A stretch of DNA of 64,000 nucleotides from assembly GCA_047967505.1 (NCBI GenBank), contig CM106538.1; one strand, given 5' to 3'. Shown here piece by piece: positions 1-64,000 of this stretch. The notes beneath the pieces were generated by a model that did not search any database, was not told where the DNA came from, and worked only from the letters and a program-made list of their open reading frames with translations. The position numbers were made by a program, and so were the translations under genes. Positions within the stretch are counted from its first letter, which is position 1; the number at the start of each line of letters is the position of its first letter. Source of the DNA: Dipteris shenzhenensis (lineage: Eukaryota).

Positions 1-162
1 AACATGGATAAAACCAAGGTTATGATCTTCAACACCTCCAGAGCAGTTGCCCACAGAGAGCAGTTTACTTTTGACGGGGCACCATTTGAGATCATTTCAT
101 CATATACATATTTGGGGGTTCTGTTTTCAAGACCTATCTTCACGATGCGACCAGCGATGCAG

Positions 163-691
163 TGACACGACCCTAGCACTCTTCAAACTTTTGATCTGCA
201 AGCAAATACAAGAACACACCAAACGTGAGGAAATTGAGCAGGTTGCTCACCGCCCAACCATGACATCTACGGGTTGATCTCGAATCAAGAGATGTCCCCT
301 CCGAGCCACGAGTTGAGCTACTGGCACGAACTCCCAACCAGATCCTAACCAACCTGGTGTCCCATACCACTAGGTGGCACTGTGAAGCCTAGGATTTGCT
401 GTCGGGCCTTGGGCTACACTATGATGCAGGCGCGCGTCTGCGACTCAATCTAGGATCAGACCTAGCACCTGGGAACGAGACTTGCTCCCATCGGCTCTGT
501 GAGAATTGAACCTCTGGGCCCCTTATATAGACTCGGGCCCCATGCGCCAAAAATAGCGAAGACCCCTAAGTGGTTTGTACCCTTGCCACTCAACCTAAGA
601 ATCAAGCGTGCCTAGCCCTAAGCCTCCCCAGGCTACCCGAGCTAGTCTTGTGTGCCGAGTACACGTCAGATACCAATCCGTGCACATGACA
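163..691 (-). repeat. 3' LTR of Gypsy element A
   Basis: Direct repeat of 4451-4989 (roughly 10% divergent by eye, with small indels), adjacent to PPT AGAGGAGGGGAAGTA. Confidence 0.93.
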
Positions 692-704
692 TACTTCCCC
701 TCCT

Positions 705-2131
705 CTAAGAACTCACTCCTGAGTTCGCTAAAAAACCCGGGAATGTCCTCTGGAGGTTTTGTAATGTCTCCCATGTTGCATCCTCCTCAACACGATCCTT
801 CCACTTGATCTTGTATTCCGTAATAGTTCTATTACGAATCTGTCTTTCACGAAATTCAAGAATACTCTTAGGTTCTTGTGGAATAAAAGTCAAATCTGTA
901 ACTTCTATTATTTCTTCTGGAGAAACAAGTTGATCATCCGCACCCAGTAACTCTTTCAGTCTATTGACATGAAACACTGGATGTACTTTAACATCAAGAG
1001 GCAATTCTAATTTATATGCAACTGTTCCAATTCTTTTAGTAACCTTGAACAGACCACAGTATCTAAGGGATAACTTCGGAACCAAACCGGTACTTAGGCT
1101 TTTGGATTCCTTGGGAATACGCAAATATACAATCGTTCCTTCAGAGAACTCTCTAGGTGAACGATGTCTATTAGCATAAAATCTGTCCCGATCTTGGGCA
1201 CTTAGAATAGACTCCTTGGCAAACTGCAACATTTCTTGCACGTCTTGCAAGAATGTCTTTGTAGCATCATTTTGGATTCCCTTTAACCCAACCATAACTG
1301 GTGACTTAGGTTGAAACCTGTATATAAGCATAAAAGGACTGTAACCAGTACTCGAATGCTTTGCACTGTTATAAGCAAATTCTATCATAGGGAGATAATC
1401 TTCTCATGAAGACTGTCTCTTAGAAACATATGCCCAAAGCATATCTTCAACCAATTGGTTGACCTTCTTTGTATTGCCATCAGATTGTGCATGATATGAG
1501 GAACTCATACTTAGAGTAGTTTCCAACTTCTCAAAAACAAGTTTCCAGAAGTTACTTGTAAACTTCGAGTCCCTATCGCTGACTATGTCAGACGACAAAC
1601 TATGCAGCGTAAACAAGTGGTCCACAAACTCGTGAGCCAGCTGAACAACTGAGATGGTTGTTCTAGTAGGTAAGAGTAAGAATCTAGCCATTTTTGTCAG
1701 ACGGTCCACTATGACCCAAATGGAGTCATGACCCTTGCGCGTTCTAGGCAATCCGGTAATAAAATCCATGGAAATACTTTTGCATTTATTACCCAGGATT
1801 TGCTATGGCTGTAATAAACCCGCGCTTCTAAGGCGTTCTGCCTTAGTAGCCTGACAATTCTGGCAACCTATCACATAGTTTTCAATAAATGCACGCATCT
1901 TAGGCCAATAAAAGGTATGCTTCACAAGAGGTAGAGTCCGATGTATACCTGGATGTCCAGCACTAGGAGCATCATGACACTCCCAGAGAATCTTGGATTG
2001 AAGATCCGAAACGTCTGGACACATATCTTTCCATTCTGGAACAGCAAGCCATTCCTAATCTCAATGATCTCTCGTCGCCTGTACTGTAGGTGGCACAATC
2101 CCTGAGTCCTAGTCAACCATGGAGCTCCCAT
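705..2131 (-). pseudogene. Gypsy A integrase (H2C2 zinc finger, rve core, SH3-like region) and C-terminal chromodomain, frameshifted
   Basis: CHDAPSAGHPGIHRT..CQNCQ; MDFITGLPRTRKGHDSIWVIVDRLTK; IVSDRDSKFTSNFW; AYKLELPLDVKVHPVFHV; YKIKWKDRVEEDATWE. Confidence 0.92.
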
Positions 2132-2833
2132 CCTGGACTTTCTGCCAATAAGAACTGAAATGACTATCAGTTGCAGAAAGCCCTCTCAAGGATTGAAATA
2201 GGTCTAAGGATATTTTCGTAAATGACATAGCATTTACAAACTTGGCTCGACTTAAGGCATCTGGCACACTATTCATCGAACCCTTTTGATAAGGTATTTT
2301 AAAATCAAAATCTTGCATTAACTCTACCCATCTAGTCTTCCTTCCCCTCAATTCAGACCCATCACACACATACTTACAAGAAACTTCGAATCATACAAGT
2401 AGTGTCTCCAAACCTTTAGAGCATACACAACTGCATAGAGTTCTTTTTCTAGTGTGGGCCAACAATGGTGTCGTCTAGCTTTTTACTCTCAAAAGTTACA
2501 GGTCTGCCCTCTTGGAATAAAGCTGCCCCAATTGCAAAATAACTTGCATCGACCTCTAAAACATAAGGCCGGGTAGGATCGGGTAATGCAAGAACGGGTG
2601 CTTCCAAGTTCCTTGATAGTTAACTTCAAGGTTTGAAAAGCCTTGTTCAATGCATCATTCCAAGAGATTGGCTGGGTAGACCTGCGTGCACGACCTTTCA
2701 ATATGTTGGTCAGGGGTGTCGTGATGTGTGAATAATCACGCATAGACTTCCGTAGAAAAACTGTGAATCCTAGGAAAGAATGAAGTTGTTTTACACTCTG
2801 AGGGATAGGCCATTCCAAGATCTTTCCATCCAA
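2109..2833 (-). pseudogene. Gypsy A RT connection/RNase H remnant
   Basis: EWPIPQSVKQLHSFLGF and RWVELMQDFDFKIPYQKGSMNSVPDALSR motifs. Confidence 0.88.
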
Positions 2834-2963
2834 TCCGAATGTCGTGGGTTTTAAACCACTCTATTCCAATTAATAAGTCCACATGTTCCAAGTGTATGAC
2901 ATAGCACGTAAGAGCAGCTATGTAGTCTTGAATCCGGACAGAAAGTGCTTTAATCTTGCGATC

Positions 2964-3983
2964 CTAAAACTGCTTCCTAGCTGGAAGCTGCACCTCGTAG
3001 GTGTGATTGCTATGTATTGTGGACAGCCCCACCCTCTGCACAAGTTTGTAATTAACAAAATTGTGAGAGCTGCCCGGGTCAATGAGAATGTGAACTCTTT
3101 GGTCCCTGACTTCTCCATAAACTCGGAAAAGATCATGGGAACCAAATAACGAATTATTAAAAGTGCAATTATAAGAAAGGGGGCAGGTATTTACATTTAT
3201 AGAAATACCTATCATCGAAACTTAATTAGCTCCCTTAGCTTTGGTACCTGGACCTGCATGGAGCTTCGGTCCCGGTGTTGGCATCTGGTTCTTGCGCTTA
3301 GGACAATCATTCCTAGTGTGGCCTCGCTCCTCGCATATGAAGCAACGTCCTTCTTTCTTTAGCTTCAATATGCGAAGGAAACGGGCATGACCATTCGTTG
3401 TCTGAGTCGAGTTCTTCTTGGAAGCGTTGTCTATAGACTTCGACTCCTCGGTACCAGTGGTAGATTGGAAGAACTTCCTCTTGTTCTTTCCACTTGTGTC
3501 GGCAATGGTGGTTCCCTTTGCGTTGGCCATGGTATCATCATAGATGTGCGCATAATTCATGGCCTCTTGCAAAGTGATACACTTGTTGTTCTTGATCTGC
3601 AGCTTGTACGAGTCAGACAAACCATCCACAAAGAAACCTAACAAGGTCACTGGATTTATCTTTGTAGCTCTGGTTTGCAAATCCTGAAACCTCTGAAGAT
3701 AAACCTCACAAGTCAAATTCAGCTTGGACATATCGAGGGTTTTGAGCTTGCCTACGATATTGTAATCTTCAGCTCAGATTCCTGGACCGAGGACTTCCGC
3801 TCTTGGTTGTCTGTACGGATTTCTGCAACAAGCCGTACAACGTTTCTGGCTCTGAGCGTGAAGACCTAGAGGGGCTGGAAGGTTGTGCAATTCACAGGCT
3901 AGGAGAGAAGGCAAAGTCGCCGAATTTATAACGGGAGAGCAGGCTTTTAGTGAAGCCCTGCTTTTCAAAAGCTCACCCTCCAA
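2964..3983 (-). pseudogene. Gypsy A gag (zinc knuckle) and aspartic protease remnants
   Basis: CFICEERGHTRNDC CCHC knuckle, FFVDGLS gag motif, ILIDPGSSHNFV protease motif. Confidence 0.88.
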
Positions 3984-4450
3984 AAACGTAGGGGTAGTGT
4001 ATTTTTAATCCTCTAGGCCTCCCCAAAAAGCATCTGGCCTAGATTGCGATCTAGCCCTATCCTAGTGCGCACCTTCCTACGCTCCTCTTCTACCTGCCAT
4101 CACGTCCTCTGAGCAGCCAGCCACACGCGAAATCCCCCTTGGCTCGTCGCCCCAGCTCTACGCTCTCTCACGACTCCCTTCTCACTCCTCTACCCAGACC
4201 CCACTACCTCCTCCTAACTACACCTCTCTCCCTCTCTCTCAGCCCGTCACATCTTGCAACGAAATCATCCTTCTTACTCTCTCTCTCCTTCCTTCTATCC
4301 CAATGCACTACCACTTCCCTTAAACGATGAACGAGCAGTCACTTGCCAGGCATGAACATGAATTTCGAAATTGAGGCATACATGGAGAAAAATTCGTCCA
4401 AAATTCTCGCAATAGAGATTCCTACCTCAGGAGTTGGCTCTAATACCAAC

Positions 4451-4989
4451 TGACACAGCCCCAGCACTCCTGAAACTTCTGATCTTCAAGCAAACACAAG
4501 AACACACCAAACGTGAGGAAATTGAGCAGGCTGCTCACCACCCAACCATGACATCTACGGGATGCGATCCCGAAAAAAGATGTCCCCTCCGAGCCATGAG
4601 CTAAGCTACTGGCACGAACTCCCAACCAGGTCCTAACCAGCCTGGTGTCCCATATCATGAGGTGGCGCTGTGAAGCCTAGAATCTACTGCTGGGCCGCCG
4701 CCTTGGGCTACGCTCGCTATGATGTAGGCATGCGTCCGCGACTTAATCCAGGGTCAGACCTAGCACTTGGAAACGAGGCTTGCTCCCATCGGCTCTCTGA
4801 GAACTGAATCTTTGGGCCCCTTACATAGACTCGGGCCCCATGTGCCAAAAATAGCGAAGACCCCTAAGTGGTTCGTATCCTTGCCACTCAACGCGAGCAT
4901 CAAGCCTGCCTAGCCCTAAGCCTTCCCAGGCTACCTGAGCTAGTCTCGTGTACCCAGTACACGTCAGATACCAATCCGTGCACATGACA
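4451..4989 (-). repeat. 5' LTR of Gypsy element A
   Basis: Repeat of 163-691, adjacent to a tRNA-iMet-type PBS at 4437-4448. Confidence 0.93.
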
Positions 4990-5044
4990 TGTAGGCACGT
5001 AGCCTGAGTAGAGGTTATGCCTCCTTGGCCCGACGAGGAGACAG

Positions 5045-5515
5045 TGAAACATCTAGGACTGATTTCTTCTAGCTTTACATTGAATCACGGGCACAAGCAC
5101 TTATTTTATCCTCCCAGCCAACCTCGGTGGTAGCAAGCTTCTCTGCTAAATCCCAAGGAATACATACTCGTGAACGCTTTTTTTTGCTTGCTTAATTCCA
5201 ACGAGCCCCAAAACTCCCTAGATGGATCTAGTATGCCACATGTCTTCAATTTAGGGTCCTTCCTTAATGCATTATTTACCCCTCTCTTGGGATATCTTTG
5301 AAACATTTGCCCCTAGGCACATTTCATGCATTTAGGTCCCTTAGCCTTAGATCCATCTAGTCTAATGCCATGTCACCCACACCAAGGACCTTGACCTTTA
5401 TTCCTTTTTGATCATTTACATGAAGCCCAAACAAATATAATACAAACATTGATCCTTTAAAGGAAAATGTCGTTTGACTCTTCCGAGATCATGTTACCTC
5501 GACTTGAGCGTAACA
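5045..5515 (-). repeat. 3' LTR of Gypsy element B
   Basis: Near-identical to 8771-9241, TG..CA termini. Confidence 0.95.
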
Positions 5516-6085
5516 TTCCTTTCCTCTTTAGCATCAGCGTCCTCGATGATAAACTCTGGGAACACTCTCCGTAGCTGGTATACGGATTCCCAGGTAGCTT
5601 CTGATAGAGGTAGACCATGCCATGCAACCAACACCGTGGGTATCTTCCGATTGCGCACTTGCATTGTTCCTCGGTTCAGGATTCTTGTTGCTTTGCGTCT
5701 TGCATTATCCTCTATCTCCTGAAACAGAACAACACCCCCAATTAGTGAGTCACCTGTATGCAAAAATTTCTTTAAACGAGAAACATGAAACACTGGGTGC
5801 ACCTTACAACCCTGTGGCAATTCTAATTTATAGGCTACCTCGCCTATTCCTTTAGAATCAACCATGGCTCACAATATCGAGGTGATAACTTAGCACACTC
5901 TCCTGCAGTCAAAGACTTAAGAGTGCGAAGGAACTCTGAGAAAAACCTTTTCTCCTTCCTTAAATTCTCTAGCGGATCGGTTTTCATCCGCATACGCCTT
6001 AGCTCTATCCATAGCTTGGCGGATGTTGGCTCTCGCAAGTGCTAGCATCTCCCGCATCTGAACCACAAAGTTCGTGGCATTAGGC
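5494..6085 (-). pseudogene. Gypsy B integrase C-terminus and chromodomain
   Basis: KLSPRYC, GEVAYKLELPQGCKVHPVFHVSRLKK, VLVAWHGLPLSEATWES. Confidence 0.9.
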
Positions 6086-6129
6086 AACCTATAGGGAGGT
6101 CTATTTACAGGTTCTATAGGGAGGTCTCT

Positions 6130-7594
6130 TCAGTAAAACTCTTCAGTCAAACTCAACCTATAGGGAGGTCTATTTACAGGTTCTGCCCCCGGGATTAGTT
6201 CAATCTTATGCAGAACATTTCGCTCTGCAGGTAACCCATAAGGTAACTCATCCCTAAAACAATCAAAGAACTCCTCTGTTATTTGATTAGCCAGCTTGGC
6301 CATCTCTCCATTTTGGGCAATATCAGTGCTAGCCGAAGAATCATCAATCGGCTCTACCGATGCTGTAGAAAGAAACAAAAACTCTTCTTGAGCTTTTTGG
6401 ATTTCCATCACGGAAACTAGCGGTCCTTGAGGTATATCCTTTTCACCTCGTAAGACATACATCACATCATTCATCTTGAATTGATAAATGTGCTTTTTCC
6501 AATCTATGGCTGGATTTCTCCTAGAATGCCAAGCCTTACCTAGGGTTATGTCTGAATGAGCAAGCTTAGTCATTTCAAAATCAACGTTCTCAACATAGTC
6601 CTGAACACGAAGCTCCAATTGGGTAACCCTTTGGTCCCATACTTCAGTTGAACTTCCATGTGCCATCCTGACTGTATATGCATAGTTAAATGGGCTAGTC
6701 TTTAGTTTCAGCTTCTTTACAAGTTTGGAGTTAATTACATTGTGCGTTGACGCTGAGTCAAACAACACAATGACCTCATGATTAGCTACTTGCCCTTTCA
6801 TCTTAATTAACTCCGTATCATTAAAGGTTGCCATACTGAGTCCCAACCTGCACAAACCCACTTGGTCTGGTCGCTTTTGCATCCTCATAGTTCAGGGCTA
6901 TGGCAATTGCTTCATCTAGCGTGTTCGCATACTTAGCCCGAACTTCCATCTTTATCCGATTATTCAATCCAAAGATAAAATCTTTTACTTAGATTGACTG
7001 AGGTAGGGGTTCATCAACCTTCATTACACTTTCTCTAAACTTATCAGTGTATTCTGCCACTGATAAATTTCTCTGACGAAGGTTTTGATACTAATCCCAA
7101 GCTCGAGATGCTTCGTCAGGAGGTAGGAAGTGTTTTCTAAATTCCTTTTTAAACCCCTCCCAGGTAGTGGATGCTACTCCATCTTTCTGTTGTTTTATCC
7201 ACACCTATCCGTTGCCTCATTAAACATATGGGTGGCCTCGCGGATTTTCTTCATATCATTCCTGATTTCACAAATGGCGAATGCGTCGTCCCATTTGTGT
7301 AACCAGGTGTCAATGATATCGGAACTACGGTCAGACATACGACCAGAATGGTCTATAATTGGCAATATTAGGCACCTTAGCTCTCCTAGGCTCGACCGTA
7401 CGAACACTGGACTCCGGTTCCATCGGAGATTTACCTTTCTCCTCACGAGATGGTTTGGCAGACATACTATGCACCATTTTCCCGAGCTGAGATTGCCCTA
7501 CATTTGTTTGTAACTGCTGCGCTAAAATCTGTTGCAAGGCATCCTCTAACATTGCAATTCTGCCAGACAGTGTATGACCTGCTGGGCGCGACAC
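6130..7594 (-). pseudogene. Gypsy B gag, protease and extreme RT N-terminus
   Basis: Gag-like IDTWLHKWDDAF, protease VLFDSASTHNVI and DITLGKAW, RT start VLHKIELIPGAEPVNRPPYRLSLTEE. Confidence 0.88.
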
Positions 7595-8770
7595 CTGCGG
7601 GGTCGACCGGACTCCCGACTATACAGGATGCATCCTGGAAGCTGCTTCTTCTACTTCCATTTAGGTCAATGGGGTTGTGTGTGTTTAAAAAAAATAAAAA
7701 TAAAAATAAAAATAAAATACCGCTTGAAACTGTAATTACAAATCGAAAGTCCAACTTCCAACTTTACAGTTGACAAAGCATATATCACACTGCAACCAAA
7801 ATCACTTTTCCCTATACTAGGGAAAACTCCTGCAATCCAAATTGACTCAAACACGGAGACAAATAAACAAGCAAATACTCCCGCAAAGCTTAGAAGGCAT
7901 ATAAAGCTCCCTGGTTATAATTCTTGCTGCATGAAGAGATCAACTAGTCCCTATAGTCCACTTCAAATCATTAACCTGCAACTGTCCTCATCTTCTGCAT
8001 AGAGTTTTGCTTCAGCATATAGAGCCCGGAGCTTGATCCAAAGCTTTTCTGCATACTTCTCAGCTGTTTCTGGAGCAGTCTGCAACACCTTTAAGTGAAT
8101 TTTATTGATCTTTGATATGACAGCATCCTGAGTTCTCCACAAGCGTTCCAATTCCTTGAAATGCAACCAAGCTGGCGGTATATCTAACATAGCAATCCTT
8201 TCGATCTTTCAGTGTGGTCTTTGTCTGGTTAGCTGTTCACCGCAATGTGCGTAACTCTGCTGGCTACCTCACCTTGAACTTGTCAACCGCTTACGTGAAC
8301 TCAACCATGTATACTGGCACACAATCGAATCATCCAAGAAATTCCCGAAGCAAACATCTTGTGCCAGACGAGAACTGACGACCAGCAAACGATGTGCAGC
8401 CTTTGTGACACTTGACCAACGCAATGTCAGACATCCACTCCTCATCCACACCTGCACACACATGCAGCCCGTCGCTGCCTGAAGCGCCGTTTGCATGGCC
8501 TAGACTTCCGCTCGTCGATCATTGTTTCAACTAAAGTCTAGCCTTCCCGTCCGTCGACTGCTTTAGCTGCTCGAATGGCACGACCTGCATGTTATCTTTG
8601 GTGCTTCCCGAATTACAGACTCCAGACAATTCCGCTCGCTACCCCTGATCGCTCCGTGCACTTCTTCTTGATTATCCAACGCAACTCCAACGTTGACGAA
8701 TTACTCGATGGCCTCAATCAGGAGACACGAACGATCTACTCTCCACAGATCGTACAGCTCTGATACCAAA

Positions 8771-9241
8771 TGAAACATCCAGGACTGATTTCTTCTAGCT
8801 TTACATTGAATCACGAGCACAAGCACTTATTTTATCCTCCCAGCCAACCTCGGTGGTAGCAAGCTTCTCTGCTAAATCCCAAGGAATACATACTCGTGAA
8901 CGCTTTTTTTTGCTTGCTTGATTCCAACGAGCCCCGAAACTCCCTAGATGGATCTAGTATGCCACATGTCTTCAATTTAGGGTCCTTCCTTAATGCATTA
9001 TTTACCTCTCTCTTGGGATATCTTTGAAACATTTGCCCCTAAGCACATTTCATGCATTTAGGTCCCTTAGTCTTATATCCACCTAGTCTAGTGCCATGTC
9101 ACCCACACCAAGGACCTTGACCTTTATTCCTTTTTGATCATTTACATAAAGCCCAAGCAAATATAATACAAACATTGATCCTTTAAAGGAAAATGTCGTT
9201 TGACTCTTCTGAGATCATGTTACCTCGACTTGAGTGTAATA
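8771..9241 (-). repeat. 5' LTR of Gypsy element B
   Basis: Repeat of 5045-5515, adjacent to PBS. Confidence 0.95.
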
Positions 9242-9508
9242 GACAGTGCTTCCACTCGCACTTTCAAGACCTGCGGACCAAGGTTCTTCTTTTCGACTCC
9301 TTGGTCCGATCTGCGGGCATGTATGGTAGCACTTGTTGGGGATCAGACCTTTCCGACATAGAGTGGACTTGAGTGGAGAGATTACAAGTTCTTCTACTCT
9401 CACAGATGATATACAGCAAGTCATCTGTCCCTCATCAGATCAATCAGGATGAGTTCAGGGCATCTCCACTGTAGCTAGATGCGGCATTCGAGATTCTCAC
9501 TTACCTCT

Positions 9509-10264
9509 TCAGACATACAAGAGGTTGAGACAGAGGAGCACTTCATCTTCATGTGTCTTGTTTACTATGAGATCCGAGGGCATTTCTATTGCCTCTTCAG
9601 AGATAGCTCTGGGATTTTTTCTCGATTACTCTCCTTTCCAGACCAGAGATTCTTGGCGGCTTTCATTCATGAGGCAGTTAGGCACCGCGAGAGGCTACTT
9701 CGATCACGGAGATAGGAGAACACTTCTTCCTTGGCAGATCCCTCTCAGAGCTCCATCACGGAGTTCTTCCTACCAGATTACATGGACCCCCATGAGACGA
9801 GACCTCGATATGATCGTGACCCAGAGCCAATGACTCGACAGCTTAGACAGAGGGTTGATGCGCAAAGTACAGTTGGGGATGTCCTCTCCCTGTTCAGAGT
9901 CGGAGCCTGGCCGATAGGGGTTACTGTGGCCCTTGTTAGGCGCATAGTTATGACTAGGAGACATCACACGGCTACACCCGTGAATGGCTGACAACACTCT
10001 ATCGCCGCTTTAATGCCTCCATTGCCTCATCCACCGTGATGTCCTGATGATGATGATGAGATTGATATGTAGTCGACCACTGACGTGACTACGTTGTACT
10101 TAGTACTTAGTACTACCATTTTGCATTTTTTGCATTTTGCATTGGTGTGAATGCTCGGTTAGTAGCTCCACCCTCACAGCGCGTTTGTACCAAGGTTTTC
10201 ACAGTCTCATAGACCCATCGGTCTTCTGAAGACTTTAATAAACTTTATTTCCTTCTTTCTTTCT
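9509..10264 (+). mobile_element. 5'-truncated RTE-X-like LINE 3' end nested in the host LINE
   Basis: Starts in the C-terminal zinc-finger region (EVETEEHFIFMCLVYYEIRG) and ends in AATAAA plus a (TTTC)n tail. The host frame LTYL|YRMRAYG resumes at 10265. Confidence 0.8.
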
Positions 10265-11296
10265 ACCGCATGCGTGCGTATGGCTCATGTACCACAGGGT
10301 GACACTTGCTACCTTGGTTGGCACTAGCATCTTTATGGCACTAGAAGCTCAGGGTGGTCAGAGATGTTGGTACGTGCATATGCGGATGGTTTGAGAGATT
10401 GGGTTTTCATACAGATAGGCTGCCACCCTTCCAATACAACATTGACGCTCCGTTTGTCCCATTTTGGGGCAATGAATTCAACCCAATCATCCGGGAGGAT
10501 CTTCTACAAGTACACACATTCAGGGCTTGGCTTGCACAGGCAGAGCTCTTGGTGAAGCTCAGTTTCTATGGTGACCACTGCTTGCACATCTTCGCAGAGG
10601 GTTTCATCATCCCACCAGGGTACACCCAGATCTACCTGCCACATTTACTCGGGATTTACGTGTGTTATCGCACCGACTCCATATCGAGAGCGGGTGAGTA
10701 GAGGGGATTCCTAGGGAAAGTTGTATCTGCACATTGTGTGAGTGCCATGAGGTGGAGTGAGAGGTGCACTTTCTCTTCCGTATCCCAGTCTACTATGAGA
10801 TTTGTGGACGATACCATTGGCTTTTCAGAGACGGATTCAAGGGCCTCTTCAGACTCCTATATCTAGATCAGAGATGCTTGGCAGCTTTTATTCACAAGAT
10901 AGTCTGACATAGAGATTGTCTCATTAGATCGAGGAGACATGAGCAAGGGATCGTGCCTTGCCCATCTCATAGTATGATCACATATTTCTTCCAGGCAGAG
11001 CAGGTTGCTATCCCAGCCATTGTTAGTAGGAGAGGGAGAGACCTTGAGACCGAGACACGGCACACCTGATAGAGGACAGACACACAGATCACACTCATTG
11101 ACATCTCCTCCATTTTTGGACTTGGGCTGCAGCCAACCGGGGTTATAGTGGCGCTTGTTAGACGTCGGGTAGTAGCCAGGAGGGCACGACAAGTTACTCA
11201 TCCAGATAGTAGACATCGATCCATTACGGGCTTCTTGCCTACATAGCCTAGTCCGCCGTTGGGTAAAGCTTGATATTCTATATGCCTATTGTATTG

Positions 11297-13415
11297 TATG
11301 ACACCGTTCCGAGAGCCCACCTCATATGATGCCTACAGGATTTGAGTTACGACCAGGAGATCATTTGGGCTGTCATGGCACTTTATGAGCGAGTTTCAGG
11401 CAGAGTCCGGACAAGATCGGGATGGACAGACGAGATCATGAGCACTATTGGGGTCAAACAAGGGTGTCCATTATCACCTACCTTGTTTGGTCTCTACATT
11501 GACGAGCTCGAGACAATGATGCAGACACAGGGGGGGTAGGTTGCTCTCTCACGGGCACGCTGATCCGGATATTACTTTATACAGATGACGTGGCTCTCTT
11601 GTCTTCCTCAGCAGAGGAGCTCCAGAGACACCTTGACGCACTACAATCCTTTTGTGAGTCTCAGGATTTGAAGGTCAACTTGGGTAAAACCAAGGTTATG
11701 ATCTTCAATACATCTCGAACCGTCATGCGCCAGGAGCAGTTTGCATTTGATGGGTCCGCTGTTGAGGTAGTTTCATCATATACTTATCTTGGGGTCGTCT
11801 TTTTCGGACCCATCTTCACTATGAGACCCGCGATGCATGCATGCCTGAGCAGAGGATATGCTTCATCAGCTAGACTAGAGAGGCAGTGCTTCCGCTCTCA
11901 CTTTCAGGATCCATGGACCAAAGGGTTGCTTTTTGACTCCTTGGTCTGTCTAGCAGGGATGTATGGCAGTCCATGCTGGGGGCCAGACTTGTCGGATACA
12001 GAGTGGGCCAAGGTGGAGCGGCTACAGGTTCTCATGTCACGGATGATCCGTGGTAAGCCATCCGTCCCTCACCAGATCATTCGGGCGGAGTTTGGGTCCA
12101 CCTCATTATAGCTAGATGTTGCATCTCAGGTCATTTCGTATATGTACCAAGCCAGGGAGTATGGGGATTACACATCCAGACGTAGCAAGATACCATGGCT
12201 AGCACTGTCCTCTTCTATGGCACTTGTAGCAGGGGGGGACCAGAGGTGTTGGTATGCACGCACAGAGAGATGGTTTGCAAGGCTAGGGTTCCACATGGAC
12301 AGACTATCTTCTTTCGAGCACATCATGAATGCTCCTTCTCTCCCCTCCTATCACACGAGGTCAACCAGGTTATCCGTGAGGATCTACTACAGCTACACAC
12401 ATTCCGGACTTGGTTGGGCCCGAGTGATCTTCCAGTGCAGCTGGGCTTCTACAGAGATCACTTCTTACATATCACAGCGGAGGGTTTCATTGATCCACCA
12501 GGATACATGCAGATTCCCCTACCCCACTCGCTGAGGATCTCTATTGGGCAGTTCCGGGTCTCTTCTTACAGACTTCGTATCGAGAGCGGCAGAGCAGAGC
12601 GGTTACCCAGGGAGAGGTGCATATGCACACTGTGTGACATGTAGGAGGTTGAGACAGAGGAGCATTTCTTCTTCAGGTGTCCCATTTACTATGAGATCCG
12701 AGGGCGCTTCTACTGCCTCTTCAGAGATAGTTATGGGATGTTGGCTGTGTCCTCTCCTACCGAGACCAGTGATGTTTGGTTGGTTTCATTCATGAGATGC
12801 TCAGACACCGTGATAGGATACTCCGAGCACAGAGACAGGAGTAGACTTCTCCCTCGACTGATACCTCTCAGAGCTCTATCACGGAGTTCTTTCAGCGAGA
12901 TCACATAGACCCCCACGAGGCCAGACCTCGACATGACCGTCGTGACCTGGAGCCTGTGACCCGACAGCTCAGATAGAAGGTTGACTTACAGATTATACTT
13001 GGGGACATCCCCTCCTTGTTTAGGGTCGGAGCCTGACTGATGAGGGTCATAGTGGTCCTGGTTAGACGCAGAGCTACGACCAGGAGACGTACCAGGACTG
13101 CACCCTTGGGGGGGCGACAATGCTCTATTGTTGACCTCATGCCTCCACTTCCACAGCCTCATCCATCGTGATGTCTTGCTACTACTGCTGATGATGATTA
13201 TGATGATGCCGATGATGATGCTGAGATTGATTGATATATATAGTCGAGATATGACTATGTTGTACTTAGGATTTAGTACTGCCATTTTGCATTTTTTTGC
13301 ATTCTGCATTGGTGTGGGTGCTCGTTCAGTAGCTCCACTACCACAGCTCATTGTATCAGGTTTTTCACAGTCTCATAGACCCATCGGTCTTCCGAAGACT
13401 TTAATAAACTTTCTT

Positions 13416-13453
<38 letters not shown>
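11297..13453 (+). mobile_element. RTE-X-like LINE, 5'-truncated: RT domain, C-terminal CCHC region, 3' UTR and (TTTC/TC)n tail
   Basis: GVKQGCPLSPTLFGLYIDELE, LLYTDDVALLSSSAEELQRHLDAL, SYRLRIESGR..RCICTLC..EVETEEHFFFRCPIY. Contains stops and frameshifts. Tail at 13411-13453. Confidence 0.9.
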
Positions 13454-13455
<2 letters not shown>

Positions 13456-13479
13456 GACCCCCCTCCCCCTTGCCCCTCT

Positions 13480-14443
13480 ATCCAGCTCACATACCATGAG
13501 GTGAACTAGGTCAACAGAGAGGATCTCCTATAGCTATACAGATTTAGGACTTGGTTGGCACCTCGTGAGCTCCCTGTGAAGCTCAGCTTCTATGGAGACC
13601 AGTGCCTATGGATCTCAGCAGAGGGCTTCATCGACCCTTCAAGATACACATGGATACACCTACCCTACTTCGGGAGGATATCGAGCAATTTCGGGTCTCA
13701 TCACACCGTCTCCGTATTCAAGGTGGTCGCGGAGAGGGTCGCATATGCACCTTGCACGATTTTCGAGAGTCAGAGGAGTATTTCGCTTTTAGATGCCCTG
13801 CATACTACGTGATCATAGGTCGCTATCATTGCTTTTTCAGAGATGGTCTTGCATTCCTACCCTGTCTCTTGTCCTACCCAAACCAGAGGTGCATCATGCA
13901 TGGTAGCCGTCTTCCATGATGACATCTTACACAAGGAGTGGTTGCTCAGGGCACGTAGGGGAGATCAAGACACATCTCTAGACTCCACTTGGAGCACGAT
14001 CATTGTGTTTTCCCAGCTAGTTAGCACCGATCAACAAGACTCATAGAGGCGGTGGTTGCGAGGACCTGAGCCAAAGTAGAGACACATCAGATTTGTCAGG
14101 GTATTGAGGCATAGATCACATTAGGGGACCTTCCTTACCTGCTCATGCGATCGGAGGCACAACCCACGGGAGTGATGGTGGCAGTTGTTCGCCGCAGGAC
14201 TACAACCAGGAGACTGTAGTGGACTATACATGTCGATAGTTGTCACTGCCCTATCACAGGCTGTATGCCACCACAATAGCCTCACACATCGACGCTCCCT
14301 TCCTCGGGTTGATGTCCTCGTCGGCTCCCACTTCAATTTTGGTATCAATTGTATCAATTTCTTTTAGTCTCATAGACTCTTTTGGTCTTCTGAAGACTTT
14401 TAATAAACTTTCTTTCTTTCTCTCTTTGTCTTTCTTTCTCTCC
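13480..14443 (+). mobile_element. Older, diverged RTE-X-like LINE 3' fragment
   Basis: QFRVSSHRLRIQGGR..ICTL..ESEEYFAFRCPAY, with the same 3' stem-loop, AATAAA and TTTC tail. Confidence 0.85.
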
Positions 14444-15994
14444 ACCTAACTTATATCATTTTCCAAGAGATCCACTTTGATCATAGACTAGCCCTTTGTT
14501 ATATTGCATGTCTTTACTGTGCTTGATAACCTCGATAATATTCCTCTACTAGAGGATAGAGCCTTCCTTATCACCTGTTGCCTACATGATGCCGCTCTCC
14601 AGTCTTTCCCTCACACCACGAGATATATTGGCCCTCCACCCATTGGATAGGTCCCTTGCAATAGCTGATATGATGATGAGTGTAAGACCTTGTGCTGTCT
14701 AATCAGGCTTGAGACCAAGCACCATCTTCTGACTAAGGTAGAGACCAAACAAGGTTATCACAATCTTGTTTGCTAGAAGAAAAGAGACTTTATTTGCCAA
14801 AATAAGAAAGAATTACTAAGCATTTTGTTCATTTTGTTGAATTACTAAGCATTTTGTTCATTTTGTTAAGTAATAACTTCGAGAACTTCTGGTGAAAGTT
14901 TATTGAGTGGAGGCTCACACTTATGCACGCACTCTTTATGACATTGCCCATTATCTGAGTTCATTGGCCTAAAGTAAAGCATGGGCTATGTGCCAAGGCA
15001 ATATGTGGCTCAACTGGTGGCAGCCCTAGAGGATGACCTTGCAGTGGACTTTTGAGAAGGCATTTGAGTTCCAGTTGAAGGCACTGTGCAAGGGACAAAC
15101 CAAATGCAAGCTTGGTACCCATCTTTGCATGCTGCATTACAGGCTCACAACGGGCCAAGTACAGTGGCCAAACACAATCCTAGCACATGGTGGAGCAGGT
15201 TCATCAAGAGCTAAGGAGGAAGAACAACGCTTGAGAAAACAGGGCTAGGAAAGAGGAGTTCGATTTCCCATGGCTGGTTGTTCCATTCAGCAGTAGACAG
15301 ATGACCACCTCAGGGGGTGCTGAGAGTTCACAGAGAGAAATGGCTGTGCCTGTCCTCCCCCAGGCCTGGATGAGCATGGTAAACAGAGGGGCCCACCCTT
15401 CCTGTAAAAGGATGCCGAGGCTACAGTTTACCGAGCAGGTGACAAATAAGAGAACGCGTTGTAGTACCAAACGATAGCACGGTGTGTAAGCTATATAGGC
15501 AGGTTTGATTCACACCTATGTTGGTGCACAGGAGATATACCATGTAACTTGGACTATAAAGGGTTTTTCTTGTAGATTTAGCCAGCACTTTCACTTTTCT
15601 ATTGCCACATAAGCATATATTTGCTTTAGTAAGTATGAATTTTCTTAATCATGAGCTATTGCGATAGGTTGCTCTGAACCTATGGTTGAGAGCTGTGCAA
15701 TCAAAATATACTTATGTGTTTTTCTTTTGACATTATGGATTTATGTCAGTGGTTGTGATCCTTTCTTTTTCCTGATTGTCAGTTGTGAAAGTAGAAAGAA
15801 CTTTTGTATTCTTGGACTAATGAAATAAAAATAAATTGGTGGCTGAATTCTTTCTTATACTATTGCAGCAAGTAGACTTAAGTACTCTCTATTTGCCCAA
15901 GCTACTACACGAAATGGTTTCAGGACAATAATCTGTAGAGTTTCTTTTCAAACAGATCCATACACTGTTCAACTGATATATTGTGTTTTCACAG

Positions 15995-16451
15995 GCGTTA
16001 CTTCGGTCATAAACGTACTATACGACCAAATGCAAGGCGATTGGGAGCTCTTTTCCTCGCCAAACCCAATATGACATGGGATGCTTTTTCATCAAAGGTG
16101 CAGAAAGTGCAAAAAGGATTTATGGGAGAGCCAAATGAAATGAGACCAGGAAGAGGACAATTCTTCGAAAATCCTGCTGCTTGTATCTGTGAGAATACAG
16201 AAGCAAAAGATAAATTGACAGACTTTCAGGATGGACGGAAGATAGTTCAAAAGGATATGCAAGATGAGGAGCAACACGAGGATCCTAATATTGAACCTGA
16301 AGATGACGATGATGTGGACCAAGAGGACACTGAATCAGACTTGGAGGAGGAGAGTCCTTTCGTGCAACAAGAAGACTCAGGAAAAGTTGACCACCTGCTT
16401 GGGAGGGTTGAAGATGTGGAGCCAGATGAGAGTTCATGGCTGTCAGACTAG
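15995..16451 (+). CDS. Terminal coding exon of a plant O-fucosyltransferase family protein (DUF246/GT106)
   Basis: Acceptor ttgtgttttcacag at 15994. Translation RYFGHKRTIRPNARRLGALFLAKPNMTWDAFSSKVQKVQKGFMGEPNEMRPGRGQFFENPAACICE matches the family C-terminal motif, followed by an acidic tail and TAG. No disabling lesion. Confidence 0.85.
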
Positions 16452-17139
16452 CTAAGGCACTCTATGCAGTGTTTTGGCATGCAAATGGATGACCACTTCC
16501 TGAATCCCTTGAAGTGTCTGATGCTTATGGTGAGAGTTATTCATCATGATGGAAGAAAGCAGAACATAGATTATTCAAGCTTTGGTAAACCTCACTGCTA
16601 CAAAGACTGAGAAAACTGCTTTTGGGGACACAAGATATTGTAGCTGAGGTATTTTGCGAAAGAGGGTCGTTATGGCCATGAACCTTGGCTATTTTTGGAA
16701 AAGAGAAGAGCACGGAAGGTGCAATCTGGAATTTCTTCTGAGATTACTACAGAGGGGAGTGCATCTACAGAGGGACTACTAGTTGGCCTCACCACTTGCA
16801 TGTGACCTGATTTGGCCAGATCTCTAATCATTGTAGTTTCAGATTTTCTTTGTAAAGCTTTTTGAGGACATAAAAAATGAGTTAGCTCCATTGTCTTTGT
16901 ACAGGCATAGAAAATGAGATGGCTTCCTTTATATTGTCTTCTGGGATTCAAACTTCCCTTTTAGTTGAGGCCAATTTTACAAAGTTCCCTTGTGGTAGCT
17001 TCATTGTTTCTCTCTAAAAGGTTCTCTGTGGAGAAACATCAAATGCTTTTTGGTAAATCATTCCAAGATCAACTTAATCTCTATCTGGCTGTGTTACGCT
17101 CATATATTCTTTTGCTTTGATGCCCTGTTTATCAAACAT

Positions 17140-19250
17140 TGTAAGGAAGCAGGCTTCTGGACAGTCTTGCTTTAATAAGTTACTTTATCTTCCCAGGTCC
17201 AATTGTCTGCCGTGTGCTTGTCCTGAAAGAATTAGCTGGCTCATAGAGCAATAGCTAGTCATTGTCGTGCTTCGTATTTTGGATCAAGTAGCCATCTCAG
17301 GAAGTGTTGGAGATCAGGCAATGCTCTATTTGTGAGCCTCCAAATGAGGACTTTAGGCCCACGATGGGTGGTTTTACTGTTGGGTTTGTCGGTCACCTCC
17401 CCACTTGTGAGCCCCCAAATGAGGTGAAAGGACATGGGGGAGGTTTACCAGCAGGGCTTCAGATAGGCCACATGGGCAGCATGGACAGCAGGGAGAGCTG
17501 TCAGATGACTGCAACTGAGTCAGCACCAGTGAGGAAACATTGCAAGGAAGCAAGGCGGGGCTATCAGGGCCATGTCAGAAGGCAGCAAGCAGGTCTGCAG
17601 ACTTGTTGGAATGTGGGGCCTTGTGAAATATGCATGACTAATGGAATTGGAGGGGTGAAAAGACTCCTTGGCATGTGCGTTGACATGTGGTCTATAGTAT
17701 TGGGGACTTAGCCCCATATGCAAATAGGGGGTAAAAGGATCCTTGGATAGGAGACCTTCCGGAGTCATCCCCTTCCGGGACTCTGGAGGCCTGCATCGCT
17801 ATTGGGCAGGGTTTGGGACCACCGCACCCAATCGTGCTATCTGCCACGATTTCCTACAATGGTATCAGAGCAGGTTTCCTGCCTGTGGACGTGATTTGGC
17901 CACGTGTTTCTTTGGCATGAAAGCCTGTGTGGACTGCCAGTTGAACTGCCTCTGACAACGGCGGCTGCTACTGTACTGAACTGTTACTGTGCACACGTGA
18001 GAAGTGGCAAGCCACGTGTGCTTCAGCTGCAGTAGTGTGATTGATCAGTCAGGGGCAGCTGTTGCTGTGTGGGCAAAGCAAAGAGATAGCTGTGCATGCT
18101 TGTTGACTGAATTCTGTTGCGCAGAGGTGTTCGGAGCAGTCTATGGCAAGAATGTTTGAAGGCAGCTGGTGCAGGAATTGATAACCTGCGTGAGTTGATA
18201 ATGTTCGTTAGCTGTCCAGTTGTATTTGATTGGCTGACCCGGTCCTTTGTGGTGGTCGCCATCGTTTGTCTTACCCGGCCCTGTGTGGGTGGTCAGAGTT
18301 TGGCTGGCTGATTTGGCTCTGTGTGGGTGATCAGTTGGTGCTTGGCTGGTCAGTTCTGTACTCTTGGTGTCAGGCCCATGGGGGGGTTTTGGAATGTGGT
18401 GTCTTTTGTGTGGTCCTAACCCCCCTCCTGAGACCTAGTAAATATGTATGACTGAGAACTTCAAGAGCAAAAAGGCTCCTTGTGTGCACATCGACACATG
18501 GCACTGGTATTGGGGGCATAGTCCAATATGCAAATAGGTGATGGAAAGCTCCTCCGATATAAGAACTGATGAGATCCTCCAGAGTCATCCCCTCCCAGGA
18601 CTCTTTGGTGAGTTTGGAGGCATGCATGAGCTGGTTGGAGGTGATCTGCAGGTCAGGGCAGGCAGCTAACATGCAGTAGACAGGCACAGGTACAGCACTG
18701 CCACACGCCAGCCAGGCTCAGGACAAAAAGAAGAGTTTGTGGCTGTAGGGTCAGGTCGGGTTAGTCTACAGAAGTTGAGCAGATTTCCAGGGCTCCAGCC
18801 CTATATAAAGGGCCCCAGGGGGTGCGTTCCACATTCCATTGTGCAGCGTCTCTGGTGACCTACTTTTGGCTGCCAACACAGTAGCAGGAAGGTCCAGAAC
18901 AACAGTAAGAGGTCGTCAGATTGGGCTGCCTAAGCAGCAGCAAGGACAGGAATCACAAGAGACTTTTGTCTCACGATTGGCTGTAGACGGAAGCAGCAAG
19001 GAGGTGAAGGGTCGTGCAGCAAACACTGCCTTTACGTTTGGGTGTCCATCGGAGCAGCAGCAAGGTGTGTTTGCAGGGCATCACCGACTGAAGCTCTAGG
19101 AGGGCATGCGGCTGAAGAGTGTTTTGAAGGTGCCATGAGGAGGTAGGAGAACAGGCTTAGAGTCACAGGGGTACATATCTGGGCAGCACCCTGTTGCTAG
19201 AGTACTGTGCATATGTTTTGTGTATGGTTTTGGTCCATCTTTGGGTAACA
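17140..19250 (+). mobile_element. Orphan LTR (17140-17858) with PBS and non-coding downstream/LTR-like sequence
   Basis: TGTAAGGAAG...ATTTCCTACA termini, then TGGTATCAGAGC at 17860-17871. 18480-18605 is a diverged repeat of 17670-17785. No partner LTR or pol is present. Confidence 0.7.
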
Positions 19251-19289
19251 CATATTATTGTCTCTAGTCTCTCTTGAGCATTGTCCAAT

Positions 19290-19293
19290 TACT

Positions 19294-19325
<32 letters not shown>

Positions 19326-19554
19326 TTCTCACACACACACACACACACACACACTATCCCTTCCTCCATTGGTTGGCTACTTGCTCATTAGATCTCCCCT
19401 CGACAACCCCCCCTTAATTTCCCTAATTTCTTTTCCCTCAAACTCCCTTGTTCTCCCCTTAATTTGTCTCTAATTTTCTCCGTATTTTTTTCTCAATCTC
19501 CCTTGTTTTTCCTAATCTCTCTCTCTCTCTACCCTCTCCGAGTCTCTCTCTCTA

Positions 19555-19605
<51 letters not shown>

Positions 19606-20853
19606 GCGCGCGTCTCTTCATTTCTCTCCCTAACCTCATTTCTCTCTCTCTCACTTCATTTCTCTCCCAAACCTCATATCTCTTCATTTCCCTCCCAAAC
19701 CTCATTATCTGTCTTACTAATACTCCCTTAATTTTTATTTTTTCATTTTTCTTTAATGTTTTCTCACTAACTAAACCCCCCTTCTCTCCCTAACCAACTC
19801 ACACTCTAACCTTTCCCTAACTACCCTAAACTAATTCCTATTCCGTCAACCTAACCCCCTTAAAATTTAATTTCCCCCTTAACTTTTTATCCTTGATCTC
19901 CTATTTTTCCTCTAACTTTTCTAATATTTTTTTCCCTAAATATCTCCCTATCTTGTCTCTAACCTCCTTTTTTTCTCTTTAACACTTCCTAATTTTTTCT
20001 TATTTTTTCTATTATTACTCTAGCTTTGTCCTATGTTCTCTTTTTTGATTTTCTAAACCACCAACCTTCCCCTGTTCCCCCCCAGCCCCACCCCAACTAT
20101 TCCGTTATTTCCCCCTTTCTACTTTTTTCTTAAATTTGAAACTCTCTCACACCTTTTTTGTTACTCCCCTCCCCTTCCCTCGTTTTTCTTCTCGCTTCCC
20201 ACGTTTATCCTAAGCCCTTACTTATATATCCCTCTCCTCGATCATTCATTCAATCCCACTGTCGCAGTGCTCTCCTTGGTCCCTTGGGCTTCCAAACTCT
20301 CGATCTCCATGCCACATGATTGCTAGATCACATCATACTCCGTTTTCCTCGATTGCGTTGCTGCAAATTGCAGTATTAATTGGCCTCCGCTCACATTAAT
20401 TCTCTGACTCCATATTCCCACCTACTCGCTATCTCCCTCAACTCATGCATGCACTTCGACTCTTTTTCGACCCCAGACTACACCCAATACCCAGCTATCT
20501 AAACCCTTGTGTTGCTTGCCAGAAAATGTACTCCCTCACACGACCTCCTTTATTGACAATACCTTTTGCCATCTTTCCTCATGGCCTACCACTTACTCAT
20601 GCCTCCCATCCTCTTGACATTGGAACTATGTGATCTTCCATCCACGCCTCGCACGAATGGACGTGACACGCATAGGTCCTTTCCTCTCCCTTTGAACTTA
20701 TGCATTTGTCTTTTAAACTCTCGTGCTACCCTCTCCCACCCTTCTCTAAAACTTTTTCAAAATCTCTTATTTAATTTTCCCTCGTTCTCTTCCTTTATTT
20801 TTCCTTTCCTCCTTACAAACCTACTCCTAACTCCTTTTCTTCCTTTCAAACTT

Positions 20854-20906
<53 letters not shown>

Positions 20907-21041
20907 CCTTTCTATTTATTCCCTCTTAGCCTCTTCCAAACTCTCTCTCTCTCTCACTCTCTCTTCCCTTTTCCTCTCTGCCTAAAAAATCCCTTTCTCT
21001 CTATCACTCCCTCTCTCCAAAACTCTCTCCCCCCCACACCT

Positions 21042-21088
<47 letters not shown>

Positions 21089-23290
21089 CCCTACCCCTCT
21101 TTCCTGCTTCATTCATTAAAGTCAATTGGGGCTCTCCTTAAAAAATAAAATCCAAACACCCCTCTCTAGTTATAATGAAATTACTTTTATATTTTGCTCG
21201 TTCCCCCCTCCCACTACTTCATTCATTATAACCTTCCCCTTTCTTTTCTATTAAATTATATTAAAATTCTCCCTCCTTCCCACAATCCCCTTTCTACAAA
21301 GGTTCATAATTTCTCTCTAGACTGATCGTATCACCCAAACAAATCTTGTTTTTACATTTAAGCTTGATAAGTGTATGGCAAAGTATTGATTTTTATTGTG
21401 ACTTTAATAACAAGGGAGAGGTGTTTATGACACCTGTCTTCCCAACTAAAGTCAAAACTGGTTCTCACTATTTTGCTTGTTGGATGGTGGTAGGTAGGCA
21501 GACTCCCCTCTTCAATAAAAGTGATGCTTGCCAGGACTTATCCAAGCTCAACTTCCATACAGTTTTCACACAGTCATTTCTACAAAAGTACCCATTGCTA
21601 GTTTCCTTTATAAATAGGGATTCACCAACTTGTACAAACTTTTTCGTTAATGCAATTAGTCCTATTTCATTATCTAGCTTCGCTCTTTTGTCTTTTCACC
21701 ATGCAAAGGGGTGTTGTAAAATCTTCCACACACACACTATCCCTTTCCCACTTTACAGTTAATTTACTTTTTATTCCTTCATCCTATTTATTTCCATGTT
21801 TAATTTCCCCCCCTCCCTTCCTTCTCTCCATCCCCTCTGAATTCTCCCTAGTTTTCTTCTTTATTTTCCTCTAAATTTGCTAAAATTTTTCTTAAATTTT
21901 TCATATAAATTTTTTCTAATTTTCCTAAACTCCCTTCCCCCCTCTTTATTTTTCCCTATTTTTCTCCTTTATTTCTTCCTAATTTTGCTTAAATCTTGCT
22001 TATTTATTTTTTATTTATTTCCTACTTATGTTTTCTTATTTTTATTTATTTATTTTCTTTTTTTCTAATCATTTTTTAAAATTTTCTAAAACTTCTAATT
22101 ATTCCCCTAATTTTTTCTAAACTATCGGTTCCTCTTATTAAGTGGTTAATTCTATCTAAACTACCTTTTTCTAATAGTAGACTGATTAGTTTTTTCTAAA
22201 AATTATCTTTTCCTAGTCTTTTTTAAAACTACGTGCCTCTCCCTGACCTAATCCTCTCGACTACCCCTTGTCTCCTCTTACTTAAACCCCTCACACACTC
22301 CCTATTTACTCCCCTACCCGTACCCCTTCTGCCCGCAATCTACTATCTACACTATCCTGTGCCCACGGAGTCTCGTAACCCCTCCACCTGCTCGTTGTAC
22401 GGCCTGCCTATCCAATCGCTTATCGTATTGCTGACTACTCGCCTCTACTGTTCACAGACTGCTCCTAATCCCGTAGCTCCTCGCCTCTAAGCCTCCCGAA
22501 GTCCCAACCCTTACTGCAACACCGTAGCCTATGCTCTCTAGTACTAGGCTAGCTGCGATGCCCTTGCTAACCCCTCCCACCTTGCTCGATGCTCACTGCT
22601 GTGTCTGGACTATCGACGTACATTGCGTACTAATTCCCACGACAATCTATTCCCTACGGATTCCTAGGTTTCAAAAATTCCCCCCATTTTTTCACTCTGG
22701 TTTGTCATAATTCTCTTGTATTGTATTTAATTACAACCCCCCTCCCCCCCCTAGTTCCAAAGTACTCTTAGCTTTTTTCCTCAAATCCCCTAGTTCCAAA
22801 GTACTCTTAGCCCTTTTTTTTCTCTAATTTTTTCCTTCCCTCCTTACCCTTAAATTTTTTCTTTTTTGGCATTTCCCCACTTTAATTGTTTTAATCCTAA
22901 CTTATCTTTCTTTATTCTAATGTCCCCCTCCCCATTTTTTTTTTCAACAAGCATCCTTACCCCATTTTCTTTCCCTTAATTTTTCAGCTAAACTTCCCCT
23001 CTAATTTATCTATAATACCTATACCCATCCCCCAATTTTCTCCTTATCTTTCTATTTCCCTTCACCCAACTCGCACACTATTTCTTTATGCTTTGAATTA
23101 TCTCTTTTCAATTTCTTCCCCTTTCGTTGCTTTTTTCACTCCTTACAAAAAACCCCCCGATCTTTCCCACCTATCACACTTTCACCTAACCCCTCCATTT
23201 CACTATCCCTCCCCTTATTTTTATCTAAAGGATTTCTACTAACATTTTCTTTCTCATATCTAATATTTTGTTCATAAAACTTAAATTGCT
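19290..23290. repeat. Unclassified pyrimidine-skewed element, copy 1
   Basis: Extreme C/T skew on +, with (CT)n and (CA)n tracts. Shares a ~370-bp normal-complexity core (21390-21760) with 56380-56760. Confidence 0.55.
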
Positions 23291-23294
23291 CTTC

Positions 23295-26200
23295 TGTCTA
23301 CAAAAATGCCTCACTTTTCATATCACTACTGAGAGTGCTCTCAACGGAAGCAAGAACGACCCTAATCTTCTTTTTCATTCATTTATATATGTGTTTGAGT
23401 ATTGTACATAACTGGGGTAAAGGCACAGTGACCTTTAACCCCCACAACCTCCCACTTAAAGGACAATGTGCCTTTAAGGGAGAACAACTAGTGAGCATAC
23501 TATCCAATGCCCATCAATACACGACAATTCTCAAACCGCTGACTAGGTAGACTCTTCGTCAGCATATCTGCAGGGTTATCATCTGTATGAACCTTGACAA
23601 GCTCTTTGCGCTTGTCCTCAAGTACCTCCCTGATGAAATGGTACCTGACCTCAATGTGTTTGGTCTTTGCATGAAAGACCAGATTCCGTGCTAGCTGAAT
23701 AGCACTCATGGAATCACTATGCAATGTCGGTACACCTGTATGAATCCCCAAATCTCCCACTAGCCGATCAAGCCATATAGCCTCCTTGCAACCCTCTGTG
23801 GCTGCAAAATACTCAGCCTCTGTGGTAGACAAAGCAACGCACTTCTGTGCACGAGACATCCACGACACTGCACCACCTGCAAAGGTGAACACATAACCAG
23901 AAGTGGATCTCCTACTATCCACATGCCCTGCATAGTCTGAATCTGTGTACCCAAGTACACGCATGTCTCCTCTACCAAAGCAAATGCACATCTCCTTGGT
24001 ACCCTTCATGTACCTCATGATGCACTTAACTGCCTCCCAATGCCTCTTTCTTGGATTAGCCATATACCTGCTAACAACTCCCATTGCAAATGCAATGTCT
24101 GGTCTAGTAGCTATCATAGCATACATAAGACTCCCAACTGCTGATGCATAAGGAACCTTGGCCATCATGGCCCTCTCCTCATCTGATTTGGGACTATCTA
24201 TATGACTCAGTTTCACATATGGAGGCAATGGAGTACTCACTGCCTTCCCCCCCTCCATATTGAAACGCTGCAATACTTTTGTAACATACTCTTTTTGTGA
24301 AAGCCAAAGGAGTTTCCTACTCCAATCACGCATGATGCGCATACCAAGAATATGACCTGCAAATCCCAAATCCTTCATATCAAAGGCCTCATGCAACTTG
24401 GCCTTTAATGCATCTAGCTCATAAGTATTCTTGCTAGCCAATAGCATATCATCCACATATAGTGCCAGGATTATCAGGCTATTATCCTTAGCCCTTTTAG
24501 TGTAGAGGCAGTGATCAATTTCACTCCTTCTAAAACCCTGGGACTGAATGAAAGCATCAAACTTCTGATACCATTCTCTAGGCGCTTGCTTAAGACCATA
24601 GAGACTCTTCTTCAGCTTGCAAACTAAATGCTCTTTGCCCTTTTCTTCAAAGCCTTCCAGTTGCACCATGTAAATTTCCTCATGCAAATCCCCATGCAAG
24701 AAAGCTGTCTTGACATCCATCTGCATAAGCTCCATATCCTCTGTTGCCACTAGTCCAAGCATGCATCTAAGTGTGGTCATTTTCACAACCGGAGAGAATA
24801 TCTCATCAAAGTCCACACCCTTCTCTTGCTTGAACCCTTTAGCAACCAAATGGGCCTTGTACCTAGGCACATCATCACTTGTGACCTTCATTTTGTAGAC
24901 CCATTTATATGGCAATGCTTTCTTTCCATGTGGCAAAGAAACCAAGTCCCAAGTCTTATTCTTCATAAGTGAACTCATCTCTGATTGCATAGCATACTCC
25001 CACTTGCGTTGATCCTCACGCATCGTAGCCTCTTTGTAGCAAGAAGGCTCCCCGCAATCAGTAAGCATCACATAGTCTACCCCTGGAACAAACCTACCAG
25101 GCGGTCTAGACACTCTAGATAATCTTCTCAAGGGCATTTCAGCTTGCTGTCCCACTTGCATATCAGCCACATTTGGCTCATCATTTCCACCAATAGATGA
25201 TCCATCATCTACCCTTGATTGTATACATGTGGGAGTACTTGGTTGTACCATTTCTTGCACATTTGGTGCATGGACAGCTTGCTGTCTATCAAAATATGCA
25301 GGTGGATTCACATCCTGGAAAGTGATTCTCCTCATTTCCACATCCCTCATGGGTGCCTTATGCATCTTCTTCTCATTGAAGACCACATCATGGCTGCGTA
25401 TGATCTTCTTTGCTTCTGGATCCCAGAGACAATAGCCCATCTCTCCACTTTCACCATAACCTAGAAAGATGCATTTCGTAGACTTAGGATCTAGCTTCTT
25501 TCGAAGCTCTTTTGGCACATGTGCATATGCCTCACACCCAAATATACGCAAATGAAAGTAAGAGGGCTTCTTGCCACTCCATGCCTCTTCAGGAATACCA
25601 CCATCCAAACTCTTACTAGGTGATCTATTGATCACATGCACTGCAGTCTTCATTGCCTCAGCCCAAAAACCACTAGAAAGACTTGCATTGGAAAGCATGC
25701 ATTGCAACCTTTCTTGAATGGTACGGTTCATCTTTTCTGCAACTGGATTTTGCTCTGGAGTACGAGGGGATGTGAGCTCCCTCTTAATCCCACGTGTATC
25801 ACAGAAATGCTGAAAGTCATGAGAGAGATACTCTCCACCATTGTCAGTTCGTAAGGCATTTAAGCATTCTACCTGACTGATTCTCAACCAAGGCCAGCCA
25901 TTTCTGAAATACCTGGAACACATCACTCTTCTGAGCTATAGCATAAGCCCACACTTTCCTAGTTGCATCATCAATGAACGTCACATAGTATTCAGCCCCG
26001 CCTAATGACCGTGTAGGCATGGGACCACATACATCTGAATGCACCAAATCAAGCATTTCAAACTCTTTCTTTCCCCTTCTTTTATGGGCTGATTTAGTCT
26101 GCTTCCCATAGAGACAATGCTCACAAAATTCAAAATCAGAGAAACTCAAATGCGGTACATAACCCAAACGGCATGAGAGTTTCATTCCATTCTGGCTCAT

Positions 26201-26765
26201 GTGCCCCAACCTGCAATGCCACAAAGAAGTGCTTGGCTGCTCGGTTATTGCAACAACATGATCAAATACCCCTGATACATGTAAGGGATACAAAGTCCCA
26301 CACTTGGCACCCCTGGCCAAAAGCATAGAGCCCTTCTGAATTTTCCAACTCTGAAAGCCAAAAGTGGTGTGAAAACCAGCATCATCTAGCTGACCCACTG
26401 AAATAAGACTCTTGGTCAGCTTAGGCACATGTCTCACATGTTTCAAAACAAATGCAGACCCATTTGCAAAAGAAAACTTTATGTCACCTGCTCCCACTAT
26501 GTCACATGCATAGTCATTTCCATGATGCACACAACCTGTTTTTCCACTATCATAAGTGGAGAACCATTCCCTATGGGGAGTAACATGGAATGAAGCACCA
26601 GAATCCAAAATCCAATCCTGGGAATATGCATCATCTGAAGTGGTAAGCAACTCTGCAGATAAACTAGACATGAAGAGAACATCATTGTCACTATCATGTG
26701 TGACTGCATTGATCTCCTTGATCTTCACTTTTCCTTTGTCCTCCCTTGGACTCTCTTCCTTTTGA
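23295..26765 (-). mobile_element. Ty1/Copia retrotransposon, 5'-truncated (gag and 5' LTR missing)
   Basis: PR-GAG_pre-integrase-IN-RT-RH order. PPT AAGTGGGAGG immediately precedes TGT at 23446. The putative short 3' LTR 23295-23446 has an uncertain far end. Confidence 0.9.
23500..26728 (-). pseudogene. Copia pol, split by a single frameshift near 25860
   Basis: WILDSGASFH, LWHCRLGH, LVHSDVCGP, LRTDNGGEY, QMDVKTAFLHG, LYVDDML, YTDSDYAG, KTKHIEVRYHF. ORFs 25844-26728 and 23500-25926 overlap out of frame. Confidence 0.93.
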
Positions 26766-26779
26766 TTTCAGGGCCATGT

Positions 26780-27096
26780 TAGAGGGTGGCAAGCGACATG
26801 TAGGTTTGCAAACATACGCAAGAACATGATGTGATCTGCAAGTCGATGCAAGCTACAAAGATGCAATAGTTAGGATTAGGTATAATGCTACCACATGGTA
26901 GCCAGGCACATGAGAAAAAGACAATATTGTGTTTGTAGGATCAAGTCCGGTCAGTGGTCAAGCATATTTCTAGGGCTCCAACTCCCAGGGGGCATTCCAC
27001 ATTAAATCTGGATGTTCAAGGCTCATTGTTGGGGATTGTTTAAAATGTGGGTACCAATGCACTTACCATGATTCTACAAAACATGCTTCCACAAAG
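26780..27096 (+). repeat. LTR-like remnant related to 18637-18835, apparently continuing after 34709
   Basis: Colinear shared blocks gtgatctgca, gccaggc.ca, gtagg.tca.gtc.gg, agggctcca, cccaggggg..ttccacatt. Confidence 0.55.
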
Positions 27097-27721
27097 GGAG
27101 GCAGTCGATAGAGCGAGCAAGGAAAAGTGAGCGGGCCTAAAAAAGAGAGCAAGCTTTTCCATAATTTCCTTATCGAGGTAGTCAACATAGCTTTATGGAA
27201 ACTAGTATTTGGGAAGATTCTTGAAAATAAAACTTATCTTACTATGTGTATACTATACCAACATTGCGAATTATAGTCTACCTTAACTTCCAATTGGAGC
27301 CATACTCACATTATGCAACAATAGTATGTGGGTTTGAAAGAAACCAAATTTCCACTCCAAAGCATAGGAGTCCATTACTGATACAACAATTATTTCGCAT
27401 TTGAAATGGGTTTTATTATCACAACTCCTTCAATAATCAAAACAAATGCATTGCTTGATATGTTGAACTTAGTAACATAAACATCACTTCACCCATATGC
27501 GGGAAGAACAAACTGTCTGTAGACTTCATGGCATGGGATTGCATCAACACTTATGACATTCAAGATGTTCTTCTTATTAAAAGTGTTATCAACCATGAAA
27601 GAGGTGAATGTTTAAAAATAGTTCACCCGTTTGTTGAAAAACCCAAGTGTCATTTATGACATTCAAAATTGTTCTTGCAACCATCGTGTAGTCCCTAGAG
27701 ATTTTGCCCGTACTTCTAACC

Positions 27722-28115
27722 CCTTCCTTTCAACCACTAAGAGGTACCTAATAGTTTTGTAGAACACTTGAGATATCGTCACCTCCTAATATAAAACCAT
27801 TATTACTATTTGTAGAACACTTGAGATATCATCACCTCTTAATACAAGACCATTCTTACTATTTGTAGAACACTTGAGATATCATCACTCCTTCCCTTCA
27901 ACCACTAAGAGGTACCTAATACTTTTGTGGAACACTTGAACCATTCTTACTATTTGTAGAACACTTGAGATATCATCACCTCTTAATACAAAACCATTCT
28001 TACTATTTGTAGAACACTTGAGATATCATCACCTCTTAATACAAGACCATTCTTAGTATTTGTAGAACACTTTAGATATCATCACCTCTTAATACAAGAC
28101 CATTCTTACTATTTG
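27722..28115. repeat. 53-bp minisatellite (about 6 units) with a higher-order duplication
   Basis: Unit tgtagaacacttgagatatcatcacctcttaatacaagaccattcttactatt starts at 27758, 27811 and 27864. 27722-27770 recurs at about 27890-27940. Confidence 0.9.
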
Positions 28116-30764
28116 AGAAATTAATGGATTAAAGGTTTGAGGCTCATAGGAGACAAAGGAAGAGAAAGTCAGTTTCAACATGAGGACAATAAAACTAGTT
28201 GGAATATTTTGACTTATGTATTATACCTTTTTGAATGAATTTAAGTTAGTTTCAACATTAGGATGATAAAACTAATTAGAATGTTTTGATTTATGTATTA
28301 TATCTTTTTGAAGAGTATGAATTTTAATGAGGAGAGGCATGCACACTAATTAGTAAATACACTAGTACTACTACTAGCCTACGACTATTAAGCCTAGTAG
28401 CACCAGCGTAATTTTTGAGCCTTGTGTTAGCCTTTCGATAATTTTCTTTCATCGTTAGTGCAATAGCAATTATTCCTTCTATCAAAAGAATCTTGCCAAA
28501 TTTATTCAAAGCGATGATTTTGTAGTCTACAGCCACTATCCTCTGACTCTCAAAAATATATTAAATGTGAGCACCCATTTATCTTGTATGATCAACCCTG
28601 AACTCTGCTGCTGTGGCTATAGTTCACAGTGAACTACTGCGAGGATTTAATAAGAACAAAAACGATAAGAATTGATAGGACATTACTAGAACAAAAACAA
28701 TCTGAATTGATATGGTGATGTTTGGTGTGAAATAACCAAATTAAGGATTTAAGAATGAAAACAATAAGAATCAATAGGCTATTCAATGGCTCAAATCTGC
28801 ACACAAATTACAATGTGCCTCCCAACTCTTATGCATTCTAGCTCCTCATGTTTGACAAGAATGTAAACGATAATGAAATCACATTGTCCGTACTTTCAAA
28901 GCAAGCAAAGCACCAAAAATAAATGCAAATGCATTAGATGAGGTGATTTACTATATTAAATAGGTATAGATCTAGATAGACCTATATATATGCAATCATA
29001 GATCTAATTGATGATTTAAGTTGGACGGTCGTAATAATAGTGTGTGCACTATCATTGGGATTAGGACTAATATTGGTAATTTTGTATGTAGTAGTAGGAG
29101 AACTACCATTAAGGAACACTCCAATAAAATTGCTAATGGTAGTGACAAAACTACCACTAGTAGTTTGGTAATTACCCCTAACATCTACAAAAAATATTTG
29201 ATAGGTAGCTAGTAGTATTAGATCAAAAGGCCCCAATTGTGCTATAATAAGGGACCAAAAAAGGGAGTGCTATAGCATCACCTAAGGGTCACTTTTTATT
29301 TATGAAAGAAACAAGTTGGTGCAACCTAGGTTATATAGATCTAGGTCATGTGCAGTGGTTTGTGTCTCTTTCCTTGATAAAAAAGCTACACTACCGTTTG
29401 ATAGTAACTACAAAGGTTGCTGCCATAGTGTCGTAGAGTAGCCCCTAGGTTGCATGATCATCCTTTTTTGCTTTTGAGCCATTAAGTTTGATCCATTGAT
29501 TTTTATGTAGACTATATATTCACATGTCCTTAATGGGATCTTCATTATAATCCCTTCCATTGTAATAAGTAACTTTACTATAAGTTTCACATATCCTTAA
29601 CAAACCACTAGGCTTTAACACAGATTCATTCTTATGTTTCAAGCCTCAAACTCAAACACCCTTGTAAAAGGGATAATGTATTAAAGCTACATTCAATCCA
29701 TCAAATCTTTTGAATGACAGTTCTATTGAAAATTCATGTATCATTTATAGGATTTCATCCATTATATGTTCATTTGTCTTTAATAGTATGTCTAAAAATT
29801 CATGTATCTTCAATATTATTTCTCTCATGTGTTCCAATATCTTCAAAAGGATACCTTTATTTATGTCCAAACTTGAGCATTGATTTGTATTTCTCAAACA
29901 CAATTTCACTCCACCTATTCTTTAGAATGAAAAATTTTCACCATATGTTATGGCCAAACATAAAGTCTTTCCACATATTCTTAAGAATGAAAATTTTGGC
30001 CTTACATTGGCAAGTCTATGGAACAAGGGTAAGGCCAAAGTTTGGTACGGTGCATGAGGTCTTGATTAATGCTTCTTTAGGCTTGAATATTCAATGTATT
30101 AAATTCATGACTATTATTTATGCTTGAATATTTAATGTATTAAGTTCATGACTTAGGATTTTACAAAGTTATATCTAACATGTCAAACATTTGATGGAAA
30201 TTAATATCCTACACAATACAACAAAGTATCATCATATCCCTTCCCGAAATCATTGCTATCTGGCCACTCTCCTGGCATTTTCACTGCCTTGCATTTGAGA
30301 CAGCTATGATGAAGAACGTTCCCTGGCTTTGCACCCTCTTAGAGTTACCGTCAGCATGATCTAATTTCATGGGCCCCGAAACTTAAGACTTGGAGATTCC
30401 CATATCACACCAATGGTAGCTGTCTTGTCCACTCTCAATGCTAGTAAGAGCCAGTTCCCATAGACCGGTAAAAGAAGTCTTTTTGGAGGTTCAATTTTTT
30501 CCCTCCGTCTTCTCTAGGCCCCATGATAGAATAGGATATATTCACCACCCTACATTTAATACAAGAATTGACAACTTTTTTTGGACTTGACCATGCAGTT
30601 TACATCCCAAAATTAGTGCTAAAATTGAAGACTGGGCATCTCCATTTTCCGGGGGGTGCCCCTAGCGACCCCGTGGACTTGCTCTATTTGTCTAGTTGGG
30701 TCTCTCCAAGAAAATTGGAGTGGGGCCTATTTTCCCCATCTAGTAAAACTGTATGCATCAAATA

Positions 30765-30787
30765 TGTATGTATGTATATAATGTGTG

Positions 30788-30836
<49 letters not shown>

Positions 30837-31100
30837 ATGTATGTATGTATATGTACTAAAACTACTAAAACTATATGCATCAAATAACATTATTGATCAA
30901 TTTTTGGCATACCCTCCCCAAAATCAAGACCCCCATTGCAAGGAAAGGTAAGGAACACAAGTGCTTGTTGTTCTTATGCTCATAAGACAATAAAATGCAT
31001 GAAATAGGCAACCAATGGGGTCTTACTTTTGATGTATGTAAGTATTTACATACATAAATAAATAAATAAATAAATAAATAAATATATGTATGTATGTATG
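30765..31100. repeat. (TATG)n/(TG)n/(TA)n and (TAAA)n microsatellites
   Basis: Direct reading at 30765-30855 and 31054-31100. Confidence 0.9.
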
Positions 31101-31596
31101 CATATGTTAATGCATATATGTATATATTGATGCATACAAATTTGATATATGGAAAAAATGGAAATGAAAACCATCTAAATTGGCTCTTGCCATTCGATTT
31201 GATATATGATATGACCCCATTTGGATTTGTAAGTCTAAAGATACAGGGTCCTACTTTTAGGGCCTAAATGCCTGAAATAGGCAGCACGTTGCAATGCCTA
31301 TTTCAAGCATTTAGGCCTCAAAAGTAGGACCCCATTGCAATGCACTGCCTATTTCAGGATTCAGGCCCTAAAAGTAGGACCCCATATTTTTGGACTTGCA
31401 TATCCAAATGGGGTCATGTCATATATCAAATCGAACGGCGATGGTTTTCATGCCTATCATTTGCATTTAATAAAACTATATGCATCGAATAATGTTGTTT
31501 ATCAATTTTTGGCATACACCCCCCAAAATCAAGACCCCCATTGCAAAGAAAGGTAAGGAACACAAGTGCTTGTTCTTATGCTCATGAGACAACAAA
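30866..31596. repeat. ~125-bp direct repeat pair (30866-30995, 31471-31596) flanking a foldback
   Basis: taaaactatatgcatc..aaaatcaagacccccattgcaa..aaggtaaggaacacaagtgcttgtt occurs twice. Confidence 0.85.
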
Positions 31597-32444
31597 AAAG
31601 AGGCTTGGTATCCCAAAAATGGTAGCGTATCAATGCGTTGTCATTTTTGGGCCATCAGGCCTCTTTTTTATTGTCTCACGAGCATACATATGGAGGTTAT
31701 TATACAATATAACTAAGCAGTAGTATTGAAGTAGTTTTACAAATTGGATGCATTAAGAGCATTCATATACCAAGGAAGAATATAATGATTGAATACATTT
31801 TTTTTTTCAATACATATTGCCAGTGAGGCTACCAAAAACAAGCTCTACCCCTCATGATGTGAGATTGCTTGATGCTTGGATTGCAGCTGCTGGTAGCGTT
31901 GCATGGGTGAAGCCACTATATGCCTCAAGTGCTAGAAATTGATGTATGCCTCAAGTGCTAGAATGTGCAAATCATGGCCAAAATCAAGACCCCTTAGAGA
32001 TTCCATGAGGGTTATCATATCCACATTTTTTTCCTTTTACTGCTATACACATGTCACCTTTAGTCGAGGGCAGAACCATTCGTCATCATAGGTAGCAGGT
32101 TCATGGGACCCCATCCCATGATCCAAGGCATTATTCAAAGACAAAGTATTTTTGACCATTCCCAAATCGAGTTTGCCAATTCCTAATCTGATTGATTTCA
32201 TTTACTGGACTTGCAATGCCTGCAAAGCCCTTGCTTAAGCTTGAATGAGCCTCTTGATTTTGGGGGTGTAATGGTCGAAAATAGCAGCGCTAAGCCATTT
32301 TCGACCATTACACCCCCAAAATCAGGAGGCTCATTCAAGCTTAAGCAAGGGCTTTGTAGGTCTTGTTTTTGGGTGGCAGAAGCATGAAAATGGCAGCGCA
32401 TTAATGTGCTACCATTTTCATGCTTCCCTCCTCCAAAAACAAGA
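31164..32444. repeat. Cluster of four foldback palindromes (31164-31451, 31577-31686, 32219-32360, 32361-32444)
   Basis: Arms read directly as reverse complements. The 67-bp arms of 32219-32360 differ at only 3 positions. Confidence 0.9.
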
Positions 32445-35400
32445 TCCCCAAGCTTTTCATTAGAGACACCAAAATGAGGGAAGATTGGAATCTTGCAGAT
32501 GTACATGGCCCTCAAACTTGTCGATGAGGGAGAATGCATTGTTGAAGGAGCCTACCAATGAGGGGAAGGGCGAGGAGTAGAGGATCTGGCCAATGAGGGG
32601 AGGGACGGATCGCTAGCAACAAGTAGGATGCGAGTAGGATGCAAGGAGGTGAGAAGGCAAAGAAGCAAGGAGGTGAGGAGGTGAGGAAGCAAGGAGGCAA
32701 GGAGGCAAGAGCCATTCTTGTTGTGATTAATTGCACTACAAACAACTCAAGCCATAAGCACCATGGATAAATACAATAATACACATCACAAATGGATGCA
32801 TACACTCATATACATCACCGATGGACGCATACACTCATACTCACATCAATTTCCAATATTGTATTAGATGGACCCTTAGCATACATGTGTGCATATAAGA
32901 CCATTTCCTACATTGATCCTTGATTTCATAGTTAAATTATTCCCTTTCTCACATTCTAACATGTGAAGATTTAATGTACATGCATTATGGGCACATTATA
33001 TTGCATTTTATGACTAACTTTTTTACGAATGCTTGATACTTGTATTTGGTCAAAGAAGGTATATTATCATTTTTGAATGACAACGTTACTCTATGCTCCA
33101 TTTTATCCTATATTAGACACTGTGATCACTAGATATTACATAAATATATTGCTCCATTATATCCTATACTAAAAACTATTCTAACCCAAATACATAACAC
33201 CAATTGAGGTTAGTAATTATGAAAAGTGGTGGTGATGAAAACATTCTAATGGTATGAATGAGATCATTTTAGATATATAATATGGGTACTATGTTGATTG
33301 AGCTATGACCCTTTTCTAAGGGAATCTTTTCAACTTAATTACTAAATAAATACATACTTTGAATGTGACCTGATTCCCATCTATATGTATATTCAAGTTT
33401 TACTATGTGTTAAAAAAAAAGCTTTCGCATAAGGTTTATTTTCAAATAGTATTTATATTTGTTTAAGACTATCCATTGAGCTGGCTCCTATCCTTAATGT
33501 CCATAAAGATTTTATGAATACAAATAGTAGCATTGGATCCCTTTTCAGTGGTTAGGGAATGAACCCTAAGGGTACCCTAAAATGACTATGTATTTCCTTA
33601 TTTGTAGCATGGAAGTGATCATGGTAGAGTGGCATAATCCCTATTTTGCTTTTTTCATAGGTTCTTTTGCTACTCATGGCTGGCAGATACACCACGGCAT
33701 AGATCTGAATAGATATTTGGTTTTTTGCTTCAACTTGCTTGACTAGACTTTCCTTGATGATTGTTTGATTGTGCCTGATGTGTGGTCAATGCCTTAATTG
33801 ATGCATTAAGTGCAATGTTTCCTTAAAGTTTTTCATACTACAGGATACAAGTTTGCTTATAGGGGTGGAAATAGAAGCTTGTTAACACCTGGTGCATATT
33901 TTCTGTTAGATGCAGCAGGATACTAGTTACAGAGTGTCTTTGCCAATTATTTCACTTGAATCATGCTCCTCTTATGCTTGAGTTTGTGGTCACATATTGA
34001 GTTTAACATAATAGTCTATAGGATATTGGATGAGCAATCAACATAGTGGTTCAGATGCATTCATTTCTAGTTCTAATAGAACTATCATTCAGACATTGGT
34101 CATAATAGAAGTATGGAAGGATAAAATCCTTTTTTGGCTCCTTAAGTTTTTCAAAGCATGGTATTGTTCAGATTACATAGGTATTTTCACTAAGCAAAAT
34201 TAATCCTTATGATCAAAATGTGTTTTTTTTCTTGTGACATAGTTGGTTTTGCTTCCATGTTTTTTGATCAAATGTATAGATGATCTTCTACGAGCATGGA
34301 AGACATGATATGTATATGTAGCACATGATCATGTTTACATATTTTCAATCATATATTCTACCTTGTGATCTATCATTATCTTGATGTGTGGATGTTCAAT
34401 TTGAGTAGTGTTTGCTTTTTTTATCACAAATCTTCTCCAAATCTTATATATTGTTGTGTCTCTACCTCTCCACAATGACTCAAGTGTGATAGTATGAGGA
34501 TGAAAGAGAAGTTAATTGTGACTTTCAGGCATGCCTTCATTGTTGGAATATGTTTGATTTGCTTATGATCACATCAATTGTTCCAATGATATTGAGAGGA
34601 ATAAGATACTGGATGAGGGGCTTGCTTGCTTGAAACCTCTTTAATCTTGCTCGCTTATTTGGGGCCGCTCACTTTTCTCCGCTCGCTTTTTGGTAATCCT
34701 CCTACAAAGTTTGTAGCCTTGTGAAGAGCATCATGAAGTTCTAATGAAACATGCTATTTCGGTTTGACATGGAGCAGCTCTATTGCAAGAAGCAATGATG
34801 ACAAAGATGCTTGATCGAAATGATGAGAAGGCCGCATTTCTATTAAGAGAAAGTAAAGGGAAAAGTAAGCCTTGCTGGTGCATGCCCAAAGAAAGAGTCA
34901 TTGAATTGATTTAGGTTTAGCCACAATGGTGTGGTCAAGAATGCTTAATTGTTGGAGGAGATTGGATTGGTGGGTGGCCTTACACCAATGGAAAGCATCG
35001 TGCCTCACCTACATTGAAGGAAACTGTCTGCCAAAGACTTGATTGTGGCAGGTAGGGATGCCATGAAAGCTCTAGCTACTACTAGGAGACTAGCCTTATA
35101 TGCTAAGTTAATGTATTGATGTTAGTTTAAAGGGTGGTCTTCTCTTGAAAGTCTAAAATTTGGGCCTGTATGTAATGCAACTCCATTGCAACAGCTTGGA
35201 AGGATTCCACTAGAAGAGGTTTGGCTCTCCCTTCTATGCAACCATGGCATGATCCATCCATCATGAGTGTAAGGTTCTATCTCTCCGTATTCATGAACTA
35301 GGTTCCTCGGCTTTCTAGGGGCATCTATTAGGCAACTCGTCTTGCATTTTATGGATATAGTTGACAATCCTTATGCACTCCCAATAGTTCTGCGGTTGGA

Positions 35401-35984
35401 TTCGGGACTCCCAGAAGAAGAGTGTATTAGTGCATGGTGTCGTTGACTCTTAGAAAGCTAGTCAAGAAACACTAGAAAATCCTTACTGCCCCAACCTCAA
35501 CCTAGTCCTAAGAGAAGTATCAAAGAGAATTATCTTCATATGGTAATATCATATGTCAGTTTGCAGGTGTTCTAAAAAGCATAGTAATGTTCACTTTCCC
35601 TGAATTCCATTTTGCATGTAACTTGTAATGTTTCAAACTATTATTTTGCACATCTTAATCTCTTGTGTAGGAGATGACAAGCTTGTGGTCTATATGACAT
35701 GAGCAACATAGCATATGTTTTGTCTACATTAATATTTAGGCAACCCTAAGGATAGAAATCTTTCAAGGCATGAATTAGCTTTTGGGTTTCGTGTTATGAA
35801 TTTGCAAAAAAGAACACATCATCCGCATACAGTAGGTCCACTATGATTTTTTGATAGCTTAGATTTTCCCTTTGTTATGCATATTATAGCACTAGATTTT
35901 CTATTTGTTTATGCATAACTTTTAAAAGATGCGGATCAAGGGATAGTCTTGTTTGGTCCCACATGTGATTTGGTGAAAACTATC

Positions 35985-36028
<44 letters not shown>

Positions 36029-38143
36029 AACTTAGCTCAAGATGATCCTAGAAGGCCAAGAGGCTTGTTAAATGTAGGCCATTTTTTCATGAAAATGCAC
36101 CAAAGGGATGTTTCACATTGACATTCTTGAAATACATGGTTCTAGATCATAAGACAATCCAAAGCAATTGTGAAAATCAAGGCTGTCACCATACCTTGAT
36201 TAGCCACACAAAGGATACCACATGGTATCATGAATTTGACCACCAAAGGTTTTATTACCATGATCAGCAAAACAACAACTTGTATGCCTTTTTCTCATCC
36301 AATGAACATGCACCAATGAACATGCATTTCTGCCTCTTGGGTTTGCCCTACAACATTCATTGGGAACTTTCACAAACGACCACGTTCTTTCTTGCTATAA
36401 CACTATTTTGTTTTAGCTTTTCATAGTAGGAGTCTTCCTCAAAATGCTCTTGCTCTAGTAAACCTTGCAAACTTTTGTGACAAGTATCCTCTACTTCTTT
36501 ACTTTGCTTTTCTATAATTGACCATCAAAGGTATTGTCTGCGAAATGCTCATATCCATTCTTGGTTGTACATCAGATAGATAAGCTTCCTAATCTCTCTT
36601 TGATGTTTGCATATATGTTTTATTTGCTTGAACAATGCACAACCTCAATCTAGAAGTGCTCTTGGCCATCGACTAGGTGTTGGATCTGCTCCTAGAAGAT
36701 TACCTAGACACCTGCAACTCTAGGTACTAGGTGTTACAAGAATGGCCACATTGACTAGTGTTTGATTTAGGAATGAAGACCCAAGGGATTTGTTTGCTTA
36801 GCCTTCTAGTGGAGATAGCTCAAATCCATGGTGTGTTTGATTTGAGGGATGTCAATGAAACCCCTTTGATATTGAATGGGTTTCACATAGATATTCTTGA
36901 AATACGTGGTTCAAATTGCCTTTGTCTTCCAATCCATAAAGCTCTCCTTCAAGATGGATGACCAAATCAACCATGTGTTTGGGTTGGTTGCTATGAGCCT
37001 TTTTGGAACTTTAGTGGAAACTAAACATGTATCAATTTAAAAGTGGTTGCTTATACCTTAGGAAGGAAAAATTCTCCTTTAAATGCCTCTTTTATCTACC
37101 ACATGTGAATACATTGTGTCTTCAGGATATATTTCTCACATTACTATGTTTCATGTGAGTTGAGACCGTTAAGATTTGAATTTGACCTATCCCCTTACTT
37201 CAAAATATGGCGAATTCTTTGAAGTGATTATGTTGAGGCAAACACAAAAAATGACCACCAATGTGCTAGTTCAAACTCTAACAACTCCACAAACTTACAT
37301 AGATACTTGAGAGATTGGAAAACAACACTGGTATAATTGGTTATGCTGATCCAAATAAGTACATTGGTGGAATTTCTAATAGAAGTAAAGAGACTCTATG
37401 AAGATAGGTCATTGCCTTGAAGCTTGCGCCAAAGTTCTATTTTTGTACTTTTGAGAGCTTTGGCTCTCTAGTTGATGCTTTTACACCTTAAGGGTAAAAT
37501 GAACCCATGTTACTATTTTCGAAGCTATCGATCTATTGGATAGATTGCAAGCTAGCTTGTAATGCCTAATTTATGATATGCTTTATGAAACAGCTGTTGG
37601 AGCTTCTCTCTCACTTCAAGAGCCACTCTATGGCTTTTGCAACCTTATGTAACATTGATTATGCTTTAAGAACTTTTGCAACATTATGGAACATTGGTTA
37701 TACTTTAAAATATAGTAATTCTAACAAAAGAGCCAATTTGGATTTTGATTTTTTGTAGCCAGAGCCTTAGTCCTCTTTGTTGCCCACCATGAACATCTGG
37801 AAGATGTCTTTGAACATCTCTATAATGATCTATCTTAACCTCTTAGTAGCTTGTGGATGCTCTTGTGCTCTTAAGTCATTCATATCTTTTCTTTAGACAT
37901 TTGGGATTGGCTCCTTCCCACCCAACAAGAGATTTCAATATCCTTATCTCTCTAAGCCATTTTGTCACAACCTCTCCAAGCCTCACTAAGTAAGATAAAA
38001 GTGGATGTGTCCTAGCATTTTCTATGTGTGAGTTTTGCTTCCTCTATACATCTTGATAACTGTTTGAAAACAAAATGTAACAAACTGTTTGAAAATAGAA
38101 TGTAACAAACTTTTTTACCCATTTCTTTTAGGTGTGTGCGTGC

Positions 38144-38157
38144 ATGTGTGTGTGTGT

Positions 38158-38229
<72 letters not shown>

Positions 38230-38290
38230 AGGGAGAGATAGAGGGAGAGGGAGAGAGAGGGGGAGGGAGGGAGGGAGGAAGGGAGGAAGG

Positions 38291-38354
<64 letters not shown>
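38144..38354. repeat. Compound (GT)n/(GA)n/(GGGA)n microsatellite
   Basis: Direct reading; a further (GA)n tract lies at 35988-36024. Confidence 0.95.
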
Positions 38355-38359
<5 letters not shown>

Positions 38360-39774
38360 ACACCATATATTGAGCATATATTAGCTTTTTAATGGATCAT
38401 GTGGTTTGGTTTAATACTTTTAAGCTTTTGCATGTCTAACTAAAATTCAATTGGATTCTGTTTCATGAAGTTTGAATTTCCAAACTTGGATCTTCTCATA
38501 GAAACTTCAAAATTTTTAGATTAGAACATGCGTTTTTTGTACTTACCACATACACTACATTTCTAGATATGTTAAATTTGTACATCATATCCGTTGCATG
38601 TGTTACGTATGCTCCTCTAATCATGGCACCCGTCTAGCATAGAAGGTGAAGCTTTTGATGGTAATTCATAGACACAATTTGCAATATATAATAAGTGTTT
38701 GTGAGAATTCTCTCTCTCTCTCTCTCTCTCTCTGTCTGTTTGTAGGTGAAGCTTGCTATTTGTTAGGCTAATGGGTATGCTCAGGACAATGAACTTCTAC
38801 TCATATTCTGATACTTCAACAAAGGTAGCATCCATGACATGCTTGTGTCTACCTCTTTCCATACTTACCCTAGTTTATAAAAAATTTATCACCAAAATAG
38901 GAGACTTGAAATGAGTGAAATGAATGGAGGTTTGTAGTCTCAAAGTTACACATAAGATTGTTCTATCAATGAGTATTATAGATTACCGTAGTGACAATTG
39001 CCAATGCATTGCAAGAGGTGCACTTGTTTAGCTTTATGCATGTTGATTCGAATGGCTATAACTATATGCCAGATTTCTTTCTAAAAGAAGCATATGCAAC
39101 TTGAGATCATCGATTGGAGAAGGACATTGGGTGCCCTCTGAGTAAAATCCAACATAAGATTTATATTCATATGAAGATACAAAGACATCCCTAGGCATGC
39201 TAGCAAGCTTGCATTAAGAGATAGAGACTTCCCCACAACCATGAAGACATTCAAGGCTCTCCAAGGGTGATGAAGCTTAATCCATGAATGACATTGGGGA
39301 CATACACAATTTGAGCTTATAGGATTGTGGACAGAGACTGAGTCATAATACTTGAGTAATCATAATGCTTGAGTAGAACTACCCCAAACCCAAGTCATTG
39401 CAAAGACAGAAAATAACTACCTGGGAACTAGTTCCACCCCAAAGCTCCACCACAATGAAATGGAGAAATGGACATGGCATGGGATTTATAGATACATAAC
39501 TAACAAGGATGAAAAAATTGTGTATGCACCCGCCCTACATATGGAACCCAAAAAATGTACGAGATTACATCTAGAAAAGGGTTCTTGATTTTGTTTAAAT
39601 AAAGTATGAATGAAATTACTTCATTTTAATAGAGTAAACCTGAGACTTCAAGCAATTATGTTGATCTGATGATCTTAGTCTATGTAAATCCATATCCTTG
39701 ACCCAATCTACCTTTGTTCATTGTTCCCATGTTTGATAGCCTTCTCTTGTTCCCACCATTGACACCCTACTAGC

Positions 39775-40101
39775 ATTCCATGCAACCCAAAAACGGCCTC
39801 AAATCTCTCCAAGTGGGATTAAAAGATTCCTTATCTACAATTGTTTGATTCAAATATTTATCAATTCTCAAGTATCGATAAAATGTATCCATGACAGCAA
39901 GATTAAAAGATTCCTTATCTACAATTGTTTGATTCAAATATTTATCAATTCTCAAGTATCGATAAAATGTTATCTTTCCATGCAACCCCAAAAATAGCCT
40001 CAAACCTCTCCAAATGGGATTAAAAGTTGCCTTATCTACAATTGTTTGATTCAAATATTTATCAATTCTCAAGTATTGATAAAATGTACCCATGATAGCA
40101 A
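39775..40101. repeat. Local tandem duplications (three copies of a ~68-bp core)
   Basis: attaaaag.t.ccttatctacaattgtttgattcaaatatttatcaattctcaagtat.gataaaatgt at about 39818, 39902 and 40019. Confidence 0.9.
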
Positions 40102-41959
40102 GAGTAATTTCACCCCTACGATTAAATGTGCCTATAGCTATGGGCAAATCCAATCATAGGGATTGGCTTTATGTGCAGTCATCAGTGAATCTGGTCATTG
40201 GAATCACATTACTGCTAGTCTCCATCATTGAATTAGCATGTGCATGTGTTCTAATATGATCCTTAGGATTGGATAAGCATGCAAAGTATGGGTTATCTAG
40301 TCTCAAGGATCGGATTAGCTTGCATTGCCAGGAAGAAAATTAGCATGTAGGTGCATGCACATCTAATATAAGGATCAGCTTTGTAAGCATTTGCATGCGA
40401 TCTTAAGGGTCAACTTTGCATGGAGTAGCATGTGGATTCGACTACATAAGAATATTAATCCTATCTTGAGGATACATTAGCATGCTAATCCCATCCCTGG
40501 GATTTGTCTTTCCCACTTTTGCAAGCAATTCCAATCCTTGGGATCGAATTTGCTTGCAACTATGGGAAAAACTCAACCCCTAGGATTAGATTTTCAATGA
40601 ATTTATAGCGTTTAGTTTTGCACTGAAAAACTTGATAATTCCAACAAAAAATTTCATGCTACCGTAAGTTTTCCTTGTTACGAAGAAGGACCTTTTCACG
40701 TATAAACTTCATGGTACCCTAATTTTTCCTTGTTTTAATAAGAAGGGTCAGAAGAACCCTTCTGACAGCATCCGACCCACCGTTGTGCTCCCTTGTCTTT
40801 TCTAGAGGCTTGTCATCTTATTAAAGTGAGGACCAAGCCAAGGTCTTTGATAGTGAAGTCCAAGCTCTTTGCCTCTCATGGCTAGAAGCATAGGTTGATC
40901 AACGATTCGTTTCCATCTTTCCAATAGAGCGATTTTTTTTTTAACAGACCAACTCACTCCTTTGAGTCATGAGTACCTCACCCACATATGGTACATGGAA
41001 TTTAGTGACTCCAAAAAACTTATATCTTTTATGGGGTAGGGGTGCAATGGAGAAAAAGGATGAGAGGAACTTTAAATGTTGTGGCACTATGGGGGAGCTG
41101 CAATACAACGAGGACGATAGCTCCCAAATTTCCATCATTTTCTTGAGCAATGTCATCTGATCTCCAAAAAAGGTGGTGGGTAGCAAGAGGACTTATGAGT
41201 TATCATTAATCAATCTTAGATAGCAATTTTAGGAGGCCATAAGAAATAACTCCAATATTTTACCTTACCTTGCTTCTTACATGTTCCCAAAGTAGTTGGA
41301 AGTGTTAGATCCATTTATGTTAAGAGAAGCAAAAGAAGAGGATTCCCTCCAAGTTTAGAAGGGTCAAGAATGAAGAGTAAGCTAATTACAAAGAAGGTCT
41401 AGGTAGCACTTTTGGACACCATCGATGAGGACAAGGACAAATAGGTTGATGCAGTCACTTTGTCCCTCATCTTCGGGATGGTGGAGACCTAGCAAAACAT
41501 CTTACAAGAAGATATGTGGCTTCACAAACTCGTTGTTGACATTTGGACTTTGGAGCTACAAGTGAAGAAATGTGATAGGCCCCCTCTTAACCCTTGCTAC
41601 TCGATGATAAACTTTGGAAATCAGAGAGCCACATCCAGTCCAAGTGGCAAATTTGAGAGCAAGTTAAAGATCAATACCTTTGCCAACATCTTCCTATTTC
41701 TTGTCATGATAGATCCTAGACAACGCCTTAAGAAGATTTGTTTTGATACTATTGCATAGGCTTTTCTTATTCACAAACCTCATTAGACATATTATTAGAT
41801 TTGTGCTCTTTAACTAGTAGCACTAGATAAATAGCAATTGCACTTTCAAATAACTTCATCTTCTAGTGCTTTCCTATTGCATAGGCTTTCCTTATTGACA
41901 AATCTCATTAGACATATTATTAGATTTGTGCTCTTTATCTAGTAGCACTACTACTATCT

Positions 41960-42575
41960 CATTGAAGCTCATATTATCTTTCAACTTGAACCAAATTACC
42001 TTGGAAATATTTACAAAATTTTAGATAAACTAGAAATTAAAATTGCATTCGCACCATTATCATCAACTTTTACACCCATTTGTTGTAACCTTGCTACTAT
42101 GCATTCCTAGACACTCATAATTCTTCATTCACCCTGTCTTAGAATGTTTCACCTTGCTTCTAAAAAGAACATCAAGGTTAGTCCATACCTTTGTTGCCAT
42201 CTAAGCAGAATTTGCCTAATGCATGTAACCTCCAAGACCTCAAGCCATAACTCCTAGACTCTTCTTGTTTTTCCTCCCACTATGCTATCCTCTCAATAGT
42301 TAAATAATTTGGTATTTGTCACCATTGACTGTGCTCTAGTTGGATGCTTGTCACCATTAACTACTACTGTCTAGCAAGATTGTTCTATGAGGTGCACTTG
42401 CATGGTCATCTTCCATAAATGAAAGTTGAGCAATTGAATTCTTTAATACTCAAAACGTTTGAATTGTGAGTCTCCCATATTGATTAGTTCACCACTTAGC
42501 ATAAGCATAGGGAGGATTTTTGCTAAACCTTGCTCATGCAATCCTTCAACTAATCATGGTTATTATACCAATTGA
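41960..42575 (-). mobile_element. Highly decayed Copia gag remnant with a PBS-like site
   Basis: ARLQQMGVKVDDNGANAILISSLSK resembles Copia gag (UBN2-type). TGGTATAA lies at 42563-42570 (minus). Confidence 0.5.
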
Positions 42576-45500
42576 GAGAGTAGATATGCTATTACACCAA
42601 CTCCTAACACACTCACTAGCCAAATATTTGACCATATCCATGTTTCTTACAAAAGAGAAACTAGAAAAGGATAAAATGAGATAGAGAATAGAAGATAAGT
42701 AAATAGAAGAAAAGCTAACTACAACTCAAGACAGGGAGTGACAGTTATTTTATAATTTATGTATATACTTCTGTTACATAGTCATTGTGCTTAGGCATAT
42801 CTTTGATTTCTTTAATTTTTTTCCTAATCTTTCATAATAGAAAATCCAAAATCTACTTATTAAGCGCAATTTAAGAGGGGGTGCAAGCCACATAAAATGA
42901 ATTGTCTCAATTGCACATATGTTTAAAGGGAAAAAGTTAGTGGACTAAAGGGAATAGCCCACTTTTCAAATTAGTATGTGTGTGTATGTGTTGCACTCCT
43001 CTCTCTCTTACCTCTTTTTCCAACATAGTTTGGGAGCATTGCTAGACTTTGAGGTGTTGCAATACAACGTTATTGGTTGAACCTCTACACTAACAAATAT
43101 TGGGCAAGAGAAACTAATTCCTCCCTTTTAGGAGAGTTGACATGCCCCAATCCTTGAGTTGCATTGAGAAATAGGTTTTAAGAAGGGCTTGAGATGGGGC
43201 CCGATTTCTTGAAATGCTTTGCAAGGTTGGGAAGGAATTTAGCATGTCTCGTTCACATAAAATATGAAATGGATCTATGAATTCGAGAACTTTTGTGATA
43301 CAGATGGGAGAAAGAATTGGAAAATGTAGGCAAGCAAGAAAAGGGGACTGTTACATGAAATAACCCTTATATTATCCCAAAATAAATCCTTATTGAACTT
43401 CTATTAACAATGAATCTACATAGGAACAAGTCCAAGTTTGATGATTATAGTCAAAGATCACTTAGTCCCCGAAGAGGACCAATAAATGCAAGAGGAAATA
43501 TAAAAAATTGAATCTGCAAAATCATATCCATTTTTAATTTTAAAAAATTGAGAGCTAATATGGTTTAAAATGTTTGTGGTCAACTGACAAATAGTTAAAA
43601 AAATTAGAGAGCTACCAATCCGATAATGTTACTATAGCATGTAAGAAGAAAAAAGGATGTTTTCTTTTCTAGCTCTGAAATCACGGTAGAAAAACAAGGT
43701 GGTGAACCATTGTGGCCTTGTTTTTGATCAAATCTTAGTCTATCAAAAGTTTAAAAGGAATTGCAAGGTAACCGCATTGTAAAAAGGCTTTATGCTCAAA
43801 AGAGGCTTCCACATAATGCCATCTCATATGACAGTTGGATACCTTAATAGATTTCTCCAATCACTATAGGGAAAATCTGCCCAAGGAATCTTCTGTAAAA
43901 CACTTAAACCACTACATTATAACTACATCAATGTTCTGGTGTAAATTTTCCAAACCCCCTGCTTGCCAAGACTGAGGTGTAAGCGTACAAAGCTTAAATT
44001 TAACGAATGCATCATATAATATTGGAAGGTCCAACTTTCATACACCATATCTTCTTACTGAAAACTAATAAAATCAGAATCTTAGCAATCACATAAATCT
44101 TATGTGAACATCCATCCCAAGCATCAACAAAATACCTTTTCTGTTCAACGACCACAATCTTGAGAACTCATAGACCTAAAAAAGCTAATATTAGTAGCCC
44201 TAATACATGATTTGCCCAATGAATAGTAGGAAAAAACAAAGATTCAAACTTAAGAGGCATGGCTACATAATAATGGCAAGGCACGAATAGGGCCATCTTG
44301 ACCCGTTATATGCTTTTGCTTTTTTTCATATAAATCTCTTTCTATGCTATAAGTCTTGTCCATCAGAGATCCAACCATCTTGTGACGAAACATTGCTATA
44401 CACAAGGCAATATAAATGCCACTTGAGAACTCCAATATAAGAGGAAGTATTAACAACGCACCAGATGAGCAACACATAGAGAGTAGCAAACAACAAGAAA
44501 ACCAGACTGGAAGGGAGGATAAAGAGGGGTCGTTGGTAGGCAAAAATGAGTAGGAAAAGTTTCTATAGGGAAAGATTAAAAAAAAAGTACAAGGACAGGC
44601 ACCAACACACATACCTTGAGTGGACAGGAAAGAAAAATCAATGAAAGAAGGCAACAAAAAGGTAGAAGAGCAGTGTGGAGAGAGTTCAAAGGGATGCAAA
44701 AAGATAAGCAGATTAGGAAAAGCTCACAACCAAAGAGAGCCCCACGAATTAGTTGCACTCAGACCAACAAAATCCTGCAAAGGGTCAAAAGCCAGTTGGT
44801 GCACGAAAAAGAACCCTAGGGGCAGTTGCAACAATTTACTTAATGTAGTTTGAATGCTTAGGGCGAAGCTTAGAAGTGGCACAATCCTAGAAATCCTTGT
44901 AGTAGGCACCCTCCCTAGCATATACACACACACACATAAACGTATATACATATACATATGTATACATATACAACAATCGCACTGATATGGTAACTAAAAC
45001 CCCAAAGCCCTCTAATTATATAAGTTCGGGACTTTTATTCATAAGAGATATGACCCTTTGAGCATGTTAAGGCAGAGTGCAACATGCACAATAAAAAGTG
45101 CAAACTGTTGGAGGAATGTTTGGGGTTTGTACTATACCTAAACTATCATTAAGTTGACACTAAGGAAGGCTTGGAGATGCAAGAGGATGAGGAAGAAGAT
45201 GAGAGGCCCTTCGACAACGCAGCAACAAAATGAAACTCATAATGAAAACCACAACCTAACAAAGCTCCTGGCATCCTTTGGAACATTTTCTTTCCAATAA
45301 GACACAAAAGCCGCTTGGACCATCTGGAAACCTTTTTTCACTCTTCAGTTGCATGCCTACTTTGATGACCTTCCAGGATCTATAAACCACAGTCACACTA
45401 AATCGAGCTTGCATGTGGAATCTCTTGTTTCCTTTAGAATTGCATGTTCGTCTCAAGGACCTTCCACCACCTACACAACACAGTTTCCAAACTCAGATTG

Positions 45501-45930
45501 GCTAATATAAGAATCATAATTGAAAACTCCTATACGCATACCATTAAACATCGAGCACCATCACGAAGGATCGATCCACAGTGCTTCCAAGAGCTTTCCA
45601 CCAGAGAACCACCATGAAGGATCGGCACATCAGTTGGAAGACCTTCCCCGAACTAGCTACACAACGAGCCAGCCACGAAATGATCCATAGACGAAGCAGA
45701 GCCAAGCTTGAGAGTCGCAGAACGAGGCGTAGGAGGAAACGAGGAAAGCGTGGCCTTAAACGTTAGGGGCAACTAGCCCTAAACTAACCTTAAGCAGCGC
45801 AAGTAACAATAAAGCACGACACCAATCTCGCACTAACGCTAAACACCCCAACTAACAACTAACATAAAGAAAAATTACCCACAAGTTTTTATTATATTGT
45901 TTTCTAGACGACCATTGTCCTTGTTGCAAG

Positions 45931-45957
45931 TATATAAAAGGGAAGGGTAAACCCTAA
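45931..45957 (+). promoter_or_regulatory. TATA-like box and telo-box upstream of the RS2Z gene
   Basis: TATATAAAAG at 45931-45940 and AAACCCTAA at 45949-45957, within a CpG-retaining stretch (~45550-46700). Confidence 0.5.
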
Positions 45958-47311
45958 GAGATTGTGGCCGTCGGATGCAGGGAGCGGACGGTTAGGAAGG
46001 GCTCTCATATACGCCGACGCCCTATCTACTTTTTCTTCCGTATCCCTTTACTGAACATCATCTTTTTGCGAGTCCATTCCAAAGCGTTTTTGCCGATGAT
46101 CCTCGTTGCTTAATCCGACGCTCTTTGGTTCTGCTTCAATTGCCGCTTTCATCCGGTACTTGCCTACCCTTGCCTCTCCTCCCTTTCGTTTGAACTTAAT
46201 TTTTGCATCTTCCACCTGTAATCCCTCGGTCGATTCCGGAGGTTGTCGGAGAATATCTCACTGCTGCGGTTGGATACCGTTGTGTCACATTTTCCCTCAA
46301 TAATTCGTCGAAGGTCTCATTCGGTGGCACCCGAACGTTTTTCCTCTTATCTGATAAGGCTACGTAGCGCAATCCGTTGCGAAATGCGAAATTCTGCAGG
46401 CTGCCCCTGTTTTCTAGGGTTGTTTGTGATTCCGGAGATTTCTAGATGCTATGTTGCGCACTGTCGCTGCCCCTGTGGTTTCTAGGGGTGGCTGTGATTG
46501 TGGAGATTTCCAGATGGCTGTGTCGCGCACCGTCTTATCTCGACAGCATAGCTTCCGTCATGCCTTAAGTATTTCGTCAGACGTTTGAGCTCTATGATTT
46601 GCGTTTTTAGGAAGCGGTCTTATCATTGATACTTCCTTGGCCGAACGAATTAGGTGCGATTTGTTTCACTCTTTAAATGACGTCCAGCAAAGTCTTTGTC
46701 AAAGAAGACGTGATGATTATAGTTAAGTAGTGTCTCACGGAGCTAAATGAAAACAGGGACCGCTTTCAAGGGTTTGACCGAATTTTGGTATTTTGACCCT
46801 GGCAAGCCACGTGTCCTTGCAAGACACATATGGGTAGAAGATTTTTTATTGCCTTCATAGCCTTCAGAGATTGTCATTTGATATGAATGGCGTAGACACC
46901 TTCGTAGATCGTTGTGTATCAGAATAACTACGGGCTTGCTTATGCCTCTGTAAGGGGTTTGCACCCGCGTTCTGTCCCTTGCCTCTCTCTCTGAAGAGGT
47001 ATCCAATATCTCAAGTTTGGGGCTTGTTAAATGTTTAGACTCGAAAAGGACAAGCTGAATTTGAGTAGCGCCAGGCTCACGCTTTATGTATTCATTGACA
47101 CAGCTGACATGCAAGTTCGGATAGGATTTGCACATTACTACAAAGTTTAAGTTCTTGAAGATGCATTTCAAGGCTGGAATTCTAGTTAGGCACGACGTTA
47201 ATGCAAAAGTTCTGCCTCTTGTATTGAGTAGTCTATTTGCTCTTCTGTGAGGTTCACATACTGACGTTGCAAACTTTATTTTTCTGCCATAGGATTTTGA
47301 CAAGTTTTAAC

Positions 47312-49318
47312 ATGCCAAGATATGACGAGCGATCTGGTCCCACGCGGCTGTATGTGGGACGTCTTTCTACCCGAACTCGCAGCCGTGATCTTGAAGATCT
47401 TTTCAGCAAGTATGGCAGGTAAGGAAAGGGCCAAAGGCAGCCATCCTCTAGCTGCTTTATATGTAATTGGTGGCTGCAAAGTGCTTGAAATGAATCCTTC
47501 TTTGTCGGGGCAGATATGAAGAGTTAGTTGCATGATGCTAGATGCGTTTTAGGCTTTTTTATAGGATCTTGGTATGCACTTTCAGGGAGCCCAGGGCCCT
47601 TTTGTTATATATTTGTATTTTCCAGTCCTCAATGTTCCTGGCCAGACCAGTGTCACGCCTAATGGGGAGGGAAGACAGTTTACAACAATGTCAACATGTC
47701 AAGGAAAAACGATTTGTGGCAGTAGGTCCAATTGTTAACTTTAGTGATGTTGTTGAAGGTTTGGTGGGTTTTCGCCCGGCCTGGAGGTTAATGTTGAGAT
47801 TGGCCATGGTGGCATTGGTGGCCATACTTGCAAGGGTTAATGGGGACACCTTGGCGCATCTAGGCGTGCTTCTTTATGTATATCCGTTCGTACATTGATG
47901 GATTGGCGAGGGTGGAAAATGGTGTTTGGTTCATCTGATGCGCGGTGTATGGTGACCTGCTTGACATGGTGCGCTGCTCTTTTTTTCTGGCACGCCTTGA
48001 CGCAGAGTTCGAGATGTGGATCTGAAGCACGACTTCGCCTTCATTGTGCGTAAAACTCAACTCTATTTATATTTCGGTATTATCTATTATGTTGCTAATC
48101 ATTCAGGAGTATTTCAAAGCAGAGTTGTGACCAAGGATTCAGGAAACCCTACTGCAAGATTTATCTTTGTTCTGGCATGATTGACAAGAGATAACAGCTT
48201 GGATGTTAGTTGACTACCTTGGTCATGCAGGACTTTAGTGATCCCCGGGATGCTGATGAAGCGCGACACTATTTGAATGGACGAAGCTTTGATGGTAGTC
48301 GTATTGTGGTGGAGTTTGCTAGACGGGTATGTTCCTTGGAGCTTTGAATCTTTGATTCATTAGACCAGCTATATTTTTGTGCTTGGGTTTTAGAATCTAA
48401 AGTTTTCGGTACTCCCAAATGGTAGCCTTTAAAGATTATACAAGACCTTCTGTTTCCTGAGCCAATGACAAAGTTTAGTTTTGGGTGTTGCAATTTAAAA
48501 CAGTTTTGGGTTCATGGTGTTTTTTGGAACTTGTACACAATATTTGTTCCAGGATTTCTGTTGTTTTTTGTAGAAAGTCTTTATCACGGGTTATGCTGTT
48601 TGACAGGGGCCTCGGGGTGCTGGTGGTTCAAGGGAATATCTAGGAAGAGGTCCTCCTCCAGGGACAGGGCGATGCTATAATTGTGGTCATGATGGTCATT
48701 GGGCGAGAGATTGCAAAGCAGGAGACTGGAAAAACAAATGTTACCGCTGTGGACAGCGAGGGCACATTGAGCGAAATTGCCGCAGCAGCCCAAGGTTATC
48801 CTCGAGGCGGGTTCAGCTTCAATTCGTGGAAAGCTTACCTCTCTGCTATATACTGATCCATACTCATGGGTTTATTTGGTGTAGGTCCAATGGAAGTCGT
48901 TCACGATCTCGCTCCCGCTCTCCATCGGCAGGACAGCGAAGGAGCCGGAGTCGTAGTTATAGCCGAAGCCGCAGTGTCAGGTTTGCCAGCTTGACTTGTT
49001 TGTGTTGCAGGATGGCTCTGGAAGTCAAGTCTTATTATTACTGTTTCTTGCAGCCAATCTCCAAGAAATGAAGGTCGCAGTCCCGCACCGGAGCGTCGAG
49101 CCAGGAGTGGAAGCCGTAGCCTGTCTCATACCCCCCCTCGACGGGAAGTGCTAAGCCGTTCCCGTAGCCCTGCGGTAAATGGGCAGAGTCCCAATGGCAG
49201 TCCACGTCAGGATGCCGGACGGAGTGAGAGCGGTAGTCCAATCCGTGATGTTAATAATCACAAGGAGCATAGATCTCCTGCTAGAGATGAGCACAGTCCT
49301 AGCCAATCGGGTGATTGA
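47312..49318 (+). CDS. RS2Z: Serine/arginine-rich splicing factor, RS2Z subfamily (RRM, two CCHC knuckles, RS/SP tail), ~263 aa; join(47312-47418,48006-48045,48231-48326,48607-48794,48885-48980,49054-49318)
   Basis: [115 protein letters not shown] repeats. GT-AG introns with consistent phases give an open 792-nt frame. A 5'UTR intron acceptor is at 47292. Confidence 0.95.
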
Positions 49319-50819
49319 GCGTACAATCGCAGGCCTGTTTCTGAGTGCATTGGTATTTTGGCACAAGTCGTCTTAAACCTTTTGAAACTAAAGGCTTTAG
49401 TAGTTTGCTTTTATCCCATAATGAATATTTTGGTTGTCCTTGAAGGTTGAAACTATGGTTTGCACATCAATGTGCAGATCATGATGCTCTATAAATTCCT
49501 GTAGAAGTATTTTTCCTGCTGAATTGCAATGAATCCCAACATTTGTAAAGTTTTGATCCCAGTCAAGCTATTGCTAAAGATGGTTTGCACCTTGCTCTAG
49601 TGGAATTTTCCTATCATACTTTAAAATTGGGTTGTGGTACTGTTGGTGACCAGCATAGCTTTACTTGATCAACCTTTCAGATAATCCTATGTGTTGTGTG
49701 GTCAACATGAGCTTCATGTAAGATTTGTGATATATACGTCGCCTAATTTTTTTTAACGATGTACGCCGGTGGTTTCTTGTTTGGATCAAAGCCAGCTCTG
49801 TTAGCATGTTTCATTTGGTTTGTGTTCAGGTAATACACGCTCCTCTGTTTGCATGTGGTGCTAATTGTTGCAGCAGATGGCATTTCGGCTGAAGGAGACT
49901 CATACATGGAAGATTGAATGTGGGGGAGCTCTCGTAGGGCCATGTTGCCTTGGGTTTTCTTAAATTTGAACATGTCAGAAAATTTTGAATGTGAAATCAG
50001 GTTTTGAGAAGACTTGAACATTCATTTGGGCTAGTGTGAAGGGGATTGGGAGAGGAGTAGCCTCTTTTAAACAAATTTGGTTCAATATGGAGTGCTGCAA
50101 GAAAATAATTTGTTTTAAATTCATTTTCTGCAGTTAATATTTTCTTAAGATATGAAGACCTTTCAGCAGTGTTATGAATCAAACATGGGAACTGTTTGAT
50201 GGCAAATTTTATTGTAAGTTAAAGTTTTTTAGAGTTGTCAGTCTTGGCACAAATGCAGTCTCGGCACAAATGCTTCTTCTATTACCTTGTTTTGTAGTAT
50301 TACTTTTTGCAATGATGACCTATCTATGAATCATCATTCTGTATGTGCATGATTTTAAGAGGATTTGTGTGTTGCCTTGTGATAGTCTTTGCTTGTGTGC
50401 ATTGTGGCATTGTAACTTGATCTTTGCTTTGATGGTGATGTCCATGGTTGCACGGAGAAATGATTTTGTGTCTTAGGCATGGATATGTTCACTAAATCCT
50501 AATGAGGGTTTGGTTGCTTGTGGCCGTTGTGCCAAATACATGCACTTGCATATACTTATCCAATACACCAGGACACTGTCTATATTTTCAATTGGAAAGC
50601 TATGATTTTCAATTCTAAAGCATCAAGATGCTTGAAGGCAAAGCAAGAATGTATAGGAAGTTGAATTGAAAACATTGATTTCTCTTTGATGTTGAATGTT
50701 GAATTTTGTACTATTGATAAATGGATGTTCCCTTTCATATGTGCATGGGACTTCTTGAAATAATGCTAGTAATCTCTTGAAGGGAGCACATGATGTACGA
50801 GACAGAGTTGCCTTTCTAG

Positions 50820-51020
50820 ATTGAGGGGGGGGGGGGGGGGGGTGTGTGCACGAGAAAGAGAGCGAGCTCAGAAGTCAATGAAGGGGATGAGTCTCTAAAA
50901 TTTGGTTGTGGCACTTTTTTGGCAAAAATGATTGTTTGCAAGTAGTGCTAAAAAATATCTTTAGAAAATCGATCCCCTTGGCTATTGTTTAGTTGTTTGT
51001 GGGGTGTGGGGAGAGGGGGG

Positions 51021-51058
<38 letters not shown>

Positions 51059-51193
51059 TCAATGAAGTATCAGATTTGGTTGGGGCACTTTTTGGGCAAA
51101 AATGTCTGTTGTAGGTATAGAAAAGGGCTTCCCTTGGCCATTGTTCAGTTGTTTGGGGGGGTGGGGGCAATGCATGTGAGAATACAAAAAATA

Positions 51194-51233
<40 letters not shown>

Positions 51234-51330
51234 ATTGGGACACTTTTTTGGTATAAATGTAGTAGTCAGTCATCTCGCAAGCAGTGCCAAAAGCATCTTT
51301 AGAAAAGCGCTCCCCTTGGCAATTGTTGAT
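50820..51330. repeat. Degenerate tandem repeat (three ~160-180 bp units separated by poly-G/(GA)n)
   Basis: tttg.ttg.g.cacttttt.gg...aaatg recurs at about 50900, 51075 and 51230, each followed by agaaaa..cccttggc.attgtt. Confidence 0.7.
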
Positions 51331-54169
51331 TTCAAAAATGTTACCAGAGCGTGGACTTCTAGGTAGCGTTGTAAAGCATCTTTATAAGATCGCTACCCTT
51401 GGTTTTCCTCTTGATGCACTCTCGAATCTCTCTGAGTTTGCGCTCTACTTTCTTCCTAGCATCTTTGTGCACATGTTTTTCTTTGTCTGGACCCTTTCCA
51501 AAAGTTGGATTGCAGTTGTATGATTGTAGAATATGCATGTCGAAAACCTCTAGTTGATTTCTAAGAGCTACCATTTAAAGAAACCGCCTCATATTTCTCA
51601 AAGAAAAGTAAATTCAAAACTTGGAGATTATCGTAAGAAATATATTTTGGGTCCTACACCTCTTGAGAGAGCTAATCCAATAAGGGACCACTAAGAGACA
51701 ATGTTGGATCTTTACAAATAAGGAGAAGAGCACAAAACAAAAGCATGCACATCCAATGGTTACTTATATAATCCTTAGCCTGATTCCTAACCCCCTAGAC
51801 CTTAACATACATAGTGCCACACAACTGTTGACCCTTGAACACATTGAGTGGCAACACTCGTGAGATCCTACAAACTTTTTGGTGAAACATACACACACAT
51901 GCACAAGCTTTTGGGTTGATAGGGTATAAAGAGGAAAGGTTTGTAGAGGGACGAGGATGCATATGTTTATGCATTCTTCGAAGTAGAACAAAGGGGCCAA
52001 AAGCCTTTTATACAAGGCATCGAGCTTGTTCCCATTGCTTGGTCACTATGGGTTTGTTGTTGACTTGTGATAGTTGAAAATGCCGTGCTTGACTTAACAT
52101 GTGTTGGTAGTTAGTTTTAGATGCAACTAAAAGACTTGAAAGCGGTTCAAACAAGATACATTAGAGGTGCTTTTTGTTGAGACTTTCCAAGGTAAGCAAA
52201 CCCTCATCCTTTCATAGACTTGAGTTTTTGGGTCCTTCCCACTCGTACTTGCTTGGTTTATGCCTTTGCATCATTCCAACCCTTGGGATGGCTGGGGAGG
52301 AAAATGCTCGTGAATAATGTTTTTGATGCTCCTTGATGTGAAATTTAAAGAGAGGCTCTATCTGTCACAATGGCGACTCTGTCGATGGCCTTGCCATGCT
52401 TGCATAGTTGGTTTCTCTGGTGGTGGTCTATGGCATGGTTGTCCTCTGTGACTGTCTTACTTGTGAGCAGCTTGCTTACCACTGCATCCACCAAAGGTAC
52501 CTTCAAAGTTACATTTGAGGTTTCTCACTCTACAATTTTCAATTGTAGTGCTCTCCATTGTATGATTAATGCTTTTCGATGCCCGACTGTGTAGACTTTT
52601 TGCAAATCCGAATTGGTCATGTATCCTTGAAGTAAAAGAGGTGCCAATTCTTTCATTCTTGAATGATCTTTGCTCAGTAAAAGGTTAGACTCGTTGATAG
52701 TGGGACTCTTCACTCTTTTTATCTTGATCGATCTTTGTTTAAGAGGGGTTGCCTTTGAAGCAAGGGGTGTGTGCATAGACTAAGCACAATTTGTGTGTGG
52801 CTATCGCTTCTCAGTCTGAATTGGATGTTGATAAAATAGGATATTGCGAGCTATTGCCGAGTACTCATGAAAGGCACATGTTTGGTTGGATTTTTGTGAG
52901 CTACGCATCTTGCCATGCCCTTAGCATGTTTTAAATTGTTATTTTATTGAATGTGGGTTGAATTGATTAAAAACGTATCTACTTTGGACTATTGATGAGT
53001 ATCTTGAACAACACAGGTTTGGATTGGATTTTTGTGAGCCACGCATCTCGCTATGAACTTAGCATATTCTAAATACCACAACCCTCAGTAGGATATCTCC
53101 CTTTGAATAGTTTACAAGTAATCTTTCATTTATGAGAAAATGAAAGACAAATAAAAGGAGAGATTAGATTCAATTCTAGAAATTTTTCGTACACTTGAAT
53201 GCCCCTTTCAAAAATCTATGATGAATAGATGTGTTGTTGATTGTATGTCATGTCTTAGTACAGGGAATGCCAAGGTTTAGCTCTGTTTTTTCAGGCCCAA
53301 ACACACCTACATAGCTTAGAAACAATCTTTCTAAAAGGCATACATGCTTGATAAATAAGATGTGGATTTTAAGCATGTCAAGTATTTGTTGAATTATGGG
53401 ATCAAACCTATGCTTAACGCTCTAATTTTTGCAGACCTAATCATTGCATTCATACAAGACTAAAACAAGTGTAGAGCTATAGTGGATTGCAAGTCAGGTC
53501 ATTTCATGATAGCATGGTCGCATCTATCTAGACATGTTGGATGGCACATGAATGGGTTCAATTCGTGTTGCAAGTTTTATTAATTGAAAATTATATTGAG
53601 CTTTTCCCGTTGAAAGAGAAAGAAATTAATAAAGTTAAATTTAAACTTGTACTTAGCCTAGTTTCAAAGTGGTATTAAGTCTCATTTAACTGATACACTA
53701 ATAGCAAAGTTGATCCTTTTAAGTCTCATTTGTATCCTTCCTTTCATTGATGACATGAACAACAATCGTAAGTTGGCATTGTAGCTCGGCTCCCACAACA
53801 TGTATGGAATGTTCTAACATTTTTATTGTTGTGATGGTGCTAAGTGACTCAACTTACCTTCTGAACATGGATGATGCCACATGTGACCAGAGTGCTTTTT
53901 CCACCAGTCTCGTGATTACAATGCAAAGACCTAAAATTTTTTGTTGTACATATTTGTACTGACGTAATGGCTGACTAGTAGGTGCTACTTTGAAATGGGA
54001 TCCCTTAACTAAAGAATTTTTAAATTCGTTGGTTTTCTTCTTCTTTGAGTAATGGATGCTTTGCATTTTAAATTCTTTGTCCATATCTTGGGTAAATGAT
54101 TTCTTTGATTACATGTCCTTGGAACACCTGACCATGACTTGAGTAGTATTAGAATACTAGGATAGTAGA

Positions 54170-57150
54170 AAACACACACACACACACACATGCACGCACA
54201 CACTTCCTACCCCATTCCTCCTTTTGTTTATTCACTTGCTCATTCACGCCCCCCCCCCCCCCCCCATTTCTTTACTTAGTTTTCCTAATCTACCTTTTTC
54301 CAACATTCATTTTTTCATTCGATTTATATATAATCCATTTTTACCTTATTTCCCCCCCTTCTCTCTCAGTTTCCTTTAAAGCCCCCCCTTTTTTTCTTTT
54401 TTAATTTACTTTTCTCTTATTTCCCCCCTCTTTCTTCCTTTTTTAAATAGCTTTCTTCTTTTCCTTAATGTCTCTCCTTAGTTTTCTTTTTCAAAATTTT
54501 ACTTCTTAATTTTTATTATTCTCCTTAACTTTTTCTAATTTTCCATAATTTATTCCTTAATTTCCTAAATTTACTTTCCTTTATTAATCTTCCCCTTGTT
54601 TTCCAAATATCTGTTTTTTTTAATTGCCTAAAAATTCCCTTACTCTCCCGCTAAAGTTTCTTGTTTTTTCCTTTCTCTTAATCTTATTTTCTTTCCTCAT
54701 ATTTTTTTCCTTTTTATAAATTTTAGGTTTTAATTTTATTACTTTCCTCTTACCTTAATTTTCCTAAAATACTCTTGAGACATTTTATTTTTCTGTAAAA
54801 GGTCCCTTTATTAATTCAAACCAAAACTTAGTATAGTCCTAACAACCGCCCCTCCTCTTCGCACACCCACACGTGCTTCTCGATTCCTCTGCTACATTTT
54901 TTGTTGTCACTGACTCCTGGTACACCCACATTATGAGCTGCGCATGACTTTCTAGCTCCCTCGTTATTCTCACCTTCCCAACTCCCCACCTTCCCGACTA
55001 TCATCTCCCCTAACTATATAAAGCCCACTACCGACCAGCTCTGCCCACTGCAATCTCTCTAGCTCTACTCCCCTTCGGTTTGCTACACTGTCCCGCCCCT
55101 CATTTTTCGCTGCTCGTTGCCCAAGCCATCACATCCCTCTACTCCCGTGCGATTTTCTTGTGCCAGTGTCCGGTTTCGGCAACTCTCCAGCTCGTGCGAT
55201 CGACTCCAAGCGCCCCCGTGCACCTCTTTTCTATAGACTGTGCGTAAACTCCTTACGCCTCTCCTTCCTGGTGCTAGCCCATCAACACGTCATGGACTCT
55301 CAGGTTCTCATCATTTACCCCCCTCCCCAACCTTTTTGCTTGCATCTTTTTACCCCTCTCTCTATGTATTTGCCCCCGCCCCCTCTCCTCTCTTTGTAGT
55401 TACCTACCCCCCCCCCCGCCCCCCCTCTCTATGTATGTATTCCTCCCCTTCTCTATTTATTTATCCTCTCCCCTCTTTATCTATATATCCCCCCTTCTCT
55501 ATGCATTTATCCTCCCTCCCCTCTTTATCTATATCCTCTTGTCTCTATGGTGCCCCCCCCCGCCCCCCTTCTCTATCTATATATGTATATCTCCCCTTCT
55601 CTATGAACTTTTCCTCCCCTCTCTATCTACATTTCGTCCCTTCTCTATGTTCCCCCCCCCCCTATATATATGGCCCCTTCTCTATGTATATTATTATTTC
55701 CCTTGTCTATTTATTAAACCCAAGCCACCACCCCCCTCCCCTTCTTTTTCATACACATATAACTTTCCCCCCCCTCTTTACATATATACCCTTCCCCTTC
55801 TCTATATATATACTTTTTGCTTTCTTCCTCCTTCTCTATATACTTATCCTCCCTCCCCCTTCTCTATTTTCCTCATTTTCTTTCCCCCTCTCCCTACGCT
55901 ATGAACATATTTTCTTTTACATTCCTTCCTGTTTTTTGTCCCCCTTCTCTCTTTATAAAAATCCCTCAAATTTTCTTGTATTTTTCTCCTTATTACATTA
56001 TCCTGTTATACTCTATCTGTAAGTATCTTTTTCCTTTCTCTTGTTTGTGTTTTCCTGTCTCTTCTGTCCTTTATTCTCCCTTTCCCTTTTTTCCCTTCCC
56101 TCTCATCTACCTTATTATCCCTTTATCATAGTTCCCAGGGATCATCTTTATATAAAACCCCTTTCATTCTTCCCTTTACTGTTCCCCCCCCCCCTTTTTT
56201 TTTTGGTTGCCCACCTTCCATATTCTCGTTGTTTGTAACCAAAATTTCCCCATACTTTTCCACACCTAACCTTTTACATAACCATGCAACCTAACCTTTA
56301 CCTAAACACTCTACCTAAACACTCTACCTAACCTTAATAGTTTACATCTTACTGGTTAGGTTTATGGCTAAGCTTCTAATTTATTGTGACCCCGATAACA
56401 AGGGAGGATTGTTTATGACACCTATCTTCCCAACTTAAGCTGGTTCTTGTCATGTTTTCCTCTTGGATGGTGGCATGTATGCAGATTCTCCTCTTTTATA
56501 AAAGAGATGCTTGTCAAGACTTCACCAGCTTTAACTTTTTGTAAATTTTTTTTTTTTGCTAAAACATTATTCACACTTCTCATAAAAAACTCTTACATAC
56601 TTTTTATACAATTTTGTAGGTGCTTTACCTACATACTCAAACACTTCCTTAATTCTATAATGTTCTCTTTCTACTCTTTTCCTTGACTCTTTTGTGTTTT
56701 AACTATGCAAAAGTGATTGTTGTCTTGTCTACCAAATGCATGTCTTTTCCCCTGCAACTCCAGATGGTTGCACACAGTCCACTTTAGTCATCAAGGCTTT
56801 TTAGCCTCTTGACTTCTTTCATTAAATTGTATTTTTCTACATTTTACAAAAAAATCTTGTTACTAATTCCTTTTCTTATCTTTGTAGAAATACTCTTGGG
56901 ATACTACACTTCAGTCCAAGTCACTCAACACTCGTCTCCCAACTCCCTCTCTCGCGACTCAAGTGGTACTCTCATGTTTCCAAAAAGCTAAGTTTTTCTC
57001 ATTCATTAGATCGCACGTTCTTGAGGCTCTTGCAAAAACACTTCTTTGCTCTTAAAATGCTTTCCCTTAATGATTGGATCAAGCTTCTCAAATTCTCACA
57101 AAGCTTGATCCAATCTTATCTTCTTTCCTAATATTTTTTCCCTTTTTTCC
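54170..57150. repeat. Unclassified pyrimidine-skewed element, copy 2
   Basis: Same C/T skew, (CA)n start and shared core (56380-56760) as 19290-23290. Confidence 0.55.
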
Positions 57151-59857
57151 ACTTAGAAAACCTTTTTATAATTGTATCATGTCTTGCCCCTTTGCTCATT
57201 GGGAGGGAGAAACATGGGTTGATACTCGGCCATCTTGAGTTCCTTATTTACAACATGTAGACAAGCAAGGGACTTTAGTCTACAATTTTGCATCCTCTAA
57301 AACTGACCAGAATTGTGAACTGTTGTGGAGAACGAAAAAAGCTCTCTGGCTTCATAGGAGGACACGAATGTTGATTGAGTCTTCATGAGTAATGGTGATC
57401 GAGAAAGAATAGAAGGTTCTCCTGTGAATTATTTATTTATTTTTATTTACTTTTCATTTCCCATCATATTCTCCTCTAATCAATTGGGATGTCCTAGCAC
57501 TTTCCCTTTGAAGAGAAAAGGTAATTGTGAGAATAGGAAGAGGATGAAAGAAAGAAAATAGAAATATGCGTGGAGCTATATGGGCCCAAGTGCCTTGTAA
57601 AAACAAGAAAGAAAGAGGTAAGAAAGAATAGGATTGGCCCTCCCTTCAAAAGAATAGGATTGGCCCTACTTTCAAAAGGAGGAATGATTTAAAAACCAAA
57701 GGTTTGACTTTGGTCTTCATTGTTGTATTCACAAATTTGGAATACAAGCTCCCTTTCTCTCTTCCATGAATTGTCTCAAGTTCTCTTGTTTCCTATCATA
57801 GTGCCTTTGTGATTTCCACTCCCTCTTCCCCTTCTTCCCTTATTCACTCCCCTCTTGCCTTCCACCTCCCCCTCTATTCTCTCTCTTCCCTCCCCTTCTT
57901 CCTCTCCTAGAGTCACACTGCAACAATCTGGAAGTTGCTTGCATGACACAAGTGGACGACAAGCTTTGCATTCCTCCTCATCATGGCAATTGAGGAGGGA
58001 GCACCCTTTGGTGTATTGGTGATCTTCCCCATGTCACATGAGTCACAACTAGGATGGCACACTTCCATGCTCACCTCTATCACCACTATCCCTCCATTGT
58101 CCCTTTCCATAGGTTACATTCCTCCCCTATCATTCTCTCTAGGGGCCATCACCACAATCATCGAAGTTGTAGAAGTGGTAGTTCACACCATAGTAGAGGG
58201 AAAAGCCACCACACATGAGGTAGGTCTTTTACATCTTACACAATTTGGTATCCCAGATTCTCCTTCATGGGTTTCCATCCTACAAAGTACCACATCAATG
58301 GATCCTCCTGTGATTAGGGTGGTCAATATCTCATGCATGATTGCTACATCTACTTGCAAGGGGTATGATGTAAATACATTTTAGACCCTCCCATGATGGA
58401 TATGGACATAAATATTGATATTAGGCACTTTGATGCATGTGTGCATGTGGGACAACCTTTTCAAATGTGACACATGCCATAGCTCCAAATCAAGTCAAGG
58501 ATCGAGATACATTGTTCACTCCAATGGGAGATGCATTGGCTAGTTTGTGTATTGGCTAGACTAATGTGCATCTTCAAAGAGGAAATCGCCCCAAATTTAA
58601 GATTCCACAAACAAATAAAAATGCAAGCAATGTTTCTCAAGAAAGTTCACATAAAATGTCAAATTGTTGCTCAAGGTGGCACAGTGATTGAAAAATAGGA
58701 CTTCCCTCCCATACATTGCAATGACATCTTGTCAACTTTTTGAGGCTAGGTATTTGATGACTCCTTGTGTTACATTGGTCAAGCCGAGTAGCAAAGCCTT
58801 CTATCTTGAATTTGATGGTGTGATTTCCAAACTATGCCATTCACCTCACATTAAACCCGGTTACAGTAGGCAACCTAGAGGCATGTTTTTGTTTTGAGAG
58901 CCCTACTTGAACCACATTTCACAATATCATGCGTGGATCTTGAAAAAAATCTTATGATTTAGGTTGTGTTTTCTTTTTGAATATTTTCCTTTTATTACAT
59001 GGTGAAGTTCATGAGATTTAAAAGGAGACATGGAGTAATTCTAACGGGGTTAAAAGCAAAAAGCTTTGAAAAATAGCTAGTCTATCGTAGTAGCCAAATT
59101 GCTCTATGAAGGTGCTTATCCCTGCAAGAGATTGCAACGTATTGGACTTATGTACAGGTAGACATGTTGAATGAGTATACTATCTATATTGTCACTCCAG
59201 ATCAATCACAGGATTAAGCTACAAAGTCCAAAGCTGGCCTTCTATCAACTAGTTTTTGGTATTCACAACACCCGCAAAACAATGCTCTTTCCTAATTCAT
59301 AACACTTGTTTTGATCATATGTTATGTAGTTGTGGCACAATGTTTGCTGCGTTTGCTTTGCCACCATAATGGTAGTAGCCATAATAATGTTGTAGCGTTT
59401 AGCAATCCGACAATGTCACTTTGTCATTCATCAAGCTGTGCATGTGAGTATGGAACGATACGATCAATCACCTTGTGCTCTCTCCAAGAGCCCAATTTAC
59501 CTAAAGCAAGGCACGTTGAAGGAACATCGAAAGTCATAGTGAAGGAGCTTGTAGAGAAGGTGAGGGCTTCAAACGTTGAGGAGCCATAGCAAGCTAGACA
59601 ATGATGAGGGAAAGTATGGAGAAAGGTCAAAGGGGAAGACAATTGGGAGGACTCTTAGACCACCCAATAAATTTGATTGTCAGATTGGAGCTGATAAGGT
59701 ATAGGAAACACATATAAATATGCTACAACTCATTCGTCTTTGACATGCATTCAATCTATTATGGCAATTGCAAGTATAACAAGAAAAAGCTTCTGGGAAA
59801 GATGGACAAGGGCACCTGTGGCTACGAAATGATGAAATATCTCAACACGACCTCGAT

Positions 59858-60203
59858 CTTAGTTCTTTTAAAATCCTGATAAGGAAAGTCTATTGGCGCA
59901 GGGATCTTAACTAGATCGGCTACGTTGTAGTCACCACTAATAATAAGAAAGAGTTTGAGAGGCTGCATCCATTGTCCCTCGCACCAAGTTTGAATCCCAA
60001 GTCCTAGAGGTCTCTAAGAAGGGCCCTTGACCTTAGTTCTTTCAAAATCCTATAAGGAAAGTCTACTGGCACAGGGATCTTAACTGGATTGGCTATGTTG
60101 CAGTCACCACTAATAACAAGAAAGAGTTTGAGAGGCTGCATCCATTGTCCCTCGCACCAAGTTTGAATCCCAAGTCCTCGAGGTCTCTAAGAAAGGCCCT
60201 TGA
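59858..60203. repeat. Tandem duplication, period ~174 bp
   Basis: 59858-60030 is repeated at 60032-60203 with few substitutions. Confidence 0.92.
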
Positions 60204-60590
60204 TGCATGGGCAAGGCCCCCAAAGCCTGAGCGGGACATGATTGAGCTCATTCACCATGCCATTGACTCTGGTATCACCTTCTTGGATATCTTAGGGATA
60301 CCTTTGACACATAGGGACCCTTCCTCAATGAGATTTTACTAGGAAGGGTACTCTTGTTGCTGCCCAATTGCTATTCCTCGATGATGACCTCTAGAGATGC
60401 GAGAAGGGAGATTGTTTGGTGGTATGGAGGGGCACGTCATGTACTCTCAAATCATCATACTATTCACCTTTTGCATTGCACTGTCTCGTGTTCAAATCAA
60501 GGCTTCTGTGCTTTATCCTTGCTTCCAATTCACACACTATGCTAATTGCTACTGGGAGAAAATGTGCGCATGAAAAGGTAGAGGTGCTGC
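60204..60590 (+). pseudogene. Aldo-keto reductase (plant auxin-induced AKR type) fragment: part of exon 1, intron and start of exon 2
   Basis: CMG..GPPKPERDMIELIHHAIDSGITFLD..DTFDT*GPFLNEILLGR with a GT donor at 60348, then EKVEV near 60570. Matches the family pattern GCMGMS..YGPPKPE..LIHHA..GITFLDTSDVYGP..NEILLGK/..REKVEL. Confidence 0.8.
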
Positions 60591-61894
60591 AGCTCGAAGA
60601 TCATCTTGGTTAACTCAAAGCTGCCAGAAGACAATCCTGGTTAACTATGATCTGCTATTGGAAGTCTATCCTTTCAGTCCAAACACTGGCACTTGAATCA
60701 TCAGGGAGGCAAGGAGGTTATTGAGAGAGTATGTGGGGGAGGAGTAGCTCGTTTGCACGTGAAACAGCTCCAAAAAGCATTCTAATCCTTATAGAGGAAG
60801 GAGGAAAGAGGAGCCTAGAGCATGTGGTGTTTTGAGTATTAAATTAAGGGTTACCTTTGATATTGCAAAGGATTTAGAGTATGATTGAGTGAGGCATCAT
60901 AGTATGTAAGGTTAATCTGGACATGAATTTTTTGTTTAAGTCTTACTTACTCTAGTATTGCAATTGACTTGATATGATGCTTTGCCTCTTTTGATGTTAT
61001 AGGAATCTATCAAGCTCATTAAAGCCTATGGTAATTTCAAGGTGTTTGCAATACGAGTACGACTATTGACATTTAGGTACTATGTCAATCTCTTATATGT
61101 TCATGAGAATTAATTGCGATGCTACTTGAAGCTAATATTCTCGATGTTCTCAATCTTGATGCCCAGGAAACGGCCCGTTTCCTTAGATTATAACTCTTTG
61201 GGGTAGGAAGCATGATGCCTCCCTGCCCACACTACGTGTGGTTATAACAATTATATTAGATATTATTATAAAAATATTTTTAATTGCTTACTCATTTTTC
61301 CTTTCCGTACTTACTTGAATCTAAATCCTTACAGCATTCCTCTCTTTTGATGCATGTTCTTTATGTGAGGGACCATTCGGAATAGCCAAGTGTGTTGCAA
61401 GATCAAAGGATGTTTGTATGTTTGTAGTCCACATCATAAAATTATAGATTGTAATAATAAGGAAATTATGAGCTCTTGTGAACATAGATTTATTGATGTA
61501 TTTGGTGGTAATAAAACACCACCCCTCACATTTGCAGGGAGGTTTGAGTCCTAATGAGTCCTACATCTTGTCTCCCATGTCCATATTTTCACTCAAATTT
61601 TTTCCCCTTTTAAAAACTTAATAAAGTGGAGTTATGTGCTCTATGATGAATGAATGAATGATTGAATCCCAAGGACTATGAAATATAGGGAGCGATCTCA
61701 ATGAATGAATAAATGCCAAGGATAAACAAGGGAAGAGGATTTAATTTGTGACTGTTTCTCGGGGCATTATGCTACTCAAAAACCCATTTAGAGGAACACT
61801 ATATTTTTGTGTGATTATGTTATTGCTTATTTTGTTTTCTCATGTTTGTGCCTCGTTTGTGCTTCCTTTACAATGGTTTTTTGGCATCCACTCT

Positions 61895-63900
61895 AGTCTT
61901 CTATAAACATGGAAATGTTATGATTATGTTGTTTGATATTTCCAGAGCTCCTAGACATACCAATGATATTTTGGTCAGGGGTATCTTGATGTGGACCATG
62001 CATGACTACCCAGGATATGGAGAGTGCGCAGGTACGTGGTTGTGTCTTTACATGTACAATGAGGGATTATGCTTTTTTTACTCTCTTTTGCACACATGTC
62101 TTGTACTAACACATTCATGCACACGTGCAGGACTTGTTACAAGTGGGTACCATGCTTGTCCTGTTTGTGGACCGGCTCTAAAATCGCTTGCACGCTACTC
62201 CAAACATATGAGGAAAAATATTTATGAAGGTCATGCTCGATACCTTCCGCTCGACCATCTCGCACATGGAGGTCAGCTTGATCCACCACCATCATATTTG
62301 AAGGCAAGTGATTGGATTCAAGCTTGGAGGACGAATGGAGAGGAACCTCCTCCTGGTATGAAGAGGCTATAGATCTTTCACGAGCTTCCTTATTGGGGTC
62401 AGTTACAAATCAATCATCTCTTGGATCCCATGCATATCTTCAAGAATGTGGGGGCTACTATTTGAGCACACTTGGTTGGTTCCAAGGACTCGAGAGGAGT
62501 GCGAGAAGACTTGCATGCTATGAATATGATGTCTTGTTTGTGGCCCCAAGTGCATGCTTCGGGAAAAGTTATCCTCCCGAAAGCAACGTGGATCCTCTCT
62601 ACGAGGGAGGAGGCAGCGGTCAAGGCAGACATTGCCTCTTTTCAAACACTGACAGGGTACATGCGTTGCTTGAAAGAAGCATTTTCAAAGGACAATAAGC
62701 TTAGTGGCCTCAAGTCCCATGATTGGCACAAGGTCTTACAGGTATTCTAAGTAGAATTAGTGTACCGATAATAGTGATGCGTTAGCGTAATTATTATTAT
62801 GTTATATTGTTGACATGACTTCATTGTTGCTTTGATAGTTCATTCTCCCAATTACAATAAAAGGGTGCTTACAAGAAGATGTTAGAAATGTTATATTCAA
62901 GATCTGTGGTATTGTGAGGTATGCTTACTATCAAATCGCATTATGTATTTTCTTAATGGACATGTGAAATAGATGGATATCTCAAATATCTTACAGATGC
63001 ATGGACATGTGAAATAGGTGGATATCTCAAAAAGAGATCTCTATATCGAGCATGGAGAAGGCTAGGGTGGAATCCATCGAAGTCATATGCTTGCTTGAGA
63101 AGCACTTTCCCTCAAGCATTATGACAACTCAAGTCCACTTGCTTGTGCACATAGTTGATGAGGTAGCTATAGCAGGTACCGTTCATAATCGATGGATGTT
63201 TTTTTCTCGAGCGGTTTATGAAAACTTTAAAGGGGTTTGTAAGACAAAGAGCAAGACCGGAAGCAAGCATGGCAGAGGGATGGCTTGTGCAAGAGTCATT
63301 AGTATATATCACAGAGTTTCTTGCATCCACAGATCCTGATATGCCGCAAGCTTGGCACAACAAGGATGATGATCGCATCATTGGCGAGGTTCCCCAAGGA
63401 AAAGGGATTGAAAGAAAGATGAGCGAAGAGCAAATGGAGAAATTCAATAAGTTTTGTATCCTCAATAGCCCTGAGATGTAGAAGTGGATTGAGAGATATG
63501 AAGTAGCTAAAGCAGAAAGAATAAATGCAAGGACGAGATTCAGAGTAATGTGCAGGCGATCACAACCATATCCACGAGATTTGGCTCTTCTCCCTACTCA
63601 CATGTCACTTGATTGGCTACAACTGGCTCTACGTAAAGCCGAACATGATGGAGAGACAATAAACGAGCGCGCGAGCGGGAGTTATCATCTGGATGTATGG
63701 TGCATGTAAGTTTCTTATCTCTTGACGTAATTAAGTAATTATTTGTGGCAATATATGCTATAAAATAGGTGCATCTTCATTGTTTTAATGATGCTCTTTT
63801 ACAGTACAAAAAGTACAGTGCATTATGATCATATGGACGACATTTTCGCGTGGAACGCAAGCCATTTCAAAGTCTTCTTCGCTCACTTGTTTGTGGCCGG
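61895..63900 (+). mobile_element. CACTA (En/Spm) transposase pseudogene (Transposase_21/DUF4218-like), intron-containing
   Basis: WTMHDYPGYGECAG|LVTSGYHACPVC, LDPMHIFKNVG, SGLKSHDWHKVLQ, VHLLVHIVDEVAIAGTVHNRWMF, ERFMKTLKGFVRQRARPEASMAEG. Introns at 62032-62130 and 62742-62838, stops at 62370 and 63479, frameshift near 63200. No CACTA terminus seen. Confidence 0.92.
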
Positions 63901-64000
63901 ATTGGCCGCTCCTTGGTTGGTGCTAGTACCAAAGGCAAACTTAGAGTTGACGCAAGAGTGGGCGAGCGTGTTTTAATCATGCATGTCCCTGACGCGCGCG

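Follow-up and report, generated by a model that had tools for sequence, protein, structure and literature searches.

The four hairpins described here most likely sit within a larger multi-copy fern repeat, which is undescribed, non-coding and at least 2 kb long. They have the appearance of old fold-back products in decay, not of the work of a new enzyme, and no dedicated enzyme is necessary to account for their origin. Their common tip goes back to a single unit of ~50 bp, old and diverged copies of which underlie the hairpins. This shared tip is what had drawn attention to them in the first-pass annotation of the window (the whole 64-kb stretch of DNA analysed here), which raised the possibility of a site-specific palindrome-generating mechanism.

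Four hairpins built on one module

The four hairpin cores, referred to as H1 to H4, agree letter for letter with the first-pass annotation and lie at the coordinates given there. In an ungapped hairpin scan of the 64 kb, they were the top four of six hairpins with a score of at least 14 (59.5, 30.5, 29 and 24.5, with the next two at 15 and 14.5), against a best score of 14 in simulated DNA (order-3 Markov, 30 sequences, each of 64 kb). Two weaker hairpins, at 40499–40579 and 57072–57115, carry neither the apex nor the box motif described below. The hairpins and the modules within them are as follows.

30993–31034 (+): remnant of a head-to-tail module junction, consisting of an apex-half start, CAAT and a lone box at 31017–31034
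31125–31491: H1, a palindrome of ~370 bp with arms of ~180 bp; boxes at 31245–31262 (+), 31316–31333 (−) and 31366–31383 (−)
31275–31303: H1 apex, as named in the first-pass annotation
31290–31385 (−): tandem of the 50-bp module, two copies head-to-tail
31577–31686: H2, with 54-bp arms; apex at 31616–31647; without a box
32214–32365: H3, with 72-bp arms (93%); boxes at 32248–32265 (+) and 32314–32331 (−)
32354–32451: H4, with arms of 42–49 bp; apex at 32387–32418; boxes at 32357–32374 (+) and 32431–32448 (−)

The H1 apex is as first described, whereas the hairpin itself extends further than had been recognised, and its right arm contains a 50-bp tandem duplication. The H3 apex (32278–32301) carries a partial deletion, and H4 directly adjoins H3.

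That the four hairpins have an apex in common beyond chance was borne out. A profile was built from three hairpins and the fourth was left out, and in four of four such tests the left-out apex pair scored higher than all 62,187 positions outside the cluster, H1 passing narrowly (14.4 versus 13.5). The arms had been called unrelated, which holds for H2 and fails for the other three. We compared seven arms (the right arm of H3 and the inner right arm of H1 were omitted) against a null of 20,000 random window words. Beyond the 14-nt core, the arms of H1, H3 and H4 are identical at 15–20 of 32 nt, with p<0.02 in all eight cross-comparisons; the two arms of one hairpin match at 24–26 of 32. The arms of H2 match the other arms at 7–14 of 32 nt, with none of ten comparisons reaching p<0.05, and are mirrored from the adjacent 130-bp B segment. 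A GAGGCCT match between the H2 and H1 arms was rejected as not significant (p about 0.15). As the arms of H1, H3 and H4 descend from one module, their common centre primarily reflects common descent.

The module has a length of ~50 bp and reads, in order, TTGCAATG, an 18-nt box, 12 nt, and the apex half AAAATGGCAGCGCA; H1, H3 and H4 are pairs of modules joined head-to-head. All 11 copies of the box (GGGGTCYTRNTTTTRGGG-like) in the window, which occur in both orientations, fall between 30916 and 32448 (~1.55 kb). Using a box profile whose seeds were chosen by eye, ten of the 11 left-out copies outscored all 124,366 outside positions. The 11 arm/box copies align almost without gaps, with a mean column identity of 59%, and nine of the boxes are followed at +11/+12 by an AAAAT-like word. 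Four boxes are without a mirror partner. Six occurrences of TTGCAATG were observed in the cluster where 0.27 were expected, two of the six forming one palindrome.

Modules are also joined head-to-tail. In the tandem pair at 31290–31385 the junction is CATTGCAATG, a perfect 10-bp palindrome (31333–31342), and a second junction survives as the remnant at 30993–31034. A third case is provided by a contig from X1, one of the two public runs discussed below, which joins the H1 apex centre at 31290 to the box of the second B segment copy (B') at 31537 on the other strand. In sequence, the centres of H4 and H2 equal CATTGCAATG minus two letters.

The carrier repeat and its copies

Only two public runs, X1 and X2, match part of the stretch (0.08 and 0.05 of words). 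At 80% likeness, 17 contigs were placed from X1 (a 1.95-Mb assembly) and seven from X2. Together with the window, they outline a carrier with the following parts.

30550–32600: carrier, a non-coding multi-copy repeat region with all four hairpins; run contigs extend past both ends
30729–30860: left end of H1 in inverted copy, then a (TATG)n microsatellite; loose pairing with 31044–31159
30863–30995: B segment copy 1, 89% identical to 31468–31597
31031–31124: (ATAA)n and (TATG)n microsatellites, absent from X2 record 9
31468–31597: B segment copy 2 (B'), with a box at 31521–31538
31865–32218: spacer without palindromic structure, contiguous with the left arm of H3 in both runs (X1 record 7, X2 records 12 and 13)
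32480–32571: 92 bases to the right of H4, in place of which X2 record 14 has 13 other letters

The first B copy contains a box (30916–30933) with AAAAT at +12, and the GC-rich apex is absent from it. The spacer includes a lone box (31976–31993). In X2 record 14 the carrier continues rightward beyond 32480–32571.

Depth was found in 23 of 30 bins in X1 and in 21 of 30 in X2, spacers included; in runs of such low depth, uncovered bins are no evidence of absence. The 16 pieces listed cover 1323 of 2051 bases and differ from the window by 7.4% substitutions. The run contigs retain the arms and flanks of the window, namely H1, H2 (with the same arms in X2 record 11), the left arm of H3 with 350 bp of spacer, and the right arm of H3 with H4, the latter two being contiguous in X1 record 8. 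Among the best supported 40 of 82 sites, X2 carries the same letter as X1 at all 35 that both runs cover. In X2 records 9 and 10, B lies in inverted orientation beside H1 and the microsatellites are absent. As the same hairpins, arms and spacers recur at ~7% divergence, the cluster appears to be a fixed internal part of a non-coding, multi-copy repeat whose length is at least 2 kb. Its recovery, with several overlapping variants, from small or shallow assemblies points to a high-copy repeat, where depth is not to be read as copy number. An organelle or a tandem source is possible; a search for organelle signs near the cluster gave no tRNA, Rfam or Pfam match. Assembly graphs break at forks and may collapse palindromic arms, so that rarer copies with other arms would escape. 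By the first-pass annotation's own account, its reading would fall if the hairpins were fixed parts of one known transposable element with the same arms genome-wide. The finding of the same arms in two runs comes close to this, except that the carrier corresponds to no known consensus. No published description of the repeat was found in the openly accessible literature, with subscription journals and Repbase/Dfam outside the scope of the search, and the sole match to the motif strings was a work on Liriodendron markers.

The differences between arms are one-sided decay. No two-sided (compensatory) changes are found among the 24 of the 40 listed sites that fall within the hairpins and B, and the arm mismatches of the window comprise 40 transitions and 12 transversions. 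In H4, where one contig spans both arms, seven of nine listed run letters break pairs of the window and two restore them. In H1, seven of eight listed run letters restore pairs, where contigs may have collapsed the arms and letters may come from the opposite arm. As the decayed H4 is common to both runs, the carrier appears to have spread without needing a perfect H4. By contrast, the runs carry another version of the H1 tip, one that is perfectly symmetric, so that correction or re-formation of the tip has taken place at least once.

The first-pass annotation called for a search for linked HUH, tyrosine-recombinase or DDE genes; none was found near the cluster by Pfam and frame scans or with Rep motifs. 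The Pfam scans comprised 22, 62 and 108 frames, with 1–13.7 kb covered for some long ORFs only. Among the 62 frames of at least 55 aa between 26.7 and 46 kb there was no convincing Pfam match, consistent with a lack of coding capacity. The search for structured RNA gave no Rfam match at the gathering score and no tRNA. The window as a whole is plant-type and repeat-rich, with a copia element at 23.5–26.7 kb, chromodomain gypsy pieces and a reverse-transcriptase fragment. The copia protein has its best relative, at 68% identity, in a cluster containing a Pteridium aquilinum member, which makes a fern the probable host. The missing 5' part of the copia gag, whose continuation would mark an insertion, was not found past the cluster or past the inverted pair that brackets it. 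Exon-like frames at 47228–47419 and 48604–49068 contain an RRM start and two zinc knuckles (Pfam), and we take them to be, probably, a host gene for an RS2Z-type splicing factor. A broken CACTA transposase (Transposase_21 and DUF4218) lies at 61815–63478.

Several other repeats surround the cluster. Tandem arrays with periods of 53, 77, 41, 8/24 and 29 bp flank it on both sides (27756–28312, 30076–30153 and 32546–32848), and a 35-bp pair with CCAATGAGGGG lies nearby; these may belong to the same carrier. A weak inverted pair 7.5 kb apart (27097–27156 and 34642–34701) brackets the cluster, just past the truncated copia gag. It has internal GAGCG repeats, and its core (27121–27152 and 34646–34677) matches at 28 of 32 nt (E 0.006). 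This pair possibly represents the ends of the carrier, or else a separate repeat.

Outside the plant data, the apex pattern had no matches in viral contigs and 19 in metagenome contigs, none of them window-like beyond a core of roughly 30–40 nt. Most of these resembled short terminator-type hairpins in microbial DNA, with arms extended by 18–22 nt in three of the 19. In three microbial-looking contigs, L010 and L012 (both matching at 1501–1528) and L004 (1233–1261), a look-alike apex sits within longer palindromes. The same GGTGCCWGGCAC arms flank the apex in L010 and L012, in both orientations, and presumably resemble REP-type repeats. The 21-nt B word gave no match in viral contigs or in prokaryote genomes. 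A pattern of box plus apex had three viral-contig matches, which were rejected as they were non-palindromic and had no blastn match.

Origin of the shared centre

The account we lean towards is that the module grew in tandem, that host fold-back or template switching took place at the junction palindrome, and that the result then spread passively within a larger element. The module would first have multiplied head-to-tail, each junction being CATTGCAATG and thus a ready short palindrome. At CATTGCAATG, fold-back repair or a template switch could then turn a nascent or broken strand back on itself, with some 45–180 bp of the DNA behind it being copied. Each such event would yield another palindrome around this centre, its arms consisting of the module's own diverged sequence and whatever lies beyond it, and small deletions at the tip would produce centres of the CATTAATG and CATTGATG types. 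The composite would finally have spread as a unit on its carrier, the hairpins by now being decaying passengers. With the head-to-tail junction as a natural seed for fold-back or template-switch duplication, this account best explains why the centre is shared and the arm length variable.

Part of the original interpretation survives here. That arm length varies, from about 45 to 180 bp, is best accounted for by inverted copying with the apex as its centre. Neighbouring DNA also appears to have been copied into an arm: the outer 21 bp of the H2 arm are the end of B', and the H2 right arm mirrors these 21 bp of B, which are found un-mirrored in the first B copy at 30975–30995. No other arm gives as good a sign of such copying. 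A dedicated site-specific system that is needed or active finds no place in this account, given the descent of the arms from one module, the same arms in the runs and the one-sided decay.

Fold-back at short seeds has precedents. Fold-back inverted duplications are documented in yeast (PMC11724301), and a fold-back origin was proposed for the Angel MITE by Izsvak et al., as summarised in PMC5172404. The yeast duplications resemble the present case in that an inverted copy is templated from a short self-complementary seed by host repair only. They are mostly 5–34 bp and follow an induced break (PMC11724301), whereas here 45–180 bp would have been copied at homologous sites, repeatedly. This shorter length counts against fold-back as the origin of these arms. 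In the model for Angel (PMC5172404), the nascent strand likewise folds back on a palindrome and copies the preceding DNA, giving a longer palindrome around a fixed loop. Angel copies are short, dispersed and bounded by T2 termini, in contrast to the present hairpins, which have a GC-rich centre in common and lie inside one larger repeat, where no target duplication is seen. Also counting against fold-back is the different, perfectly symmetric variant of the H1 apex in the runs. Four reversals at one point of the module, together with the X1 break at the apex centre, would also fit a site-specific nick.

In its composition, the repeat works like known modular foldback DNA. Foldback4 of Drosophila (PMC2955051) and Hairpin of Arabidopsis (PMC5172404) are, as here, non-coding, with direct and inverted modules and long palindromes. 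These elements have one pair of long terminal repeats, whereas the present repeat has four internal hairpins and its termini were not found.

Other explanations for the common centre

H1, H3 and H4 could instead be subfamilies of a fully palindromic MITE of ~90 bp that inserted beside or into one another, the box being the tip of the terminal repeat and the nest being amplified later. In favour of such a nest, the geometry of box, 12 nt and apex is constant and H3 and H4 abut. Multimers and self-insertion are common among rice MITEs, and Hairpin (238 bp, with 114-bp arms) offers a precedent for the element itself (both PMC5172404). Its limits do not fit, however. In H1 and H3, symmetry continues beyond the box for about 120 and about 30 bp, respectively, and across H1, H3 and H4 it stops at different distances from the box, where a MITE should have a common terminal repeat. 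H2 has no box, and the four unmirrored boxes are also left unexplained. Direct repeats flanking eight end pairs, with a wobble of ±3 nt, were all at most 5 nt; the 3–5-nt matches at six of the eight are at chance level, and 7% divergence could erase a target-site duplication. No dispersed module copies are found elsewhere in the 64-kb window, and run contigs keep their flanks but break at forks. We regard a nest of MITEs as unlikely.

The module could also be the end of a non-autonomous rolling-circle element of Replitron- or Helitron-like type, with a hairpin, 12 nt and a terminal repeat. A Rep protein would nick it, and aborted transposition would fold back at the hairpin and turn flanks into inverted arms, which gives a concrete form to the mechanism raised in the first-pass annotation. 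If true, a plant genome would contain a generator of palindromes that is specific for one sequence, with Rep nicking at a fixed site. In Helitrons, the ends are TC...CTRR, a hairpin precedes the 3' end by about 12 nt and insertion is in AT; no RepHel domain was found among the frames scanned with Pfam. Replitrons are abundant in ferns and have a right-end hairpin and a short terminal repeat (PMC10288648). An 11-mer of the H1 box, AGTAGGACCCC, lies in the last 20 nt of Replitron-1_aNel, the sole fern consensus in PMC10288648, whose terminal direct repeat lies 11 bp inside the right end and which has more than 500 copies in Adiantum nelumboides. One run junction also breaks at the apex centre. 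The chance of the 11-mer is ~0.002 for one end but 0.05–0.2 over 32 ends of 16 land-plant consensuses, and AGTAGGACCCC is exact in just two of the 11 boxes. In the consensus file of PMC10288648, where FASTA line breaks could conceal motif matches, the apex 8-mers were found in parts 1 and 3 only, at a great distance from the fern record. Two short Rep motifs had no matches in six frames of the window. The present repeat differs from Replitrons, which are not known to carry long fold-back palindromes, and neither a Rep gene nor defined ends were found for it. With hairpins that are old and decaying, this reading strikes us as improbable.

We think it similarly doubtful that selection on a TIR transposon (CACTA or Mutator/foldback type) keeps box and apex, in direct and inverted order, as transposase-binding sites, whether subterminally or within a long terminal repeat of modular build. 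Subterminal regions of CACTA elements are composed of short units of 10–20 bp, direct and inverted (PMC8978399), and Foldback4 has modular palindromic ends (PMC2955051). The 18-nt box likewise recurs in both orientations across several hundred bases, whatever its position relative to an element end. The CACTA transposase remnant at 61.8–63.5 kb and the weak inverted pair that brackets the cluster (27121–27152 and 34646–34677) would suit this reading, but the remnant is 29 kb distant. None of the 14 × 15 candidate CACTA/CACTG end pairs (26–31.2 kb and 32.3–46 kb) match, and neither a terminus nor a 3-bp duplication was found. The inverted arms, at 45–180 bp, are far longer than subterminal units, and the H4 variant common to both runs is decayed.

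Finally, each apex could be a head-to-head joint of two element ends with a CA-spacer-TG structure, which we take to resemble integrase- or DDE-type end joints and which the H4 centre, CA-TTAA-TG, would fit, but this is hardly credible. The spacer is constant neither in sequence nor in length, being 4 or 6 nt or deleted, and the 105 bp that separate the apices of H3 and H4 would have to be a chimera of two types of end. Deletions from CATTGCAATG account for the centres.

Fold-back at module junctions thus remains the account we prefer, and the cluster is probably a real, uncatalogued fern repeat made by known processes and not a new system. On this reading it illustrates, within 1.5 kb, how the self-complementary junction of a small tandem module can seed repeated fold-back duplications. 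This is useful for annotating fern repeats and bears on the long-standing problem of the origin of palindromic, MITE-like DNA. If the link to Replitrons were true, the cluster would instead reveal a eukaryotic HUH transposon with a fixed site at which long palindromes are made, and fern Replitrons would gain a testable cis-element.
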